Origin: a virus
Lineage: Duplodnaviria > Heunggongvirae > Uroviricota > Caudoviricetes
Length of the DNA stretch: 26,829 nt
Virus record (IMG/VR): IMGVR_UViG_3300017991_000084
Location: 1-26,829 of that record
Reading direction: 5' to 3' (one strand)
The notes beneath the pieces were generated by a model. It was not told the origin of the DNA. It worked only from the letters and a program-made list of their open reading frames with translations, and ran no database searches. Made by a program: the position numbers and the translations under genes. How positions within the stretch are numbered: the stretch's first letter is position 1; each line of letters opens with the position of its first letter. Below are positions 1-26,829 of this stretch, in pieces.

Positions 1-717
1 ACCAGAAGTCGCACCCGAAACCGTGATGCTGTACACACCAGCCGCAGTGATCGTACCACTGACAGTGTAAGGAGACACGCTCGCAAACACACCAGCCGCA
101 CTACACGTACCGATTGTGGTGTATGTGGTTCCGACCTTCATCTCGACAACACAGTTCTCCAGATTGATCAGACCAGGATTGTAGTCTGTGGTTCCTGAGT
201 AGGTCCCGTCGCCGGTTCCCAGACTCTCACGCTCAACGCTCGCTCTCGCGTAACGTCTTCCAGACTTACTCTCCTCATGACCAGTGGTACTTGACAGCAT
301 GGTATCACCGGCAGTGATCTCACCCTTGGTGCTACCGTACTTCACGTCAAGATAGAACACCGCACCGATTCTACGGTCCAGCGCCTGGACAACCGCCACC
401 TTGTTCATAACCAACGTAGGAATCAAAGCCGCGATCACAGGAAGCTGAACACCCAAGAAGCTGATGTTGTCTTCCGTAGTCGTCTCAAACAGATTCCGTC
501 CCTTGGCCGCTGACTCAGAGATGCAGTTGTACAAACACTGAGCAACGTTTCTCTTCTCATGCATCGTAATAGGACGACCCTGAGTCTGCTCCACATACTT
601 TGCAACGCTATTGACATAGGGCTTGATCTGAGGGAGATTCATCAGACGATTACGTCTGTTCTCCATCAGCGTAGCTTCCTCTGCCACCAATTCCGCATAA
701 CCTTCCTTCAGCTTCAT
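1..717 (-). CDS. Major capsid protein, T4 gp23-like (5' part; runs off window start)
   Basis: Hand-translated open frame from ATG 717 (RBS AAGGAG) to base 1: MKLKEGYAELVAEE...LFETTTEDNISFLGVQLPVIAALIPTLVMNKVAVVQALDRRIGAVFYLDVKYG. This resembles the gp23 N-terminal block (RRAIPNLIAFDICGVQPM...FYL). It lies directly downstream of the prohead protease. Confidence 0.88.
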   Translation of the reverse strand, partial: MKLKEGYAELVAEEATLMENRRNRLMNLPQIKPYVNSVAKYVEQTQGRPITMHEKRNVAQCLYNCISESAAKGRNLFETTTEDNISFLGVQLPVIAALIPTLVMNKVAVVQALDRRIGAVFYLDVKYGSTKGEITAGDTMLSSTTGHEESKSGRRYARASVERESLGTGDGTYSGTTDYNPGLINLENCVVEMKVGTTYTTIGTCSAAGVFASVSPYTVSGTITAAGVYSITVSGATSG

Positions 718-731
718 ACCTTCACTCCTTC

Positions 732-2567
732 TTAAGAGGTAAATCCGAATCCTTCGAAGATCTCACCGACCTCCTCATCGACACGTCGTTGTTCTGAATC
801 AACCTCAGGATCGACCTTCCGTACAGCAATTTCCGTGATCCGATCAGAGTGAATTGCACTCCGTCTCTTGGCCTTGGTAAGCCGCTCAATCAGCTCATCA
901 ACGTCCAGAAGTGTGCTGCATTCTCCGAGTAGTGCTCGGACATTCTCGTGAACCTTCAGTCTCGACTCTCGCAAACGCTGGTCGAAATACTCACCCAAAA
1001 CAGCCATCCTTCCTTCAAAGAATGACTCATTGCATCTGTCTTCTATGTCAGCCTTGTGATCCTCATCCAAACTATTGACACGTTCCTCAATAGCTTGAGA
1101 CTTGGTCTTGGCTTCCTCCAGCTGGGCCGCAGCCTCACTGGCATCTTTCGCTTTGGTTTCCAGAACTGACCGCAATCCAGCCACTTCCGTTCGCAAGGTC
1201 TCATTACGCTTCAAGAGCCGCGAACGAACTCTCTTGTGACTTTCATTGGCTTCTTTGACATGCTGCAAAGTGTGCAACGCTTCAAGCGCCTTATCGCGTT
1301 CAGCACGAACGCTGGCCTCCCGGATCTTCAACTCTGTCACCTCACGTACAGATTCCGCGACAGACGAAGCGGAGGCTTCACTATCATCTACGCTCTCCGT
1401 TGCACTTTGTTCGCTCTTTTCTTCAGAATCTGTCACATTTTCTGAAGTTTTCTTGGATTCCTCCATCTCCTCTTCATCCTCATCCTCGACCCCAATCTCG
1501 GAATCCACGTCCTCGGGCTCACCCATAGGCTCCTCATCCATGTCCCCAGGTGCCTCTGGCGCTCCCAGATCATCCTCAGGTTCCACAACAGGCTCACCCT
1601 CCAGCTCGCCGCCAAGCTCACCACCCAGCTCGCCACCCAGCTCGCCCTCAGGTTCAACGGCAGGCACACCCATACCTGTGTTCCCAGGCTCCTCAGGCAT
1701 TGCAGGAAGCTCAGGCTCCATAGCCACAGGAACCACGCTCACGATACCCTCAGGATCGATCCCAACAATCGTGTCCCCATGAACTTCCACATCCGACGTT
1801 GCTCCATCTTTTTCTACAGAAAGAGAAACGTTCGTCTCATCAATACTCTTCACCGTCGCCGTATGATCGCCGTAGTGCAACGTGTCGCCTTCCTTCAGAC
1901 GCTCATCCTTGAACAAATCTGCCAAAGTGATATCTGATTCCTCAACACTCACCGACTCCAAAATGGCCTCGGCCAACTTCTTGTCACCTTCCTTCAACTT
2001 GTCCATCTCACGCTCCACTGTTTCCTTAACATTGCGACGAACGTTCATCGGTGCCACATTGAACGTACTTGGATCAGCCGTGAAGTCAGTTGTCTTGTAC
2101 TGATATGCTTCCGGCACGACACGATGAAACTTCCCACGATCATCCTCAGCCTCTTCCAGGTCACCCTCAGCGCGCGTACTCATGCCCACCTGCGAATCCG
2201 CACGCAACAGACAATCCACGATACGGCCCATTGGAGTGTCCAGAACATCCACCGTCTGGTAGACCTTTCCGTCATTCTCATCAATCCACATCTCATGGAT
2301 GATATGACTGGTCTCCCTCAGATCTGATTGAGTTTCTGCTGGGTGCTCTGCGTGACCATAGAGATTCCGGTTCGACAACTTCTCCTGAAGTTCCTCATTC
2401 CCCAGAACACGCTCCCAAACGGCCTTCTCATAGATCCTTCGGTTCGCATTCATCTCATCGATATTGCAGATGGGATATGTAACACGACACAACACTGTCT
2501 CAGGAAGCTTGCTACGATCCGACTCTACGATCTGCACTTTCCCATGTACTCTCTCAGTCAGCAACAT
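732..2567 (-). CDS. Prohead protease (T4 gp21-like) with C-terminal acidic/coiled-coil scaffold-like region
   Basis: N-terminal ~175 aa has NANRRIY, LYGHAEHP, SHII, LDTPMGRI, VGMSTRAEG and TDFTADPST, typical of gp21-family proteases. RBS GGAGGAG. Immediately upstream of the capsid gene. Confidence 0.9.
   Translation of the reverse strand: MLLTERVHGKVQIVESDRSKLPETVLCRVTYPICNIDEMNANRRIYEKAVWERVLGNEELQEKLSNRNLYGHAEHPAETQSDLRETSHIIHEMWIDENDGKVYQTVDVLDTPMGRIVDCLLRADSQVGMSTRAEGDLEEAEDDRGKFHRVVPEAYQYKTTDFTADPSTFNVAPMNVRRNVKETVEREMDKLKEGDKKLAEAILESVSVEESDITLADLFKDERLKEGDTLHYGDHTATVKSIDETNVSLSVEKDGATSDVEVHGDTIVGIDPEGIVSVVPVAMEPELPAMPEEPGNTGMGVPAVEPEGELGGELGGELGGELEGEPVVEPEDDLGAPEAPGDMDEEPMGEPEDVDSEIGVEDEDEEEMEESKKTSENVTDSEEKSEQSATESVDDSEASASSVAESVREVTELKIREASVRAERDKALEALHTLQHVKEANESHKRVRSRLLKRNETLRTEVAGLRSVLETKAKDASEAAAQLEEAKTKSQAIEERVNSLDEDHKADIEDRCNESFFEGRMAVLGEYFDQRLRESRLKVHENVRALLGECSTLLDVDELIERLTKAKRRSAIHSDRITEIAVRKVDPEVDSEQRRVDEEVGEIFEGFGFTS
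1599..1646. repeat. 4 x 12-bp imperfect tandem repeat encoding (G-E-L-G/E)4
   Basis: ctccagctcgcc / gccaagctcacc / acccagctcgcc / acccagctcgcc inside the protease linker. Confidence 0.8.
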
Positions 2568-2594
2568 ATTCCTTCTCCTCCTATTGATCGTGAC

Positions 2595-5500
2595 TTACAC
2601 TGGATAGATCTGGCACAGGTCAAAGCTATACCATTCCTGATCCACTTCAGCCTCATTTCCTGTAACCTCCACTGCGTGCTCCGTGACCTTGGCCACCTTG
2701 ACACACTCATAAATGACCCGCATGTTCTTATTCGACATGATTGTCACTTCCGTTCCCTCCTTGATCTCATCGATAGTATCGACGCTCTCATTCAAGCCCA
2801 GAAGCTCACTCGCCAATGAAAACGCAGGATCAATCGATTCCGTCACTTCCTCAGTGACTTCCTCAAACTCCTCGATCTTCTTCTCCGCAACCTCAATTGA
2901 TGGATAAGCTTCCTTGACCGCACTCTTCACAGCCTCACGCAAGGATTCCAAAGTTCCCTTGTACCATGCAGGAGCTGATTCATACTGAGCAACACGCGCC
3001 AAAGCATTCCGTGCCTGATCCTCAGAATTGATTGGGAAGTGATCCTTATCATCACGCACATTCTCATGTGTGGACTGGAAAACACACTCTCCACGATTTC
3101 GAACCTTCGCATCTGGGTCCTTCTCCTCATCCACAGGCTCATCCTCCATCGGACAATCCTCTCCAGCCTCCTTGCGCTTTCCTTTTTTACCCTGATAAGA
3201 ACCTGTACCATCACGTTTCCCAGGCTCATCCTTGCCCTCTTCTACCGCATCTTCCGATTCCTCAACTTCCTCCTCTACCTCGTCCTTACACTTTTCATCT
3301 GCTACTTCCTCTTCCACAGGCTCTTCAGCCTCTTCAACCTCAGCCCCTTCGACCGACTCCTCTGCCTCCATCACCACGTCAGCCGCAGCCATGAATCGAC
3401 TTGAATCAAATCGTGGATTATCTTCCTTGAACATCGCAGCCATCATCTTCGCCAAAGTAGAAGCGGCAGCACGATCCTCCATACCCTTCATCATCTCTGC
3501 GAACTTGATGTAGTACTTCCGTGACAGGGCCTCATCCACCTCGGTAGACTCCGTCGCCACATGTGTAACCTGCTCTCCCCCAGGCTTCTCAGCCAATTCC
3601 ACAGCCACCATATGCTGCTTAGATTTCGGAGGCTTAAATGCAGCTATTGCCTGCTTCTTTGCACCATACAATGAAGTATCATAGATATCCATCTTCTTAC
3701 CATTGTAAAAAGCGACATACCCATTCTTACCCTCATTATCCCCCTCAGACTCCTCGACCTCTTCCGACTCAGCAATCTTCTTCACGGCAGTCACTTTGTC
3801 AACGCCCTTACGCTTGAGCATCATCCTCTCCGCATCATTATCATCCAAAGCCTCAACGCGCATCTCGGCCTCTTCCCCATCATCCTTCAGGTACTTCACC
3901 AAATACACGTGCTTGAATTCACCCTGCTCCTCAACCTTCGATTCTTTCGTATCCATCTCATCCTCCCTACCAAGTGAAATCTCATGATAGTTTCCATGGT
4001 CTGAGACCACCCATACGGGAGGCCAGAACTTATTATCTTCCATCCACTCACGTGCAGCTTGACGCGCCTCGTCCTCGTCATTGAAAGTTCCAATCACCTT
4101 TCCTCCAGCCTTCACCTGAGTCTGACCACCCAAAGATCCTGCTGGTGACAAGAAGATATCATACTCTTCAGGCTCATCCTGATGTTCCTCTTCGCCCTCT
4201 TCTGACCCCTCACCACCAAACTGTGCCTCCAATTCCTTATACATCATCTCTGCCATCTCACCATCATCCGCAACAGACGAATGGCTTGCGCCAGGAGAAT
4301 ACTCAGACGTACTCAAAACCGAATACAGATTACTGTTCTGCCCACTGTGATAGTCACTGGCATACCAGTACATGGCCGCTTCCATGTCAAACTCAGACCC
4401 TTCCTCATCCATCAACGGCTTCAATGCATCCAGCATCTCTTCACGAGTAGGATCTTCGAACTCTGCACTCTCTGACACCTTGGTTCCACTTGAAGCCTCA
4501 GCCAATGCCTCAAACTCCTCCTGTCCCAAGTTCGCCAGTGCATCCTTTGCCAACTCTTCAACGCCAGATTCCGTCAAAGCTCCGTCCTCATGGAACAGCT
4601 CAGCAAACCCTGAATCGAAACTGAACTCTCGCCCGTTCACACTAATGACCGTAGCCTCAGCTCCCTCATCCACCAACTGAACATCGAAGTCATGGCCATC
4701 AAATTCAACTCTCTTTTCAGTCAACTTCGACTCCATAGGACGCATCAGTTCTTTCTTCTTCTTGGGACTCTCCATCTCCTCATCTCCTTCATCGTCCAAC
4801 TCTTCCTCAAAGTCACCCTCCCCCTCAGGTGCCTCCACATCCTCCTCAGCAAATTCATCCTCAGCACCAAGATCGTCCGCAGGAAGATCATCACCAGCCA
4901 GCTCTTCCTCCTCATCCTCCATATCATTGACGATCTCTTGCTCAGCTGCTGGAATGATATACTTTACGATGACCTGACGGTCAATCTCAGAGATACCAAC
5001 ATCACTATCGCGGAAAACAGTGTTCAAGAACAGACTCATATCTGTAGGCTCGATCCCATTCTCTTCAGCTGAGAACAACTGGTTCTCTTCCTGGTCCACA
5101 ATCTTCATGTCAATGATCTCACCCTGATCATTCTTCTCTGGGACCATGTAGAAATGTGTGTCCTCGGACTTGCCCACATACTCCTTGTCCTCTGGGACAG
5201 GAATCTCAGCCTCGTCCTCCATGAAATCTTCCTCAGGCATCTCTTCCTCAGGAGCAAGCTCCTCATCCTCATCTTCCACGAAATCTTCCTCGGCCCCAAC
5301 TTCAGCCTCAGGTTCCTCCTCGAAGTCCTCTTCTTGCTCATTCAACATGTGTGCCGCTAGAAGATGTTCATACGATTCACAAATGATGTCCTCATCCTGC
5401 CTCATGGCTCGCACCCAACCTTGTCTGTAATACGAAATGTAATCTGTGCTCTCACCAAGAGCATCATCCAAGATCTCATCCCAATCAATGGAACAAGGAT

Positions 5501-6833
5501 CTTCACGCTTATCACTCCCACATCCGACCTTACATGTGTCACACTTCCCAGTGTAGCAACAGAACTTGCCCTTCTCTTCTGGGGACAGCTCTGACTTGAT
5601 TCTCTTGAACAGCTCCTTATGTGCAGGAGTCCCATGCTTCATGTCCATAGCCTTGTCCTGCATCTCCTTTGGAAGACGATTAACACGACCATGGAATGGA
5701 GTCACAATGTCCACTTCCGGAACCTTCGCAAAACGAATAGCTTCCTCAGGATTGAAAGCAACTGTCCGAATCCGCACATTCTTCTTTTTCTTCTTCAATG
5801 CCACAGCATCTTCCAATGACAACGAATTGCTGTGAATGCCGTAATCCTTCTCCAGATTATCCACGCTCAGATTTGTAACACCAGTCCGATCAGCCCACTT
5901 CTTGACAAACTCTGGATCTTTTGAAATGGCCTTGATCTGTAGACCGATCTCGTCCGCATCCTTGAACAGAGCCCCCAATGACTCATCATCCTCTGGATTG
6001 TAATCCGAGAATGAGTACAAACGAACACCACCAGAAACATTGAACTTCTTGATGTTCTCCGGACTGAACAGCTTACGCTTTCTCTGAAGCGTCCCAGGCT
6101 TATACTCCACACGACCTGAAATCATGGACGGAGTCTGTGCGCCCATCGTAAATGGTGACTTCCCCTGCACAATAGGCTTAGTCTTCTTGTCCCTCTTATA
6201 TCCAGGCCCAGGCACATGCATCCACTTACGCGCATCAATGTTGTCCTTCACCTGCTGCAAAGACAACCCACCCTGCTTCATGATACGCTCAATCCACTTA
6301 AGTGCATTCTTACGGTTATCCTCCACGTAGCAGTATCCGCAAGGTTTCCCCCTCTTTCGATGTGGGCACTCCATATCGAAATCAATCGAGACCCCTGTCT
6401 TCCCATTGTTTCGAATAGGATCAGACGACAAGTTCGCAGATCTCAAGAAGTAGTTGTAGGCATCCTCAATCTCAGCATCCGTAGGATCATGTGGAGACTC
6501 AGCTTCCTTGTCCGGATCACTGTCATCCTTCACATCGACCTCATCCTTCTCTCCGGTATCCTGAGCAGCCGCATGCCTCTCTTCTTCGCTCTCCTCTTCC
6601 TCCTGAAGGACAGACTCACCCAATGCAGCGCGTACCTTGTCCTCTGGCAGCACATTATGAGTGGAATACATGCTCACAGCCTTGTCCCAATCTTCCACGC
6701 CATACTTCTTCATGAATGCTTGAATATCATTCTTCAACCATTCAGAATCCGTCTCATTCAGATGGAACTCGTGTGACTCTCGAATACTGTCCACCACCGA
6801 AAACAACCTATCAAAGTACGCTTGCCGATCCAT
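2595..6833 (-). CDS. 1412-aa acidic mosaic protein, probable head-internal/core protein, with a GP88/radical-SAM-like domain and several small phage domains
   Basis: Intact long ORF, RBS AAGGAG. Very E/D-rich linkers separate folded islands. Contains a CX8CX2C motif (CPHRKRGKPCGYC), VRLYSFSDY and CCYTGKCDTCKVGC. Adjacent to the protease and capsid genes. Confidence 0.75.
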   Translation of the reverse strand: MDRQAYFDRLFSVVDSIRESHEFHLNETDSEWLKNDIQAFMKKYGVEDWDKAVSMYSTHNVLPEDKVRAALGESVLQEEEESEEERHAAAQDTGEKDEVDVKDDSDPDKEAESPHDPTDAEIEDAYNYFLRSANLSSDPIRNNGKTGVSIDFDMECPHRKRGKPCGYCYVEDNRKNALKWIERIMKQGGLSLQQVKDNIDARKWMHVPGPGYKRDKKTKPIVQGKSPFTMGAQTPSMISGRVEYKPGTLQRKRKLFSPENIKKFNVSGGVRLYSFSDYNPEDDESLGALFKDADEIGLQIKAISKDPEFVKKWADRTGVTNLSVDNLEKDYGIHSNSLSLEDAVALKKKKKNVRIRTVAFNPEEAIRFAKVPEVDIVTPFHGRVNRLPKEMQDKAMDMKHGTPAHKELFKRIKSELSPEEKGKFCCYTGKCDTCKVGCGSDKREDPCSIDWDEILDDALGESTDYISYYRQGWVRAMRQDEDIICESYEHLLAAHMLNEQEEDFEEEPEAEVGAEEDFVEDEDEELAPEEEMPEEDFMEDEAEIPVPEDKEYVGKSEDTHFYMVPEKNDQGEIIDMKIVDQEENQLFSAEENGIEPTDMSLFLNTVFRDSDVGISEIDRQVIVKYIIPAAEQEIVNDMEDEEEELAGDDLPADDLGAEDEFAEEDVEAPEGEGDFEEELDDEGDEEMESPKKKKELMRPMESKLTEKRVEFDGHDFDVQLVDEGAEATVISVNGREFSFDSGFAELFHEDGALTESGVEELAKDALANLGQEEFEALAEASSGTKVSESAEFEDPTREEMLDALKPLMDEEGSEFDMEAAMYWYASDYHSGQNSNLYSVLSTSEYSPGASHSSVADDGEMAEMMYKELEAQFGGEGSEEGEEEHQDEPEEYDIFLSPAGSLGGQTQVKAGGKVIGTFNDEDEARQAAREWMEDNKFWPPVWVVSDHGNYHEISLGREDEMDTKESKVEEQGEFKHVYLVKYLKDDGEEAEMRVEALDDNDAERMMLKRKGVDKVTAVKKIAESEEVEESEGDNEGKNGYVAFYNGKKMDIYDTSLYGAKKQAIAAFKPPKSKQHMVAVELAEKPGGEQVTHVATESTEVDEALSRKYYIKFAEMMKGMEDRAAASTLAKMMAAMFKEDNPRFDSSRFMAAADVVMEAEESVEGAEVEEAEEPVEEEVADEKCKDEVEEEVEESEDAVEEGKDEPGKRDGTGSYQGKKGKRKEAGEDCPMEDEPVDEEKDPDAKVRNRGECVFQSTHENVRDDKDHFPINSEDQARNALARVAQYESAPAWYKGTLESLREAVKSAVKEAYPSIEVAEKKIEEFEEVTEEVTESIDPAFSLASELLGLNESVDTIDEIKEGTEVTIMSNKNMRVIYECVKVAKVTEHAVEVTGNEAEVDQEWYSFDLCQIYPV

Positions 6834-6842
6834 CGAATCTCC

Positions 6843-7190
6843 TTAGAATCCAAAGATTGATCCCTGCTTCAAGGTGTATGTGTTCTCCACATCGTCCGTA
6901 TTTGCCGCCACACTGCCAGCCTTCCTGTAGACCACAACATCATACACACCCTGAGGTAAGTCTGCCGGAACCACCACTGGAAACTGCCCTGTAGTCCCAT
7001 CCTCAACTAGATCCACTGCTGTGTCAACCCATGTAGGACTGTTCTTCAATGCCTTTGCCACGTCATCCCAAATAGAGCTGTCGCCCTTAAAGACGAACCG
7101 AACATAGTAGCTGTTCCCGGTGTGGCCCAACGCATCATAAAAGATACGTTCCATCCATGATCCACTGATTTGATTTCCACCCAAAGCCAT
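6843..7190 (-). CDS. Hypothetical virion-associated protein (beta-rich, Ig-like?)
   Basis: 115-aa ORF with RBS GGAGG. Alternating hydrophobic strands (GQFPVVVP..LPQGVYDVVVY). Confidence 0.6.
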   Translation of the reverse strand: MALGGNQISGSWMERIFYDALGHTGNSYYVRFVFKGDSSIWDDVAKALKNSPTWVDTAVDLVEDGTTGQFPVVVPADLPQGVYDVVVYRKAGSVAANTDDVENTYTLKQGSIFGF

Positions 7191-7193
7191 GTC

Positions 7194-7433
7194 TTATCCT
7201 CCAAATCCACGCTGCATCAGGAACAGCATAAGTCCAACCACAAACGATGAAATCCCGCCCAGCGCCGCTGAAGCACAGATGATAGTCACCACCCAGTGGT
7301 GATGCAAGTGATTCGAAAACTGCTTCATCATCTGCCTCATGGTCAGGTGCATGTACACCCGCCACTCGCCGTCCGTCATTGATTTCACATCTACTGTTTC
7401 ACTGTCTTCCGGCAACACCAGTTCACTCTTCAT
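7194..7433 (-). CDS. Small membrane protein with one C-terminal TM helix (holin/XhlA-like topology)
   Basis: Start moved to ATG 7433 (RBS GAGGA). Hydrophobic segment WVVTIICASAALGGISSFVVGLMLFLM. Confidence 0.55.
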   Translation of the reverse strand: MKSELVLPEDSETVDVKSMTDGEWRVYMHLTMRQMMKQFSNHLHHHWVVTIICASAALGGISSFVVGLMLFLMQRGFGG

Positions 7434-7674
7434 TGATTCCTCCTGACCCATCTATCATATGCTGTAGCTGATCTCGCTCGCGCCGTGTAGCTTCCAGGTC
7501 AAACTGCTGATACCGCATCAGGACTCGCATCAGCCGCATCAAGTCCAACAAAGCATCCATGTCATCTGTCTCCTCCCCGACATCTTCCAACACATAACAA
7601 GTGTCCGGGATAGCCAAGCACTCTCCTCCGATGTTTATCGCACGTGCCAATTCTTGTCGCTCGGCCTTATTCAT
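7423..7674 (-). CDS. Hypothetical protein (83 aa, helical)
   Basis: Start MNKAERQ at 7674 with RBS GAGGAG. Tiles between its neighbours. Confidence 0.6.
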   Translation of the reverse strand: MNKAERQELARAINIGGECLAIPDTCYVLEDVGEETDDMDALLDLMRLMRVLMRYQQFDLEATRRERDQLQHMIDGSGGINEE

Positions 7675-7678
7675 GTCA

Positions 7679-8062
7679 CTACTCCTCATTCGGATCGCCA
7701 CGAGAGGCTTTCCAATTTTCGTAGTCACTAATGTCCATGCCAAGTGCATCTTCCTCATCGAAGTTGTGCCACGGCTCGACTTTCCTCAATGCTTCCAGTG
7801 CGTTCCAAATCACATCATCACCCATGACATGCTCCGGATCTTTCAGCCACCCTTCCAACGCCTCTGGCTTGTTCTCACGGACCCAGTCATAGACACTTTG
7901 TGCTGCGTCTCCACTGCGCACATCTGATGCGAAGTAGTATTGATCACTCAAATTGTTTGCTAGGTTTTCCAGGTCTTGAGCTATCGCATCATACACTGCA
8001 TCGTTGTAGCCGTCCACATCCTCTTCTACTTCCCTAAGGAGTCTGTTGTAGTCACTGTCCAT
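7679..8062 (-). CDS. Acidic hypothetical protein, probable head-internal protein
   Basis: Start MDSDYNRLLREVEED. Acidic composition and N-terminal motif shared with the 1412-aa and 252-aa proteins. Confidence 0.6.
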   Translation of the reverse strand: MDSDYNRLLREVEEDVDGYNDAVYDAIAQDLENLANNLSDQYYFASDVRSGDAAQSVYDWVRENKPEALEGWLKDPEHVMGDDVIWNALEALRKVEPWHNFDEEDALGMDISDYENWKASRGDPNEE

Positions 8063-8069
8063 GTGTCCC

Positions 8070-8357
8070 TCACCCATTCAAAAGATTACCTCTATGAGGT
8101 TGTGCGCGTTCTCTACACACAAAGAAATTTTGCGATAACTTTCGCTCACCATCCTCAGCAAAAAGACCAACCCATGTCCCTGACTGAGTGAAATCGACCT
8201 CAAACCGATACAGTCCATTTCCCACATCATCCAATGTCACTTCCGGAGCCCACTTTCCAGTGGGACTCAGCATCAATGCTGTCACCGTGACACCTTCTTG
8301 GAATGCTGTAGATCGATAGTAGATCTTGTGGCGACCTGGAGGGTATCTTTCAGCCAT
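8070..8357 (-). CDS. Ig-like fold structural protein
   Basis: Pattern LDDVGNGLYRFEVDFTQSGTW is typical of Ig-like/YtkA-type phage domains. Confidence 0.6.
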   Translation of the reverse strand: MAERYPPGRHKIYYRSTAFQEGVTVTALMLSPTGKWAPEVTLDDVGNGLYRFEVDFTQSGTWVGLFAEDGERKLSQNFFVCRERAQPHRGNLLNG

Positions 8358-8379
8358 AAGCCCTCCAGCCTCTAACGCA

Positions 8380-8835
8380 TCAGCTTACCATAGGTGGCGT
8401 ATCAATTGACCCCACCGAGCCCTGAATCGAATCAATCTTACCCTCCATGGTATCCAATTGAGTATCCATACCACCGATCTGTGTGTCCAATCCATCCACA
8501 ACTGAATCGATGATGTCCACCTTGTCATCCACGTCCTCGACAGCCACACCCACTCCAGTGACATCATATGTGCCGACAGAGTATCTCTTAGTGACTTGTC
8601 CAGATCCATCATCCAAATGAATAATGGCCTGCCATTCGCCCATGGTATCAGGAGTGAATTCCCCCACATAGGTTCCAGAAGATCCTCTCTCCGTCAATGT
8701 GAAATCAGGAAAGTTTGAATCCTTAGACCCGTTAGGAAGGTAGATTTCGACTTCAACTGTCTCTCCAGATGCTTTGTTTGGTGCTTGATACAAAACCGTG
8801 ATCGGTTGATTTACTCTGTAGTCCCTCTTACCCAT
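8380..8835 (-). CDS. Ig-like domain plus C-terminal coiled coil, structural protein
   Basis: LTERGSSGTYVGEFTPDTMGEW followed by heptad-like VDDKVDIIDSVVDGLDTQIGGMDTQLDTMEGKI. RBS AGGAGA. Confidence 0.6.
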   Translation of the reverse strand: MGKRDYRVNQPITVLYQAPNKASGETVEVEIYLPNGSKDSNFPDFTLTERGSSGTYVGEFTPDTMGEWQAIIHLDDGSGQVTKRYSVGTYDVTGVGVAVEDVDDKVDIIDSVVDGLDTQIGGMDTQLDTMEGKIDSIQGSVGSIDTPPMVS

Positions 8836-8850
8836 CCTTATCTCCTTCTC

Positions 8851-9612
8851 CTAGACAACCACGTGCCCTTGAACTCGAACCCTGAAACTCGACAAATCCG
8901 TCAAGTCATCCTGAATCAGAAGCTGAAGCTCCTGATCATTGTCCCCATCCAATCGGATAGCAACACCGACCGCCGCTTGACCAGCTATCTGAACCATACA
9001 ACGGAAACCGTACTCACCACCTGGCGCTTTCGCATGATACTCCTGAACATTGCACGCCATACCAAGATCTTGATTCGTCTTGACATTGATGATGTTCACA
9101 TAGTTCCCATCATACTTGCCACGCAACACACATCCCTTTGACAGTGCCGCAATGCCACCAAATTTCCCATCATCCATTGCAGTCGCATCAGCAATCGCAA
9201 CATAAATGCGTGTGACATCCCACTGAACGCCCGCATGTGGCGTGACTCTTGCAATCTTGACCGTGGTCCCATCTACAGCCAAGTCATAATTCACAAGATG
9301 CGTATCAGCATTCACTGTGAATGCTGCATCCAACGGAGTGTCCAGATCAATCAAATTGACTGTCACCCCAATAATGATCCCTTCGTAGTACTCTGTGCCC
9401 TCTTTGATGATTATCCCATCACCAACCACCGCTCCATGCCCCGCCTGAAGTGTAATCTGCTGATCTTCTTCAGCTACCCCAGACGCCAATGTGACTGTTG
9501 CCTTATCGATGTGAAACCAATACCCAATAGCCTTCGATGTTTGGTCTTGGAGATTAACAGCTATACCACCGTTCGGCTCCTTCTGGAACCGAGCATTGAT
9601 AAGTCCTCCCAT
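8851..9612 (-). CDS. Beta-rich virion structural/decoration protein (253 aa)
   Basis: Intact ORF with RBS GGAGG, rich in G/V/D/T, within the structural block. Confidence 0.55.
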   Translation of the reverse strand: MGGLINARFQKEPNGGIAVNLQDQTSKAIGYWFHIDKATVTLASGVAEEDQQITLQAGHGAVVGDGIIIKEGTEYYEGIIIGVTVNLIDLDTPLDAAFTVNADTHLVNYDLAVDGTTVKIARVTPHAGVQWDVTRIYVAIADATAMDDGKFGGIAALSKGCVLRGKYDGNYVNIINVKTNQDLGMACNVQEYHAKAPGGEYGFRCMVQIAGQAAVGVAIRLDGDNDQELQLLIQDDLTDLSSFRVRVQGHVVV

Positions 9613-9623
9613 GACCTATCCCC

Positions 9624-10382
9624 CTATTCAGCCTCCTCCTTACGTTTTCCGCGACCCATCTTTTTGTACAGCTCTTCGTCTTCTGGATGGTCGCACTCAC
9701 CCGCCTCCATCCTCTTCAGCTTGGTGTAATACAGGGGATCTCCCTTCAGATGATCCTTCGCAATCTCCAACGCTACCGCTGGATTACTCGTGTGCTCCAA
9801 CTCATGATGCTGACCCATACGAAGCTGCTCTGGATCAAAATCACCATCCTCTGCATCATCAGCGTCCCCACCTGCCAAGAAATCATCCGTAGTATCATCC
9901 TCTTCCTTCTTTTCCTCTTCCTTCTCTTCTCGATCCGGATTCCTCTCTGCCTTCTTGTAGAGATCGTCTATGGTTCCCTTCAGCCCTCCGGACCCTCCCT
10001 CTTCCTTATCCTTCTTTTCCTCGTCTTTCTCTTCCTCTTCATCCACCTTCTGATCCTCATCGACGGCATACTCAGCGCCATCCTGATCCATCTCCTCCTC
10101 ATCGACTTGACTCTCGTTCGTCTCCTCGACTAGATCAAACTGAAACGGAGCCTCCGCATTCTCCGTTTCATTCACAGACCACTGAGAACCATTGTCTGCC
10201 ACGATCCACCACTGATCGCCCTCATAGACCACGTCCCACTCATTGATATCCAGCGAACGGCCCATGTCCGTATTCTCAAAAGCAATACGAATCTCCTTCT
10301 CTGAGTCCACAGGGCACATGCCCATATCTTCCTGCACCTGAGCCAGCAAACGATCATAGTGAGATCCACTCGTGTTATCCAT
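9624..10382 (-). CDS. Acidic protein with C-terminal DUF5661-like domain, probable head-internal protein
   Basis: LRMGQHHELEHTSNPAVALEIAKDHLKGDPLYYTKLKRME matches the recalled DUF5661 pattern (G..vE.EHT....A..IA.DHL.E.p.YY..L..mE). Acidic linkers and shared N-terminal motif. Confidence 0.7.
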   Translation of the reverse strand: MDNTSGSHYDRLLAQVQEDMGMCPVDSEKEIRIAFENTDMGRSLDINEWDVVYEGDQWWIVADNGSQWSVNETENAEAPFQFDLVEETNESQVDEEEMDQDGAEYAVDEDQKVDEEEEKDEEKKDKEEGGSGGLKGTIDDLYKKAERNPDREEKEEEKKEEDDTTDDFLAGGDADDAEDGDFDPEQLRMGQHHELEHTSNPAVALEIAKDHLKGDPLYYTKLKRMEAGECDHPEDEELYKKMGRGKRKEEAE

Positions 10383-10762
10383 CAGTCCCTCTCCAATCCA
10401 TAGATTTTGTCGGTAGCCTTCTCCAGGATAGAGATGGCCAGTTTCTTGTACTCCCAGTTCCCTTGCTTAATCTCCAACAAAGCATGAGTCAACAAAGAAG
10501 TTGTGGCAACCGCCTCTGTCACTGTCCCCACACCGTGACCCTTGGCCAAACGCTTCAAGGTGGTATGAACACTTTTGCCCTTCAACTTCTCCATCAGCTG
10601 CTTAAGAAGCTGTGCCTCAGTTGGCAATTGCTCCAGTTTCTCTAGACATGCCGATAGCTTCCCGGCTGCATAGAGTCGAGAAGCTTCGGTCACTACATTA
10701 TCGTATCGTGTCCCTCGGAACGTTTGCTCCGCTTCCAAGAGACGCATCTGTGCTTTATTCAT
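10382..10762 (-). CDS. Hypothetical helical protein (126 aa)
   Basis: Translationally coupled to both neighbours (ATGA and TGATG overlaps). Confidence 0.65.
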   Translation of the reverse strand: MNKAQMRLLEAEQTFRGTRYDNVVTEASRLYAAGKLSACLEKLEQLPTEAQLLKQLMEKLKGKSVHTTLKRLAKGHGVGTVTEAVATTSLLTHALLEIKQGNWEYKKLAISILEKATDKIYGLERD

Positions 10763-11598
10763 CCGGACACTCCCACTGGCAACTCGATTGGATCTTCACA
10801 TGATAGGATGCCTTCCAGGACTCGATCCGCTGGCACCAAAAAGCACAGGCCATCATGCTGCACAAACAACCACACGAACATCCCAATGAAGTTCCCATCC
10901 CTATCGAAAGCTGGACCACCAGAATTCCCTTGATTCCCTGGTGCATCAATCTGAATGTATGAATCAATAAAATCGTATGGCCCCATATCCAAACGATTCA
11001 CACAACTCACGATGCCAGATGAAACTGAATGCTCATTTTTCTTTGGTGTGCCCATCAATAAGACCGGCTCGCCCTGAACCACTTCCTGATCCCACTCTGA
11101 TGTAGTAACCGGATGCAGATCCAGGCCCCCTGAATCAAACCAAATGAGCCCCACATCCGGACAATCCCCATATGGGTGAGCCACTTTCAGCACGTCTCGC
11201 ACTGTCCCATCAAAGAACCGAATATACATTCTCTTGATTTCATGTGCTCCCTTTGCCTGCACATTACTCACTACATGTGCAGCTGTCAAGATCAATCCGT
11301 CTCCAATAACCATCCCAGCCGCATACCCTTGAACCGGCTTTCTAGTAATGGGATTGACATGAGTATACTCTGTAAGCACAGCCACAACAGAAGGCATACG
11401 AAAAGCTGTGACACGTGAACTCCAATCATGATTCAAATGCTGAAGCCCATTCCGCAACTGCATGTCCCGACCATAGGACTGGTGTTCGATGTTGTTCATG
11501 CGCTCACGGTGCTTCATCATCCCCCAGTTCACATACCCCAAATTCCCTCCAATGACGATGATCATCAACAGGACAAGTGATGCGATTCGCTTACTCAT
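10759..11598 (-). CDS. Membrane-anchored trypsin-like serine protease (HtrA-type protease domain, no PDZ)
   Basis: Catalytic triad motifs LTAAHVV, PDVGLI and GNSGGP. N-terminal TM segment (IASLVLLMIIVIGG). Start moved to ATG 11598 (RBS GGAGGAG). Confidence 0.9.
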   Translation of the reverse strand: MSKRIASLVLLMIIVIGGNLGYVNWGMMKHRERMNNIEHQSYGRDMQLRNGLQHLNHDWSSRVTAFRMPSVVAVLTEYTHVNPITRKPVQGYAAGMVIGDGLILTAAHVVSNVQAKGAHEIKRMYIRFFDGTVRDVLKVAHPYGDCPDVGLIWFDSGGLDLHPVTTSEWDQEVVQGEPVLLMGTPKKNEHSVSSGIVSCVNRLDMGPYDFIDSYIQIDAPGNQGNSGGPAFDRDGNFIGMFVWLFVQHDGLCFLVPADRVLEGILSCEDPIELPVGVSG

Positions 11599-11636
11599 GG
11601 TTGCTCCTCCGATGTGAATGTGACCTGTTTTTCTAT

Positions 11637-11667
11637 AAAAACAAAAGAGCCCCACTCAAGGCTCTTT
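11637..11667 (-). terminator. Intrinsic terminator
   Basis: 8-bp stem AAAGAGCC (11644-11651) / GGCTCTTT (11660-11667). On the minus strand it runs into TTTTGTTTTT. Confidence 0.75.
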
Positions 11668-11792
11668 CGATTCTAACGTCACATTTCAGGTGTTTTCGCA
11701 TGTCCACCTTCCGTAAACAGACCTTTTCCGTCATCGCAGATACTACCTATACGCCACAACAGAAAATATGTTCGCTGTTTTTTGGAAATTTG

Positions 11793-12032
11793 TCAGATTT
11801 CTGAAACTTCCACCTCTCTCAGCTCCACCTCAAGGTTCTTAGGTAGTGCCTCAACTACACCTGTCTCCACTGAACACACATAGACCATGTCCTTCCGGAG
11901 CACCGGCTGATGTGTGAACTCATCTGTGACAGTCAAATCCAGGACCTGCATCAACTTCTGGCGATGACCAGCCGCCACAAAAGCAGACCCAGCATCCACT
12001 GTCTCTAACTTCACTCGTGCATGGCTCTTCAT
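11793..12032 (-). CDS. Hypothetical protein
   Basis: ORF with probable start MKSHARVK, tiled after the upstream gene. Confidence 0.55.
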   Translation of the reverse strand: MKSHARVKLETVDAGSAFVAAGHRQKLMQVLDLTVTDEFTHQPVLRKDMVYVCSVETGVVEALPKNLEVELREVEVSEI

Positions 12033-12040
12033 ATTCACTC

Positions 12041-12256
12041 TCATTTCAATCGTCTCCTCAAACCATTGACAATCTTAGCCTTAGACCAATCGGTCTCCTG
12101 GAATGCACACTTGACAGGATGCAAGAAATGATCGATGAATAGCTGCACGTATTCATCTTCCTTTGACGGATCATACATGGGACCCAATGCAGATGCCGTA
12201 GCTGCCAATATGGCCTTCCGCATTGCATCTGTCTTGATCTTGCTCTTGATTCTCAT
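12041..12256 (-). CDS. Hypothetical protein (71 aa)
   Basis: ATGA overlap with the groES stop. Confidence 0.6.
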   Translation of the reverse strand: MRIKSKIKTDAMRKAILAATASALGPMYDPSKEDEYVQLFIDHFLHPVKCAFQETDWSKAKIVNGLRRRLK

Positions 12257-12561
12257 TTCAGAATCCCAATGATATCTGTCTCCTTGACCAAATGCAGCTT
12301 ATCCGTGCCGATATCCACCGCGACACCAGTCGATGCAGGGAGAAGAATCTCATCACCCACCTTCACGATAGGATCGATGAACGTGCCATCTTCCATCGCC
12401 GTCCCCTGCCCGACAACTCGCACCGTCGCCTTCTTGAAGCTGCCCTCACGCACCGAACCAGGAAGCAACACGCCACCCTTGGACTTCTCATCCGGCTTGA
12501 TGTACTCCACCAAAAGACGGTTCCCAAACAGTTCGATACCAGTACTTGTCTTCTTCGCCAT
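12253..12561 (-). CDS. groES: Co-chaperonin GroES (Cpn10)
   Basis: LFGNRLLVE..KPDEKSKGGVLLPGS...ATVRVVGQG...VKVGDEILL...LVKETDIIGIL follows the Cpn10 pattern, including the mobile loop. Confidence 0.92.
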   Translation of the reverse strand: MAKKTSTGIELFGNRLLVEYIKPDEKSKGGVLLPGSVREGSFKKATVRVVGQGTAMEDGTFIDPIVKVGDEILLPASTGVAVDIGTDKLHLVKETDIIGILK

Positions 12562-12659
12562 TACAGACCTCCTCGACGCAATCTAATGATAATGTAGATG
12601 AATCCAAATCCATCCACCAGTAACTTGAAACCCAACCACACGAGAAACAACTTGTCCAT
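12561..12659 (-). CDS. Small membrane peptide (32 aa)
   Basis: MDKLFLVWLGFKLLVDGFGFIYIIIRLRRGGL. RBS GAGGT; TAATG overlap with groES. Confidence 0.5.
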   Translation of the reverse strand: MDKLFLVWLGFKLLVDGFGFIYIIIRLRRGGL

Positions 12660-12679
12660 ACACCTCATTTCGTCAGCTC

Positions 12680-13111
12680 CTACGACGCCTCCTTTGACTC
12701 CACGCGAACTGCAAGCGGAACACGACAAAAACCAGCAGCCGTTCGCTTGCACACCCAAACCACCTCCCGATCCTTCACACCGTCCACAGCCGCCAGCTCA
12801 GTCACAGATGGGAAGAACAATGTCCCACCTTCCAATCGATCCACATACCGCAAATCCATAACTGGAAGGTCTTCCACATCCCCCACCTTCACCTCAGGCG
12901 CACGTGTGGAATCCATAAATGACCTTCGCAACGTGTCCTCCAAACCAAGCATGTACAGCTCCATCAGTTCCACAATCGCCCCATACGTAATGGACATGTG
13001 ACGTGTTTTCACTTGCAAAGACACCAACTGCCCCTTAGGATCGTTCTTCCATCCTGTCATCTCACAAAGAGTCGCTATCTCAGTAATCAGCTCCTTTGTC
13101 ACCTCTGCCAT
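12680..13111 (-). CDS. Hypothetical protein (143 aa)
   Basis: RBS GGAGG, typical composition for this genome. Confidence 0.6.
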   Translation of the reverse strand: MAEVTKELITEIATLCEMTGWKNDPKGQLVSLQVKTRHMSITYGAIVELMELYMLGLEDTLRRSFMDSTRAPEVKVGDVEDLPVMDLRYVDRLEGGTLFFPSVTELAAVDGVKDREVVWVCKRTAAGFCRVPLAVRVESKEAS

Positions 13112-13120
13112 CTTATCCTC

Positions 13121-13573
13121 CTACAGTCGCATTTTTGGCCTCATCTGATACACTTTTGCCACCAGACCCACGGAACGCAACACCTCCAATGCATCCTCAG
13201 ACACCTGATGTGAATAGTTCACGCTGATCAAAGCATGCACACCACACAATGTCCCTGTCTCACGCGCAGTCAATGGCTCCGACAACTGCCGTTCAATATA
13301 ATGCACAGCACCTAGCGCAGCATCCAACTCAGGACCCTCAGCTAATTCTCCCTCACCTTCCTGCCTAATTGAAAACGTGAGATCCAACACGTCATCCACA
13401 AAAGCCATAGCCTCCTTGACCGCTGGCTCATCCATGTAGTTGTCCAGCAATAAGTGTGTCCGCTTCACAATCTGAGACCGACGATAGAAGGATGATCTCT
13501 TCCACACCATGTTGGCACCCACCGGGATAGCTGCTACGATCAGTCCCATCTTCAACATCTCACGTCGCGTCAT
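13121..13573 (-). CDS. Hypothetical protein with twin-arginine-like N-terminus
   Basis: MTRREMLKMGLIVAAIPVGA. TGATG coupling with the upstream small ORF. Confidence 0.6.
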   Translation of the reverse strand: MTRREMLKMGLIVAAIPVGANMVWKRSSFYRRSQIVKRTHLLLDNYMDEPAVKEAMAFVDDVLDLTFSIRQEGEGELAEGPELDAALGAVHYIERQLSEPLTARETGTLCGVHALISVNYSHQVSEDALEVLRSVGLVAKVYQMRPKMRL

Positions 13574-13698
13574 CAAAAGCCCTTTCCAAATAGAAGCTCT
13601 AGTTGATTCAGTATCTGAGAAAGCAGCTCCAAGCCGATCTTACTAATCACCAAAAAATGACCTAGCACAAGCAGGCCCACTACACGAGACGAAATCAC
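13573..13698 (-). CDS. Small hydrophobic protein (41 aa)
   Basis: Hand-read GTG-start ORF MISSRVVGLLVLGHFLVISKIGLELLSQILNQLELLFGKGF, coupled by GTGA and TGATG overlaps. Confidence 0.5.
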   Translation of the reverse strand: MISSRVVGLLVLGHFLVISKIGLELLSQILNQLELLFGKGF

Positions 13699-13967
13699 AG
13701 CAGATCCCCATCCACTTCAGACACGCCACCGTTCTCCGCAATCTTCTTCTGCTCATACGGAGTCACCACCCGGCGAATGAACTCAGCCAAGGCACACGTG
13801 AACACACCACACAGGGCATTGAGGTTCACATACCGAAGCCCGCGATTCTCCACCTGCCGATGAGTCAGCTTCGTGAATACATAATTCAGCTGCCCATCAT
13901 CCAACGCCGGAAACTGGTCCACAATTGCATCCAGCTCAGGACGGCTCTCTTGTGTTATGTACGGCAT
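13695..13967 (-). CDS. Conserved phage protein (DUF6899-like)
   Basis: MPYITQESR...GQLNYVFT...EFIRRVVTPYEQKKIAENG matches a recalled family pattern (MPYI...GELNY...YRR...PYE..KI.ENGDV). Confidence 0.7.
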   Translation of the reverse strand: MPYITQESRPELDAIVDQFPALDDGQLNYVFTKLTHRQVENRGLRYVNLNALCGVFTCALAEFIRRVVTPYEQKKIAENGGVSEVDGDLL

Positions 13968-14040
13968 CCTTCTTCCTCCTCTTCAAAACCTCTTCTCTTT
14001 CCAGTTCAAGATACCAGCGTATTAGAGCTGGTGAGCAAAC

Positions 14041-14071
14041 CGGAGCTGATCCTGATGAAGGATCAGCTCCG
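14041..14071. terminator. Perfect 13-bp hairpin (terminator or processing site)
   Basis: CGGAGCTGATCCT-gatga-AGGATCAGCTCCG, 10 nt after the stop at 14081. The U-tract is weak (GTTTG). Confidence 0.55.
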
Positions 14072-14080
14072 CGATTTCGA

Positions 14081-14230
14081 TCAGTCGATCTCTGTCGGAT
14101 CATCGCCCTGCCTCAATGCCTTGCGTACCTTCGCACGCTCCGATTTGTGTCCCTTCTTACTCTTGGGCCTTGATCCACCCCACTCACCACCTTGATCACG
14201 GCGATTGCCGCGACGGTATGTCCTACCCAT
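14081..14230 (-). CDS. Small basic protein (49 aa)
   Basis: Hand-read MGRTYRRGNRRDQGGEWGGSRPKSKKGHKSERAKVRKALRQGDDPTEID. It overlaps the upstream stop. Confidence 0.6.
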   Translation of the reverse strand: MGRTYRRGNRRDQGGEWGGSRPKSKKGHKSERAKVRKALRQGDDPTEID

Positions 14231-14804
14231 TCTTCTGGCCTCTCTTCTTCTTGATGCTCTTCTTCGGCTTCTGGAACGAATCGATGTACTTCTGAGCCAT
14301 CTTCTTCTCTTTCGCCGTCAGCAGAGAATCCTCCACCGCATTCGTCAAACCACACACCGAACACTTGAACTCATACACCGGCTCATCCGAACCCATCAGG
14401 ATGTTCACGCACTCGAACTTATGTCCGAATCGTGCTTGGCAACTGACAGTCACTCCAGTAATCTCACCCAGATTGTTGTGACCATGCGCCAACTCGATCA
14501 TGTATCCTTCATTACGCTGCACGATACCCTGCAATGCCGCCAACGAATTGACAAGATCGACTTCCGTATCAACCAAACCCATGATACGGGCCTCATCCAG
14601 TTCAGCCTTCTTTATCAACTCCTTGAAGAGACGATTCTTGAACGTATTCAATTGCCTCTGACGAACCACGGCCACGCGCTGCATGTCCTCAATGATCGCA
14701 TCCTGCACCTGGACCTCCCTCTGTAGATCATTCATGTGCCGTGCTGCCAACACACAAGCCAACATGAACAGCAAAAAGAATGCTCCCAATAGAACGCCCA
14801 CCAT
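14223..14804 (-). CDS. Membrane-anchored coiled-coil protein with Zn-ribbon-like Cys motif
   Basis: N-terminal TM, heptad region, then CQARFGH and CSVCG, then a basic tail. Confidence 0.65.
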   Translation of the reverse strand: MVGVLLGAFFLLFMLACVLAARHMNDLQREVQVQDAIIEDMQRVAVVRQRQLNTFKNRLFKELIKKAELDEARIMGLVDTEVDLVNSLAALQGIVQRNEGYMIELAHGHNNLGEITGVTVSCQARFGHKFECVNILMGSDEPVYEFKCSVCGLTNAVEDSLLTAKEKKMAQKYIDSFQKPKKSIKKKRGQKNG

Positions 14805-14835
14805 TGCAATCTCCTCTCAATTCAGTTCAGGATAA

Positions 14836-14858
14836 GGGAGGCTCACATTGAACCTCCC
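14836..14858 (-). terminator. Hairpin downstream of NAMPT (possible terminator or 5' stabilising hairpin)
   Basis: Minus strand GGGAGGTT-caatgtg-AGCCTCCC (8 bp with one G-U), weak U-tract. Confidence 0.4.
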
Positions 14859-14875
14859 ACTCTTATTATACGCTG

Positions 14876-16255
14876 TTACAGCTGCGCCCGAACGCGAATT
14901 CCCTCAAAATTCCATTCTTTTGTGATTTCGCCGTTCTCGAAGACAGTCACCAACTGATCTTCACCACCACGATCCTGCTGCACGGTACTGAACCCATGGA
15001 CCCCACGGAGAAGCTTCAGACGCCCACGCTTAGACGCCTTGCTGCCATCAATGGGATCTTTGTAGATATCGTACCACGTGCCGTCACGCTTCTGGGCGCT
15101 ACACTTGAACGCGAACCGCTGGGTATCCCGATTGATCTTCTGGAGTAGCCCACCGCCCATGCCGAACGTGGCAATGTTCTCGACGCTCCAGCCCGCATCC
15201 GTGATAGCCACCAGGATCTCCTCGATCTTCTGCTTGTCCAGCCCATCACCCCATAGGACCTTGACCTTCGGATTGATGACCCTGTAACCCTTGCTGTTGA
15301 GTGAGCCACCAAACTTCTCCCAGAGGATCGCCAGCAATCGCAGCACCGTCTCCACCGGATCTCCACTGTCAGGACGCACCACGAACACACCGTCACGCTC
15401 CAGGATCTGCTCACGATAGGTTCCACCGATGATATTCTCCACGGTGTTGTAGATATCGAAACTGTCCGACACCACACTCAGGATGCCTGTAGGATACGCC
15501 TCCAGGAGCTGCCCGATGATCCTCTCTTCACCATCCGGCCCCAAGGAAGTCATGACGCTGTGCTCCGTCGCCGGAACGCTGAAGCCAGCTGCACCCTCGT
15601 GACCGTAGTATTCCTGTGCCGCGACGAGCGCCGCAACCGTATCCGTCCCCTTGAAGTTGATCAGGTGTGCGAGACCACCGATAGCCGCAGCCTCGACACT
15701 GGAGACACCACGGAATCCGAAGTCATGGAGCATGAAGTCCAGAGCCCCATCGTTGTCTGCGGTTTTTTCTGTAAAAACACTGATCATCTTCTTGACTTCA
15801 CGGCTCAACGTAGCCACCGTGCAAGCATGCCACACGTGACACAGAAGAGTTTCCAGGTGATTCGTCAGTGGCGCACAGTGCGGACACGTGTTCTCCACCG
15901 TCATCATGACGTTGCCCACCGGAACGACCGTACCCTCAGGGACTGCCTTGATCCGGATCGGAAGCTTGCCGTCATGGGCGAACCAGATGTGCTCCCACAT
16001 TTTTCTATTGAACAGATCCTTGCTGCCCAAGTGCTGCTCGACCAACAGCTCAGCATCATCGATCTTCGTCTGGGTGACAACCATGCCCTCCAGGTATTCC
16101 TTCAGGAGATACTGAAGGCCGAAGAACACAGTCGAATCGAACTCCGCACCCTCACGAGCCTCGAAGTAGCTGTAGACCGTTTCCGTATCCGGCTGATACT
16201 GCTGCCAATGTGCCAACTTGTAACTGTCTGTCGTCTGAATGATGTTCTTTCTCAT
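14876..16255 (-). CDS. nadV: Nicotinamide phosphoribosyltransferase (NAMPT)
   Basis: Motifs TDSYK, HDFGFRG, PATEHS, SVVSDS, RPDSGDP, WGDG, GMGGGLLQ and RDT. Start at ATG 16255 (RBS GGAGG). Confidence 0.95.
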   Translation of the reverse strand: MRKNIIQTTDSYKLAHWQQYQPDTETVYSYFEAREGAEFDSTVFFGLQYLLKEYLEGMVVTQTKIDDAELLVEQHLGSKDLFNRKMWEHIWFAHDGKLPIRIKAVPEGTVVPVGNVMMTVENTCPHCAPLTNHLETLLCHVWHACTVATLSREVKKMISVFTEKTADNDGALDFMLHDFGFRGVSSVEAAAIGGLAHLINFKGTDTVAALVAAQEYYGHEGAAGFSVPATEHSVMTSLGPDGEERIIGQLLEAYPTGILSVVSDSFDIYNTVENIIGGTYREQILERDGVFVVRPDSGDPVETVLRLLAILWEKFGGSLNSKGYRVINPKVKVLWGDGLDKQKIEEILVAITDAGWSVENIATFGMGGGLLQKINRDTQRFAFKCSAQKRDGTWYDIYKDPIDGSKASKRGRLKLLRGVHGFSTVQQDRGGEDQLVTVFENGEITKEWNFEGIRVRAQL

Positions 16256-16288
16256 AGTTCTGTCCTCCAAAACTTTGCATCAACGCAT

Positions 16289-17173
16289 CTATTTGGAATT
16301 CATGAGCATGTCGTACAACGGACGATGCTCCTCAACGATCTTCTCTCTCAAACCTTCCACCTCGATCCAAGCCAGCTCCGAAATATCATCATCCGGCAAG
16401 GGTCTGCCAAACATGTGCTTGGCCTGGAAAAAGGCTGTCACTGTGCCATCCAGCTCCCGACGATACCGCCAGTCATCGATAGGACAGCTGCCCACATACT
16501 GAGGATCTGTGATCTCGATATGGGCCTCTTCCGCGACCTCCCTGCGACATGTTGCTTCCAAGGATTCCCCAGGACTGACGAAACCACCGATGAAACGATA
16601 CAGCTGCTCATTGGGCTTCTTCGCCACCAGAAGATGAGTACACGCCTCATTCCAGATAGCCACGTCCACTGTGGGGAATGTTGTCGGATGCCGATTGTAT
16701 GCTGCCCAGACCACGCCCGCACGGAAACATGGATGTGACTTGACATGAGCGCCAAGCTTCTTCCGCACTATGGTCCCTGATTGGTACACCGACTCCTCGA
16801 TTTCTTCCGTGTCATACTTCCCTGTGTAGTGATCGATGAAGGATTCACGTCCTCCGTAGAGCACCACCGTCGCCATCGGCCCGACTAGATCTCGGATCTG
16901 CTGGTCCAGGTTCTTGCTCCACACGTCATCCGAAGGCACGTCCTTGATATACAATACGTTTACGTTCGGATACCCGTTGAGAATCATCTGCTTCCGGGAT
17001 TCAAAGTCCAGTGGGTTATTGCGCGTCACCCTCGCTGGAGATAGACCCAGAAACAGGAGCACCTTCTCGTGCTTCCGCACCACACTGTTGATCAATTGCT
17101 TGTGTCCCTCGTGCAGCTCATCCACCTGGAATCGCCCAACGAGTACACCGACTTCTGCCACTTCCTGATTCAT
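16289..17173 (-). CDS. nadM: Bifunctional NMN adenylyltransferase / Nudix ADP-ribose pyrophosphatase (NadM-Nudix, NatV-like)
   Basis: GRFQ..LHEGH (HxGH) nucleotidyltransferase motif plus Nudix box GFVSPGESLEATCRREVAEEAHI. Start at ATG 17173 (RBS AAGGAG); the ORF-track start 17233 is also possible. Confidence 0.93.
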   Translation of the reverse strand: MNQEVAEVGVLVGRFQVDELHEGHKQLINSVVRKHEKVLLFLGLSPARVTRNNPLDFESRKQMILNGYPNVNVLYIKDVPSDDVWSKNLDQQIRDLVGPMATVVLYGGRESFIDHYTGKYDTEEIEESVYQSGTIVRKKLGAHVKSHPCFRAGVVWAAYNRHPTTFPTVDVAIWNEACTHLLVAKKPNEQLYRFIGGFVSPGESLEATCRREVAEEAHIEITDPQYVGSCPIDDWRYRRELDGTVTAFFQAKHMFGRPLPDDDISELAWIEVEGLREKIVEEHRPLYDMLMNSK

Positions 17174-17222
17174 ACCTGTCTCCTTTCGCATCATCGCATC
17201 TAAAGAAACAATTGTAGGTCTC

Positions 17223-17304
17223 TTGGTCCTCATTTATTCCCCAGCAGGGAGGACTCCACGATGGCTGGGCCAGATGTCTTCATGTCACCTACTTGGAAGA
17301 CCAA
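17223..17304 (-). ncRNA. Candidate structured leader RNA (H-type pseudoknot with competing fold)
   Basis: Manual pairing: CCCAGC/GCTGGG, GTCCTC/GAGGAC, and the alternative TTGGTCTTC/GAGGACCAA. Confidence 0.35.
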
Positions 17305-17308
17305 CGAA

Positions 17309-17380
<72 letters not shown>

Positions 17381-17385
17381 GCTAA

Positions 17386-17460
17386 TCTGGGTGGGTGGAT
17401 TCGAACCACCGACATCTCGGTTCCAGGCCGAGTAGGCTGACCAAACTGCCCTACACCCAG
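17386..17460 (-). tRNA. trnP: tRNA-Pro(TGG), atypical loop CC-TGG-AA
   Basis: Full cloverleaf CTGGGTG/CACCCAG with A73; anticodon stem CTCGG/CCGAG. Confidence 0.85.
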
Positions 17461-17464
17461 TCAA

Positions 17465-17538
17465 TCTCTGTGGCTGGATTCGAACCAGCGACTTCTCGGC
17501 CCCAAACCGAGCGACATACCAAGCTTGCCTACACAGAG
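17465..17538 (-). tRNA. trnP: tRNA-Pro(TGG), canonical loop
   Basis: CTCTGTG/CACAGAG with A73; loop TT-TGG-GG. Confidence 0.92.
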
Positions 17539-17645
17539 CCTATGTATCCTTCCCGAACAAGCTCGTCCCATTTCCGTTCGACAGAAAAATGGCGATACTC
17601 GATCAAGCAGTGATCGAACCCAGCCGGATACTCAGCTGGCACCAA

Positions 17646-17716
17646 CAGATCCTCAAAGATTCGAACTCTGACCCTACGGGTTGGAACCGCAGATGCTACC
17701 GTTACACCAAGGACCT
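17646..17716 (-). tRNA. trnW: tRNA-Trp(CCA)
   Basis: AGGTCCT/AGGATCT with G73; loop TT-CCA-AC. Confidence 0.9.
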
Positions 17717-17805
17717 GTGTATTCACTTTTCAAATCAGAGTAACCTAATCAGCCGTCCCCAGTCCACCACTGGTCACCAACCTTTCGGTTACTCCCTAGG
17801 TGGAA

Positions 17806-17878
17806 TCGGAACACCTGGGATCGAACCAGGAATCTCGCGGTTATCGGCCGCGCGCTCTACCAGTTGAGCCATGCTCCG
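17806..17878 (-). tRNA. trnI: tRNA-Ile(GAT), atypical loop CC-GAT-AA
   Basis: CGGAGCA/TGTTCCG with A73; D-arm GCTC/GAGC; anticodon stem CGCGG/CCGCG. Confidence 0.88.
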
Positions 17879-17886
17879 TCACATAA

Positions 17887-17915
17887 AGTATACACTCAAC
17901 TACGCATGGATGCAA
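17887..17915 (-). promoter_or_regulatory. Sigma70-like promoter for the tRNA/NAD-salvage cluster
   Basis: TTGCAT-N17-TATACT, ending 8 nt before the first tRNA. Confidence 0.8.
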
Positions 17916-17926
17916 GAAAAGTTCGC

Positions 17927-18334
17927 CTATTTCTCAGATTTTGCCAATAATCTATCGATTACGGGCCTCAAACGAGGAATATCATCCACTGTCTCACAGT
18001 AGACCACCGGAATCCCGGCCTCAATCGCTGCATCGATCTCACGCTTCATCCCACCTGAAATGTAACTCTCAGGGGCAAAGATCACGATGAAGTCACGCTT
18101 CTTGAGGATGATGATATCCGTCTTCAAGACCACGTCCTCAGACAGATCGTGCTCAAAGAACGCAGTCATGACAAACTCATTGTGCTCTGCTGGCACATAG
18201 AAATCCACCTCTGGGAACGCTACCCGAAGCTGCTTAGCGAACTCAATAGCCAGCTGCATGTTGGCCAGCTCATCATCCTTTGTCGCCTTTGCGCCCAACG
18301 AACCACGGATCGGATGACTCACATACACTCTCAT
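17927..18334 (-). CDS. Nucleoside 2-deoxyribosyltransferase-like (DUF4406-type) Rossmann protein
   Basis: VYVSHPIRG...DIIILKKRDFIVIF....SGGMKREIDAAIEAGIPV follows the NDT-like pattern (S.G...E...A...GIPV). Confidence 0.7.
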   Translation of the reverse strand: MRVYVSHPIRGSLGAKATKDDELANMQLAIEFAKQLRVAFPEVDFYVPAEHNEFVMTAFFEHDLSEDVVLKTDIIILKKRDFIVIFAPESYISGGMKREIDAAIEAGIPVVYCETVDDIPRLRPVIDRLLAKSEK

Positions 18335-18336
18335 CG

Positions 18337-18636
18337 TCACTCCTCCTCATTCAAACAGTAGCGACACATCTCCTCAACATCACACCAGCAACATGGTCCC
18401 ACCATGGCGAAGCACTTCGGACACTCTGTAGTCGGATCGTAAGAGAAGATCTCAGCCCCACACCCATCACACAGATCATTTTCCTCAGCCTCCGCTGTGC
18501 AATCCGCACACAACATATCACCACTGAGGCACGCCGAACACAGATCGATCCCACACTCAGAGCATGACTCAGCCTCCCTCAACAGGATCTCATCTCCACA
18601 GTCATTGCAGACTGTCATCACATCGCCGTCCATCAT
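18337..18636 (-). CDS. Cys-rich multi-zinc-finger protein
   Basis: Repeated CxxC pairs (CNDC, CSEC, CSAC, CADC, CDGC, CPKC, CRYC). Confidence 0.65.
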   Translation of the reverse strand: MMDGDVMTVCNDCGDEILLREAESCSECGIDLCSACLSGDMLCADCTAEAEENDLCDGCGAEIFSYDPTTECPKCFAMVGPCCWCDVEEMCRYCLNEEE

Positions 18637-18878
18637 ATCTCCTCTGTTTGAAAATGCGGATAACCGGGACCATATGTCACATCATAAGACTTGAACCCGT
18701 CTGTCACTCGAAACTGCACTGCCCCATGATTCACCATCTCTTCTGTAGTACGATCCTCTGCCATAACACCCGCACCAAGCTCCTCCAGAACCTCCACCAT
18801 CTCAGCGCGCAATTCTTTCGTATTATTCTCAAACAAGAATGGCTTTAACGCCATATGTATCATCTTCGGATCAATCAC
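18633..18878 (-). CDS. Hypothetical protein (81 aa)
   Basis: Coupled overlaps with both neighbours. Confidence 0.6.
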   Translation of the reverse strand: MIDPKMIHMALKPFLFENNTKELRAEMVEVLEELGAGVMAEDRTTEEMVNHGAVQFRVTDGFKSYDVTYGPGYPHFQTEEI

Positions 18879-19317
18879 GTTCCAACTCCCCTCTTTGCTT
18901 CTGCGCCACCTCTACCCACTCTTCCACAGAATAACCACGGCCCTCTTTCCCACGTCGCTCAGCCACCTCTTCGTCTGTCGGCAAGGGCAGGAAGTCCCAT
19001 GTCACGCGATAGGGCCTCCGTGTTTCAAATGCAAGCTGTTGTGTAAATAGAATCCGATCCTTTTTCTTCAAGAACAACACAGCATCATCCACCGCCACAT
19101 TGATCCCATGGTCCAGCCACTGTGATGTCGCCGCCAACATCACATTCCAAATCACACCTTCCGTCTTCGGATCATAGATGTATTTGTGATGGAAGATCGT
19201 CCGAAGTGCATCAGCCTCTACGATCACAGCCTCATGCTCTTCAGCCCATTTCCGGCACGCTGTAGACTTCCCGCTCGCCACAATCCCCACAGGGATGTAC
19301 AGTTCAAGGTCTTTCAT
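18871..19317 (-). CDS. P-loop kinase (AAA_33 / polynucleotide kinase-like)
   Basis: Walker A GIVASGKST, EADALR and VAVDD. Confidence 0.8.
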   Translation of the reverse strand: MKDLELYIPVGIVASGKSTACRKWAEEHEAVIVEADALRTIFHHKYIYDPKTEGVIWNVMLAATSQWLDHGINVAVDDAVLFLKKKDRILFTQQLAFETRRPYRVTWDFLPLPTDEEVAERRGKEGRGYSVEEWVEVAQKQRGELERD

Positions 19318-19736
19318 CTCTTCTCCTGAATCAACAGCTCTTGGCGCACCCGCATCAAAAGCCTTCCCAGCATGTTTTCTCCGACTCCTTCACAAACACC
19401 CCAGAACGTATCTCCCCAAGTATTGTCCTCCTGGATGTACTCCTCAATCCCTTTCAACCTCTCAGCCAATTCAGGATTGTAATAGAACTTCGCGCGCAGC
19501 AAAGAGAGCATAACATGGACTTTGATCTCCTCCCAATCCTCTCTCAGAGATAACTGACCACCCAAGCGCTTTGCCTCCCCTGGAGTCTCACACTCCAGAA
19601 TGAGATCCGCATACTTCAGATTCTTCGCAGCTTGATATGCATGCTCCACAGTAGGCCAGCGCCTGCACTCCCACCGAAAAGATGCGGCATAGAAGTTACT
19701 CAAGAATGCATAGTCACCGCGAAATCTCATCCCCAA
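19314..19736 (-). CDS. NADAR family protein (YbiA-like)
   Basis: FLSNFY, TVEHAYQAAK, AKRLG, DWEEIK..VM...LRAKF, NTWGDTFWGV and NMLGRLLMRVR. Confidence 0.92.
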   Translation of the reverse strand: MGMRFRGDYAFLSNFYAASFRWECRRWPTVEHAYQAAKNLKYADLILECETPGEAKRLGGQLSLREDWEEIKVHVMLSLLRAKFYYNPELAERLKGIEEYIQEDNTWGDTFWGVCEGVGENMLGRLLMRVRQELLIQEKR

Positions 19737-19926
19737 GCCTCCTCAATTCCTGTATTGATCTGCGACGAATCCGCTCAGCCTCCACATAGGATGGCTCACC
19801 AAATGGATCACCGCCAGATAGTAGAGCTGCGTCAATGTGAAACATCCGTGCTATCTGACGCTCCATCTCCTCGCGTACCTCGGCCAGATTCGTTAGAAAC
19901 TCTAATGGCTTCAGCTCTTCTTGCAC
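19714..19926 (-). CDS. Hypothetical protein (70 aa, GTG start)
   Basis: RBS GGAGG 9 nt upstream of the GTG. Confidence 0.5.
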   Translation of the reverse strand: MQEELKPLEFLTNLAEVREEMERQIARMFHIDAALLSGGDPFGEPSYVEAERIRRRSIQELRRLGDEISR

Positions 19927-20003
19927 GATTATACACCTCCAGAGGTACTAGACCTTTGAGCACTTGAATCCACCACCATTCCCAATCCATCGTCATCTCC
20001 TAA

Positions 20004-20078
20004 TGAGGGTGACAGGAATCGAACCTGCACCTTCTGGTTGGAAGCCAGATATGCTAGACCGTTAAACACCACACCCCC
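20004..20078 (-). tRNA. trnG: tRNA-Gly(TCC)
   Basis: GGGGGTG/CACCCTC with A73; anticodon stem TCTGG/CCAGA, loop CT-TCC-AA; GGTTCGATTCC. Confidence 0.88.
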
Positions 20079-20311
20079 TAGAACTTCACTGGATCAGTAC
20101 CTTCCCGATTCTTCCATCGGAGCACACAACCCATGCTACCCACGGTAGGAACACAGTGAATCACACCCTTGTCATCAAGGACTCGATGTGTGCTCCCACC
20201 CTTACGCAAGAACAACTTCTTCGGATTGTCAATCCGATAGATTCTACCGCCCCAGTCGTACTCACGCCACAGCTCATCTGTCAAGTCACCCACAAACATG
20301 TCCTCACTCAT
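20078..20311 (-). CDS. Conserved small phage protein (77 aa)
   Basis: Start MSEDMF (RBS AAGGAG). WREYDW...YRIDNPKKL...STHRVLD..GVIHCVP...LRW is a pattern recalled from large-phage hypotheticals. Confidence 0.65.
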   Translation of the reverse strand: MSEDMFVGDLTDELWREYDWGGRIYRIDNPKKLFLRKGGSTHRVLDDKGVIHCVPTVGSMGCVLRWKNREGTDPVKF

Positions 20312-20395
20312 CCTTTTTCTCCTTTCGACAGCGCGGCACAGGGACGATATGAACTGTCCCTGTGCCACCGCCTGTACTCTATCTCACACACAAAG

Positions 20396-20770
20396 TCACC
20401 TCTTTCTCTGTGACTCATCGGCCTGTCGCGCCACTGCTGCGTCTCGCTCCAAGCCCACCATCACCATCATGTAGTCCAGCTCGATCATCACCAGACGTAG
20501 ATCCCTATCGGTGGGATCTGTGCTTTCTTCCCACACACCCACGTCACTTTTCAAGAGACCGAGCCAGTTTCTGGTCTCCATAGACACCCATGGCTGCTCA
20601 AAAACCTTCTCACCCATCATCAGGATGCCCTTCTTCGCACCGAATATGCAGCACTTGTTCAGGGCTCCATTGACTTGTTCCATTTCATACGGAGAAGGAT
20701 CATGGATCACTTTCTGCGGAGCCTTATTCTCATCACCACAACTAGGGTCGATGGGTCCAAACAACATCAC
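20396..20770 (-). CDS. Hypothetical protein
   Basis: 124-aa ORF coupled to the upstream gene. Confidence 0.55.
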   Translation of the reverse strand: MMLFGPIDPSCGDENKAPQKVIHDPSPYEMEQVNGALNKCCIFGAKKGILMMGEKVFEQPWVSMETRNWLGLLKSDVGVWEESTDPTDRDLRLVMIELDYMMVMVGLERDAAVARQADESQRKR

Positions 20771-21063
20771 TTACCCTCCCACATATGATCCACACGCTCC
20801 GTCACCCGGTTCTTCTCCCGGAACACCATGTCCAGCACCTTAGCCCGATGCAAGAATGTAGCATTGTCATGCTGCCCAAGCTTCATCTGATGTGACTCCT
20901 CAGAATCCACCCCATACTCATGCAGTAGCGTGACATACTGAATAGTCAAATTCGCATTGTCCGCAATCTGCTCTGTAGACCTGATCACATCCACTAGCTT
21001 TTTTATAGAAAAGAGTAGCACAATGAACGCAACCACAATCACAACCGGCCCCAAAACTCCCAT
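20767..21063 (-). CDS. Hypothetical membrane-anchored protein
   Basis: N-terminal TM; RBS GGAG. Confidence 0.6.
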   Translation of the reverse strand: MGVLGPVVIVVAFIVLLFSIKKLVDVIRSTEQIADNANLTIQYVTLLHEYGVDSEESHQMKLGQHDNATFLHRAKVLDMVFREKNRVTERVDHMWEGK

Positions 21064-21106
21064 ACTACCACTCCTACGAACTCAAACGCACGATTGTTCA
21101 CCAAAA

Positions 21107-21403
21107 TCAGCGACTACGATGAATAGTCATCAATCGGTCATGTAACGCGCGCTCCATCCGACTCATGCACCCATAGGCGATTGACGCCTTGCCCACCAGC
21201 ACCACGATGAAGCCAGGAATCATCCCCAACTCAAAGAAAACCGCCCGGATGATGCCCCACACCACCGCCGAATTGTTGACACCCCAGTTCGTGACCGCTG
21301 CCATGATGCCACCATACAACATGACATAGATGCCCAGCCAGAACACCAGACCGATCCCACCCAGGATCAGCAACAAACCAAAAATCACAGCGAACTTTCT
21401 CAT
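21107..21403 (-). CDS. Hypothetical membrane protein (2-3 TM)
   Basis: Start MRKFAVIFG at 21403 (ATGA overlap); hydrophobic. Confidence 0.6.
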   Translation of the reverse strand: MRKFAVIFGLLLILGGIGLVFWLGIYVMLYGGIMAAVTNWGVNNSAVVWGIIRAVFFELGMIPGFIVVLVGKASIAYGCMSRMERALHDRLMTIHRSR

Positions 21404-21762
21404 TTTTCTTCTCCCACTGAATCGTCTTCGATTTCTCCGGGATTCCCGGAACGCTTCTCCCAACCCTCAGCCCAAGGACCATCTTCTTCCTCAGGCCCAC
21501 ATTCTGCATCGATCTTCTCCATTGTAGGACAGTGCTTCGGGATCACGAACGCCTCAAACCTGCGCCCCAACCCCTTCTCAGGCTGCTCTCGCAACGCTGG
21601 CACGAAGGTGAAATTGTTGAACCCCAACGGGATTCCACCACTGTAGACTGCCTGGAGATCATCCATGTAACGACCTCTGGCTCGCCCACAGTCGCACATC
21701 TTCCACTTCTTGTCTGTCAGACTGAAAACCCCATGACAGTGCGGACAATAGAGCAACTTCAT
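21400..21762 (-). CDS. Hypothetical Zn-binding protein
   Basis: CPHC...CDCG motifs; coupled ORF. Confidence 0.65.
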   Translation of the reverse strand: MKLLYCPHCHGVFSLTDKKWKMCDCGRARGRYMDDLQAVYSGGIPLGFNNFTFVPALREQPEKGLGRRFEAFVIPKHCPTMEKIDAECGPEEEDGPWAEGWEKRSGNPGEIEDDSVGEEK

Positions 21763-21962
21763 CGGCTACTCCTCGGCTTAAACTCCCAGGTAGCGGAGAA
21801 GGTGAAGCCCTCCCACGCATCCGGATCTCCACGATACGTCTCCTGCGCCCAGCCCACAGTCACTGAGTCAGGAACCACAGTCGCCTGCTTGTCAGCCCCG
21901 ATGCCCGCACAACCACATGCACCGAGCGCCACCAGAATCAGAACACACAGCAATCGTCTCAT
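21759..21962 (-). CDS. Small putative lipoprotein (67 aa)
   Basis: MRRLLCVLILVALGACGC signal with lipobox-like LGAC; RBS GAGGAG. Confidence 0.55.
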   Translation of the reverse strand: MRRLLCVLILVALGACGCAGIGADKQATVVPDSVTVGWAQETYRGDPDAWEGFTFSATWEFKPRSSR

Positions 21963-21972
21963 TTCATTCTCC

Positions 21973-22137
21973 TCACACGCTGTCAGGCACGCGCCCGACA
22001 ATTACAGGATTGACTTCCACCACATCGTACTTCGCTGCGCCACCAGTGGACCCGCAATGAAAATCCCAAATCAACGGAACACGAGAAAACCACTGCACGC
22101 ACTGCAACACACCATCAGCCACCAGTCCATACCACAT
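21973..22137 (-). CDS. Hypothetical protein (54 aa)
   Basis: Hand-read MWYGLVADGVLQCVQWFSRV...; it fills the gap exactly. Confidence 0.5.
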   Translation of the reverse strand: MWYGLVADGVLQCVQWFSRVPLIWDFHCGSTGGAAKYDVVEVNPVIVGRVPDSV

Positions 22138-22138
22138 C

Positions 22139-22411
22139 TCAATCTCCCAAGGATAAGAATGCTATGATCTCAACAGGCTGTGAACCATCCTTCACATGCT
22201 CCAACACGCCACTCTGTGTGTAGGCACTCAGAAGAATCTCAGGACTTTCCTCTTCCAACGCCTCTCCCACCATGCAGCGAACCTCATAGCACCACTTGCC
22301 GAAGCTGTAGCCAGCTGGGAGAGACTCAATTTTCTGGAAAAAAGCCTCAGATACCAGATGGAAGCAGTAGTCTCCACCGCCCAAGTCGCTCATAATCACG
22401 GCACACTTCAT
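22139..22411 (-). CDS. Hypothetical protein (90 aa)
   Basis: ATGA coupling with the upstream gene. Confidence 0.6.
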   Translation of the reverse strand: MKCAVIMSDLGGGDYCFHLVSEAFFQKIESLPAGYSFGKWCYEVRCMVGEALEEESPEILLSAYTQSGVLEHVKDGSQPVEIIAFLSLGD

Positions 22412-22644
22412 TTCTGCACCTCGATCTCACCTATCACCGTACCATTAGGGTCCAGGAGCCTCCGTATGCCCTCCTGCTCCACGATCTCCCACTGAGGGAC
22501 CTCCGGTGCCCCCTCCTTCAACTCGTACCGCTTAGGCGAGCTATGGAGCCCCATACGGCATTGTATTGATCCGATAGACAGCACCAGCAGGGTTATCGCC
22601 ACACCCAGAAGGATCGTACCCGGAGTATTCTCATCCAGCTTCAT
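22408..22644 (-). CDS. Small membrane-anchored protein (78 aa)
   Basis: Start MKLDENTPG at 22644 (ATGA overlap); one TM. Confidence 0.6.
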   Translation of the reverse strand: MKLDENTPGTILLGVAITLLVLSIGSIQCRMGLHSSPKRYELKEGAPEVPQWEIVEQEGIRRLLDPNGTVIGEIEVQK

Positions 22645-22847
22645 CGGTTCCCTTTCAGAAAAGCCCCAATCCGCTTCAGAAACCGGCCCACGGCCTTCAG
22701 AGCACCACCGATCACCGTAAACACAATCCATGCCACAAACGCTAACACCGCAGCACACAAAGCCAGCAGAAACGCTGCCATCGGAAGGGCATACGGCAAC
22801 ACGGCCAGAATCACAATCACCAACAAGATACCCCACAGAATCGCCAT
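22641..22847 (-). CDS. Small 2-TM membrane protein (68 aa)
   Basis: Start MAILWG (RBS GAGGAG); hydrophobic with a basic tail. Confidence 0.6.
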   Translation of the reverse strand: MAILWGILLVIVILAVLPYALPMAAFLLALCAAVLAFVAWIVFTVIGGALKAVGRFLKRIGAFLKGNR

Positions 22848-22858
22848 CTCACATCTCC

Positions 22859-23386
22859 TCAACGCACAGGTTTCGGACGAGGAATGCCATTCCGCTCACC
22901 GATGGCTTCCACCGCCTCTTTGGCTTCCTTCAGGCCCGCATGTGTGGCCTCACGATACAACTTGATTGCCGGAATCTTGCGCCCACTTCTCAGCTCCGCA
23001 AGAATCCGCTCCTCCAGATCCGAAGTCAGATTGAGGAAGAAATTCCCCAGTCCCGCTCTCTTTACCGCACTCACAAATTCCTTGGGATTCGTCGCAATCA
23101 GATGCATGAGCAACAAAGAGATTGCCGACTGACTGACCTGACCTGATGTAATCGCATGGTAGACACCGAGCGACTGGTTCTGGGCAATTCGGTTCTCCTG
23201 GATAATGCCCATATCCTCAGCCCTTCGCTCCAGTGAAATCAGACGCCTATCCAAATCAACCAGATTACAGCGTGCTGTCTCCAGAGCACTCTGCGCCGAC
23301 GCTCGCTCTGCATTCGCCACGTGCAGCTCCTTCTCCAACTCCACAATCCGATCTTTCAACTGCTGTTTCGTAGGCTGATTAGCCAT
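22859..23386 (-). CDS. Coiled-coil protein with C-terminal ribosomal protein bL12 (L7/L12) CTD-like domain
   Basis: GRKIPAIKLYREATHAGLKEAKEAVEAI matches the bL12 CTD pattern (KI.vIK.vR..tGlGLKEAK..VE). Start MANQPT (RBS GAGGAG). Confidence 0.8.
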   Translation of the reverse strand: MANQPTKQQLKDRIVELEKELHVANAERASAQSALETARCNLVDLDRRLISLERRAEDMGIIQENRIAQNQSLGVYHAITSGQVSQSAISLLLMHLIATNPKEFVSAVKRAGLGNFFLNLTSDLEERILAELRSGRKIPAIKLYREATHAGLKEAKEAVEAIGERNGIPRPKPVR

Positions 23387-23543
23387 CTTCATTCTCCTCA
23401 GGGTAGGTAAGGTCGGTGAAGATCCCAACAAAGGTATCTCCAAGATGAGCCTTGTTCGCTTGACAGATGAAGATCGCTCCATACCTGTCAGCGTTGGCCC
23501 CACACACTGTACACCGTACTGCGTTTTCTACGACCTCTTCCAT
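23379..23543 (-). CDS. Small Zn-finger-like protein (54 aa)
   Basis: Hand-read MEEVVENAVRCTVCGANADRYGAIFICQANKAH...; RBS GGAG. Confidence 0.55.
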   Translation of the reverse strand: MEEVVENAVRCTVCGANADRYGAIFICQANKAHLGDTFVGIFTDLTYPEENEDG

Positions 23544-23567
23544 CGTCTCTCCAAAGCATACACCAAA

Positions 23568-23888
23568 TCAGCTGTGTTGCAAATACTTTTCCAGCCGATC
23601 CAGCAATTTCTCTGTCGGTATGATTGTCGCCCGTCCCTGGAACTCACTCTCCACGAAGTAGCCATCTTGCTTCAGCTCCACACAAGCCTCTCCATTTTTG
23701 ATCAGCCCTGTGCCAGAATCAGGATACAATGTGCAGAACGAAAAAGCCGAACCATGCCTCTCCAGATTAGTCTTACACGCCTGGATGGTCTGAGCCACCA
23801 TAACCTCCTTCTCACAGGAACCCATGAAACTCATCAAATCCCACCCTGTCTTGACCTTCTCCGCGATAGCCAGTATCCGCTCACGCAT
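23568..23888 (-). CDS. Hypothetical protein (106 aa)
   Basis: TGATG coupling with the upstream gene. Confidence 0.6.
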   Translation of the reverse strand: MRERILAIAEKVKTGWDLMSFMGSCEKEVMVAQTIQACKTNLERHGSAFSFCTLYPDSGTGLIKNGEACVELKQDGYFVESEFQGRATIIPTEKLLDRLEKYLQHS

Positions 23889-24100
23889 CAGTCCGTCTCC
23901 CGATTCTGCCCATCTGCCAGAGGATCGTCATCGTACCACTCGTCCTCCGGATAGTCCTCTGCCACTTGTCGGCACAGCTCAATGAAACGCGCCCGCTCAC
24001 GGTCCTCAGCTTCACTCATCTTATCATCATCCAGATGACTGATGCAATCCTCCATGTCCTGAATCGTGTTGTGAAATCGATAGTAGACTACACTACCCAT
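23888..24100 (-). CDS. Conserved small phage protein (YxRFxNT motif)
   Basis: MGSVVYYRFHNTIQDMEDC resembles the recalled M.NMSYCRF.NTL.DL.DC phage family; RBS GAGGAG. Confidence 0.65.
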   Translation of the reverse strand: MGSVVYYRFHNTIQDMEDCISHLDDDKMSEAEDRERARFIELCRQVAEDYPEDEWYDDDPLADGQNRETD

Positions 24101-24362
24101 TGGGAATCTCCTCATCAGTGAACATCGGACGATAGAATGCCTCCGGGCAATTCTCATCGATCCACCTCACCACCGTGTGCCGCACACCCATCCAGATCGC
24201 CACAATCATCTGAGGAGGATATGCCGTTAGCGGCTCCTGCCACACCTTGTCCTCGATCTCCGGATGAGTCTCCTTGTAGATCTTCATCACGGCATCCACG
24301 TTCTTGTCAGGCCACAAACCATGCTCGGCCAACAACGTTCGAATCTTCTGCTCAACGGTCAT
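24093..24362 (-). CDS. Hypothetical protein (89 aa)
   Basis: Start MTVEQKIR with RBS GGAG. Confidence 0.6.
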   Translation of the reverse strand: MTVEQKIRTLLAEHGLWPDKNVDAVMKIYKETHPEIEDKVWQEPLTAYPPQMIVAIWMGVRHTVVRWIDENCPEAFYRPMFTDEEIPNG

Positions 24363-24730
24363 ACGCTCATTCTCCAAAAAGGTTCGTTGGCACATGCAAG
24401 GAAACCGCAAACACCTAATAACCCACCCACCTCACCTATAAAGGCAAGATGACGGCGAGACCAGCTTTTAGGTCCCGCTTTGGCCCGCGACAGCCCGACC
24501 GATTTAGGAGCTACCTCGCGTAGTAGAACTCTCCCTTTGTCGGCCCTGAGCCTGCGACTTCCCTGCACATACCAAAGAACATTCCGCTGATGGCAACTAG
24601 GTCCCTTCACCCACGCCCGTACTTTCGAGCTTCCCACCGCAACGCGACTTCGAGTCCGTCCACGGTAACCAAGCAGTGACCCCACACTGCCGAAGCTCGC
24701 CACCAACTACCCACGCCGCAACCATTATCG
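24363..24730 (-). ncRNA. Candidate large structured RNA in the largest intergenic gap
   Basis: Several nested helices found by eye; no credible coupled ORF. Confidence 0.35.
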
Positions 24731-25216
24731 TTACGCGACTGCCAACGCCCTCGCCTGCCTCGGCCTCTTAAAGAAACCGAACTTCGGATTGTCGTCAGCC
24801 TGCACCACATTCGCCACAAACGTCACATGAGCGCCCACCGGAAGCTCACCCAAGGATTTGGGGACCGAACCCCACACCTTGAAGCCACGGTCATCCTGCA
24901 CAGTCATCTTCAGGACCATGCCGAACTGAGTATCGCGCCACTTGACCGACAGGACCTCACCAGTGATCTGAATACCATTACCCACGACCACATCAGGAGC
25001 ACTCGCCTCTTCCAGCCTGCTCTGCTCAATTCTCTGCCGATACCAGAAGTTCTTGATGGCCGCTACAATCACCGCAGCGCCCTGCTTCTCGCTCAGACTA
25101 CCGAACCGATTCAGCTTGACCTTGATGTCATACAGGAACTCATTGTCATTGACCAGCTCACTGTTCAGAATCGACATCACGACAGGGTTGTCCGCTCTGT
25201 AGTTTCGTTTCGCCAT
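24731..25216 (-). CDS. Phage protein with C-terminal OB-fold-like domain
   Basis: ITGEVLSVKWRDTQFG...KMTVQDDRGFKVWGSVP...VTFVANV...FGFFKRP; RBS GAGGAG. Confidence 0.7.
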   Translation of the reverse strand: MAKRNYRADNPVVMSILNSELVNDNEFLYDIKVKLNRFGSLSEKQGAAVIVAAIKNFWYRQRIEQSRLEEASAPDVVVGNGIQITGEVLSVKWRDTQFGMVLKMTVQDDRGFKVWGSVPKSLGELPVGAHVTFVANVVQADDNPKFGFFKRPRQARALAVA

Positions 25217-25252
25217 GGTTCAGCTCCTCAAAGGGTTTCGGCTTACACTTAA

Positions 25253-25280
25253 AGTATACGCCATATGCCTTGAGAAGCAA
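25253..25280 (-). promoter_or_regulatory. Sigma70-like promoter
   Basis: TTGCTT-N16-TATACT in the intergenic gap upstream of the RBS. Confidence 0.65.
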
Positions 25281-25286
25281 ATCATT

Positions 25287-25457
25287 TTATGGAAAAAGTG
25301 CGTCCTTCATGACATCGATCTCTTCCTGCAACGCCGTCAGGTCCTGGTAGATCTGCTGCTTGTCTACGCTCATGTCCGCAAACAGAGCACGAACCGCCAG
25401 CATAGCCTCAGCAAACAGCCTCCTCTCCGCTCTCCCATGTGCCATTGGATGGTCCAT
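25287..25457 (-). CDS. Hypothetical helical protein (56 aa)
   Basis: Hand-read MDHPMAHGRAERRLFAEAMLAVRALF...; TGATG overlap. Confidence 0.55.
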   Translation of the reverse strand: MDHPMAHGRAERRLFAEAMLAVRALFADMSVDKQQIYQDLTALQEEIDVMKDALFP

Positions 25458-25843
25458 CAGAAGTCCTCCTCATATGGCTCCAGCTTCGCCAGCGCCTTCT
25501 CCACACCCTCGAACGGTCCCCATCCACCGTACTCAATCCGGAGCCCGTCGATGTGTGCCGCCACGTCATCAATCACGCCACGAACTGAATTCTCTGAGCA
25601 CGCCGACAGGATGATAATCCCAGCTCCCGGATGCAACTCAGCCAGCTTACAGATGGGACTGTACATCGCGTGCATCCGCAACATATCACCCACCGCTGAC
25701 ATGTCCAGGACGTAATAGTCAGCCACCAGATCCACAGCCTCAAACACCGACTCCACCGCCTGCGCCCGATGCCCCTTCTGCTTGGCCCAGCGCACCCACT
25801 GCTTGCGGTTGTCTGAGTCGTCATCTATGAACACAAACCTCAT
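25457..25843 (-). CDS. Stand-alone response-regulator receiver (CheY-like) domain protein
   Basis: FVFIDDD (beta1 acidic pocket), YYVLDM (phospho-Asp position), GIIILSA (beta4 Ser). Confidence 0.7.
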   Translation of the reverse strand: MRFVFIDDDSDNRKQWVRWAKQKGHRAQAVESVFEAVDLVADYYVLDMSAVGDMLRMHAMYSPICKLAELHPGAGIIILSACSENSVRGVIDDVAAHIDGLRIEYGGWGPFEGVEKALAKLEPYEEDF

Positions 25844-26025
25844 GGCATCTCCTCGATCTCATTGAGCACAATCGTGAATTTGTTATCCGGTATGCCCGGA
25901 ATGAGTCTCCATGCCTCATCCACCTTCATGATAGATTCCTTCCACGAACGTGCAATCACATTCAAATTGCACGAGATCGTAGCCGCTTTGTGCTTCAGCG
26001 TGAAATGAAATCGCCACTTCTTCAT
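25840..26025 (-). CDS. Hypothetical protein (61 aa)
   Basis: Start MKKWRFHF, ATGA overlap. Confidence 0.55.
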   Translation of the reverse strand: MKKWRFHFTLKHKAATISCNLNVIARSWKESIMKVDEAWRLIPGIPDNKFTIVLNEIEEMP

Positions 26026-26519
26026 AGTCCCAGCTCCTTTTTGGCAGTTTCCCAGTCTACGAACTCCAGCTCGACCACCTTGTTCAAGACCGCGCTCATC
26101 CATTCATGGTCGTAGTCATTCTCAGTCGTAGTCAGATCCTGGACCAGTGACACAATTTCCATGCTCGGAGCCCCGATCTGATCTTCCGGCCCATAGCAAC
26201 TGCAATGTCCGATGTTGGCCCAGCCGAACTTCCCATCCAGTTTGTATGCAGCGCAACCATGACCCTCCCAGGACCCAGTCTCGTACCAGTACACCAGCCA
26301 ATCGAAGTCAAACCGATCATAGTCGATCTCTTCCGGCCCCACCTGGAAGACTCTCATCTCACCAGACCGATACTCTTCGCACGACCCATCAATCGGAGTC
26401 TCCAGCTGGCGATCCATCTCCTTGGCCAAACGGGAACAAGGGTGCTCCCTCGACAAAATCAATTCCGCAGCCCACTCCACAAACGTCTGCACAACACTCT
26501 TGTCCAGTTCGAATTTCAT
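26022..26519 (-). CDS. Hypothetical phage protein with HCSCYG motif
   Basis: RBS GGAGG. YETGSWEGHG.A.YKLDGK....GHCSCYG is a pattern recalled from phage hypotheticals. Confidence 0.65.
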   Translation of the reverse strand: MKFELDKSVVQTFVEWAAELILSREHPCSRLAKEMDRQLETPIDGSCEEYRSGEMRVFQVGPEEIDYDRFDFDWLVYWYETGSWEGHGCAAYKLDGKFGWANIGHCSCYGPEDQIGAPSMEIVSLVQDLTTTENDYDHEWMSAVLNKVVELEFVDWETAKKELGL

Positions 26520-26671
26520 AGTTCCTCCACCTCACCTTCATAGATCAGCCACGTTTTGCCACAATCGCACGTGTGCGTCAGCTCGATTGTCCAGTGAGCA
26601 TACACATACGCAGGATACTCGTGAAACTTCCCGCACGTGCAAGTGTAGCCTTTGGGCAGCTCCTTACCCAT
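26516..26671 (-). CDS. Small Zn-ribbon-like protein (51 aa)
   Basis: Hand-read MGKELPKGYTCTCGKFHEY...HTCDCGKTW; ATGA overlap with the downstream gene. Confidence 0.6.
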   Translation of the reverse strand: MGKELPKGYTCTCGKFHEYPAYVYAHWTIELTHTCDCGKTWLIYEGEVEEL

Positions 26672-26828
26672 AGAAGCCACCGAAGAGCAGCAACAGCTGG
26701 AAAATAGTCGTCAACAGCAACTGCATCAGCACAGCCACTATCGATGCTGCCGGACCCACACCTTGACTCTCGCCATGCTTCGCCATCAGCACCATCTTCC
26801 AGAAGAAAGCAAAGACACACCAGATGAT
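26664..26828 (-). CDS. Membrane protein, 3' fragment (enters from window end)
   Basis: Open frame IIWCVFAFFWKMVLMAKHG...LLLLFGGFYG*, overlapping the next start. Confidence 0.55.
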   Translation of the reverse strand: MIWCVFAFFWKMVLMAKHGESQGVGPAASIVAVLMQLLLTTIFQLLLLFGGFYG

Positions 26829-26829
26829 C

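Follow-up and report, generated by a model that had tools for sequence, protein, structure and literature searches.

The window analysed here, a 26,829-nucleotide stretch of DNA from an uncultivated T4-like phage, carries on its minus strand a gene order common to six loci: a gene for ~112-115 aa, a polyprotein, an S77 protease and a capsid protein. The polyprotein ORF (P0001, 2595..6833) is an uninterrupted frame of 1412 aa with an AAGGAG ribosome-binding site 6 nt upstream of its ATG. Immediately upstream, the small gene (6843..7190) keeps its place in the five other loci, where its homologues are 45-83% identical; no family match was found for it. On the other side lies P0002 (732..2567), in which a T4 gp21-type S77 prohead protease (PF03420, 2.4e-10, over the cut-off; phrog_207, 1.7e-29) is fused to an acidic linker and a coiled-coil scaffold, followed by the N-terminal part of a gp23-like major capsid protein (P0003, 1..717; phrog_138, 1e-7; Pfam Gp23, 1e-3). 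The neighbouring protease invoked by the first-pass annotation is therefore present, and P0002 is presumed to be the processing enzyme for P0001. The capsid protein has a candidate cut site of its own, I66-S67-E68/S69 (the slash marks the bond), which is identical in L001 and replaced by I-I-D/T in the L002 capsid protein; residue 68 is close to the cut position in T4 gp23, whose propeptide is 65 residues long (PMC9026906).

P0001 contains 16.0% E and 9.2% D (25% D+E) and has a net charge of -192. In a 21-residue sliding window, linkers of 40-67% D+E alternate with low-D/E stretches, which bears out the earlier description of acidic linkers separating folded islands, and 11-12 conserved blocks can be delineated; their limits were set from conservation and composition, and one domain was folded. 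The peptides previously quoted from these islands all map to the DNA positions given for them (DPTREEML...SPG, aa 794-848; YDIFLS...DHGN, aa 891-948; KNGYVAFYNG...THV, aa 1036-1092; LSRKYY...SSRF, aa 1103-1147; DHFPINSEDQARNALARV, aa 1264-1281).

Blocks C (4938..5186, aa 550-632) and D (4494..4727, aa 703-780) form a family-wide core, the former found in 19 proteins of 337-1314 aa and the latter in 21 proteins, with a C-D spacing of about 40 to 364 aa. They are the only blocks constant across relatives and, because they are invariant, are likelier to be structural than cargo; an assembly role is probable. Ahead of block D stands a P-M-E/S-K site that P0004 and P0005 retain and that appears as EEP[LV]E/SKK in distant members. 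Near the N-terminus, block N (6615..6776, aa 20-73) ends in L-G-E/S and is conserved in P0005 (49% identity). Block F (3978..4166, aa 890-952) occurs in one to three copies in the multi-domain proteins P0031, P0040 and P0132, and block G (3777..3920, aa 972-1019), preceded by T-K-E/S-K, is common to P0004, P0005, P0010, P0024, P0025, P0028 and P0080. Block I (3384..3536, aa 1100-1150), shared with P0004, P0005, P0010 and P0020, matches positions 684-735 of the 1237-position phrog_2922 profile (4e-7). A basic motif, PGKRDGTG...KRKxAGExCPME (3144..3227, aa 1203-1230), is conserved in P0005, P0008, P0010 and P0054 at 62-83% identity, and block K (2598..2828, aa 1336-1412) is C-terminal also in P0004, P0005, P0010, P0011, P0015, P0024 and P0025. 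Four of the blocks (C, D, E and K) are acidic in their own right.

Homologous loci vary in domain content, as had been anticipated. Blocks H and J are missing from P0004, which is 82% identical to P0001. In P0005 the enzyme domain described below is missing along with E, F and H, and three different blocks are present. Block H (3561..3728, aa 1036-1091; phrog_19202, 7e-12) is a precise insertion between two sites, V-E-E/S and A-T-E/S, and in P0004 and P0005 its flanks are directly joined. The suggestion that islands resemble small stand-alone phage genes also held, with such versions found for H, E, J and the enzyme domain, some of them bearing leaders like the T4 capsid-targeting sequence (CTS). 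N4-like phages carry block H as a gene of 61 aa, and for E and J there are complete genes encoding 90-127 aa. The stand-alone homologues of block E (4224..4451, aa 795-870) have this same length range and are 52-62% identical, one of them being a complete gene within a contig. Block J (2880..3101, aa 1245-1318) appears in 128 of the best 150 hits of an exhaustive search, many of which are complete proteins of 103-200 aa, and also within the protease-scaffold P0006 of another phage. Its earlier description as DUF6582-like is only partly upheld: a Pfam match is seen (E 0.05) but is sub-threshold (14.3 bits against a cut-off of 27.3), and the likeness is remote. The first-pass annotation had named invariant domain content and a lack of stand-alone homologues as outcomes that would count against it; since content varies, stand-alone versions exist and the junction motif discussed below is enriched, the proposal survives on these points.

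The largest island is a basic (+13) domain of ~330 residues (5469..6470, aa 122-455) for which no Pfam or NCBIfam model reached threshold. An AF2 model from an 11-sequence alignment (pLDDT 71.8, pTM 0.72) points to a radical SAM enzyme-like fold in which the cysteine motif takes the variant form C-x8-C-x2-C. Radical SAM enzymes fill all of the top 32 VIA rows (Z 9.3-6.5), the best structural matches being QueE, PFL activase, spore photoproduct lyase and viperin. The modelled domain matches the partial TIM-barrel of the superfamily and has three invariant cysteines past the first strand (C156-x8-C165-x2-C168), the final two forming a C-x2-C followed by an aromatic residue. It differs from the usual C-x3-C-x2-C in spacing, which stretches to ~x50 in 605-aa relatives, and adds an invariant C-terminal five-cysteine cluster, CC-x4-C-x2-C-x3-C. 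Language-model neighbour clusters place it with GP88 (PF17338), DUF7227 and DUF5131, and we regard it as a putative radical-SAM-like (GP88-like) Fe-S domain. Giant proteins, 2393 and 2880 aa long, also contain it, the latter (L009) with an HELGH zincin motif after the domain, as do the 605-aa proteins, which lie inside a T4-like baseplate module; judged from this sequence context, the domain appears in late and virion-type settings.

The eight hydrophobic-x-E-S sites quoted by the first-pass annotation are all present. Such sites lie at 19 (IRES), 73 and 461 (LGES), 486 (ICES), 1022 (IAES), 1028 and 1192 (VEES), 1332 (VTES) and 1349 (LNES). Overall, P0001 contains 11 [LIVM]-x-E-S sites where 2.7 are expected, a count that no shuffle out of 500 attained; [LIVM]-x-E by itself shows no excess (44, with 43 expected). 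The motif had been picked after the sequence was viewed; independent controls are P0002, the contig's remaining ORFs and the distant relatives. Among the 144 ORFs of the 90.8-kb contig, clear enrichment is limited to the top two outliers, P0001 and P0002 (6 against 1.5 expected), and the remaining 142 ORFs pooled have 17 sites against 22.6 expected. The sites are placed at junctions: 15 of the 21 x-x-E-S sites in P0001 fall between islands, a zone comprising 26% of residues, and nine of 11 block boundaries have at least one. RPME/S, TKE/SK, AE/SK and LDE/A are kept between relatives while the surrounding linker diverges. In ten distant relatives the motif recurs as E-S-K (51 against 9.3 expected, z ~14); the hydrophobic P3 residue is restricted to the window phage and phages close to it, and several distant members show no [LIVM]-x-E-S excess.

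These distributions bear on whether P0001 is cut at all. It could be a large multi-domain protein, virion-associated or not, that stays intact, with the E-S sites serving, for instance, phosphorylation or binding, or reflecting a quirk of linker composition; acidic low-complexity linkers are common in uncleaved proteins, and some x-x-E-S sites lie within blocks (284, 755, 1285 and 1296). We consider this improbable, given a motif that among the contig's ORFs is enriched in just P0001 and P0002, both of the head core, sits at block junctions, flanks the inserted cassette and recurs as E-S-K in distant relatives. The motif also agrees with what is known of the protease family, in which T4 gp21 cleaves after L/I-x-E (PMC9026906) and its SPN3US relative favours Ser at P1' after a P1 Glu (PMC10052503); in sequence terms it appears to fit an S77 protease and not a zincin.

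The N-terminus of P0001 is a candidate capsid-targeting sequence (6777..6833, aa 1-19) that ends in I-R-E/S, conserved as V-R-E/S in L001. The pattern [YF].?[DN]RL[LF] occurs at the N-terminus of just three ORFs of the contig, all acidic head-module proteins. One of the others, a 132-aa protein (7679..8077, minus strand; DYNRLLREVEE), yielded no family match; the other, of 252 aa (9624..10382, minus strand; HYDRLLAQVQE), contains a DUF5661 domain (PF18905, 3.6e-11) and resembles a separately encoded bead, DUF5661 being an island within the polyproteins P0025, P0028 and P0080. Relatives of P0001 begin MDKYFDLI[ADG]E, in which the critical positions 4, 7, 8 and 10 of the T4 CTS (MKTYQEFIAE) are matched or similar, although the P0001 leader itself is 19 residues long rather than 10 and the likeness is loose. 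In L021, adjacent E-family and GP88 genes have one common leader ending in [LI]-N-E/S.

Taken together, gene context, modularity and motif favour the view that P0001 belongs to the prohead core and is a polyprotein which the adjacent protease cleaves, and we think this the probable reading. We infer its loading, its cutting and the fate of its pieces as follows. P0001 would be produced late, along with the protease-scaffold and capsid protein, and its short leader would bring it into the assembling head core. The S77 protease would then cleave after Glu at x-x-E/S(A) sites in the acidic linkers, releasing ~12 small proteins and a putative radical-SAM-like Fe-S enzyme of ~40 kDa. Blocks other than C and D would be interchangeable passengers, encoded as separate genes in other phages, some with their own leaders. 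Because domain sets differ between related phages, P0001 is probably a swappable payload that is loaded into the capsid and then cut apart. [quoted passage not shown] The earlier idea of a scaffold-associated effector polyprotein is partly supported, by context, modularity and motif, while the acidic chain and the invariant C and D speak against a simple T4 internal protein picture.

An alternative is that P0001 serves assembly alone, corresponding to T4 gp22, gp67 and gp68: an acidic chain that fills and shapes the prohead core and is chopped by the protease, with essentially all fragments leaving before or during DNA packaging, no delivery to the host, and the variable blocks being tolerated passengers or assembly tuners. 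Those T4 proteins are likewise acidic and encoded beside the protease, and are cut at many L/I-x-E sites into fragments that mostly exit the head (PMC9026906); the sites in P0001 are predicted. The charge of P0001, the family-wide invariance of C and D, the position of its gene directly ahead of the protease-scaffold and the variable inserts in relatives' protease-scaffold genes (592-1235 aa) all suit such a role. However, gp22, gp67 and gp68 are small (80-269 aa) and have no recognisable enzyme or swappable domains, and domain searches detected no homology to them in P0001. A scaffold also leaves unexplained why an Fe-S enzyme fold and its invariant cysteines should be conserved, why other phages encode homologues of blocks as separate genes in early or non-structural regions, and why blocks are swapped rapidly among near-identical phages; moreover, folded domains of 6-40 kDa would be unlikely to pass through capsid pores as peptides do. 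We therefore regard a scaffold-only role as unlikely, though less so than an uncut protein.

We found no paper describing a head-cargo polyprotein of this kind. Among the closest proposals is that for the polyvalent proteins found in phages and in conjugative elements (Iyer, Burroughs, Anand, de Souza and Aravind 2017; PMC5512222), which, like P0001, have many unrelated domains per polypeptide (2-15), a late-gene or packaging context and solo domain versions elsewhere, and for which head packaging, proteolytic processing and delivery with DNA were likewise put forward. Their processing is ascribed mainly to in-chain zincin peptidases, whereas a separate S77 prohead protease would cut P0001 at a recurring linear motif along its lengthy acidic linkers. 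P0001 could be a classical member of this class, packaged whole and either processed by its own zincin MPTase or fused assemblin-like domain or acting unprocessed after injection. Its many-domain chain in a late module and the HELGH motif of the L009 protein accord with this, but domain searches detected neither a peptidase domain nor any of the PMC5512222 domain vocabulary in P0001, the protease is encoded by a separate adjacent gene, and the junction motif suits the S77 family; we judge this very improbable. GP88 and radical SAM are absent from the PMC5512222 text.

The ejection and inner-body proteins of SPN3US, phiKZ and 201phi2-1, to which no homology was found in P0001, are processed by S77-type proteases (gp245/gp175) after x-x-E with Ser preferred at P1', and they undergo multiple cuts in long propeptides and make up a large internal head protein mass (PMC10052503), features that would apply to P0001 too. 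Each of those substrates gives one mature protein after loss of an N-terminal propeptide; a string of independent domains such as that of P0001 has not been described there. The T4 internal proteins IPI, IPII, IPIII and Alt show no homology to P0001, although T4 likewise encodes a protease of gp21 type and a capsid protein of gp23 type, and its internal proteins have a short N-terminal leader with a hydrophobic-x-E end as in relatives of P0001, are cleaved after Glu, as is presumed for P0001, and make up a diverse, fast-changing payload with no shell role, as the payload domains here would. Their loading and ejection have been demonstrated, whereas those of P0001 are predicted, and the T4 internal proteins are basic, in contrast to the T4 acidic core proteins that are cut up and mostly exit the head (PMC9026906) and to P0001 with its large negative charge. 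Finally, T4 encodes one protein per gene, each with a single cut, whereas P0001 carries ~12 domains in one chain with ~15-20 candidate sites.

The ORF for P0001, the 1412-residue candidate polyprotein (2595-6833, minus strand), is open across all 1412 codons, and an AAGGAG lies 6 nt ahead of its ATG. The window covers the first 26.8 kb of a contig, 90.8 kb long, from an uncultivated phage, and near-identical DNA is carried by sediment and seawater metagenomes; there was no RNA data set among the sequencing runs listed for this near-identical DNA. When P0001 is scanned with a sliding window, linkers of 40-67% Asp plus Glu alternate with ordinary sequence, delimiting a leader (the first 19 residues), block N (aa 20-73), an enzyme-like domain of 330 residues (aa 122-455), and blocks C (aa 550-632), D (aa 703-780), E (aa 795-870), F (aa 890-952), G (aa 972-1019), H (aa 1036-1091), I (aa 1100-1150), J (aa 1245-1318), and K (aa 1336-1412), with a short basic motif (aa 1203-1230; window 3144-3227) between I and J. 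The peptide strings and hydrophobic-x-E-S sites quoted in the first-pass annotation were all found where it had placed them.

The whole chain is strongly acidic (Glu 16%, Asp 9%, net charge -192). The only basic pieces are the enzyme-like domain (+13), block H (+4), and block I (+1), the first being the sole clearly basic one, and blocks C, D, E, and K each carry a charge of -10 to -16. One reading of this composition is that the acidic chain is a structural protein of the head core whose pieces are degraded and expelled: the strong acidity of P0001, shared by most of its pieces, recalls the T4 core proteins that meet this end and contrasts with the basic internal proteins.

Pfam scans of P0001 and its islands returned no significant family, and the basic motif and blocks C, D, and K gave zero matches; an Atlas feature search with blocks C-D was uninformative (scores of at most 0.77). 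Block J had been described as DUF6582-like, a label that its sub-threshold profile match does not sustain (PF20223; 14.3 bits, E 0.05 in P0001, against a gathering score of 27.3 bits). Its stand-alone homologues P0140 and P0060 reach 17-18.5 bits, also below 27.3, and any kinship would be remote at best. We also note that the basic motif, PGKRDGTG(P/S)Y.G..GKRK.AGE.CPME, recurs at 62-83% identity in P0005, P0008, P0010, and P0054, usually just ahead of block J.

The gene after P0001 encodes P0002 (732-2567), a prohead protease of the T4 gp21 type (S77) joined through an acidic linker to a coiled-coil scaffold (PF03420, 2.4e-10, above the cut-off; phrog_207, 1.7e-29), and the gene after P0002 encodes a gp23-like major capsid protein, P0003 (phrog_138 and Pfam Gp23 matches). 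The order of a ~112-aa gene, polyprotein, S77 protease-scaffold, and gp23-like capsid protein is conserved in the window and at five other metagenome loci, where polyprotein lengths span 862-1314 aa and those of the protease-scaffolds 592-1235 aa. When 50,697 isolated phage genomes were searched by tblastn, there were no matches to blocks C-D, block I, block J, or the upstream 115-aa protein, and with whole P0001 the sole match was a gene of a Moorella phage, by way of the enzyme-like domain.

The head module also encodes a trypsin-like serine peptidase (10759-11655, minus strand; PF13365, 5e-22) with a hydrophobic N-terminus, and a homologous gene is likewise located upstream of the polyprotein at another locus, L019; this second protease lies outside the processing model proposed here for P0001. 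At a further locus (L020 11881-14093) the gp23-like capsid gene is apparently present as two Gp23-matching ORFs, parted by a gene whose product carries an endonuclease N-domain of the Tn7 TnsA-like type, and the split may reflect a homing-endonuclease or intron-type insertion. Elsewhere in the window there is a NAD salvage pair (14876-16270 and 16289-17233, minus strand), consisting of a nicotinamide phosphoribosyltransferase (phrog_448, 4e-159) and a NadR/NMNAT-type cytidylyltransferase/NUDIX fusion.

The account that we favor, with moderate confidence, is that P0001 is a polyprotein of the prohead core that is cut into pieces. It is built on the architecture and synteny, on the statistics and placement of a junction motif, on module turnover, on solo homologues, and on one fold. 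As we infer the loading, cutting, and fate of the pieces, the leader would address P0001 to the prohead core, the adjacent S77 protease would cut it at Glu|Ser(Ala) joints (the bar marking the proposed cut position), and the blocks would thereby be freed.

The motif [LIVM]-x-E-S occurs 11 times in P0001 against 2.7 expected, a count matched in none of 500 shuffles; plain [LIVM]-x-E shows no enrichment (44 vs. 43 expected). Because the motif had first been chosen by eye, P0002 and the rest of the contig were used as independent controls. P0002 has six copies (1.5 expected), and across the 144 ORFs of the contig P0001 and P0002 are the top outliers, with the remaining 142 pooled at 17 against 22.6 expected. 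Third in rank, with three copies against 0.8 expected, is a 609-aa ORF beyond the window (genome contig C1, 42919-44748), which could be another protease substrate, for example the portal. Within P0001, 15 of the 21 x-x-E-S sites fall among the inter-block residues, which make up 26% of the chain, and at least one such site is present at 9 of 11 block boundaries. Candidate cuts would fall, for example, after residues 19, 73, 461, 701, 788, 964, 1022/1028, 1095, and 1332. In near relatives, sites are kept although the flanking linkers differ in sequence or length: RPME|S ahead of block D, TKE|SK ahead of G, AE|SK past G, and LDE|A or VTE|S ahead of K.

Among ten distant family members, it is E-S-K that is enriched (51 vs. 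9.3 expected, z ~14), often as E-S-K-[VIT]-[ND]. Several distant members have no excess of [LIVM]xES, and a hydrophobic P3 was consequently rejected as a family-wide rule; the P3 residues enriched before x-E-S in the pooled family are P, T, A, V, and L. As judged from these sequences, hydrophobic P3 is a trait of the window phage and its near kin and not of the whole family. T4 gp21 cleaves after L/I-x-E (PMC9026906) and SPN3US gp245 after A-x-E with Ser preferred at P1' (PMC10052503), and a Glu|Ser rule therefore fits the S77 protease family. The capsid protein P0003 itself contains I66-S67-E68|S69, near the cut position of T4 gp23, whose propeptide has 65 residues (PMC9026906). This site is identical at the compared locus L001 and absent at L002, and because the latter has no E-S there, it is only of partial use as independent confirmation.

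Domain content varies among related loci, as the first-pass annotation had anticipated. P0004, 82% identical to P0001 over aa 374-1021 and 1332-1412, is without H and J and has a different segment there, and P0005, whose gene neighborhood is the same as that of P0001, is without the 330-residue domain, E, F, and H and has three other blocks instead. At the position of block H, P0004 reads without interruption ...VEE|SEEVDEALSRKYY, and in P0001 the cassette sits between VEE|S and ATE|STEVDEALSRKYY; block H looks like a clean insertion. In a family survey, for which P0001 aa 545-1412 was compared with 1.84 billion representatives by an exhaustive profile-free search followed by local mapping, only C and D were family-wide (19-21 proteins), at a spacing from each other of about 40 to 364 residues, and G, I, J, K, and the basic motif were variably present. 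The invariance of C and D speaks for the view of P0001 as a core structural protein, and these two blocks are probably structural.

A copy of block J (55% identity) is found within P0006, the protease-scaffold of another phage. P0006 (L002 10001-13708) also contains a zinc-ribbon-like block, CPKCG..M..GAPH.EG....WEC..CG, with a more divergent second copy, and the same block is located at the N-terminus of the polyprotein P0018 (L018 4375-8319); therefore the protease-scaffold genes (592-1235 aa) carry swappable islands as well. The contigs of three metagenome runs were also compared with the P0001 gene. Many related-strain fragments with loose ends were obtained, and two joints, skipping 514 and 137 bases, were each seen in one contig and neither length is divisible by three, which is too weak to be taken for cassette polymorphism.

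Several islands do have stand-alone counterparts, as had been suggested. Block H matches phrog_19202 (7e-12), and N4-like phages carry it as an annotated 61-aa gene in their early-to-middle region; block E has complete homologues of 90-127 aa (52-62% identity) and block J many complete homologues of 103-200 aa, both as whole genes on contigs; and the enzyme-like domain also exists on its own. At L021 (1001-2249), a 119-aa gene of the E family adjoins a GP88-family gene (PF17338, 4e-34), and both products begin with one N-terminal leader of ~27 residues, R[LI]FEVM..LD..FKP...[LI]NE|S, which looks like a lineage-specific capsid-targeting sequence. At L023 three genes follow one another: a solo J gene, one encoding a product with the start ...VLTE|SK, and a DUF5661 gene that is likewise solo. 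DUF5661 is an island within the polyproteins P0025, P0028, and P0080, and the window encodes it as an acidic gene of its own (9624-10382), with the P0001 leader motif at the N-terminus. This motif, [YF].?[DN]RL[LF], is N-terminal in only 3 of the 144 contig ORFs, P0001 and two others, all within the head module; in P0001 the 19-residue leader ends I-R-E|S. Distant polyproteins (P0008, P0016, and P0018) start MDKYFDLI[ADG]E, to be compared with the T4 capsid-targeting sequence (CTS) MKTYQEFIAE: positions 4, 7, 8, and 10, those important in T4, are matched or similar. The resemblance of these N-termini to the T4 CTS is one of sequence only, and the P0001 leader is a candidate CTS.

These solo genes bear on a second reading, in which the passenger blocks stay in the head and act in the host. 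The passengers look like T4 internal proteins in their evolution and tagging, and in other genomes homologues of block H and of the enzyme-like domain are plain non-structural genes, as would fit proteins required at an early stage of infection. We hold this reading tentatively, and that some pieces are ejected into the host is likewise possible but doubtful.

The enzyme-like domain gave no Pfam or NCBIfam match above threshold. Its relatives comprise P0009 (421 aa), a 231-aa protein that Moorella phage MTATph1 encodes as a stand-alone gene, a family of 605-aa proteins, and giant proteins (2393 and 2880 aa); in the larger giant protein (L009) a HELGH motif comes after the domain. Two features stand out in the alignment: an invariant C156-x8-C165-x2-C168, after which comes Y-V, and the C-terminal cluster CC-x4-C-x2-C-x3-C. 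The x8 spacing in P0001 departs from the canonical C-x3-C-x2-C radical SAM motif, and the 605-aa relatives have their first Cys ~50 residues upstream; some QueE enzymes have longer first loops. Curated radical SAM profiles gave only sub-threshold matches (variant_rSAM, 0.068; DUF5131, 0.14 with P0007; viperin/StsB, 1e-3 with the Moorella phage homologue).

A single-sequence AF2 model was unusable (pLDDT 42.7) and was replaced by an alignment-based one (pLDDT 71.8, pTM 0.72). When this was searched against 48,161 representative chains, the best 32 were all radical SAM enzymes, with moderate Z scores: QueE (Z 9.3, rmsd 4.1, 194 aligned), PFL activase (PFL-AE, 9.0), spore photoproduct lyase (8.9), and viperin (8.4). 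The model matches the partial (beta/alpha)6 TIM-barrel core of the superfamily. AFDB clusters place radical SAM at 5.8e-5, Foldseek against the PDB gave weak rows only (best 4.5e-3), and AFDB clusters, BFVD, and Atlas neighbors concur on radical SAM, GP88, DUF7227, and DUF5131. A relation to GP88 is suggested by language-model neighbors and weak Foldseek rows alone: the GP88 profile (PF17338) matched neither P0001 nor its homologues, and hhalign of the domain alignment against the true GP88 protein of L021 gave a probability of 1%. From the predicted structure, we assign the domain to the radical SAM fold, as a divergent representative whose Cys spacing is non-canonical. The 605-aa relatives are located in a T4-like baseplate gene block, a late, structural context. 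At one such locus (L006 3581-6834) a 477-aa tRNA nucleotidyltransferase gene lies directly ahead of a 607-aa protein ending in the radical-SAM-like domain, and N-termini in the 605-aa family are CTS-like in look (e.g., MRFKDFMTE, MKFKDLMKE).

For the fate of the pieces, cargo or scaffold, the evidence points both ways. If the chain is cargo, a plug-and-play form of delivery can be envisaged for this phage lineage, in which small proteins of any kind, up to a radical-SAM-like Fe-S enzyme, would be placed as cassettes in a capsid-addressed chain with head-protease cut sites as joints, packed, released separately, and injected before gene expression, and modules would move between this format, leader-tagged solo genes, and the ordinary early genes of other phages; we offer this more hesitantly still. 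Were loading and cutting true, the T4 rule of a CTS plus a gp21 cut would widen from single-protein genes to a polyprotein that naturally carries several cargoes, the polyvalent-protein idea would gain a cut-site rule readable from sequence, and uncultivated T4-like phages could switch their injected payload fast by gaining or losing cassettes between two cut sites. Possible early-acting effectors are blocks E, F, G, H, I, and J, DUF5661, and the GP88/radical-SAM-like enzyme, which would have to survive inside the virion. Flanking cassettes with cut sites would also offer a ready-made way to load several proteins into capsids of the T4 type. If P0001 is solely a scaffold protein, it is still an unusual modular protein of the head core.

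A full-text literature search found no paper on such a polyprotein. As in the T4 CTS/gp21 system, the phage has an S77 prohead protease and a gp23-type capsid protein, and P0001 lies within the head module; unlike the basic, DNA-associated T4 IPI-III, it has a net charge of -192. Its 11-12 unrelated blocks, with solo versions of H, E, J, and the enzyme-like domain elsewhere, are reminiscent of polyvalent proteins (Iyer et al. 2017; PMC5512222), although Pfam scans of P0001 and its islands found no MuF, ART, MPTase, ArdC-N, or similar domain. Also unlike polyvalent proteins, no in-chain zincin MPTase or C-terminal assemblin-like domain was found in P0001 by profile search, the enzyme-like domain being the one part whose fold was modelled, and the S77 protease is a separate, next gene. 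The closest known systems are the T4 internal proteins and Alt (CTS plus gp21), the T4 core proteins gp22, gp67, and gp68, the polyvalent proteins (PMC5512222), and the processed ejection proteins of SPN3US/phiKZ (PMC10052503). From all four P0001 differs in having many independent domains per chain, joints that are candidate cut sites of a separately encoded prohead protease, extremely acidic linkers, and a radical-SAM-like domain.

Follow-up and report, generated by a model that had tools for sequence, protein, structure and literature searches.

Does the RNA directly upstream of a phage NAD salvage gene pair carry a switch that senses NAD+, and if so, which part of the leader is it? Thoeris, DSR, SIR2-HerA and similar defenses are overcome by the NARP2 pathway (Nampt and Nmnat of Vibrio phage KVP40), whose operon, when expressed freely, causes NAD+ overproduction, PRPP consumption and toxicity in E. 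coli (bioRxiv 10.1101/2024.02.11.579819). Given this cost and toxicity, regulation would be useful. Here, we report the analysis of a window (the whole stretch of 26,829 nt, part of a 90.8-kb virus record) in which every gene lies on the minus strand and Nampt and Nmnat genes are adjacent, as in the NARP2 gene pair (from Pfam matches and NadM homology). The pathway is the same, with NAMPT and an NMNAT-Nudix protein; the NARP2 paper covers the enzymes and their anti-defense role, and no leader RNA. A preliminary description had proposed that an H-type pseudoknot with a mutually exclusive fold, immediately upstream of the gene pair, is an NAD+- or NMN-sensing riboswitch. We consider it likely that this knot is instead a chance or lineage-private set of helices within a 104-nt insertion, and that the NAD control element is a tandem-GAUGC hairpin located about 15 nt downstream, recurring before NAMPT and turning its genes off when bound.

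Gene setting and the proposed pseudoknot

Three genes define the locus.

17309 to 17380, minus strand: tRNA-Met (CAU), called by ARAGORN and by the Rfam tRNA model (66.7 bits)
16289 to 17173, minus strand: nadM-Nudix, NMN adenylyltransferase with an ADP-ribose pyrophosphatase domain, 294 aa (Pfam NUDIX; homologues)
14876 to 16255, minus strand: NAMPT, nicotinamide phosphoribosyltransferase (Pfam NAMPT_N and NAPRTase)

The order on the minus strand is tRNA-Met, a 135-nt spacer, nadM (17173-16289) and NAMPT (16255-14876). The tRNA-Met gene (17380-17309) is the last of a five-gene tRNA array (ARAGORN), and the nadM leader begins directly after it; HNH endonuclease genes sit among the corresponding tRNAs in relatives. 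NadM-Nudix had 705 homologues, many annotated as bifunctional NMN adenylyltransferase/nudix hydrolase. Translation of nadM starts from ATG 17173, behind AAAGGAG; the equivalent ATG is used in all relatives, and gene callers put the protein at 293 to 305 aa. For NAMPT, the ATG at 16255 is the probable start rather than the TTG at 16270; NAMPT of relatives begins MRKNI... Protein searches did not find a close cultured relative, and a search of isolated-phage DNA returned tRNA matches only.

Two mutually exclusive structures had been proposed in the spacer.

17226 to 17269, minus strand: H-type pseudoknot, S1 17269-64 with 17245-40 and S2 17254-49 with 17231-26 (from sequence and enumeration with shuffles)
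17223 to 17304, minus strand: alternative 9-bp closing helix, 17304-17296 with 17231-17223 (from sequence, folding and enumeration)

The geometry was described correctly. On the minus strand, S1 is formed by CCCAGC (17269-17264) and GCTGGG (17245-17240) and S2 by GTCCTC (17254-17249) and GAGGAC (17231-17226), with loops of 9, 3 and 8 nt, of which L3 is GAATAAAT. The competing helix pairs TTGGTCTTC (17304-17296) with GAGGACCAA (17231-17223) over 9 bp, including one G-U pair, and the accompanying AGGTG/CATCT helix can pair in the sequence. GAGGAC does overlap the ATG at 17233, as had been noted; that ATG as an alternative gene start did not hold up, since relatives all start at the equivalent of 17173.

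When the 135-nt spacer was enumerated for H-type knots in which both Watson-Crick stems have at least 6 bp, the proposed knot was the only one found. A knot of this kind arose in 21 of 2,000 dinucleotide shuffles of the spacer (~1%) and in 2/594 minus-strand and 4/594 plus-strand tiles of 135 nt across the window (6/1,188, overlapping tiles), so a few are expected per window of 27 kb. The minimum free energy (MFE) was no better than that of shuffles (z = -0.65 for the 82 nt that include the alternative helix; z = -0.33 for the 144-nt leader). Watson-Crick stems of 6 bp or more do number five in the spacer, whereas shuffles lead one to expect 1.6 (P ~0.03), and the self-complementarity of the insert described below exceeds shuffles when taken alone (five stems, P ~0.002); 4% of the window tiles match the spacer in stem count. 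The knot is thus a real property of the sequence that is not above the chance yield of a window this size.

The NAD+-II riboswitch (pnuC motif), with P1, P1a and a pseudoknot in ~50-65 nt before streptococcal pnuC, is an OFF switch whose ligand-bound fold hides the ribosome-binding site, to which the pseudoknot pairs (PMC7749635). No such pairing is made by the proposed knot, whose S2 3' strand overlaps the non-start ATG at 17233; the Shine-Dalgarno (SD) sequence (17183-17180) and the start codon (17173) both lie at least 43 nt downstream of it. Rfam 15, including its NAD+-I, NAD+-II and preQ1 models, was searched with cmscan over the window at gathering scores and over 17100-17400 at E values up to 10, and yielded only tRNA and noise; the preliminary description had named these three classes as its test, and none matched the knot. 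The leaders of four relatives likewise matched no Rfam model, NAD+-I and NAD+-II included. The preQ1-I riboswitch is the smallest H-type pseudoknot aptamer, with an A-rich 3' tail and a fold that is conserved and covarying across many genomes. On paper, the proposed knot shares this topology and its L3 is A-rich, but it is represented by one sequence variant only.

The 104-nt insertion in relatives and in the source sample

The whole knot candidate lies within DNA that most of the compared loci do not have.

17203 to 17306, minus strand: lineage-specific 104-nt insertion holding the whole knot candidate (from alignments with L001, L006, L008 and L029)

Comparison loci were those encoding the closest NadM proteins, supplemented by a metagenome scan for the leader. 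Among the loci compared, only this phage and L005 (95% NadM identity) carry the insertion. The L005 spacer is identical letter for letter, with no difference across 17323-17126, in DNA that differs nearby by ~2%; covariation, which had been put forward as a check, is therefore nil, the sole other copy of the insert being identical. In L006 (89% NadM identity), L001 and L029 (both 78%) and L008 (76%), tRNA-Met is followed by a 14-nt spacer and then by the same conserved nadM leader, and relatives carry 11-14 nt in place of 17203-17306. L034 (86%) and L007 (80%) have other inserts at the same site, neither with such a knot. These two inserts and that of the window are mutually unrelated (local alignment scores of 19-20 versus a shuffled mean of 17.5 +/- 3.3), and a resemblance by eye between the window and L007 inserts was rejected as homology on the same ground, its alignment score being at the shuffled level. 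A conserved, covarying knot was not found in homologous loci: five relatives are without the segment and two have unrelated inserts.

The insertion is also polymorphic within the source sample. In one contig from the sequencing run that probably yielded this virus record, 17202 and 17307 are linked by 11 different letters, which match the short spacer of L029, and another sequencing run skips 17208-17306. Runs X2 and X3 listed no variant within the insert, although this does not prove identity. Directly after tRNA-Met, the first 14 nt resemble the short spacer of relatives (9 of 14 alike by our own count), and the 5' strand of the alternative 9-bp helix looks like that ancestral spacer, displaced. 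Judged from these alignments, the insertion site is an indel hot spot.

Three other identities for the insert were ruled out. It is not a tRNA remnant (no hit in 17203-17308 with ARAGORN or, at E values up to 10, with the Rfam tRNA model), it does not bring in a promoter or terminator (none on the relevant strand in 16900-18100), and it is not an anti-motif for the GAUGC core described below (best duplex -10.5 kcal/mol versus -10.9 +/- 2.4 kcal/mol in shuffles).

What, then, could the insert be? In favor of the knot at 17269-17226 and the exclusive 9-bp helix forming a lineage-private riboswitch for NAD+ or NMN, the described helices all exist, a comparable knot appears in only ~1% of shuffles and the insert is identical in its sole other carrier. 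We nevertheless regard the knot as very unlikely to be a riboswitch, because close relatives (76-89% NadM identity) and variants from the same sample lack that stretch of DNA. Rfam (at E values up to 10), folding energy (z = -0.3 and -0.65) and covariation were all blank, the knot overlaps neither the true SD nor the start codon (as set by homologues), and about six such knots occur by chance across the window tiles; the NAD+/NMN reading of the knot is accordingly not supported by these results. Its helices would be a chance set, or at most private to the lineage. That ATG 17233 is the true start, with the region coding for 20 additional N-terminal residues of NadM and not for an RNA structure, is less credible still: no stop interrupts the frame from 17233 onward and a GGGG precedes the ATG by 5 nt, but every relative begins at the 17173 position behind AAAGGAG, the extension would run through the conserved hairpin, and by our reading the L007 leader has a stop codon in the equivalent frame.

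A role for the insertion other than switching seems doubtful, although it has more in its favor. The insert might serve as a structured spacer, protecting the nadM mRNA 5' end that tRNA-Met processing leaves, or might supply a longer anti-SD strand (17211-17202) that strengthens the downstream hairpin. Its excess self-complementarity, the identity to L005 across 17323-17126 and an insert 3' end that gives a 10-bp outer stem, versus 4-5 bp in relatives, are in keeping with such a role; close relatives, however, have one of three unrelated inserts or no insert at this site, the search for promoter and terminator signals was blank, and the identity to L005 can reflect recent common descent, local divergence being only ~2%. 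On our preferred reading, that of chance or lineage-private helices, an attractive paper pseudoknot turns out to occupy dispensable, indel-prone DNA, which is a useful negative result. The broader idea, that an RNA switch lets the NAD genes be made when NAD+ is low, fares better than the knot, which is unsupported: a conserved hairpin with copies at 17211-17176 and 16298-16265 suits such a role.

The tandem-GAUGC hairpin: copies, distribution and covariation

The window contains two copies of this hairpin, one before each NAD salvage gene.

17176 to 17211, minus strand: tandem-GAUGC hairpin copy 1, in the nadM leader (folding, model R1 and genome pattern search)
16265 to 16298, minus strand: tandem-GAUGC hairpin copy 2, in the NAMPT leader (pattern search and folding)

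The nadM leaders of close relatives all share AGATGC-NN-TGATGC-(N)-AAAGGAG just 5' of the start codon, and the same core recurs between nadM and NAMPT, in every relative as in the window, where this gap measures 33 nt. Copy 1, which begins ~15 nt downstream of the knot candidate, has a 10-bp outer stem (17211-17202/17185-17176) that covers the SD GGAG (17183-17180), a core GATGC-GAT-GATGC at 17200-17188 and an inner helix at 17198-17196/17189-17187 (MFE, -10.1 kcal/mol; z = -2.41; model R1, 54.2 bits, E = 9e-12). The insertion supplies, with its 3' end, the 5' strand of this outer stem, and so rebuilt the hairpin instead of breaking it. Copy 2 has an outer stem at 16298-16292/16271-16265 that covers the first part of the SD GGAGG (16268-16264) and a core GATGC-GTT-GATGC at 16289-16277, the first base of which is overlapped by the nadM stop codon TAG (16291-16289) (MFE, -9.5 kcal/mol; z = -1.70).

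The 90.8-kb genome contains GATGCNNNGATGC at exactly two places, on the sense strand just 5' of the nadM and NAMPT SDs, and a reversed control pattern does not occur in it at all. A different core, GG(N)ATAGA(N)CC, had no match at the NAD leaders of the window or of ~150 loci compared. In metagenomes, the 19-base pattern gave 31 exact matches, 15 of them at ribosome-binding sites of nadM, NAMPT or NAPRTase, the number of other matches fitting our chance estimate; in 596 Gb of cellular genomes it gave 10 matches, a chance-level frequency, with none beside NAD salvage genes. Model R1 returned 43 matches (41 distinct) in 175 kb, all on the sense strand and all at positions already identified as nadM, NAMPT or NAPRTase leaders; 41 distinct hairpin instances precede one of these three genes. 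In five further phage records (634 kb), R1 matches that contain the core were at such leaders only; two extra matches in a complete 170-kb record were discarded as false, the core being missing. Among 80 nadM loci of IMG/VR found by NadM profile search, 8 have the core, on the sense strand and before nadM and/or NAMPT. Three NAMPT-carrying records (KVP40-like Vibrio phage VS1, Pantoea phage Phynn and an uncultured megaphage) had no R1 match, and in L021/L030, L037, L124 and L032/L036 the core, found by pattern, has no NAD-related gene behind it. All motif-bearing loci have nadM, whereas NAMPT is replaced by NAPRTase in some. Hairpin carriers span 43-100% NadM identity and many habitats; at the lower end of this range, unconstrained intergenic DNA would have been randomized, yet the core is kept.

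The hairpin is ~36 nt long and has two tiers around the core GAUGC-NNN-GAUGC: a variable outer stem, a small internal loop with (N)A-GA in its 5' strand and AA in its 3' strand, an inner helix of 3 bp (U3-R14, G4-C13 and C5-G12; U-G-C with G-C-R) and a loop NNNGAU. Unconstrained folding gave the same two-tier hairpin in nearly all of the 41 distinct instances. In the clade of the window, the outer stem is CUCU/GGAG in nadM leaders and UCCAAA/UUUGGA in NAMPT leaders; elsewhere it is UCCUU/AAGGA, CUCCU/AGGAG, CCC/GGG, AGCC/GGCU, ACC/GGU, GGCU/AGCC or CCG/CGG, and several of the 3' strands are non-SD sequences.

Pairing of the two strands was assessed across instances. When upstream strands were swapped among instances, the native combinations (mean, -3.2 kcal/mol) were more stable than the swapped ones (-2.3 +/- 0.2 kcal/mol), with 0/2,000 permutations as good. 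Pairs were counted in an alignment of the 43 matches (41 distinct) fitted to the R1 structure; the stems were also listed independently of it. In it, 86% of cells were paired, versus 80 +/- 0.9 in shuffles, and the covariation score was 0.32, versus 0.22 +/- 0.013 (reached in 0/500 shuffles) and 0.05-0.16 in slid controls; related sequences inflate these shuffle tests. Changes on both sides were seen in 6 of 8 pairs. In the inner helix, C5-G12 was C-G in 38 instances and U-G, U-A (the L020 nadM leader, a double change) and C-A in one each, and U3-R14 was U-A in 26 and U-G in 15. The most conserved hairpin positions are invariant and say nothing on pairing. The 3' strand of the outer stem is usually the SD, which by itself favors pyrimidine-rich partners; the AGCC/GGCU, ACC/GGU and GGCU/AGCC stems argue against this bias being the whole story of outer-stem pairing.

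Two other readings of the core were rejected. It is not a mini-ORF or decoy AUG (AUG-NNN-UGA), as no SD precedes it and frames are not kept, nor is it a K-turn or a symmetric GA/UU/AG mini-helix, R14 being A in most copies and L047 carrying a variant.

Expression platforms and candidate readers of the hairpin

The SD region itself forms the outer-stem 3' strand in most leaders; a closed hairpin held by an effector would hide the ribosome-binding site and leave the cistron untranslated. A second design is seen in the nadM leaders of L027, L015, L026, L136 and L135, in which a near-consensus promoter is followed by the hairpin ~125 nt before the start and by an intrinsic terminator just before the SD (called by the terminator scan in L136). 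The 5' strand of this terminator is complementary to the CCAGAUGC-NNN-GAUGCA core of these long leaders, and the MFE fold of the L027 and L136 leaders is this pairing, a long antiterminator helix. The NNN of the core covaries with the terminator 5' strand (U-A in L027 versus A-U in L015 and L136; G-C versus A-U in L026), and the same terminator column covaries with the terminator 3' strand (A-U, U-A and C-G). In this folding model, only one of three structures, the closed hairpin, the antiterminator or the terminator, can exist at a time: the core would pair with the 5' half of the terminator to form the antiterminator, and closing the hairpin would free the terminator. Both designs would read bound as off, with NAD salvage genes on when NAD+ is low, a logic that fits end-product feedback on a costly pathway.

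The conservation of the hairpin, its gene association, its covariation and its alternative pairings can be read directly from the sequences compared; that an effector binds it, and what that effector is, we infer. The hairpin has the features of a riboswitch-like leader, namely a conserved domain tied to one pathway, covarying pairs and a mutually exclusive expression platform, and on this comparison its description as a conserved, structured, gene-specific leader element with riboswitch-like architecture does hold. Such a hairpin before each NAD salvage cistron, with two platforms and a predicted bound-off logic, is a concrete and easily testable regulator candidate. A full-text literature search returned nothing relevant on phage NAD riboswitches, NARP2 regulation or the GAUGC motif.

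Regarding what reads it, one possible answer, which we hold tentatively, is that the hairpin represents a new and very small riboswitch class that binds NAD+ or a near precursor directly and shuts off translation or transcription when NAD+ is plentiful. Its small size, fixed unpaired nucleotides, two platforms and many habitats fit a small riboswitch. If it is read by a metabolite, it would be a third NAD-related riboswitch class, among the smallest aptamers, controlling a phage counter-defense pathway, and the costly counter-defense would be made mainly once host defenses drain NAD+. The hairpin might instead be a protein operator, bound for example by NadM-Nudix, under enzyme autoregulation or PyrR/TRAP-type control. 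This too falls short of an even chance; NAD+ or a close precursor as the direct RNA ligand is placed just a little below a protein, for example NadM-Nudix, a metabolite of any kind is a possible reader on a par with the riboswitch class just described, a protein is somewhat better placed, and the remainder goes to another effector or none. The conserved part is tiny (~16 fixed nt) and resembles two GAUGC half-sites 8 nt apart, NadM-Nudix is the only protein encoded beside every instance, and in the L137 nadM leader the stem ends 4 nt before the SD, so that the hairpin abuts the SD without pairing to it; the half-site look and this stem stopping short of the SD fit a protein reader. In contrast, the outer stem and the NNN that separates the repeats act as structure rather than as sites read by sequence, and the spread over phages with 43-100% NadM identity from many habitats also stands against an operator. 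If a protein does read the hairpin, the outcome would be feedback by an enzyme or regulator on a phage counter-defense pathway.

Among known NAD-related leaders, the NAD+-II riboswitch resembles the hairpin in being a small leader RNA at an NAD-related gene, with an OFF logic that for the hairpin is predicted; it differs in that the hairpin model has no pseudoknot and that the genes are phage nadM, NAMPT and NAPRTase. The NAD+-I riboswitch (nadA motif), located before nadA in Acidobacteria, has two domains in tandem, each a bulged stem of ~50 nt (PMC7708056). Its likeness to the hairpin lies in NAD-related cis-regulation with the ribosome-binding site in a regulatory helix; its covariance model is unmatched here, and neither the tandem-GAUGC hairpin nor the long leaders matched an Rfam family. 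In overall size (~35 nt), the hairpin is similar to preQ1-I. Leader RNAs that are read by proteins include the PyrR binding loops, TRAP targets and autoregulated operators (ThrRS and T4 gp43), and work by attenuation and by occlusion of the ribosome-binding site, both of which are used by PyrR and TRAP. The sequences of PyrR- and TRAP-type leaders are unrelated to the hairpin; the two are alike in placing short hairpins or repeats before each cistron of one pathway, with antiterminator competition in some leaders and SD cover in others.

Leader layouts and operon content

Two of the compared phage loci, L046 and L045, carry the nadM (NMN adenylyltransferase-Nudix) hairpin about 95 nt from the start codon.

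L046:1685-1795, nadM leader with distant hairpin
L045:1690-1800, nadM leader with distant hairpin

The L046 hairpin is followed by GGTGAG, 8 nt, an ATG-TAA start-stop, and then a pyrimidine tract whose sequence complements the true Shine-Dalgarno sequence. This layout appears to be a third type of expression platform for the hairpin, beside Shine-Dalgarno sequestration and the antiterminator/terminator pair.

The nadM operons of relatives (L135-L140) hold further NAD genes: nadM is followed by a second small Nudix gene, NAPRTase substitutes for NAMPT, and L140 has an NAD synthase gene (PF02540). Among the NAD genes of these operons, the hairpin was observed only with nadM, NAMPT, and NAPRTase.

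Perfect cores with an outer stem able to pair were also found in three metagenome contigs (L021:1579-1622, L030:586-629, and L037:4102-4145), where a 29-aa open reading frame or none, and no NAD gene, lay downstream of the core; these are either chance matches or the element used in another context.

Signs of mosaicism around the leader

Pairwise comparison of window positions 17126-17323 with phage locus L005 gave a 196-nt run with zero differences. Divergence between the two phages is 4.7% overall and 16% a few hundred bases upstream; the identical run suggests that the segment has undergone mosaic exchange.

The tRNA array is a mosaic region prone to indels, consistent with the three unrelated inserts after tRNA-Met (window, L007, and L034). 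In relatives, inserted HNH (HNH_3) endonuclease genes separate tRNA-Pro from tRNA-Met.

L008:1574-1984, HNH (HNH_3) endonuclease gene
L029 and L039, HNH (HNH_3) endonuclease genes immediately upstream of tRNA-Met

The window has two adjacent tRNA-Pro(UGG) genes (17386-17538); L006, another phage locus, has one, with an unrelated 107-nt spacer in the other copy's place.

NAMPT start codon

Window 16253-16270 (minus strand), NAMPT start region

The most likely start codon of NAMPT is the ATG at 16255 (MRKNI...), the start found in all relatives, and not the TTG at 16270, where the longest open reading frame begins.

What the first reader, a model, noticed from the sequence alone, without database searches (positions are those of the whole stretch)
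24363..24730. ~370-nt gap holding a multi-helix structure: candidate novel large phage ncRNA
Seen: the largest gap in a window where genes otherwise abut. The minus strand is G-rich with nested helices. CGAGCTTC/GAAGCTCG (24699-92 and 24633-26) encloses GCAGTG/CACTGC and ACCG/CGGT stems. GGCCGA/TCGGTC (24545-40 and 24502-24497) encloses GGAG..CTAC/GTAG-CTCC. An alternative long-range helix GTGGCGAG/CTCGCCGT (24703-24696 and 24459-52) competes with the first. GGCGTGGGT and GGGACCTA each occur twice. I found no RNase P, tmRNA, group I/II or cobalamin consensus. It lies downstream of the 25253 promoter. Established: large phages carry big orphan ncRNAs (e.g. GOLLD, ROOL classes). Inference: a new ncRNA or cis-switch.
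Basis: partly seen in the sequence, partly recalled or inferred. Interest (0 to 1): 0.7.

Follow-up and report, generated by a model that had tools for sequence, protein, structure and literature searches.

The report
New folded RNA cassette in phage
The "empty" 370 bases between two genes of this uncultivated T4-like phage encode a conserved, intricately folded RNA that matches no catalogued RNA family and is not a protein gene; its function is unknown, and only three variants from one kind of habitat are available.

Summary
A closing helix of about 31 bp encloses a five-way junction with four hairpins. Its folding energy is -95.1 kcal/mol, z = -6.3, against a most extreme control-window z of -3.8. 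Two diverged relatives (76-84% identity) keep 95% of pair cells. Fourteen pairs changed on both sides, against 6.0 +/- 1.8 in shuffles and 0-3 in slid controls.

The 115-aa frame is broken by indels and stops in relatives. It lacks codon periodicity and has no protein homologue. Rfam 15 gives nothing at E <= 10.

The element behaves as a cassette. It sits before three different genes in three phages, and homology ends at the foot of the closing helix. In one relative only the 3' domain is present, behind a promoter and a tRNA-like gene. The 5' part (24581-24728) is conserved and varies in a way the fold tolerates, but has no compensatory support.

Best reading: a stable non-coding RNA cut from the early transcript at its long helix, probably by host RNase III. 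Function is unknown.

This scan noted the same gap in another record, and stem-closed RNA cassettes in other phages.

The parts
24382..24580 (-). 3' domain, the core structured RNA (covariance model R1): closing helix P1, five-way junction, hairpins P2-P5
   Evidence: MFE -95.1 kcal/mol, z = -6.3. RNAalifold gives 69 pairs, 13 of them compensatory. 95.4% of pair cells are paired and 14 pairs changed on both sides, against 6.0 +/- 1.8 in shuffles. R1 scores 204-221 bits on the sense strand and 16-29 bits on the reverse strand.
24548..24580 (-). P1 5' strand (outer 8 bp, one unpaired base, then 22-23 bp)
   Evidence: 31 pairs, 7 with compensatory changes. The inner 10 bp are only 30-50% identical between phages yet stay paired.
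24382..24414 (-). P1 3' strand. Homology with relatives stops at its foot.
   Evidence: BLAST breakpoints lie at 24383/24384.
24497..24545 (-). P2: GGCCGA/UCGGUC stem carrying two stacked inner stems; the apical loop ACGCGA (24516-24521) is invariant
Evidence: 16 pairs, all cells paired, 3 compensatory.
24482..24495 (-). P3: 4-bp hairpin with invariant loop GUCGCG (24486-24491). UCGCG is complementary to CGCGA in the P2 loop, a candidate 5-bp kissing contact.
   Evidence: Both loops are identical in all three variants and the 5 candidate pairs are invariant (helix 5). With no variation there is no covariation support, so this is inference.
24455..24478 (-). P4: 8-bp hairpin GCGGGACC / GGUCUCGC with an 8-nt loop
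   Evidence: All cells paired, 2 compensatory pairs (G-C to A-U, C-G to U-A).
24428..24451 (-). P5: variable hairpin, followed by a variable junction strand
   Evidence: 56% identity between variants. A hairpin is kept, with register shifts: 78.6% of cells paired, 2 compensatory pairs.
24581..24728 (-). 5' part of the cassette: predicted three-way junction (CGAGCUUC/GAAGCUCG enclosing two hairpins) plus one further hairpin, bracketed by GUUGGUGGC/GCCAUCAGC. Present in the window and in L186, absent in L082.
   Evidence: About 90% identical to L186. Of 46 predicted pairs, 0 are broken, 3 changed on one side and 0 are compensatory. z = -1.4. Structured status is plausible but not shown.
24359..24706 (-). 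115-aa open frame (TTG start, ATGA overlap with the next gene): not a gene
   Evidence: Frame broken in L186 and L082. No codon periodicity: G at codon position 2 is 0.40, against 0.13-0.21 in neighbouring genes. No hit among 5.8 billion proteins or in IMG/VR. No Pfam match.
25253..25281 (-). Conserved promoter-like motif TTGCTT-N17-TATACT upstream of the 161-aa gene, the probable source of the transcript that reads through the cassette
   Evidence: Read from the sequence. Copies of the motif stand at L082 3278-3318 (directly upstream of the tRNA-like gene and 3' domain) and at L082 348-408. A look-alike is read in L186 downstream of gene A. It falls below the threshold of the consensus scan. 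Activity is inferred.
24731..25216 (-). Upstream gene, 161 aa, unknown function (PHROG 18425/4750/4265)
24093..24362 (-). Downstream gene A, 89 aa, unknown function. In L082 it follows the 163-aa gene directly; in L186 it lies upstream of the cassette.

Best explanation
The gap encodes a strand-specific, evolutionarily conserved structured RNA cassette of no known family. It is not a protein gene. Its core is a 199-nt domain (24382-24580, minus strand) in which a closing helix of about 31 bp clamps a five-way junction. The junction bears four hairpins, and two invariant loops (ACGCGA and GUCGCG) can pair with each other. A conserved 5' part of about 148 nt precedes the core in this phage. The cassette has no detected terminator. 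In the window it is most likely transcribed as part of the early polycistronic RNA that starts at the promoter-like motif near 25253. Most likely the long closing helix is a double-strand-specific cleavage site, probably for host RNase III. Cleavage there would release a compact stable RNA and separate the flanking mRNAs. The RNA would then act in trans through its invariant junction and loops, for example by binding a protein. Shown here: the structure, its conservation, its strand, its non-coding nature and its cassette behaviour. Inferred: co-transcription, cleavage at the helix, stability and trans action. The molecular target is unknown.
For: Thermodynamics: 3' domain -95.1 kcal/mol, z = -6.3, against a minimum of -3.8 in 115 same-strand control windows. 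The whole gap gives z = -3.57 on the minus strand and -1.43 on the plus strand.

Covariation with only three distinct sequences: 69 alifold pairs, 13 compensatory. 95.4% of cells are paired. Fourteen pairs changed on both sides, against 6.0 +/- 1.8 in shuffles (0 of 500 reach it) and 0-3 in slid controls.

Mosaic constraint: the core is 85-88% identical, above the 63-78% seen at third codon positions of flanking genes. The inner part of P1 is 30-50% identical yet stays paired.

Strand: many G-U pairs, and R1 scores 204-221 bits on the sense strand against 16-29 bits on the antisense strand.

Not coding.

Cassette behaviour: the gene order is 161aa | element | A | B in the window; A | promoter + 2 ORFs | element | B in L186; and 163aa | A | promoter + tRNA-like gene + 3' domain | L12-like gene in L082. 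Homology breaks at the foot of P1.

Stable-RNA context: the 3' domain lies behind a tRNA-like gene in L082.

Established knowledge, not tested here: RNase III cuts duplexes of about 20 bp or more, and it excises rRNAs and processes phage T7 early RNA at such stems.

Analogues: T4 RNAC/RNAD are stable RNAs whose roles are unknown (PMC3014915), and T5 carries annotated 'stable RNA with unknown functions' that fold as a closing stem plus hairpins.
Against: Only three distinct sequences are available, all from one related set of metagenome samples, so the statistics rest on few independent events. The kissing-loop contact is invariant and therefore unsupported by covariation. The outer 8 bp of P1 are imperfect in L082 (2 of 8 mismatched) and do not form in its MFE fold. 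No partner protein gene travels with the cassette. No Ro/TROVE, reverse transcriptase, TnpB or RNase III gene was found in the 90.8-kb record, which is 58% complete. In every genome the cassette ends 6-14 nt before a ribosome-binding site, which also fits a cis role.
Confidence: 0.6

Rival explanations
1. It is a cis-acting leader or processing element. On this reading the folded domain exists to control the gene immediately downstream, or the stability of the flanking mRNAs. It might work as a ligand- or protein-sensing switch, a translational enhancer, or simply an RNase III cut site that leaves protective stems on the neighbouring mRNAs. No trans-acting RNA product would be involved.
For: In all three phages the cassette ends 6-14 nt upstream of a GGAG-type ribosome-binding site. 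In L082 it lies in the leader of the L12-like gene, behind a promoter. The P1 5' strand GUUCUUU could in principle pair with GGAGAAU (read from the sequence). A five-way junction with a loop-loop contact recalls the lysine riboswitch architecture (recalled from established knowledge, not tested).
Against: The downstream gene is different in each phage (A, B and the L12-like gene), so no gene-specific logic is conserved. Predicted accessibility of the ribosome-binding site is not consistently reduced by the element. A P1 of 22-31 bp is far too stable to act as a switching helix. Known RNase III processing sites are simple hairpins and do not need a 135-nt interior conserved at 85-88%. No riboswitch family matches at E <= 10.
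Confidence: 0.22
2. It is a small protein gene: the 115-aa frame, or one of the 42-80-aa frames, encodes a basic Arg/Gly-rich protein translationally coupled to the next gene.
For: The 115-aa frame spans almost the whole gap and ends in an ATGA overlap with the next start codon. A gene caller called a 78-aa gene over the element in the L186 contig.
Against: Relative to the window, L186 has indels of -1, +1, +1, -1 and -2 nt and a stop where the window has Trp, and L082 has stops in every frame. The frame shows no codon periodicity, and its composition is R/G/S/V-rich and D/E/I-poor, unlike neighbouring genes. There is no homologue among 5.8 billion proteins and no Pfam hit. Substitutions instead preserve base pairs.
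Confidence: 0.02
3. It is a DNA-level element: a miniature inverted-repeat transposable element, a recombination site or a replication origin, whose 31-bp terminal inverted repeat explains both the long 'helix' and the change of position between phages.
For: The element occupies different positions relative to gene A in three related phages, and it is bounded by an inverted repeat.
Against: About a quarter of the P1 pairs are G-U, which are mismatches in DNA, and changes interconvert G-U, A-U and G-C so that RNA pairing on one strand is kept. The antisense strand scores 16-29 bits against more than 200 bits for the sense strand. Internal hairpins covary too. The element is single-copy in the 90.8-kb record, and no target-site duplication abuts the repeat. 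No transposase family was found. Position changes are equally well explained by cassette shuffling between repeated promoter motifs, which is known in T4-type phages (established knowledge, not tested here).
Confidence: 0.04
4. It is chance structure in a degenerating remnant (a dead gene or dead tRNA array) with no function.
For: The family is tiny, with three alleles from one kind of habitat. The 5' part has no compensatory support.
Against: The core is more conserved than synonymous sites of neighbouring genes. There are 14 double changes that keep pairing. z = -6.3. Each allele is recovered unchanged from 2-4 separate samples.
Confidence: 0.05

Closest known systems
Phage T5 stable RNAs RNAIII, RNAIV and RNA2H (GenBank AY543070, annotated 'stable RNA with unknown functions')
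   Same: They are phage-encoded and embedded among early or tRNA-region genes without their own terminator. They are 100-170 nt and are predicted to fold as a closing stem around three hairpins. Their function is unknown.
   Different: There is no sequence or profile similarity: R1 finds nothing at E <= 10. Their closing stems are 8-12 bp rather than 22-31 bp. They lie inside the tRNA array, whereas this cassette lies among small protein genes, 4-7 kb from the window's tRNAs.
Phage T4 RNAC (species 1) and RNAD (species 2)
   Same: They are small stable RNAs of a T4-type phage with unknown biological role (PMC3014915), made from a polycistronic precursor together with tRNAs. The L082 variant of this element also sits behind a tRNA-like gene.
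   Different: RNAC is tRNA-like with a canonical T-arm, and this RNA is not. R1 finds nothing in the T4 tRNA region. The sizes and folds differ.
RNase III processing stalks (leader-trailer helices around 16S/23S rRNA; phage T7 early-region sites)
   Same: A long duplex formed by sequences that flank a structured RNA, placed between cistrons of one transcript. The duplex length of 22-31 bp is in the range that RNase III cuts (established knowledge).
   Different: Cleavage was not tested here. T7 sites are simple hairpins with no conserved multi-hairpin interior.
Lysine riboswitch (RF00168)
   Same: The gross architecture is similar: about 180-200 nt, five helices around one junction, and a loop-loop contact between two neighbouring hairpins (recalled knowledge; the contact here is only inferred).
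   Different: There is no Rfam match at E <= 10. P1 is far longer than a switching helix, the downstream genes are unrelated to lysine metabolism and differ between phages, and none of its conserved core sequence is present.
Large ornate RNAs of phages and prophages (GOLLD RF01998, ROOL RF03087)
   Same: They are orphan structured RNAs associated with phages, and their function is unknown.
   Different: They are 2-4 times larger and unrelated in sequence and structure.

Membership tests
Any Rfam 15 family (including GOLLD, ROOL, HEARO, raiA, OLE, tmRNA, RNase P, 6S, Y RNA/YrlA, riboswitches, ribozymes, group I/II introns) | Covariance-model score at or near the family's gathering threshold | tested here: not met
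   Only tRNAs match in the window at gathering score. There are no matches at E <= 10 in 24250-24850 on either strand. Nothing overlaps the homologous element in L082 or L186.
tRNA / tmRNA / tRNA-like | Cloverleaf with acceptor, D and T arms, or a tRNA-like domain plus tag frame | tested here: not met
   ARAGORN, with and without the intron option and the tmRNA search, finds nothing in 24301-24800. The Rfam tRNA model has no hit there.
Conserved structured non-coding RNA (generic class) | Base pairs maintained by compensatory substitutions in homologues, beyond controls | tested here: met
   Fourteen pairs changed on both sides, against 6.0 +/- 1.8 in shuffles and 0-3 in slid controls; 95.4% of cells are paired. 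The caveat is that only 3 distinct sequences exist.
Conserved structured non-coding RNA (generic class) | No conserved reading frame | tested here: met
Conserved structured non-coding RNA (generic class) | A discrete transcript is made | not testable with these tools
RNase III-excised stable RNA | Flanking sequences form a duplex of about 20 bp or more | tested here: met
   P1 has 22-23 contiguous pairs plus an outer 8 bp, with 95.7% of cells paired in three variants.
RNase III-excised stable RNA | Staggered cleavage in the duplex by RNase III | not testable with these tools
   This needs an enzyme assay or end-mapping RNA-seq.
T4 RNAC/RNAD and T5 RNAIII/RNAIV/RNA2H | Sequence or profile homology | tested here: not met
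   R1 finds nothing at E <= 10 in the T4 and T5 tRNA regions.
Stem-closed phage RNA cassette family sharing one conserved stalk with swappable cargo (earlier notes of this scan) | The same closing-stem sequence recurs around different interiors | tested here: not met
   This stalk is single-copy in the record. Twenty IMG/VR places hold its 3' arm, none has the 5' arm within 450 nt, and most lie in one conserved coding gene. The consensus stalk of the earlier family was not available to me, so direct comparison was not possible.
Riboswitch / cis-regulatory leader | Conserved association with a functional class of downstream gene, and an expression platform that sequesters the RBS or forms a terminator | tested here: not met
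   The downstream genes differ. There is no terminator. No consistent RBS sequestration is predicted.
Protein-coding gene | Frame conserved in relatives, with codon periodicity | tested here: not met

The most novel reading that the evidence does not exclude
The 199-nt domain is the founding member of a new class of phage RNA with a defined tertiary fold: a five-way junction locked by a CGCGA/UCGCG loop-loop contact. Its CGCG core is palindromic and could instead join two copies. On this reading the RNA does a specific job during early infection, for example sequestering a host RNA-binding or defence protein or sensing a metabolite. Phages would swap it between early operons as a self-contained module that is excised from the transcript.
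Probability: 0.2. Interest if true: 0.75.

Novelty: new variant of a known kind. Interest (0 to 1): 0.5.

Why it matters
T4-type and T5-type phages have long been known to make small stable RNAs whose roles are still unknown (T4 RNAC/RNAD; T5 RNAIII, RNAIV and others). This cassette adds a well-delimited example outside a tRNA array. It has unusually clear evidence of structure for so few sequences, a very long closing helix and a possible tertiary contact. It shows that such RNAs travel as modules between early operons. It gives a compact construct of about 200 nt for testing whether long closing helices in phage transcripts are excision signals and what the excised RNAs bind. The narrow distribution and the lack of any functional clue limit its present weight.

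Tried and rejected
- Rfam at gathering and at E <= 10: nothing.
- INPHARED phages by blastn: no match.
- IMG/VR with the three local proteins: only distant relatives of the 161-aa gene, none carrying the element by nhmmer, blastn or R1.
- An exact 18-mer from the core, in IMG/VR: nothing.
- The same 18-mer in metagenome contigs: 119 or more hits, almost all chance matches in high-GC bacteria with unrelated flanks.
- A gapped loop pattern in IMG/VR and in 185,579 genomes: 1 + 16 chance hits. The only R1 hit (L214, 28 bits) is an unrelated perfect inverted repeat without the conserved loops.
- Stalk-arm scans: no other cargo with this stalk (two searches were syntax errors).
- The 115-aa frame as a protein query: no hits.
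- Cluster and contig look-ups of neighbouring proteins: these returned the same three alleles again, in further samples.
- Partner-gene searches in the record for TROVE/Ro, reverse transcriptase, TnpB and RNase III: none.
- Ideas considered and dropped: CsrB-like GGA sponge (the GGA motifs are mostly in stems); 6S-like rod; MITE with a 9-bp target duplication (the GGCGTGGGT repeats do not abut the inverted repeat); rRNA stalk mimic for the nearby L12-like protein (no rRNA or L10-leader match at E <= 10); MotA-type or late promoter inside the 5' part (no fit by eye).

Full report
**Context.** The window is the first 26.8 kb of a 90.8-kb IMG/VR virus record, estimated 58% complete. Earlier notes of this scan describe the record as an uncultivated T4-like phage. 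Genes around the finding all lie on the minus strand, are small, and have no known function. Six tRNA genes lie 4-7 kb away.

**The observation.** The gap runs from the stop of a 161-aa gene (24731-25216) to the ATG of an 89-aa gene, called gene A here (24362).
- The minus strand of the whole gap folds at -152.1 kcal/mol, z = -3.57. The plus strand gives only z = -1.43.
The whole window has a GC skew of -0.1 to -0.4.
- Splitting the gap shows where the signal lies. The 3' 199 nt (24382-24580) fold at -95.1 kcal/mol with z = -6.3. In comparison, 115 control windows of the same length and strand average -0.56 (sd 1.2, minimum -3.8). The 5' 150 nt reach only z = -1.4.

**Relatives.** No phage in GenBank/INPHARED matches, and IMG/VR holds only distant relatives of the flanking genes. 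The large protein collection gave closer relatives of the 161-aa gene and of gene A. Their contigs and one metagenome scan yielded three distinct alleles of the element.
- The window type also occurs in L084 at 99.8% identity.
- The L186/L206 type is 84% identical over the whole 350 nt.
- The L082/L083/L190 type is 76% identical, over the 3' 200 nt only.
- Each allele recurs unchanged in 2-4 samples of one related set of metagenomes.

**It is RNA structure, not a protein.** RNAalifold on the three alleles predicts 69 pairs, 13 of them with compensatory changes.
- Counting on a fixed structure gives 95.4% of cells paired. Fourteen pairs changed on both sides, against 6.0 +/- 1.8 in column shuffles (0 of 500 reach the observed value) and 0-3 when the 3' partners are slid by 1-3 columns.
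- The inner ten pairs of the closing helix are only 30-50% identical between phages, yet they stay paired.
- The junction, P2, P3 and P4 are 85-88% identical. That is above the 63-78% identity at third codon positions of the flanking genes.
- About a quarter of the P1 pairs are G-U. The covariance model R1 scores 204-221 bits on the sense strand and 16-29 bits on the antisense strand. The selection therefore acts on an RNA read in the direction of the genes.
- The 115-aa frame ends in a tempting ATGA overlap with gene A. In L186 it is disrupted by indels of -1, +1, +1, -1 and -2 nt and by a stop, and in L082 by stops in every frame.
- That frame has no codon periodicity: G at position 2 is 0.40, against 0.13-0.21 in real genes. 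Its composition is Arg/Gly/Ser/Val-rich. It has no homologue among 5.8 billion proteins.

**Anatomy of the 3' domain.**
- P1 pairs 24548-24580 with 24382-24414. It has an outer 8 bp, one unpaired base, and then 22-23 bp.
It carries two stacked stems, and its apical loop is ACGCGA.
- P3 (24482-24495) is a 4-bp hairpin with the loop GUCGCG.
- P4 (24455-24478) is an 8-bp hairpin with two compensatory pairs.
- P5 (24428-24451) is variable, and a variable strand follows it back to P1.
- The P2 and P3 loops are invariant and complementary over 5 nt (CGCGA/UCGCG). This suggests a kissing contact or, because CGCG is palindromic, dimerisation. With no variation this remains inference (helix 5).
It is therefore not favoured.

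**The 5' part (24581-24728).** It is about 90% identical to L186. In an alifold structure of 46 pairs no pair is broken. Three pairs change on one side only (G-U to A-U and the like), and the other nine variable columns fall in loops. This is compatible with structure, but the structure was derived from the same two sequences and there is no compensatory change. L082 lacks this part. In its place L082 has a copy of the phage's TTGC(A/T)T-N16/17-TATACT promoter motif and then a tRNA-like gene with a 64-68-nt insertion in its anticodon loop (Rfam tRNA 49 bits). A spacer of about 90 nt follows.

**Cassette behaviour.** The gene orders are:
- window: 161aa | element | A | B | C | D | L12-like;
- L082: 163aa | A | promoter + tRNA-like + 3' domain | L12-like;
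- L186: A | promoter + two ORFs | element | B | C.

Homology stops at the foot of P1 (24383/24384), and the next gene brings its own ribosome-binding site. The element is single-copy in the record. The unit of inheritance therefore coincides with the unit of RNA structure, and it is not tied to any one neighbour.

**Mechanism.** The scan finds no intrinsic terminator in or after the element, and no promoter in the gap on the coding strand. In the window it should therefore be read through from the promoter-like motif at 25253-25281.

A 22-31-bp duplex formed by the two ends of a structured RNA inside a polycistronic transcript is the arrangement by which RNase III releases 16S and 23S rRNA and cuts phage T7 early RNA (established knowledge). 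I therefore propose that P1 is cut, which would release a compact stable RNA and separate the flanking messages. The highly conserved interior argues that the released RNA, and not merely the cut, is the selected product.

A purely cis role is the main rival. The cassette always ends 6-14 nt before a ribosome-binding site. However, the regulated gene would differ in each phage, the site is not consistently sequestered in predicted ensembles, and P1 is too stable to switch. No candidate partner gene (Ro/TROVE, reverse transcriptase, TnpB, RNase III) is in the record.

**Comparison with known RNAs.** Nothing in Rfam 15 matches at E <= 10.
- The nearest known things are functional analogues, not relatives. 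T4 RNAC and RNAD have biological roles that are "unknown" (PMC3014915; folds).
- The T5 RNAs annotated "stable RNA with unknown functions" are predicted to fold as a closing stem around three hairpins. R1 finds nothing in either region.
- Earlier notes of this scan report stem-closed RNA cassettes in the tRNA arrays of other phages, some sharing one stalk around many cargoes. That lead sent me to the T5 RNAs. I had reached the RNase III reading before the look-up.
- I tested whether this stalk recurs around other interiors and found no case. This element is therefore of the same kind, but it is not shown to belong to that family. The same gap was also noted, without follow-up, in another record of this phage.

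**Limits.**
- Only three distinct sequences exist, from one related set of samples.
- No transcript data could be obtained.
- The tertiary contact, the processing step and the trans action are inferences.

**Verdict.** This is a real, conserved, strand-specific structured RNA cassette that is new to the catalogues and is best viewed as a new variant of the poorly understood stable RNAs of large lytic phages. I put the probability that it is a functional structured RNA at about 0.9. I put the probability that it is excised at P1 and acts as a free ncRNA at about 0.5-0.6.

Noticed in passing
L082:3343-3479 (+), relative contig JGI 3300017963 Ga0180437_10015084: A tRNA-like gene with a 64-68-nt insertion of two hairpins in the anticodon loop. 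The Rfam tRNA model scores 49 bits. ARAGORN with the intron option calls tRNA-Thr(GGT) with an 'intron' inside the anticodon. The insertion is too short for a group I intron. The gene sits behind a phage promoter motif and directly upstream of the 3' domain studied here.
   Followed up: partly
window 25247-25287 (-); L082 348-408 and 3278-3318; L186 about 1430-1465 (-): A repeated promoter-like motif TTGC(A/T)T-N16/17-TATACT followed by TTTA(A/G)GT. It marks the borders of shuffled gene cassettes in the three related phages and may be the recombination substrate for the rearrangements.
   Followed up: partly
window 22859-23386 (-): A 175-aa protein with a coiled-coil N-terminus and a weak ribosomal bL12 C-terminal domain match (Pfam PF00542, 26.5 bits). 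In relative L082 its gene lies immediately downstream of the RNA domain.
   Followed up: no
window 20079-20220 (-) and 14001-14200 (-): Other stretches of the minus strand with strong folding z-scores (-2.8 to -3.8). The first lies just upstream of tRNA-Gly and may be another structured leader or spacer.
   Followed up: no
window 17539-17644 and 17718-17805 (-): The 88-106-nt spacers inside the tRNA array fold into stem-closed hairpins (z -1.6 to -1.9). These are weak and were not compared with relatives.
   Followed up: no
L214:1341-1503 (-), uncultured Verrucomicrobiae MAG CAVVAN010000004.1: A perfect inverted repeat of about 28 bp enclosing about 100 nt. It scored 28 bits with R1 purely through the long helix, and it is unrelated in its interior.
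   Followed up: partly
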